From the IMG/VR virus record IMGVR_UViG_2579778929_000007: a stretch of DNA of 7,121 nucleotides. The stretch is one strand, 5' to 3'. A model generated the notes under the pieces. It was not told where the DNA came from, did no database searches, and was given only the letters and a program-made list of their open reading frames with translations. This document shows positions 1 to 7,121 of this stretch, in pieces. The DNA comes from a virus. Its lineage: Duplodnaviria > Heunggongvirae > Uroviricota > Caudoviricetes. Made by a program: the position numbers and the translations under genes. Each line of letters begins with the position of its first letter. Position 1 is the stretch's first letter.

Positions 1-306
1 GAAGAACTGACTGACATTCGCGACACACTGAATACGGCAATTGATAAGGAGTTGTCCCGTACAACCAGCGATGCGCTGTTTCTGGCGCTGCGCCGGGTGA
101 AAGCAGATCTGAATGCGGATATCAACACGCGCCTTGAACAGTCTGCACGGATCATTCAGCGCACACCGGATGAGGTTTTACCCGCGCTGGTGCTGGCGGC
201 GACCTGGTTTGATAACGCGACGCGTGACGCGGACATTATCCGGCGTAATGCCATTACGCATCCCGGCTTTGTGCCGGTGATCCCTCTGAAGGTGCCAGTG
301 CAATGA
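1..306 (+). CDS. C-terminal fragment of the tail-module protein that precedes the baseplate hub (the position occupied by the Mu gpN/gp43-type DNA circularisation protein); 5' end lies outside the window
   Basis: Frame 1 is open from base 1 (the ORF track starts it at an internal TTG at 52) and runs to TGA at 304-306. That stop overlaps the ATG of the next gene (ATGA at 303-306), indicating coupling to the hub gene. Product assigned by synteny only. Confidence 0.5.
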   Translation, partial: EELTDIRDTLNTAIDKELSRTTSDALFLALRRVKADLNADINTRLEQSARIIQRTPDEVLPALVLAATWFDNATRDADIIRRNAITHPGFVPVIPLKVPVQ

Positions 307-1382
307 ACGACAATGTCACGCTACGGGTAAATGGCCGGGAGTGGAATGGCTGGACATCGGTGCGCATCGGTGCCGGTATTGAACGGCTGGCGCGGGATTT
401 CAGTGTGGAGATCACCCGCCAGTGGCCGGGAGATGAGGGTATCACCACGCTTCAGCCGCGCATTAAAAACGGTTCAAAAGTGGAAGTGCTGATTGGTGAT
501 GAGCTGGTGATCACCGGCTGGGTGGAGGCGACTCCCGTTCGTTACGATGCCCGTTCGGTCAGCACCGGTATTGCCGGACGTAGTCTGACCGCTGACCTGA
601 TTGACTGTGCAGCCGAACCGACACAGTTTAACGGACGATCGCTGGTACAGATTGCGCAGGCGCTTGCTGCGCCTTTCGGCATTGAGGTGGTGAACAGCGG
701 TGCGCCGTCGGGTGTTATTCCTGATGTCCAGCCTGATCACGGTGAAACGGTGATTGAGGTAATCAACAAAATACTCGGTCAGCAGCAGGCACTGGCTTAC
801 GACGATCCGCACGGCAGGCTGGTGATTGGCGGTATTGGCTCAACGCGGGCACATACCGCGCTGGTACTTGGGGAAAACATCCTTTCCTGTGATACGGAGA
901 AGAGTATCCGGGAGCGGTTTTCTGTTTACCAGGTGGCGGGGCAGCGTGCCGGAAACGACGATGATTTCGGTGAGGCCACCACCACCGCGCTGCGGGCCCG
1001 CACAGAGGACGCATTTATTGCCCGTTACCGTCCGATGTATATCAGGCAGACAGGGCAGGCTACGGGGGCAGGCTGTATTGCGCGTGCTGACTTTGAAGCC
1101 CGGCAACGGGCGGCGCGGACGGATGAAACCACCTATGTGGTGCAGGGCTGGCGACAGGGTAACGGTACGCTGTGGCAACCCAACCAGCGGGTGATTGTCT
1201 TTGATCCGGTCTGTGGTTTTGACAATACCGAACTGCTTGTTTCGGAAGTCACGTTTACTCAGGACCAGAACGGCACCCTGACGGAAATCCGTGTCGGCCC
1301 GCCTGATGCTTATCTGCCTGAACCTGAAGACCCCGGCGCGCGGAAAAAGAAAAAAGCCAGAGTACAGGAGGCCCCGTTCTGA
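303..1382 (+). CDS. Baseplate hub protein, Mu gpP/gp44-like (P2 gpD late-control-D family)
   Basis: 359-aa ORF in the co-directional tail string, high GC, start overlaps the upstream stop. Size and position match the hub protein of Mu-type baseplates. Ends in a lysine-rich tail (ARKKKKARVQEAPF). Family call is from recall and synteny, not a search. Confidence 0.7.
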   Translation: MNDNVTLRVNGREWNGWTSVRIGAGIERLARDFSVEITRQWPGDEGITTLQPRIKNGSKVEVLIGDELVITGWVEATPVRYDARSVSTGIAGRSLTADLIDCAAEPTQFNGRSLVQIAQALAAPFGIEVVNSGAPSGVIPDVQPDHGETVIEVINKILGQQQALAYDDPHGRLVIGGIGSTRAHTALVLGENILSCDTEKSIRERFSVYQVAGQRAGNDDDFGEATTTALRARTEDAFIARYRPMYIRQTGQATGAGCIARADFEARQRAARTDETTYVVQGWRQGNGTLWQPNQRVIVFDPVCGFDNTELLVSEVTFTQDQNGTLTEIRVGPPDAYLPEPEDPGARKKKKARVQEAPF

Positions 1383-1930
1383 TGAGGACGATTGAAGCCA
1401 TGCAGCGACAACTTCTCGGCCTGATTGGGCGGGCAGTGGTGAAAAGCATCAGTGCCGCCACGAAATGTCAGACCGTGGATGTGTCCCTGATTGCCGGTGA
1501 ACCCAAAGCCGGGGTTGAACATCTTGAACCCTACGGTTTTACCGCAAGGGCAAACAGCGGTGCGGAAGCGGTGGTGTTGTTTCCGGATGGCGACCGTTCT
1601 CATGCGGTGGTTGTTACGGTGTCGGACCGGCGCTACCGCCTGAAAGGGCTGCATACGGGGGAGGTGGCTGTCTATGACGATCAGGGGCAGTCCGTGACGC
1701 TGACCCGGGAGGGGATCGTGGTGGACGGTGCAGGTAAAACGATCACGTTTCGCAATGCGCCTAAGGCTCGTTTTGAAATGGACCTGGAAGTGACCGGACA
1801 GGTGAAAGACCTGTGCGACTCCACCGGCACCACCATGTCAGCGATGCGGCTTGCCTATAACGGGCATCGTCACAGAGAGAACGGTCAGGGCAGTAACACC
1901 GACAAACCTGATAAAGCGATGGAGGCATGA
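1382..1930 (+). CDS. Baseplate spike/assembly protein, Mu gp45-like (P2 gpV family)
   Basis: 182-aa ORF. ATG at 1382 overlaps the hub stop (TGATG at 1380-1384). GGAGG at 1367-1371 upstream. Size and position are typical of gpV-like spike proteins following the hub. Confidence 0.65.
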   Translation: MRTIEAMQRQLLGLIGRAVVKSISAATKCQTVDVSLIAGEPKAGVEHLEPYGFTARANSGAEAVVLFPDGDRSHAVVVTVSDRRYRLKGLHTGEVAVYDDQGQSVTLTREGIVVDGAGKTITFRNAPKARFEMDLEVTGQVKDLCDSTGTTMSAMRLAYNGHRHRENGQGSNTDKPDKAMEA

Positions 1931-2355
1931 TGGAACTGTGGCTGACGGTGAACGGTAAACGCACCTGCGCCAGCGCACCGCTGGATCCGCTGACCCGTGC
2001 CGTGGTGATTTCCCTGTTCACCTGGCGGCGGGCTGAACCTGATGACAATGCCGACGTCCCGATGGGATGGTGGGGGGATACCTGGCCTGCGGTACAGAAT
2101 GACCGTTACGGCTCCCGACTGTGGCTGCTTCAGCGCAGCAAACTGACCAATCAGCTGGTGCAGACGGTAAGGGGATATATCCGCGAATGCCTGCAATGGA
2201 TGATTGATGACGGCGTAGTGTCCCGTATTGATCTGGATATCCGCCGCACCGGGATTAATGAGCTGGGTAACAGTATCACCCTCTGGCGTCGTGACGGACC
2301 GGTAATGATTTCTTTTGATGATCTGTGGAGTGCGATAACGCATGGCGGACAGTGA
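1927..2355 (+). CDS. Baseplate protein, Mu gp46-like (GP46 family)
   Basis: 142-aa ORF. Overlaps the previous stop (ATGATG at 1927-1932). GGAGG at 1921-1925 suggests the second ATG at 1930 may be the real start. Position between the spike and the baseplate J-like gene. Confidence 0.6.
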   Translation: MMELWLTVNGKRTCASAPLDPLTRAVVISLFTWRRAEPDDNADVPMGWWGDTWPAVQNDRYGSRLWLLQRSKLTNQLVQTVRGYIRECLQWMIDDGVVSRIDLDIRRTGINELGNSITLWRRDGPVMISFDDLWSAITHGGQ

Positions 2356-3400
2356 ATTTCAACGCCCGACGCTGGCAGAAAATATCAGTATGCTCCGTAA
2401 CGATTTATTCGCCAGGCTGGACGTCAGCGACACGCTCCGGCGCATGGATGAAGACGTGCGGGCAAAGGTGTATGCGGCGGCGCTGCATACGGTTTACGGT
2501 TACATCGATTATCTGGCAATGAACATGCTGCCTGACCTGTGCGATGAGTCCTGGCTGGCGCGACATGCTGCGATGAAACGGTGTCCGCGCAAGGGGGCCA
2601 CGTCTGCCAGCGGGTATATGCGCTGGGAAGGTGTCAGCGATGGCCTGAAGGTGACCGCCGGGAGTGTTATTCAGCGCGATGACCTGGTTCAGTACACGGC
2701 AACTTCTGATGCAACCAGCTCCGGTGGTGTCCTGCGCGTGCCGATCGCCTGCTCAACTGCAGGCGCGGTCGGTAACGCTGACGACGGTACGGCATTAATC
2801 CTGGTCACGCCGGTGAATGGTCTGCCGTCTTCCGGTGTGGCAGATACCCTGACTGGCGGATTCGATACTGAAGATCTGGAAACGTGGCGCGCCCGCGTCA
2901 TTGAGCGGTATTACTGGACGCCGCAGGGCGGGGCTGACGGGGACTATGTCGTCTGGGCTAAAGAAGTGCCCGGCATTACCCGCGCATGGACATACCGTCA
3001 CTGGATGGGAACGGGAACTGTCGGTGTGATGATTGCCAGCAGTGACCTGATTAATCCCATTCCGGAAGAATCAACGGAAACGGCGGCAAGACAACACATT
3101 GAGCCACTGGCCCCGGTGGCAGGCTCTGATTTGTATGTGTTCAGGCCGGTGGCGCATACGGTGGATTTTCATATCCGCGTGACGCCGGACACACCGGAAA
3201 TACGGGCTGCCATTACCGCAGAGTTGCGTTCATTCCTGCTGCGTGATGGTTATCCGCAGGGAGAGCTGAAGGTATCGCGTATCAGTGAAGCGATTTCCGG
3301 TGCGAACGGGGAATACAGCCATCAGTTGCTTGCTCCGGCGGACAATATCTCCATTGCAAAAAATGAACTGGCGGTTCTGGGGACGATTTCATGGACGTGA
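2342..3400 (+). CDS. Baseplate J-like protein, Mu gp47-like (P2 gpJ family; JayE-like)
   Basis: 352-aa ORF overlapping the upstream gene by 14 nt, with GGAG about 11 nt upstream. Size and position are those of the baseplate wedge J-like protein. Confidence 0.7.
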
Positions 3401-3975
3401 CAAACGATGATTACATCCGTCTGTTGTCGGCACTGCTGCCGCCCGGTCCGGCGTGGTCAGCCAGCGATCCGGCGATTGCCGGTGTGGCACCGTCATTAAC
3501 CCGCGTTCATCAGCGTGCGGATGCCCTGATGCGGGAGCTGGATCCGTGCACCACCACTGAACTGATAAACCGCTGGGAGCGTCTGTGCGGTCTGCCGGAT
3601 GAATGTATTCCCGCAGGGACACAGACCCTTCGCCAGCGTCAGCAACGGCTGGATGCGAAGGTTAACCTGGCGGGCGGCATCAACGAGAATTTTTATCTTG
3701 CACAGCTTGCTGCCCTGGGCAGACCAGATGCCACCATCACGCGATACGACAAAAGCACGTTCACCTGCTCATCGGCCTGTACTGACGCTGTGAACGCGCC
3801 TGAATGGCGGTATTACTGGCAGGTCAACATGCCAGCCGCCACCAACACCACCTGGATGACATGTGGCGATCCCTGTGATTCCGCACTGCGTATCTGGGGC
3901 GACACAGTTGTCGAATGTGTGCTTAACAAACTCTGCCCGTCGCATACCTACGTAATTTTTAAATATCCGGAGTAA
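3391..3975 (+). CDS. Tail protein, Mu gp48-like (DUF2313; P2 gpI analogue; YmfQ-like)
   Basis: 194-aa cysteine-containing ORF overlapping the upstream gene by 10 nt. It sits immediately before the tail-fibre gene, as in Mu and e14-type modules. Confidence 0.65.
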
Positions 3976-3978
3976 TCC

Positions 3979-4281
3979 ATGCATCGTATAGACACGAAAA
4001 CCGCGCAGAAGGATAAGTTCGGCGCGGGTAAGAACGGTTTTACCCGTGGTAACCCCCAGACCGGCACGCCTGCCACCGATCTGGATGATGACTACTTTGA
4101 CATGTTGCAGGAGGAGCTTTGCAGCGTTGTGGAGGCCTCCGGTGCCAGCCTGGAGAAGGGGCGGCATGACCAGCTGCTTACCGCGCTTCGTGCGCTGCTG
4201 TTAAGCCGCAAGAATCCGTTTGGCGATATCAAATCGGATGGCACGGTGAAAACGGCTCTCGAAAACCTTGCTTTAAGATGA
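3979..4281 (+). CDS. stf: Side tail fibre, constant N-terminal (baseplate-attachment) part; in this orientation terminated at TGA four codons after the crossover dinucleotide, giving a 100-aa product
   Basis: ATG at 3979 with GGAG at 3969-3972 (6-nt spacing). The reading frame runs through the candidate crossover site and stops at 4279-4281 (…TALENLALR*). Inversion would replace the last three codons with the glycine-rich tip in frame (see findings). Confidence 0.75.
4256..4281. other. Candidate invertase crossover site 1 (hix/gix/pix-like, 26 bp), central dinucleotide TT at 4268-4269
   Basis: CTCTCGAAAACC-TT-GCTTTAAGATGA. The AAAACC..GxTTTA arrangement around a 2-bp core resembles known Hin/Gin-family sites. 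It lies exactly at the end of the fibre constant region. Confidence 0.6.
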
Positions 4282-4370
4282 GAGTAGTAAACCCCTGTCC
4301 CGACGCCATGATACTATCGACTCATGACTCCTGAGTGTGTACCATTAACACAAAAAAATTGAGGTACATA

Positions 4371-5453
4371 ATGAAAAAAGTATTGATAGTTAGCTTGGTG
4401 GGCATCGGAGATCACTTATTATCACGAGTATTCATGAAATCACTCCGCGATGATGAAAAATATAAGCACGCTAAATTCACCTTGCTTGGCAACACTGCAT
4501 TCAAAGATTTTTCTCTCAAGTTTGATATGAATATATTTAATCATTTCATTTGGGTTGATTGTAATAAGGTTACTCCTTATGTGCAAACCAAAGAGAGCAC
4601 ATATACTAAGATTAAAAATAAAGCCATCAGGTTTTACATCAGAAATTTAATTAAGCACTCAAATTTCGATGAGATTATAGTTCCAGATTGGTGGGGTGCG
4701 TCAACTACTTTGCGTGTTACTCCATTTATCTCTAGTGTGAGGGATAGAGCCATCATCAATGGTATGAATATACCTGACCATCAAAGGGAGTTTTTTGGCT
4801 ATTCCACAAAGCCGGATATTGATTTTTCAAAGCATGTCCTGGATATGAATAAAGAGTTTTTCTCTGAGATTATACCATTTCCTAAATTCGAAGTTGAAAT
4901 TCCACTAAAAAATAAAAATAAAGACAGTGGCAAGATTGATATTTGCATTTCACTGGGAGCCTCTGCGCCTTTTAAAAAATACCCTGTATTACAATTAGCA
5001 AATGTAATAAACAGCATATCATCTTCATACAATGCCAATTTTAAAATCATTGGCTCCAATGATGAAATTTCAGATTACAATGTTCTTATTGAGCATATCG
5101 ATAACAAGGATATTGTAGCAGGTTTTGTTGGAAGGACTACATTATCTGAGTCGTGCGATATTGTTCTTTCATCTGAACTTTTGATTGCAAACGACACAGG
5201 CATGTTCCATGTTGGTGCTCTGGCAGGGATTAAAACTGTTTGTATTTCGAATGGTACTGGTTTGCATGCATTTGTGCCATACCCTGAGGAATTTTCGAAC
5301 TGTATTACGGTTTTCCCACCAGAGATACAAAACAAGGTAGGCACAAAAGATTTTATAAATGCACATGGCTGGTCTGGCTCAGCAATTCCGATGTCGAATA
5401 TATCACCAGACGATGTTCTTGCGGCTTGTTATAAATTGCTAAATAAAAAATAG
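4371..5453 (+). CDS. GT9-family glycosyltransferase (ADP-heptose:LPS heptosyltransferase-like, GT-B fold); substrate unknown
   Basis: The N-terminus KKVLIVSLVGIGDHLLS resembles the first Rossmann strand and G-x-GD motif of GT9 enzymes. The C-terminal LLIANDTGMFHVGALAGIKTVCISNGTG resembles the conserved GT9 donor-binding segment. GAGG at 4361-4364 is 6 nt before ATG 4371. The ORF track starts it at an in-frame GTG at 4335. Strongly AT-rich, by eye about 30% GC against more than 55% in the flanks. Confidence 0.65.
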   Translation: MKKVLIVSLVGIGDHLLSRVFMKSLRDDEKYKHAKFTLLGNTAFKDFSLKFDMNIFNHFIWVDCNKVTPYVQTKESTYTKIKNKAIRFYIRNLIKHSNFDEIIVPDWWGASTTLRVTPFISSVRDRAIINGMNIPDHQREFFGYSTKPDIDFSKHVLDMNKEFFSEIIPFPKFEVEIPLKNKNKDSGKIDICISLGASAPFKKYPVLQLANVINSISSSYNANFKIIGSNDEISDYNVLIEHIDNKDIVAGFVGRTTLSESCDIVLSSELLIANDTGMFHVGALAGIKTVCISNGTGLHAFVPYPEEFSNCITVFPPEIQNKVGTKDFINAHGWSGSAIPMSNISPDDVLAACYKLLNKK

Positions 5454-5463
5454 ATGAAGTAAT

Positions 5464-5859
5464 TCAAGCTGGCTTTTCCGGCCAGCTAATCTCTGCATTA
5501 GTGTTAGCGTCAATCCTGCTCAGCAATACCCGGTATTGCTTCCACAATGGCAGCGCTACGGTTTCTGCATCTGTCGCCATACTCAAATCAACAGCATCCT
5601 GTAAAACGCTAATCTGTTGTGTCGCCTCACTCATCAGTGCGTTTTTTGTAGCCAGATTATTGGCTATTTTCTGCTGTTTTGCTGCCTCAAGTTCTTTATT
5701 AGTTGGCGGTGGCGCACTAAAAACATCGTTATCGTAATGCCAGCCGATACCAACACCATCGGTAGAGAGAATGGCACTTGCTGATTCAGGCCACTCTGAC
5801 TCGCCATCCCAGATAACAATATTTTCTACGATACCATTTTTGATAATTGCATAGTTCAT
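5464..5859 (-). CDS. tfa: Tail fibre assembly protein (Tfa chaperone; Mu gpU / e14 TfaE-like)
   Basis: 131-aa ORF. The C-terminus …LSMATDAETVALPLWKQYRVLLSRIDANTNAEISWPEKPA matches the conserved C-terminal motif of Tfa chaperones. Its ATG directly abuts the TAA of the fibre tip ORF (TAAATG on the - strand), with GGAG 9 nt upstream. Confidence 0.8.
   Translation of the reverse strand: MNYAIIKNGIVENIVIWDGESEWPESASAILSTDGVGIGWHYDNDVFSAPPPTNKELEAAKQQKIANNLATKNALMSEATQQISVLQDAVDLSMATDAETVALPLWKQYRVLLSRIDANTNAEISWPEKPA
5467..5487. terminator. Hairpin between the convergent glycosyltransferase and chaperone genes; possible bidirectional terminator
   Basis: AGCTGGC (5467-5473) pairs with GCCAGCT (5481-5487) around a short T-rich loop. 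It lies between the stop at 5451-5453 (+) and the stop at 5464-5466 (-). No clean U-tract on either strand. Confidence 0.3.
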
Positions 5860-6498
5860 TTACGCATACTCCAAAATAATAATCACGCCAGCATTGCCCG
5901 GGTTGCCGTTGACATTCTGCGCCCCACCACTGGTTGCAGCGCCATTACCACCAGCACCATACCCACCAGGGCCAGAAATAAAGCTACCGCCGCCAAGTCC
6001 GGAACCTACAGTCCCTCCGACTGCTGTTGGGGTTGCCATCACACCGGGCAGCCCGGCGTACCCGTTGCACAAAAGGGCACCCACGGTCGAAGTGCCACCC
6101 TGACCGCCCATGCCACATGACGCAGAGGAACCTGACGCGGTGCAGCCGTTGCCTGGCTGGCCTCCACCTGCTGAGAGATAAGAGCCAAAAGTCGTCGTGC
6201 CGCCCTGTGTACCATTGGTTATCGTCGACGCAATACCGCCATTACCACCCGCACCAATCGTGACAAGCACGGTTGATATCGCAGACAGGTTAAAGAGACC
6301 GCGTGCCATTCCACCGCCACCACCACCGCCACCCGCTGCGTTATAGTTTCCTGTGGAAGTTGCCCAGCCGCCGCCCCCACCGCCCCCAATAGCGATGACA
6401 TCCGCGAACATTGCTCCGGGGGTTTTGGTGTAAGTGCCAGACGTCTTGATTATCTGCATGCCAATCAGACGGCCGACTGCGCCGTTATTTACTAAACC
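5860..6498 (-). CDS. stf: Tail fibre C-terminal variable (receptor-binding) cassette, glycine-rich; not fused to the fibre N-terminus in this orientation
   Basis: The - strand frame is open from the crossover core down to TAA at 5860-5862. Translation is rich in poly-Gly runs (…AIGGGGGGGW…AAGGGGGGGGM…). The first 14 codons of the tracked ORF (6499-6540) lie outside the segment and are probably not a genuine start. Directly followed by tfa. Confidence 0.75.
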   Translation of the reverse strand, partial: GLVNNGAVGRLIGMQIIKTSGTYTKTPGAMFADVIAIGGGGGGGWATSTGNYNAAGGGGGGGGMARGLFNLSAISTVLVTIGAGGNGGIASTITNGTQGGTTTFGSYLSAGGGQPGNGCTASGSSASCGMGGQGGTSTVGALLCNGYAGLPGVMATPTAVGGTVGSGLGGGSFISGPGGYGAGGNGAATSGGAQNVNGNPGNAGVIIILEYA

Positions 6499-6512
6499 AA
6501 CGTTTATGAAAA
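6487..6512. other. Candidate invertase crossover site 2 (inverted relative to site 1), central dinucleotide AA at 6499-6500
   Basis: ATTTACTAAACC-AA-CGTTTATGAAAA. Its reverse complement aligns with site 1 at about 15 of 26 positions by hand alignment, concentrated around the core (AAAC.TTG.TTTA). It sits 55 bp upstream of the invertase ATG. Confidence 0.6.
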
Positions 6513-6566
6513 TGCAGAAATAACGAGCAAATGGCATCATTCCTGCTTTTGTCAGGGAGAGCTACC

Positions 6567-7121
6567 ATGCTTATTGGCTATGTATGTGTGTCAACAAATG
6601 ACCAGAACACAGATCTACAACGTAATGCGTTGAACTGTGTAGGATGTGAACTGATTTTTGAAGACAAGATAAGCGGTACGAAGTCCGAAAGGCCCGGACT
6701 GAAAAAACTGCTCAGGACATTATCGGCAGGTGACACTCTGGTTGTCTGGAAGCTGGACAGGTTAGGGCGCAGTATGCGGCATCTTGTTACGCTGATAGAA
6801 GAGTTGCGCCAGCGTGGCGTGAATTTCCGAAGCCTGACTGACAGTATTGATACCAGTACCCCAATGGGCCGTTTCTTTTTTCATGTCATGGGTGCCCTGG
6901 CTGAAATGGAACGAGAACTGATTGTTGAACGAACAAAAGCTGGACTGGAAGCTGCTCGCGCACAGGGACGAATTGGTGGACGTCGTCCCAAACTTACACC
7001 AGAACAATGGGCGCAGGCCGGGCGATTAATTGCATCAGGCGTTCCTCGCCAGAAGGTGGCGATCATCTATGATGTTGGTATATCGACACTGTATAAGAAG
7101 TTTCCGGTCGGAGATAAATGA
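6567..7121 (+). CDS. pin: Site-specific DNA invertase, serine recombinase of the Gin/Pin/Hin/Cin family
   Basis: Translation from ATG 6567 begins MLIGYVCVSTNDQNTDLQRNAL… and contains …VVWKLDRLGRSMRHL… and …SLTDSIDTSTPMGRFFFHVMGALAEMERELIVERT…GRIGGRRPKL…, closely resembling Pin/Gin/Hin invertases as I recall them. GGGAGAG at 6555-6561 is 5 nt before the ATG. The ORF track extends to an upstream ATG at 6531, which I consider less likely. The stop is at the last three bases of the window. Confidence 0.9.
   Translation: MLIGYVCVSTNDQNTDLQRNALNCVGCELIFEDKISGTKSERPGLKKLLRTLSAGDTLVVWKLDRLGRSMRHLVTLIEELRQRGVNFRSLTDSIDTSTPMGRFFFHVMGALAEMERELIVERTKAGLEAARAQGRIGGRRPKLTPEQWAQAGRLIASGVPRQKVAIIYDVGISTLYKKFPVGDK

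Follow-up and report, generated by a model that had tools for sequence, protein, structure and literature searches.

The DNA analysed here (the window, 7,121 nucleotides) raises the question of whether a tail-fibre gene that ends after 100 codons is one half of an invertible fibre locus and, if so, whether that locus can still switch. The window belongs to an e14-related prophage of Escherichia coli with a Mu-type baseplate, and its sequence matches that of strain TUM14664 with 100% identity. Mu-type baseplate genes (gp44/P-like, gp45, gp46, baseplate J/gp47, and gp48; Pfam PF22255/PF21683/PF21929, PF06890, PF07409, PF04865, and PF10076) make up, at positions 303–3975 of the + strand, the late tail operon, which continues into the fibre gene, and a gene for a PinE-like small serine DNA invertase of 184 aa (6567–7121, + strand; Pfam Resolvase PF00239 and HTH_7 PF02796) ends the window. 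Our analysis indicates that the DNA in between is probably a Din-family invertible tail-fibre segment that is OFF here, that adjoins a resident invertase that is very probably dead, and that can be flipped only in trans.

The initial annotation had proposed two inverted 26-bp sites of Hin/Gin-like architecture, with cores TT at 4268–4269 and AA at 6499–6500, around approximately 2.2 kb of DNA, and both the coordinates and the bases proved correct on re-reading. The left crossover site (4256–4281) comprises CTCTCGAAAACC TT GCTTTAAGATGA, and the right crossover site (6487–6512) comprises ATTTACTAAACC AA CGTTTATGAAAA, neither being assigned to a strand. The + strand cores, TT on the left and AA on the right, are matching 2-bp cores in inverted orientation, an arrangement that permits rejoining only after inversion; the core-to-core distance is ~2.23 kb, with 2233 bp in between. 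A generic inverted-repeat finder run over the window missed the two sites, whose arms are too degenerate for it; the mutual complementarity of the left and right sites is only 15/26, and low mutual complementarity is common among natural Din sites. The repeat finder was replaced by a half-site score, with both arms scored against the half-site TTCTCNNAAACC (maximum 20), and by dinucleotide shuffles. The left and right sites score 16/20 and 15/20, the runner-up among ~7100 positions scores 12, and no other position in the window reaches 14/20. The shuffles give an expectation of 0.14 positions scoring ≥14 per window, and two or more such positions occurred in 2 of 300 shuffles.

Alignment with the published table of Din sites (PMC3241671, Table 3) identifies pixL as the best match of the left site (21/26) and pixR as the best match of the right site (22/26). 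Specifically, the outer half plus core is identical at 14/14 positions to e14 pixL on the left and to e14 pixR on the right, and the same pixL and pixR sites were also read directly from the K-12 e14 sequence; the inner half-sites of both sites are imperfect, matching the consensus half-site at 7/10 positions. In addition, homology with two unrelated prophage backgrounds ends exactly at the cores: on the left, homology with P2-like prophages breaks at 4263–4265, and on the right, the breakpoint is 6500. Judged from these comparisons of sequence, the assignment of both 26-mers as genuine Hin/Gin/Pin-type crossover sites is supported.

The sites divide a fibre gene. The constant part of the fibre (Sc; 3979–4269, + strand, 97 codons) lies outside the invertible segment, and its last codon, CTT (4267–4269), holds the left core as its bases 2–3, as had been annotated. 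This part has 98% identity to the first 99 aa of K-12 StfP/YcfK, and the identical 97 aa also head 309-aa fused fibres in related prophages. In the window, the ORF list gives a fibre ORF of 100 aa (3979–4281, + strand) that ends ...ENL-ALR-stop, with TGA at 4279–4281; this is the fibre-OFF state, and the exact 100-aa truncated fibre is found in public assemblies, on 15 contigs. The variable fibre tip (Sv; 5860–6498, − strand; Pfam PF21722 Gly_rich_2) is glycine-rich and comprises 212 codons, from GGT at 6498–6496 to the stop; the tip ORF as called (5860–6540) begins outside the segment, with MMPFARYFCIFINV. Directly 3′ of the tip is a tail fibre assembly (chaperone) gene (5464–5859, − strand, 131 aa; Pfam PF02413 Caudo_TAP, E 4e-23).

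In-silico exchange at the cores yields ...GAA AAC CTT GGT TTA GTA AAT..., reading ...ENLGLVNNGAVGRL..., so that the bases following the core continue in the frame of the − strand glycine-rich ORF, in agreement with the initial annotation. The fused ORF is 309 aa (the prediction had been about 310 aa), and the assembly gene follows it. The exact 309-aa fused protein exists in NCBI, from E. coli assemblies (P0001, HAY0280293.1), and five related prophages are collinear with the inverted window across the junction. Relatives have the same architecture, with the constant 5′ part outside and the variable 3′ part inside together with an assembly gene; in other genomes, the tip is fused either to a 97-aa StfP-type or to a ~350-aa P2 H-type constant part. 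An annotation with two genes, of 100 aa and 226 aa, conceals what is a single fibre gene.

The same 2.2-kb segment is present, in both orientations, in P2-like prophages, where it is located between gene H and an invertase having 87% identity to the window invertase. Comparison of two such prophages, L014 and L013, reveals flanks that are 99.975% identical on opposite strands, a 2236-bp segment that is 99.955% identical on the same strand, and half-sites that are reciprocally exchanged at the core. The claim that the segment between the sites is invertible is thus borne out by opposite natural orientations with breakpoints at the cores. The corresponding truncated P2-type product, a 353-aa H protein (...YLALR; P0031), exists exactly in NCBI. 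A low mutual complementarity and a silent repeat finder are what would be expected if the 26-mers were merely hix/gix look-alikes and the in-frame junction were accidental, a reading to which we assign almost no probability: the shuffle statistics oppose it, as do the 14/14 identity to pixL and pixR and the loss of homology exactly at the cores in two unrelated prophage backgrounds, and the reciprocal inversion products of the P2-like prophages already refute it. Because the sister-prophage orientations differ with breakpoints at the cores, we classify the segment as a Pin/Gin/Cin-type invertible fibre segment, which is a known kind. Among P2-like prophages of E. coli, invertible fibre loci have been described in EPEC E2348/69 (PMC4272514) and with the invertases of the Z/fun hotspot, where DNA invertases and mixed cargo were previously reported (bioRxiv 10.1101/2024.10.15.618418). 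The window shares with the P2-like prophages an identical 2.2-kb segment, but carries it in a tail module of Mu/e14 type rather than P2 type.

The second arm of the segment consists of ALR-stop, three codons past the core, and then a family-9 glycosyltransferase (GT9) cargo gene (4371–5453, + strand, 360 aa) of heptosyltransferase-like GT-B fold (Pfam PF01075, 30.4 bits vs a cut-off of 22). The gene is preceded by an 89-nt leader (4282–4370, + strand) with GAGG six bases before the ATG, and has a G+C content of 32–36% vs 55–60% in the flanks. An AF2 model of the protein (mean pLDDT 70) has as top PDB matches GT9 3tov, WaaF 1psw, and WaaC 2h1h. The nearest homologues beyond its own cluster are just 24–30% identical, and the two of these that were looked up both lie within polysaccharide gene clusters. 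A sigma-70 promoter scan for the glycosyltransferase gene gave no excess over shuffles, and the sole nearby match (4345–4372) overlaps the ATG. Neither a second tip nor a second tfa is present in 4282–5453, as judged by the ORF list, Pfam, and the structure model. A single orientation completes the fibre and a glycosyltransferase occupies the other arm; therefore, this is an ON/OFF switch with one tip and a cargo gene, unlike the host-range inversion segments (Mu G, P1 C, e14 P, and p15B Min), in which each orientation brings in one of two or more alternative tips with its own assembly gene. We found no glycosyltransferase arm in published invertible fibre loci; the cases that we found describe alternative fibre C-termini.

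A parallel to the GT9 arm was observed at another locus, L034, which has a second site and in which the inner half-site GCTTTAAGATG, the same as in the window, is followed by an Acyl_transf_3 gene. Two further loci with an acyltransferase after a fused fibre, L025 and L026, were rejected as invertible parallels, there being no second site on those contigs.

The e14 P segment and PinE of the E. coli K-12 cryptic prophage have been described (Goldberg et al. 2014, PMC4272514; Kirigo et al. 2025, PMC12529663). The window resembles e14 in order (constant part, site, segment, site, and pin, with inversion joining a − strand tip ORF beside pin), in its constant part (98%) and invertase (93%), and in its outer half-sites and cores, which are identical. 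The two differ in segment length (2233 bp in the window vs 1797 bp in K-12 e14); in content (one tip, one assembly gene, a stop, and GT9 in the window vs two tips and two assembly genes, stfP-C/tfaP and stfE/tfaE, in K-12); in inner half-sites (GCTTTAAGATGA and ATTTACTAAACC vs GGTTTGGGAGAA and TTCTCCCAAACC); in the invertase, which unlike K-12 PinE carries R7C; and in the upstream baseplate genes, which are intact in the window and decayed in K-12. The e14 P segment and PinE are reportedly also treated by Plasterk and van de Putte in 1985. With Mu G/Gin and P1 C/Cin, the window shares 26-bp sites, a 2-bp core, a small serine invertase adjoining the segment, a constant 5′ fibre part outside, and a variable 3′ part and chaperone gene inside. 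Mu and P1 have two functional tip-and-chaperone sets, so that both orientations are infective, with different host ranges; in the window, by contrast, just one orientation completes the fibre. With Hin and the H segment, the system of Salmonella flagellar phase variation, the window shares recombinase family, site architecture, and ON/OFF control of one gene, and it may share the Fis enhancer logic, but Hin flips a promoter, whereas the crossover in the window is within coding sequence and works by fusion or truncation.

For the e14-type element with GT9, the flipped state is supported at the level of proteins and accessions. In particular, one assembly encodes both a one-residue variant of the fused fibre, EJZ9505471.1, and the GT9 protein EJZ9505469.1, the accession numbers of which differ by two. 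No flipped-state DNA of this element was retrieved, and an exact scan of metagenome and species-representative genome contigs for the flipped invertase-side junction (TCATCTTAAAGC AA CGTTTATGAAAATGCAG...) gave 0 matches. The exact 309-aa match could in principle derive from a related element that has no GT9. Four near-identical fused fibres (P0074, P0073, P0002, and P0075) were rejected as flipped copies, their hosts being related prophages without GT9; some of these loci are fixed fusions, and others have a different second arm or assembly gene. A search of the phage collection recovered no copy of the segment and no GT9 homologue.

Candidate elements for expression and recombination lie just before the invertase gene and within it. 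The sequence TGGCATCAT (6532–6540, + strand), outside the segment, is a candidate extended −10 element of the invertase promoter: it is invariant in the window, in K-12 e14, and in both orientations of the P2-like prophage, and the adjacent bases vary. A leftward promoter and start codon on this side (ATG 6540, MMPFARYF...), driving the tip or, after inversion, GT9, was considered, with K-12 stfE/StfE2 as its parallel, and was set aside, as the conservation of TGGCATCAT is more simply explained by a −10 element. Downstream, a motif scan detects two G-N13-C 15-mers (6588–6602 and 6637–6651), which together form a candidate Fis-dependent recombinational enhancer (6588–6651, no strand assigned). 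Their centres are 49 bp apart; together they span 64 bp, starting 76 bp past the right site, within the first part of the invertase coding sequence, a stretch that scarcely varies from one pin gene to another. The Hin enhancer is comparable in size and placement (65 bp, ~100 bp from hixL; PMC3798978).

The initial annotation had implied a working local switch beside an invertase. The adjacent Pin-type gene is indeed there, but Cys stands in place of a catalytic Arg, and one orientation alone is seen among the carriers of this allele that were read. The invertase is otherwise intact: at 184 aa it is close to the ~185–190 aa usual for the family, it has 93% identity to K-12 PinE, and it matches the Gin structure 3uj3 (E 2e-92) far better than gamma-delta resolvase (2e-30). 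The catalytic set of a Din invertase comprises the Tyr, Arg, and Ser of YxRxS together with the equivalents of Asp36, Arg68, and Arg71. In the window invertase, residue 7 is Cys (codon TGT, 6585–6587; motif Y5-V-C7-V-S9) and aligns with R8 of Tn3 and gamma-delta resolvases; PinE, Gin, and every other locus examined have Arg at this position. The catalytic set is thus incomplete at the R8 equivalent, a defect that concerns the enzyme only and not the sites. Tn3 resolvase with R8A or R8K does not recombine in vivo, and its cleavage is ≤0.0002 of that of the parent (PMC2794168). We consider the Cys7 (R7C) invertase to be very probably inactive.

The same invertase allele occurs in its Arg form on 918 contigs and in its Cys form on 44. 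All 24 of the 24 Cys-form contigs that were read have the window orientation, with the tip half-site next to the invertase, and the P2-like element with a wild-type invertase has both orientations in a similar number of contigs. This uniformity could reflect clonal descent rather than a lock. A self-sufficient live switch, with a resident invertase that is active despite Cys7, normal flipping, and cultures containing both orientations, would fit the otherwise intact, PinE-like gene, the conservation of sites, candidate promoter element, and enhancer-like region, and the presence of the fused protein in some assemblies. We nevertheless regard it as very improbable, since the equivalent Arg is indispensable in Tn3 resolvase, where even R8K is dead (PMC2794168), is found in Gin, PinE, and all the other loci examined, and is lost in a set of contigs showing one orientation in 24 of 24 cases, against both orientations in a similar number of contigs for the wild-type P2-like element. 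Because Cys7 replaces the catalytic Arg and all 24 contigs share one orientation, the copy is probably locked unless an invertase acts on it in trans.

We propose a mechanism on the model of Din-family enzymes. Dimers of a small serine invertase would bind both 26-bp sites and make 2-bp staggered cuts at the TT and AA cores, half of the synaptic tetramer would rotate by 180 degrees, and the ends would be rejoined, inverting 2233 bp. The window orientation would give a 100-aa product without a receptor-binding tip and leave the GT9 gene downstream and co-directional with the late tail operon; the other orientation would join 97 constant and 212 tip codons into a 309-aa fibre, with the chaperone gene next and the GT9 gene reversed. 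This copy would be parked OFF, and its flipping would require another cellular Din invertase, acting in trans. Such action has precedent: the e14 P segment is inverted by PinQ and PinR as well as by PinE, and PinE can also use the G segment of Mu and the H segment of Salmonella as substrates (PMC12529663).

A fully frozen relic, that of a defective prophage whose fibre gene is broken, whose own invertase is dead, and whose sites, though once functional, are no longer recognised by any enzyme acting in trans, has an appreciable though minor chance of being correct. It would accommodate R7C, the uniform orientation among carriers of the allele, and the two complete genomes, in both of which the e14-type element has the window orientation. 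Against it, Din invertases cross-complement (PMC12529663), both complete host genomes have two further places that match the invertase gene, at least one assembly places an e14-type fused fibre beside GT9 by accession order, and the outer half-sites are identical to those of functional pix sites. We accordingly favour a segment that is OFF and still flippable in trans.

Invertible fibre segments are textbook biology, and one more confirmed case adds little alone. With 44 contigs carrying it, the R7C allele offers a natural test of what a catalytic arginine does in a DNA invertase, and it illustrates that presence of an invertase gene does not imply an active switch. An identical cassette in tail modules of Mu/e14 type and P2 type, with breakpoints at a 2-bp core, illustrates how unrelated phages can trade receptor-binding modules by way of their crossover sites. 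The e14 invertible segment has, in addition, recently been linked to anti-phage defence (PMC12529663). That the window segment is a selected two-state module pairing a receptor-binding tip with a surface-glycan enzyme, and not simply a decayed two-tip switch, in a family of segments that move as cassettes between unrelated tail modules (Mu/e14-type and P2-type) through recombination exactly at the cores, is a speculative reading that we hold to be rather unlikely. If it were true, an infective fibre would be made in one orientation, and in the other a promoter outside the segment, that of the tail operon or a different one, would lie ahead of a gene for an LPS or polysaccharide glycosyltransferase. 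Lysogenic conversion of the cell surface, and hence the availability of phage receptors, would thereby become phase-variable under the control of a Din invertase. An ON/OFF fibre switch with a foreign glycosyltransferase arm raises the possibility that a serine invertase phase-varies a surface-modifying enzyme along with the fibre.

The window carries, on the + strand, a Mu-type baseplate operon (gp44/P, gp45, gp46, J/gp47, and gp48; 303–3975), a 100-aa fibre ORF 98% identical to the K-12 StfP N-terminus (3979–4281), a gene for a 360-aa family-9 glycosyltransferase (GT9) in an AT-rich stretch (4371–5453), and, as its last gene, a serine recombinase gene (184 aa; 6567–7121). A tail-fibre assembly gene (tfa; 5464–5859) and a glycine-rich ORF (5860–6540) are on the − strand. 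The E. coli TUM14664 chromosome is 100% identical to the window, and strain 102651 is nearly so. The initial annotation had described two inverted 26-bp crossover sites, and all details of that observation are borne out: both 26-mers are present (4256–4281 and 6487–6512), with cores TT (4268–4269) and AA (6499–6500), and core exchange in silico joins ...GAA AAC CTT to GGT TTA GTA AAT..., giving a 309-aa ORF with the assembly gene directly after it. We scored every window position on both arms against the half-site TTCTCNNAAACC of the Din (Hin/Gin/Cin/Pin) invertase family; the two sites score 16/20 and 15/20, and every other position scores at most 12. Dinucleotide shuffles give 0.14 positions per window at a score of at least 14, and 2 of 300 shuffles have at least two such positions. 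The crossover sites of K-12 prophage e14 are tabulated as TTCTCCCAAACC AA GGTTTTCGAGAG (pixL) and TTCTCCCAAACC AA CGTTTATGAAAA (pixR; PMC3241671, Table 3), and both were also found, in the same form, directly in K-12 e14 DNA. The left site reads, as its reverse complement, TCATCTTAAAGC AA GGTTTTCGAGAG, and the right site reads ATTTACTAAACC AA CGTTTATGAAAA. Alignment to known sites, a check proposed with the initial annotation, reveals that the outer half and core are identical at 14 of 14 positions to pixL (left) and pixR (right), with the inner halves as the sole difference.

Of 5426 complete E. coli genomes, only 5 contain the GT9 gene. Two of them are arranged like the window; in the other three, the same 2.2-kb segment (98–100% identical) lies between gene H and the invertase gene of a P2-like prophage. 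Homology of the window to the P2-like copies begins and ends at the cores (query 285–2522, corresponding to window 4263–6500). All three encode a 562-aa fusion of the P2 H constant part with the glycine-rich tip, and their GT9 gene adjoins the invertase, the opposite of the orientation in the window. Contigs encoding an identical GT9 include the P2-like prophage in both orientations. In particular, L013 and L014, two such loci from different genomes, align on opposite strands across their flanks (99.975% identity) and on the same strand across the 2236-bp segment (99.955% identity), with junctions at 4895–4905 and 7123–7130 and with half-sites swapped reciprocally (TTTTCTTAAACG/GCTTTAAGATGA and ATTTACTAAACC/GGTATGTGAGAA becoming TTCTCACATACC/GCTTTAAGATGA and ATTTACTAAACC/CGTTTAAGAAAA). 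This pair is a clean natural inversion of the segment. NCBI contains exact matches to the predicted e14-type fusion (309 aa; HAY0280293.1) and to the predicted truncated P2 H protein (353 aa, ending ...YLALR). A fusion variant one residue off (EJZ9505471.1) is two accession numbers from a GT9 protein (EJZ9505469.1) of the same assembly, a spacing that fits GT9, tfa, and fibre as neighbours, and the window inverted in silico is collinear across the junction with five related prophages. Because similar fused fibres also occur in relatives without GT9, and scans of metagenome and species-representative genome collections for the element's flipped invertase-side junction gave no hit, the case for the flipped state of the e14-type element itself, known from protein and accession records, is strong but indirect. 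The central inference of an invertible segment that creates an in-frame fibre fusion was right. Hundreds of E. coli and Klebsiella glycine-rich prophage fibre proteins (protein handles P0001–P0190) are called 'carbohydrate kinase' in NCBI, a name that seems to have spread through misannotation of the glycine-rich domain PF21722.

What the initial annotation missed is that the switch is ON/OFF, carries cargo, and is currently OFF. In the window's orientation, the constant part runs into an arm that encodes Ala-Leu-Arg and a stop codon, followed by 89 nt with a Shine-Dalgarno sequence and then the GT9 gene. The AT-rich stretch (4351–5450) has a G+C content of 32–36%, versus 55–60% in the flanks. 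The GT9 protein scores above the Pfam GT9 threshold, and its AlphaFold model (mean pLDDT 70) best matches the GT9 structures 3tov, WaaF 1psw, and WaaC 2h1h. Its homologues form one E. coli cluster, with the nearest beyond it at 24–30% identity; two of these, examined in context, belong to polysaccharide gene clusters on metagenomic contigs, and a phage collection search found neither the gene nor a homologue in sequenced phages. Being AT-rich, a near-orphan, and carried by no isolated phage, the GT9 gene looks like recently acquired foreign cargo. A scan gave no convincing promoter of its own; on the simplest reading, we infer that, as oriented in the window, it would be cotranscribed with the late tail operon, to which it would be antisense when flipped. 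A 7-bp stem (AGCTGGC/GCCAGCT) with a 7-nt loop in the last tfa codons (5467–5487), where GT9 and tfa converge, could serve as a terminator between both arms; the terminator scan left it unflagged.

The window invertase is 93% identical to K-12 PinE and 87% to the invertase of the P2-like prophage, and it matches the Gin crystal structure with an E-value of 2e-92. Its N-terminus is MLIGYVCVSTNDQ; MLIGYVRVSTNDQ stands there instead in PinE, Gin, and 9 of 9 other invertases of the retrieved loci. In alignments, the counterpart of residue 7 in γδ and Tn3 resolvase is R8, which in Tn3 resolvase touches the scissile phosphate and on substitution (R8A, R8K) gives zero in-vivo recombination and cleavage rates at most 0.0002 of the parent (PMC2794168). 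Specifically, codon 7 is TGT (Cys; 6585–6587) here and CGT or CGC (Arg) in all relatives, a single C-to-T transition. Since exact counts in public contigs give 44 with the Cys form and 918 with the otherwise identical Arg form, Cys7 is a real and derived allele; the NCBI name of this form is just 'recombinase family protein' rather than pinE. Each of the 24 contigs read with the Cys form has the tip-side half-site beside the invertase, as in the window, and the wild-type P2-like invertase occurs with both orientations among a similar number of contigs. Cys at the R8 equivalent and one orientation in 24 of 24 contigs indicate a resident invertase that is very probably inactive, with this copy parked fibre-OFF; the local invertase activity implied by the initial annotation is probably wrong, given Cys at a catalytic Arg position. 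Rescue in trans by another invertase is plausible, because the P segment of e14 is inverted by PinQ, PinR, and PinE alike (PMC12529663) and the invertase gene has sequence matches at two more places in each host genome. In the P2-like prophage of E. coli NH-21 (L003; L016, 3638–4908), an IS3 element stands where the invertase gene would be and the segment is kept tip-ON with both sites still there, a second, independent lock of the switch.

A motif scan found two G-N13-C 15-mers (6588–6602 and 6637–6651) that span 64 bp in the 5′ end of the invertase gene and begin 76 bp past the right site. The Fis enhancer is 65 bp and about 100 bp from hixL (PMC3798978), and 6588–6651 matches as a candidate by motif and position. 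The block TGGCATCAT (6532–6540, +), which lies outside the segment and is invariant in e14-type versus P2-type elements amid variable surroundings, reads as a candidate extended −10 element for the invertase. As called, the glycine-rich ORF likewise begins outside the segment (ATG 6540; MMPFARYFCIFINV, 6513–6540, −), resembling K-12 stfE, and its putative product would be a free 226-aa tip. StfE2, the inversion product of K-12 stfE, reportedly blocks T2 adsorption.

An identical 2.2-kb cassette (GT9, tfa, and tip; window 4263–6500) occurs in unrelated Mu/e14-type and P2-type tail modules, and cassette homology between modules ends exactly at the 2-bp cores (loci L001–L003 and L013–L022), which suggests that prophages trade whole invertible segments through crossover sites. 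In locus L034 (1–2545; also L025/L026, 7451–8596), a parallel cassette has an Acyl_transf_3 (O-acetylase-like) gene instead of GT9 behind the same inner half-site, GCTTTAAGATG; L034 has a P2-type H constant part on its left and the e14-type Cys7 invertase plus its chromosomal neighbour on its right, and represents either site-level recombination between two prophages or an assembly chimera. Strains with the window's element have a second e14-type prophage elsewhere on the chromosome (L007 and L030, GCA_000627475.1; P0003, 4,717,304-bp contig), with a permanently fused 309-aa fibre, 96–98% identical. Contig L032 looks like a recombinant of both e14-type prophages at a crossover site, or possibly a chimera of its metagenome assembly.

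The region matches Din systems in its sites, its cores, its kind of recombinase, and the inversion observed, with an incomplete catalytic residue set in this copy. The Mu G, P1 C, and e14 P segments have two tips each, whereas the window's segment has no second alternative tip, a feature of host-range segments. It shares with the e14 P system the constant part, the outer half-sites, and an orthologous invertase, and differs in its cassette. We identify the region as the P-segment system of e14 in a relative that has decayed less. Din inversion is of a known kind; what differs here is a cassette with a cargo gene instead of a second tip.

Follow-up and report, generated by a model that had tools for sequence, protein, structure and literature searches.

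Genes and crossover sites at the locus

The window, by which we mean the whole stretch of 7,121 nt that was analysed, contains a tail gene module that leads into a side-fibre gene, followed by an invertible segment and a gene for a serine DNA invertase (Pin). The following features were assigned:

303-3975, plus strand: Mu-type baseplate genes (gp44/P-like, gp45/V-like, gp46, gp47/J-like and gp48/YmfQ-like), all intact ORFs, assigned by Pfam (GpP-like, Baseplate_J, Phage_Mu_Gp48) and by the RefSeq annotation of near-identical loci
3979-4281, plus strand: truncated side-fibre gene of 100 aa, composed of the constant part Sc (aa 1-97) and of Ala-Leu-Arg-stop contributed by the inner half-site
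4256-4281, no strand: crossover site 1, 26 bp, with the outer half-site CTCTCGAAAACC, the core TT (4268-4269) and the inner half-site GCTTTAAGATGA
4270-6498, no strand: invertible segment, 2,229 bp between the core dinucleotides; flanks are exchanged at the cores and both orientations are observed
4282-4370, plus strand: leader of 89 nt between the stop of the fibre stub and the start of the cargo gene, with GAGGT 6 nt before the ATG
4371-5453, plus strand: cargo gene for a GT9-family glycosyltransferase of 360 aa, assigned by PF01075, PDB 3tov, a fold model and composition
5464-5859, minus strand: tail-fibre assembly chaperone of 131 aa (Pfam Caudo_TAP, E=4e-23; PHROG tail-fibre assembly families)
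5860-6498, minus strand: variable fibre tip Sv with a glycine-rich domain (Pfam Gly_rich_2), fused in frame to Sc after inversion
6487-6512, no strand: crossover site 2, 26 bp, with the inner half-site ATTTACTAAACC, the core AA (6499-6500) and the outer half-site CGTTTATGAAAA
6499-6540, minus strand: pin-proximal ORF start outside the segment, MMPFARYFCIFINV, homologous to the K-12 StfE start MPFACYFFIFINV
6567-7121, plus strand: full-length Pin-type serine DNA invertase of 184 aa (Pfam Resolvase and HTH_7)

The baseplate genes lie upstream of the fibre gene and have the same operon direction. The first-pass annotation of this DNA had stated that the fibre gene stops four codons past the crossover, and this was confirmed. 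The core TT forms bases 2-3 of the Leu97 codon, and behind it the frame reads GCT TTA AGA TGA, which makes the stop the fourth codon past the crossover; this TGA (4279-4281) is at the same time the last three bases of crossover site 1. The description of the given orientation as a constant stub devoid of a receptor-binding domain was also borne out: residues 1-97 match the N-termini of tail fibres only (phrog_1396, E=4e-52, profile positions 19-118 of 504), and no receptor-binding domain was present in these residues in the PHROG profile comparison. Sc and the first 97 residues of StfP from the K-12 element e14 differ at a single position, and in near-identical loci the stub is labelled by RefSeq as 'protein StfP, incomplete, missing C-terminus'.

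The annotation had warned that a sequencing or assembly error could have produced the stop. Short-read assemblies do break or turn chimeric at this repeated cassette, as in the loci L014, L015, L021, L024 and L026-28. However, two complete genomes, an IMG/VR contig and no fewer than 11 other assemblies have the identical junction and stop, and the inner half-site with its TGA is present in every copy of the segment in P2-like prophages (see below). The possibility that the stop or the orientation is an artefact is effectively refuted, and we give it next to no chance.

As an inverted repeat, the two crossover sites match at 15 of 26 positions only, and because of this they were not reported by a repeat finder run on the window. 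They were defined by comparison across loci and with the K-12 element e14, and by reconstruction of the ON and OFF states. The P segment of e14, the inverted repeats of which are given in PMC12529663, has identical outer half-sites and cores. In the junction comparison, 15 other loci had their segment boundaries precisely at the core dinucleotides. Two inverted sites of 26 bp with 2-bp cores are a feature of the Din family of invertible segments, and so is the adjacent gene for a serine recombinase of the DNA-invertase subfamily. The protein encoded by the latter matches Pfam Resolvase with E=9e-50, and the Gin structures 3uj3 and 4m6f with E=2e-92 over residues 1-181. In the given orientation, the pin-proximal start is fused to Sv and a 226-aa ORF results (ATG at 6540), which RefSeq labels as 'glycine-rich domain-containing protein'. 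An Rfam scan of the window matched no RNA family.

Fibre ON and OFF arrangements in related prophages

Flipping of the region 4270-6498 in silico gives an in-frame fibre of 309 aa with a glycine-rich tip, followed by the chaperone; at this ON junction Sc is joined to GGTTTAGTAAAT. Fusion of a constant to a variable fibre part together with a Caudo_TAP chaperone, a further feature of the Din family, is therefore found in the inverted orientation only. This agrees with the earlier proposal that, unlike in classical segments, a full fibre is encoded by the inverted orientation alone; the pair StfP/StfE of K-12 e14 provides the contrast. Natural ON-state fibres of 309 aa, which are 96-98% identical to the predicted one, exist in e14/SfV-like prophages.

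P2-like prophages of other E. coli contain the segment as well (98-100% identity), located between H, the fibre gene, and the gene for the sheath. In the ON state, the H fibre there has 562 aa and carries the glycine-rich tip as a fusion; in the OFF state, H is a stub of 353 aa with the same Ala-Leu-Arg-stop end. The cassette demonstrably inverts in P2-like prophages: the ON locus L006, when flipped in silico, is 100.000% identical over 10,139 bp to the independent OFF locus L007, and among the P2-like copies accompanied by a Pin with Arg at position 7 about 16 are ON and 5 are OFF. Between the P2-like and the e14/SfV-like contexts the flanks of the segment are swapped exactly at the cores, and as judged from these sequences the cassette is mobile between the two prophage types. 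A search of IMG/VR did not reveal an ON junction of the GT9 cassette on an e14-type pin flank. In a phage genome collection, none of the sequenced phages carried either the GT9 or the acyltransferase version of the cassette (for the latter see below), and the constant fibre part alone matched SfV-like phages.

Invertible fibre segments are textbook host-range switches, which choose between two working fibres. The G segment of Mu (with Gin) and the C segment of P1 (with Cin) alternate between two functional fibres in this way. They resemble the window in the adjacent serine invertase, in the constant N-terminus outside the segment and in the variable C-terminus with a chaperone inside, and the Mu-type baseplate genes upstream are a further likeness to Mu; however, the cassette of the window alternates between fibre and no fibre. 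A close known counterpart is the P segment of K-12 e14 with PinE. Both have the gene order ymfQ, fibre gene, segment and pin, the pin-proximal ORF start is identical, and Pin is 88% identical at the DNA level, in addition to the matching Sc, outer half-sites and cores. In contrast to the window, e14 harbours two tip-plus-chaperone cassettes (StfP/TfaP and StfE/TfaE) and yields a fibre in both orientations. The window has the GT9 gene instead of one cassette, different inner half-sites, an exchange of Arg to Cys at position 7 of Pin (R7C), and a site beside rclC rather than icd. With respect to the logic, the H segment of Salmonella with Hin is comparable, since a recombinase of the same family turns one surface-structure gene ON or OFF per orientation. 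Hin flips a promoter, whereas the cassette described here makes or breaks a fusion of coding sequences, and the scan found no promoter inside it that could serve the GT9 gene.

Cargo in the second slot of the segment

In the second slot of the segment, where the two-fibre members of the Din family hold another fibre tip, the window contains the GT9 gene, which the first-pass annotation had not pointed out. Its G+C content is 31-42%, compared to 55-62% in the flanking phage genes; it is a horizontally acquired foreign insert of the moron type. The product scores 30.4 bits against PF01075 (E=3e-7), which is above the cut-off of 22, and has a weak sequence match to PDB 3tov (E=3.5e-5). Its AlphaFold model (pLDDT 85, pTM 0.87) finds 3tov, 1psw (WaaF) and 2gt1 (WaaC) as the best PDB folds, with TM scores of 0.63-0.71 and E values down to 8e-16. 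According to this model, the cargo protein has the GT-B fold with two Rossmann domains and is nearest to solved GT9 enzymes. The scores against the NCBIfam equivalogs for the heptosyltransferases of the LPS core (WaaC/WaaF/WaaQ) are far below the cut-offs (TIGR02195, 35.8 vs 134.6 bits; TIGR02193, 25.5 vs 185.3 bits; TIGR02201, 15.1 vs 170.2 bits), and the nearest relatives are at most 30% identical. These distant relatives are encoded in polysaccharide gene clusters of unrelated bacteria, which are cellular clusters and not phage loci, and their context provides no clue to the acceptor; no phage family was matched in PHROGs.

In the given orientation, the GT9 gene is co-directional with the fibre stub, starts 90 nt downstream of it and has a good ribosome-binding site. 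A terminator scan revealed no terminator-like site between the stop of the stub and the GT9 gene. By consensus scan, the segment contains no promoter able to include the GT9 start codon, and the same applies to the version with an acyltransferase gene. The sole promoter-like match upstream of the GT9 gene is located at 4345-4372, with its -10 region overlapping the ATG. By eye only, a candidate extended -10 region, TGaTACTAT, was noticed at 4309-4317 before the gene.

Other genes were found in the same slot. The acyltransferase version has a membrane acyltransferase of the Acyl_transf_3 type together with the same glycine-rich tip and chaperone; it sits in a P2-like prophage of the same genomes that hold the window-type locus, and also occurs in e14/SfV-like prophages in the ON state. 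Elsewhere, likewise with this tip and chaperone, the slot is occupied by a ClpP-like protease gene beside a leftover fragment of a second chaperone gene. The same tip was found with a classical second fibre in L035 and, together with its chaperone, in the absence of any segment in L034. We infer that the cargo may have replaced a former second fibre cassette; this is based on the ClpP-type relative, because the GT9 version shows no trace of a second fibre cassette. With an acyltransferase or a ClpP-like protease there in related segments, the second slot is a cargo hotspot, and the series of partners fits cargo capture. The finding of a ClpP-like protease makes it less likely that the cargo is in every case an enzyme that modifies receptors and is matched to the tip.

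A hotspot of this kind has a precedent. The Z/fun region of P2 is described in bioRxiv 10.1101/2024.10.15.618418 as a mixed-purpose hotspot, in which fibre genes are swapped, other cargo is found and DNA invertases are frequent. It is bordered by gene G for fibre assembly and gene FI for the sheath, and the P2-like carriers hold the cassette exactly there. Beyond what is described in the passages on this hotspot, the cargo here is located inside the invertible segment, where it probably replaced the alternative fibre, and inversion disconnects the sole fibre tip. In P2-like xenorhabdicin loci, glycosyltransferase genes are present in the variable fibre region and were proposed to modify LPS for self-resistance (bioRxiv 10.1101/2025.04.19.648921). 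These loci are similar in that a P2-type tail module has a gene for a sugar transferase next to fibre cassettes that can be inverted or exchanged; they differ in the genus and in the enzyme families, no adjacent invertase was reported, and the functions are proposals. Thus, cargo and invertases in Z/fun and glycosyltransferases among tailocin fibre cassettes were known before. In the literature we found no description of an invertible segment with one fibre plus cargo, or of cargo that takes the place of the alternative fibre inside the segment and so gives rise to a fibreless phase.

State of the switch in the window lineage and its possible roles

Loci in E. coli 102651 and TUM14664 and in the IMG/VR contig match the window at 99.83-99.92% identity (99.83-99.87% for the two complete genomes). 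There are 6-12 differences in 7.1 kb; this is a young lineage that is close to clonal. The element has the same layout in the two complete genomes: IS1, a head-closure gene, tail and baseplate genes, the segment, pin and the chromosomal rclC. Head, terminase, lysis and regulatory genes, which are attached in a functional prophage, are absent from the element in both. Each genome has a frameshift in a neighbouring gene, and one of them has a further frameshift in the tape-measure gene. The ORFs of the window itself are all intact, and the status of the element is read from these near-identical complete genomes, according to which it is most likely the tail-only remnant of a prophage, unable to form virions. 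For this reason, the prediction of the first-pass annotation that virions from the given orientation lack a functional side fibre is moot at this locus: to the missing head and lysis genes come the R7C exchange in Pin and the OFF state of 24 out of 24 contigs. The same genomes carry other fibre loci. The contigs L024 and L021, which could be taken for new left flanks of the R7C locus, are better explained as chimeric short-read contigs across the multi-copy cassette.

The window Pin reads MLIGYVCVSTNDQ, with the motif YVCVS instead of YxRVS. Residue 7 (codon TGT, 6585-6587), in the alignment the counterpart of R7 in Gin and of R8 in gamma-delta resolvase, is Cys, and the set of invertase catalytic residues is incomplete in this respect. 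K-12 PinE, every P2-like Pin and nine further proteins of the same 90% cluster have Arg at this position; among the homologues examined, R7C is unique to the window allele. In Tn3 resolvase, the exchanges R8A and R8K abolished recombination in vivo and decreased cleavage at least about 5,000-fold (PMC2794168). By analogy, we infer that R7C would inactivate Pin, the activity of which is doubtful. All 10 representative loci with the R7C allele, which correspond to 24 contigs, have site 2 in the OFF arrangement. Fisher's exact test for orientation in the R7C copies versus the P2-like copies with Arg gave p=3e-8, a value that is overstated, since the 24 OFF contigs belong to one clonal lineage and are not independent events. 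Because of the R7C exchange in Pin and the OFF state of every R7C contig, the OFF state in the window lineage is probably frozen rather than a phase.

Rare inversion in trans may still occur, because the window-type genomes also encode at least one Pin with an intact Arg, in a P2-like prophage (L029). PMC12529663 reports both that in a pinE mutant of K-12 the P segment stays locked in spite of the paralogues, and that over-produced PinQ or Pin paralogues can act in trans on e14. In a scan for a Fis-dependent enhancer, which in the Din family acts in cis from the 5' part of the invertase gene, one match to the degenerate consensus was found at +71 of pin, at the same position as in K-12 pinE and in two P2-like pins; a second Fis site 48 bp away was not found in pin with the same degenerate pattern.

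The locus is a Pin segment with one fibre plus a GT9 gene and follows an ON/OFF logic; we consider it likely that it became a fossil in the window lineage. The region 3979-4281 is the constant 5' part of an e14/StfP-type fibre gene, read across the left site of the segment. With a single tip and chaperone cassette on the minus strand and the GT9 gene in the other slot, inversion leads to fibre ON or OFF and not to fibre A or B: in the given orientation the constant part ends at the TGA inside the recombination site, and the flip gives the 309-aa fibre. In the window lineage the switch would be a fossil, with R7C in Pin, a tail-only remnant as its carrier and every sequenced copy OFF. An active phase switch, in which this orientation would give fibreless virions and the other one infectious virions in the sense of bet-hedging, is supported by the intact-looking P2-like prophages with Arg-7 Pin, in which the cassette inverts and both states are exact to the base. 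Since the 353-aa OFF stub of H lacks the tip, the prediction of fibreless particles is reasonable for those phages. At the window locus, however, the lack of head, lysis and regulatory genes, the R7C exchange and the OFF state of all 24 contigs speak against it, and we regard an active switch there as improbable. The intactness of the GT9, chaperone, tip and Pin ORFs, at a locus that has lost its head, lysis and regulatory genes and has a frameshift in a neighbouring gene, raises the question whether the host retains the OFF state. The orphan tip (226 aa, with the chaperone) or the GT9 enzyme could then benefit the cell by blocking or altering a phage receptor, as claimed for StfE2 of e14, and R7C would have fixed a useful state. 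There is a precedent in the fibre fragments of cryptic prophages which act in defence according to PMC12529663. In a young and near-clonal lineage, however, intact ORFs are no evidence of selection, and such a benefit to the host has in our view little probability as well.

Based on the anatomy of the cassette, it is also conceivable that inversion plugs the tip with its chaperone, and alternately the cargo enzyme, into the late tail operon or behind the pin-proximal start MMPFARYFCIFINV. In the ON state, virions would carry the complete fibre, and expression of the cargo would come from the pin side, behind a leader of 17 codons that ends with ALR-stop at the same TGA; in the OFF state, the cargo would be read from the tail operon and the orphan 226-aa tip protein would be made, so that the orientation would control not only the fibre but also cargo expression and with it a surface modification. 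Indeed, the cargo is placed approximately 90 nt behind a short ORF ending at the TGA of the site in both orientations. No internal promoter-like site that includes the GT9 start and no terminator before it were detected by the scans, the acyltransferase version being alike, and the pin-proximal ORF start is conserved with K-12 StfE. Further, according to PMC12529663, the StfE-started chimera StfE2 reduced T2 adsorption when produced from a plasmid, and the self-resistance role proposed for the glycosyltransferases of xenorhabdicin loci (bioRxiv 10.1101/2025.04.19.648921) would be in line with such a scheme. On the other hand, no leftward promoter-like site was detected beside pin in the scanned stretch, up to 6700, the Shine-Dalgarno-like AGGA abuts the ATG, and the extended -10 candidate at 4309-4317, noticed by eye only, could free the GT9 gene from the orientation. 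The mixture of cargos (GT9, acyltransferase, ClpP-like protease) fits a passive hotspot better than a designed pairing. We therefore consider this alternative rather unlikely as a whole, and it is likewise unlikely that inversion re-routes surface-modifying cargo (GT9 or acyltransferase) and the orphan tip between the tail operon and the pin-proximal port. If true, it would couple the infectivity of the virion to a phase-variable modification or masking of the lysogen surface.

Returning to the ON/OFF segment with a single fibre, which we prefer, the consequence for the window itself is small, since the locus is decayed and probably a frozen remnant. More generally, the cassette shows that the same machinery that serves for host-range switching can hold a single tip and unrelated cargo, and the flip would then lead to a fibreless and not to a re-targeted phage. 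With intact P2-like carriers and both states in nature, a part of the lysogen population may release non-adsorbing particles. The cost of such particles needs explaining, either by a benefit of the cargo or as a by-product of cargo capture. Finally, for the annotation of such loci it is relevant that a 'partial StfP' and a free-standing 'glycine-rich protein' are the two halves of one switchable gene.

Free-standing fibre-tip ORF and the Pin invertase

The ORF encoding the fibre tip (window 5860-6540, minus strand) does not end at crossover site 2 (6487-6512) but runs beyond it to an ATG-ATG at 6540/6537. It is thus a free-standing ORF of 226 aa, the first 14 codons of which lie outside the invertible segment (4270-6498). 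An AGGA sequence immediately adjoins its first ATG, and StfE of K-12 has the same start.

In the invertase gene pin (6567-7121), codon 7 (6585-6587) is TGT, and thus a Cys replaces the catalytic Arg that the YxRVS motif has at this position in Gin, PinE, the P2-like Pins and the resolvases. We found the identical Cys-containing Pin protein in 44 contigs, and every copy is located at one chromosomal site adjoining rclC. Further, a degenerate Fis consensus is matched at 6637-6651 (GTGTAGGATGTGAAC), corresponding to position +71 of pin. A match at the same position is present in pinE of K-12 and in two P2-like pins, and it is possible that this sequence is part of a recombinational enhancer.

The cargo slot in the window and in related loci

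The half of the segment without the fibre cassette, the cargo slot, contains in the window a GT9 glycosyltransferase gene (4371-5453) with a G+C content of 31-42%, in contrast to 55-62% in the flanks. This gene is an orphan: it forms a single cluster at 90% identity, which is restricted to E. coli. Outside this cluster, the next relatives share at most 30% identity with it and are found within polysaccharide clusters of environmental bacteria, Ignavibacteria among them. The sequence TGaTACTAT (4309-4317), located 54 nt 5' of the GT9 start, resembles an extended -10 promoter element; it is missing from the output of the consensus promoter scan because its -35 region is poor. Also present is a 12-nt inverted repeat without mismatches, AAGCCGCAAGAA / TTCTTGCGGCTT; its two arms lie within the constant part of the fibre gene (4203-4214) and close to the 3' end of the GT9 gene (5416-5427). 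By a rough estimate, about 0.2 such pairs are expected by chance in the 2.8-kb region, and therefore the repeat may be a chance occurrence.

In E. coli 102651, whose genome also has a near-identical copy of the window locus, a P2-like prophage which looks intact (NZ_CP189662.1, 885680-901140) has the same one-fibre architecture with an Acyl_transf_3 acyltransferase of 381 aa as cargo. It carries its own Pin with Arg-7, and its orientation is also OFF, without the tip fused to the constant part. The stub of its fibre gene H extends approximately 30 codons past the crossover, and the inner half-site ends with TGG, not TGA.

A third related locus adjoins ssrA (IMG/VR UViG_2579778993_000005, 1504-4100; NZ_CP189662.1, 1493943-1504418). 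Here the cargo slot harbours a gene for a ClpP-like protease, and a remnant fragment of a second chaperone gene is retained. Since the tip and the constant part are connected, as in the ON arrangement, and the invertase gene is 5'-truncated with an internal stop, this locus appears to be locked ON.

Contig breaks at the cassette and the upstream baseplate genes

Short-read contigs stop at the cassette or turn chimeric across it (L024, 1-260; L021, 1-3300; the ends of L014, L015 and L026-L028). For example, the end of a P2-type H gene is joined to the rclC-adjacent remnant locus encoding the Pin with Cys-7. This is likely because each genome has two or three copies of the tip, the chaperone gene and the crossover sites.

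Upstream, consecutive baseplate genes overlap by 1-14 bases with ATGA-type junctions (window 303-306, 1379-1385, 1927-1930, 2342-2355 and 3391-3400), a pattern expected of tail operons with translational coupling. At its C-terminus, the gp44-like protein carries a Lys-rich tail (ARKKKKARVQEAPF).

Follow-up and report, generated by a model that had tools for sequence, protein, structure and literature searches.

The glycosyltransferase gene that lies inside the invertible fibre segment of this tail module is probably a horizontally acquired moron, which settled at a known cargo hotspot and replaced the second fibre-tip and chaperone cassette. It likely encodes an envelope-glycan enzyme, and its expression may depend on read-through. 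From sequence comparison, this reading as a whole is given a probability of about 0.6. The window (the whole stretch of viral DNA that was analysed, 7,121 nucleotides) contains the distal end of a myovirus tail module, and its features are listed in Table 1. Cargo of this kind is known from neaT, sopE, the Z/fun hotspot and tailocin glycosyltransferases; what is new, judging from the loci compared, is the presence of a GT9-family cargo gene (the GT9 gene below) inside an active invertible fibre segment.

Table 1. Features of the window; positions are counted from its first nucleotide.
Feature	Position	Strand	Evidence or remarks
Mu-like baseplate genes (tail operon pointing at the fibre gene)	303-3975	+	Pfam and RefSeq annotation of the identical locus
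gp44/P-like	303-1382	+	Pfam
gp45	1382-1930	+	Pfam
gp46	1927-2355	+	Pfam
gp47/J	2342-3400	+	Pfam
gp48/YmfQ	3391-3975	+	Pfam
Truncated fibre gene, 100 aa	3979-4281	+	RefSeq annotation: stfP, 'missing C-terminus'
Left crossover site, CTCTCGAAAACC-TT-GCTTTAAGATGA	4256-4281		Core TT 4268-4269; junction comparison of two orientations
Invertible segment, core to core, 2233 bp	4268-6500		Contains GT9, tfa and the Gly-rich tip
Three stops in the fibre frame, TGA GAG TAG TAA	4279-4290	+	Sequence reading
GT9 leader, 89 nt	4282-4370	+	GAGG 4361-4364
GT9-family glycosyltransferase, 360 aa, WP_032277884.1	4371-5453	+	35.6% GC
Tail fibre assembly chaperone tfa (Caudo_TAP), 131 aa	5464-5859	-	Pfam and homologues; convergent with GT9
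Variable fibre tip (Gly_rich_2 domain), 213 codons	5860-6498	-	Pfam; fused with the constant part after inversion only
Right crossover site, ATTTACTAAACC-AA-CGTTTATGAAAA	6487-6512		Core AA 6499-6500
Pin/Gin-type serine invertase, 184 aa	6567-7121	+	Pfam Resolvase (168.7 bits) and HTH_7

A fibre segment with a single cassette

The chromosomal loci of E. coli TUM14664 and of strain 102651 are 100% identical to the window over the 3.2 kb searched (3900-7121), and an IMG/VR contig of 7133 bases (L010) also matches it. The TUM14664 element is a tail-only remnant, in which an IS1 cut lies just upstream of the head-closure gene. Since the same arrangement is found in independent complete genomes, it is not an assembly artefact; a chance reading frame was likewise rejected, the Pfam GT9 profile scoring above its threshold.

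The fibre gene of the window is reduced to a stub, which consists of the StfP-type constant part (97 codons) followed by Ala-Leu-Arg and a stop within the crossover site. The preliminary description had placed this truncated gene directly upstream of the GT9 gene, and indeed only 89 nt separate its end, within the left crossover site, from the GT9 start. The 360-aa frame on the plus strand is also present as described, with an ATG start and with its own Shine-Dalgarno sequence, a GAGG located 6 nt upstream of the ATG.

The segment resembles the Mu G, P1 C and e14 P segments, inverted by Gin, Cin and Pin of the Din family, in its adjacent serine invertase, its 26-bp inverted sites with a 2-bp core, its constant fibre part outside and tip and chaperone inside, and the natural occurrence of both orientations. 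It differs from them in having a single tip and chaperone cassette, with a non-fibre enzyme gene, GT9, in the other half, and in that one of its orientations yields a stub (100 aa in the window, 353 aa in P2-like copies).

That the GT9 gene stands in place of a second tip and chaperone agrees with a survey of 65 viral contigs whose invertase is at least 87% identical to that of the window and which have enough upstream DNA. About 53 of the 65 loci have the canonical FIBRE-TFA/TFA-FIBRE arrangement, and one tfa has been lost in a few. The GT9 gene is present in one locus, the window's own contig, and absent from the other 64. Related loci have AAACCTTGGTTT at the left crossover site. About 9 nt of the former tip are left as the inner half-site, which is GGTTTAAGA (G-L-R) in the relatives and GCTTTAAGA here; the frame of the canonical relatives reads on as GLRASGQ..., whereas that of the window meets the triple stop immediately after the half-site.

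The GT9 protein and its relatives

The assignment of the protein to GT9, proposed earlier from motifs, was borne out by profile, fold and motifs alike. Profile search places it inside a glycosyltransferase family and not outside: PF01075 (Glyco_transf_9) is matched with 30.4 bits (E = 3e-7), above the Pfam gathering cut-off of 22, and in the PDB the GT9 structure 3TOV is matched at E = 3.5e-5. The AlphaFold2 model, which was built from a 52-sequence alignment (pLDDT 86.1, pTM 0.88), predicts a GT-B fold with two Rossmann-like domains that is closest to GT9 structures. When this model is compared to the PDB with Foldseek, ranks 1-9 are all GT9 enzymes (3TOV, WaaF 1PSW and WaaC), with TM of 0.65-0.73. 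The GT9 motifs are kept (I12-G13-D14, K201/K202-Y203 and N274-D275-T276-G277..H280) and align with those of WaaC and WaaF; the family-conserved E156 and F157 are lost.

The term "heptosyltransferase-like", which had been applied to the protein, holds as a family-level label only. The protein has in common with WaaC, WaaF and WaaQ, which are GT9 enzymes, the Pfam family, the GT-B fold, and the N-terminal G-D and C-terminal D-T/S-G-x-x-H motifs, but the identity to them is 14-18% and the gene of the window is outside any waa locus. It is not an orthologue of these enzymes: its scores are far short of all three NCBIfam equivalog cut-offs (35.8 bits against 134.6 for TIGR02195, 25.5 against 185.3 for TIGR02193 and 15.1 against 170.2 for TIGR02201), which its closest relatives likewise miss. 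The assignment to TibC/AAH-type autotransporter heptosyltransferases is not supported either, as these are absent from the Foldseek top 50 and from the PDB matches of the subfamily profile, which up to E = 1 are WaaF, 3TOV, WaaC and PnsB1 only.

An exhaustive HMMER search of the cluster representatives of about 15 billion proteins returned, apart from the protein's own 90% cluster, no sequence with more than about 38% identity. The next-best GT9 relatives have 38% (partial) or about 30% identity (full length), and 2294 weaker relatives were retrieved; outside the protein's own cluster, there is no closer homologue that points to a source organism. The nearest relatives (about 30% identity) belong to polysaccharide loci of environmental bacteria, and the named ones come from Ignavibacteria. 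Those whose surroundings were inspected lie in polysaccharide-synthesis loci, beside GT2, GT1, methyltransferases and pyruvyl transferases, and some relatives have an additional GT2 or pyruvyl-transferase domain in the same chain. Sequence and model thus identify the GT9 protein as an apparently intact GT-B enzyme, which belongs to an uncharacterised GT9 subfamily linked to polysaccharide loci.

The GT9 gene also has the foreign composition that had been noticed, with 35.6% GC in the reading frame compared to 57.5% in bases 1-4269. It is AT-rich relative to the window, but the first estimate of about 30% GC was slightly low. No PHROGs family matches the protein, and tblastn found nothing in 50,697 phage records and nothing in PLSDB plasmids. 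A known phage protein family was rejected on these grounds, and no PADLOC match points to a known defence protein.

Inversion, spread and linkage of the segment

Inversion in silico between the two cores gives an intact 309-aa fibre with tfa directly after it, and it places the GT9 gene in divergent orientation to the invertase gene, with 170 bp separating the two starts. This divergent geometry had been anticipated from the window, and it is also that of natural copies. The alignment of both orientations shows that, at the natural junctions, one flank gives way to the other precisely at the central TT/AA of the sites. These exact junctions, together with identical flanks in either orientation, show that the segment does invert; the pattern is that of a Hin/Gin-type crossover.

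Three further complete genomes of E. coli have the 2.2-kb segment, with 97.8-100% identity, in P2-like prophages; there the tip is fused into a 562-aa gpH-type fibre and the GT9 gene is divergent from the invertase (the fibre-ON orientation). A metagenome scaffold and further genomes contain the same P2-like prophage in the GT9-forward orientation, with a fibre stub of 353 aa. Of the 24 contigs that were read, about 16 have the fibre-ON and about 8 the GT9-forward orientation; P2-like copies are found in both states (L002, L007, L008, L011, L013 and others are fibre-ON, and L003, L014 and L022 are GT9-forward). In the Mu-like context, all three copies are GT9-forward. The constant parts of the P2-like and Mu-like fibres are unrelated, yet sequence identity begins at the core, which suggests that the segment probably moved between tail modules. 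The transfer probably occurred by recombination at the crossover sites.

The GT9 gene is present in 5 of 5426 complete E. coli genomes, and in this set (5/5426) the DNA of the tip and of tfa is always found together with it. The exact protein occurs in 442 blocks of a public assembly collection. In the aligned P2-like loci, GT9 and tfa are at most one base away from the window (one change in GT9, in the metagenome scaffold L003), and the GT9 copies, which differ by 0-1 nt, are too alike for selection analysis. The tip of strain NH-21 differs from that of the window at 44 positions. The chaperone has relatives with 55-60% identity, the named ones being from Rahnella, Pantoea and Erwinia, and in the inspected contigs these relatives are each paired with a Gly-rich tip, with no glycosyltransferase or invertase nearby. 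The idea that GT9 is a regular partner of the Gly-rich tip/Tfa receptor-binding module was therefore rejected, since the Rahnella, Pantoea and P2-like relatives are devoid of glycosyltransferase.

The invertase of the window has a cysteine instead of the conserved active-site arginine at residue 7 (R7C, codon 6585-6587): it reads GYVCVST, compared to GYVRVST in the relatives, 78 of 79 of which have the arginine. Among serine recombinases, this arginine is the counterpart of the catalytic R8 in the gamma-delta and Tn3 resolvases. The substitution is also present in the invertases of TUM14664 and strain 102651. Considering R7C together with the tail-only remnant, the window copy is probably locked by inactivity of its invertase, and the GT9-forward state is likely fixed in it. 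Pin-family invertases cross-complement (PMC12529663), and other members of this family in the cell could act in trans on the segment of the window. A ClpP-like gene in a second TUM14664 prophage was considered as a parallel and rejected: the crossover site and the N-terminus of the invertase are deleted there, and no intact segment is left.

Cargo at the hotspot, its expression and its role

The slot of the GT9 gene is the 'moron position 2' of P2, a fibre-distal cargo hotspot which is known for neaT, Z/fun and sopE. Moron position 2 is the gap between the chaperone gene G and the sheath gene FI of P2-like phages, and neaT is a rare, low-GC acyltransferase gene that occupies it in the orientation opposite to the tail genes (PMC3573123). 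In the P2-like prophage phi-b0847 of E. coli CFT073, neaT is, like GT9, rare low-GC cargo of the envelope-enzyme type located after the chaperone gene on the opposite strand, and the fibre-ON P2-like copies of GT9 have the same geometry. It differs from GT9 in encoding an acyltransferase, and PMC3573123 describes neither active crossover sites around neaT nor a replaced fibre cassette. At the Z/fun hotspot, receptor-binding modules are found together with invertases and other cargo (bioRxiv 10.1101/2024.10.15.618418). In the Salmonella P2-like phage SopEPhi, sopE is, as is GT9, opposite-strand cargo flanked by the H/G fibre genes on one side and a DNA-invertase gene on the other, but the invertase is only a fragment, the arrangement is fixed and the cargo is a type III effector.

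Glycosyltransferases have also been found amid the invertible fibre cassettes of the Xenorhabdus xenorhabdicin loci (a P2-like tailocin), and they were proposed to modify LPS for self-resistance (bioRxiv 10.1101/2025.04.19.648921). Unlike the GT9 segment, these loci have enzymes of other types (annotated as a glycosyltransferase and a mannosyltransferase), have no adjacent invertase, and belong to a tailocin rather than a prophage.

On the preferred reading, a moron encoding a GT9 glycosyltransferase would have been acquired horizontally at the fibre-distal hotspot of myovirus tail modules. In invertase-bearing phages, this hotspot would fall inside the Din-type segment, so that GT9 would have replaced the second tip and chaperone cassette. 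The inverting unit consists of an inner half-site, GT9, tfa, the Gly-rich tip and the other inner half-site, with crossover at the 2-bp cores, and it would have been exchanged between P2-like prophages and the Mu-like/e14-like tail remnant of the window. The fibre-ON orientation would give the full fibre and its chaperone; GT9 would then lie on the strand opposite to late transcription and point away from the invertase gene. The GT9-forward orientation, which is that of the window, would give the fibre stub, after which the tail operon would run straight into GT9, a gene that has its own ribosome-binding site.

The most likely acceptor of the enzyme is a glycan of the host envelope (the LPS core or another surface polysaccharide), to which it would add a sugar, and the change might alter phage adsorption or host interactions, as with other envelope-modifying morons at the hotspot. 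The logic would be similar to that of the serotype-converting enzymes GtrABC and Oac, in which a prophage enzyme alters a surface glycan that is a phage receptor, but the window has no GtrA/GtrB, GT-C protein or acyltransferase. The GtrABC and Oac genes adjoin the attachment site, outside fibre segments. If the GT9 enzyme acts on LPS or a surface glycan, the serine invertase would switch between phage infectivity and a remodelled host surface, one being gained at the expense of the other. One 2.2-kb module, mobile between unrelated tail types, would then unite two well-studied processes, lysogenic conversion and the host-range switching of fibres. GT9 would also join the phage-borne envelope modifiers, as a family that has no match in PHROGs or in the phage genomes searched; such modifiers matter for LPS core typing and for predicting host range in phage therapy. 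If the gene is no more than a self-regulated moron, it would add another rare cargo gene to a hotspot that is already known.

The expression signals bear on this choice. The scan for sigma-70 promoters upstream of GT9 in both orientations (the 89-nt leader and the 170-bp divergent region) found none that is convincing, consensus scans being weak evidence. The sole sigma-70-like match combines TTAACA (4345-4350) with CATAAT (4367-4372), and its -10 element overlaps the ATG. Between the fibre stub and GT9 there is no predicted terminator and no significant RNA structure; a GC hairpin without U-tract follows the GT9 stop codon, and no Rfam family was matched. These signals appear compatible with tail-operon read-through in the GT9-forward state, for which they are weak evidence because cargo at this position usually has its own control elements. 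Indeed, morons usually have their own regulatory elements (PMC3573123). Since P2-like phages are known to have a cargo hotspot between the fibre chaperone and the tail gene that follows it, a self-regulated moron is a strong alternative. Orientation-dependent expression of GT9 is plausible, and the gene may be expressed at least partly by read-through, which would couple it to the orientation. A glycosyltransferase that is expressed late, in a cell which makes fibre-less virions, has no obvious benefit, and this counts against the preferred reading.

The same signals could be those of a bistable switch, in which GT9 would be ON, by read-through, only in the GT9-forward orientation and silent in the fibre-ON orientation, the two states being surface-remodelling and virion-competent. 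The triple in-frame stop followed by a good Shine-Dalgarno sequence suggests a tidy operon junction, and together with the lack of a convincing promoter in the leader or the divergent region, the lack of a terminator between stub and GT9, and the fact that both orientations are common in nature, it speaks for such a switch. So does the case of e14, where Pin-mediated inversion is reported to alter the phage sensitivity of the host and to be followed by activity of the segment genes in uninduced cells (PMC12529663). This switch is nevertheless fairly unlikely, considering that tail operons are made of late genes which are repressed in lysogens, that a state with fibre-less virions is costly, and that hotspot cargo is normally self-regulated. 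The related proposal that the fibre invertase was co-opted as a phase switch of host glycosylation, with a virion state and a GT9 state, seems unlikely too; the enzyme might then mask the receptor of its own tip, and the remnants would have been fixed by the host. If this were true, one orientation would make infectious virions, whereas the other would silence the fibre and have GT9 transcribed with the tail operon. A clonal population of lysogens would thus be a mixture of two states, with different envelope glycans and a different phage output, and the tail-only remnants with a dead invertase would represent the glycosyltransferase state fixed by the host.

The near absence of divergence between copies, which gives no sign of selection, fits a simpler scenario, in which a recent accidental insertion destroyed the alternative cassette and left a silent gene (AT-rich DNA repressed for example by H-NS) that is kept only by its linkage to a useful tip. 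The empty promoter scan, the rarity of the gene (5/5426 genomes) and the location of the window copy in a decaying remnant point in the same direction. However, the reading frame is intact and the catalytic motifs are kept in every copy, the exact protein being present in the 442 blocks. GT9 was also kept when the segment entered another, unrelated tail module, and in loci that lost the invertase (NH-21 and L018). Such an inert hitchhiker is judged improbable. Very improbable, finally, is the glycosylation of the fibre, of another tail protein or of a host surface protein in the style of autotransporter heptosyltransferases: GT9 does include protein heptosyltransferases (TibC/AAH), the gene can sit in a late tail operon, and all its E. 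coli copies come with one particular Gly/Ser/Thr-rich tip, but it is convergent with this tip and chaperone and so is never co-transcribed with them from a late promoter, its subfamily profile misses TibC in the PDB while Foldseek puts LPS enzymes first, its relatives lie in polysaccharide loci, and Tfa/Gly-rich modules elsewhere occur without glycosyltransferase.

A second AT-rich gene, of the Acyl_transf_3 family, was observed in the same geometry (L080 and KSC1031). In L080 it lies beside a Pin invertase, in convergent orientation to a truncated tfa and a Gly-rich tip, and the gene is also present in 7 of 5426 E. coli genomes.

Boundaries of the truncated fibre and of GT9

In the window, the sequence immediately 3' of the inner half-site (the segment side of the left crossover site) reads TGA GAG TAG TAA, that is, three stops in the fibre frame; in canonical relatives, at the same point, the frame runs on into the fibre tip (GLRASGQ...). 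Shortly 3' of the GT9 stop codon, within the final codons of tfa (convergent with GT9), lies an 8-bp GC-rich hairpin (GCUGGCUU / GGCCAGC). No U-tract accompanies it on the + strand, and its folding energy does not differ significantly from that of shuffled sequence (z = −1.76).

Positions of the window features and of the stretches described in the compared loci
Feature	Sequence	Position
Three stops in the fibre frame	window	4279-4290
Hairpin	window	5467-5487
Invertase	window	6567-7121
Invertase codon 7	window	6585-6587
GT9-bearing element, E. coli TUM14664	L001	1-1726
GT9-bearing element, E. coli TUM14664	L012	1-2221
Second prophage, E. coli TUM14664	L012	11049-13607
P2-like copy, E. coli NH-21	L008	1746-2908
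P2-like variant, GCA_043523665.1 contig	L018	2185-3859
Acyl_transf_3 gene, IMGVR_UViG_2531839532_000012	L080	4803-5908
Acyl_transf_3 gene, E. coli KSC1031	L108	3501-4520

Invertase and state of the GT9-bearing copies

Codon 7 of the window invertase is TGT (Cys), and the motif reads GYVCVST, compared to GYVRVST in relatives; the active-site arginine at this position is conserved in 78 of 79 close relatives. The same change is found in TUM14664 and in strain 102651. The substitution probably inactivates the invertase and locks the window copy.

The TUM14664 element is a tail-only remnant in which one tail-region gene is frameshifted and all the DNA upstream of the head-closure gene is replaced by IS1 and unrelated genes. 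About 25 kb away, this strain carries a second, related prophage with a Mu-like tail, where the expected place of the alternative fibre cassette is taken by a gene for a ClpP-like protease, together with a fragment of tfa. They adjoin an N-terminally truncated invertase pseudogene, and the crossover site on the invertase side is missing.

In the NH-21 copy, an IS3-family element sits at the position of the invertase and the segment is left fibre-ON. Its GT9 is identical to that of the window and its tfa has a single silent base change, yet the two fibre tips differ at 44 nt (13 aa), which indicates recombination inside the tip. L018 is a scrambled variant, whose truncated invertase is fused into another fibre-tip fragment; upstream of GT9, it has an additional tfa as well as an ORF of 140 aa that matches no Pfam family.

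An acyltransferase-family gene in a Pin-linked segment

Another Pin-linked segment carries an AT-rich (31% GC) Acyl_transf_3 gene, which converges on a truncated tfa and a fibre tip of the Gly_rich_2 type. The gene contains a (GACAGTC)n heptanucleotide repeat. Compared with the intact copies of seven E. coli genomes, the L080 copy has 56 extra nt and a reading frame broken into two at the repeat tract, a pattern that looks like slipped-strand phase variation.
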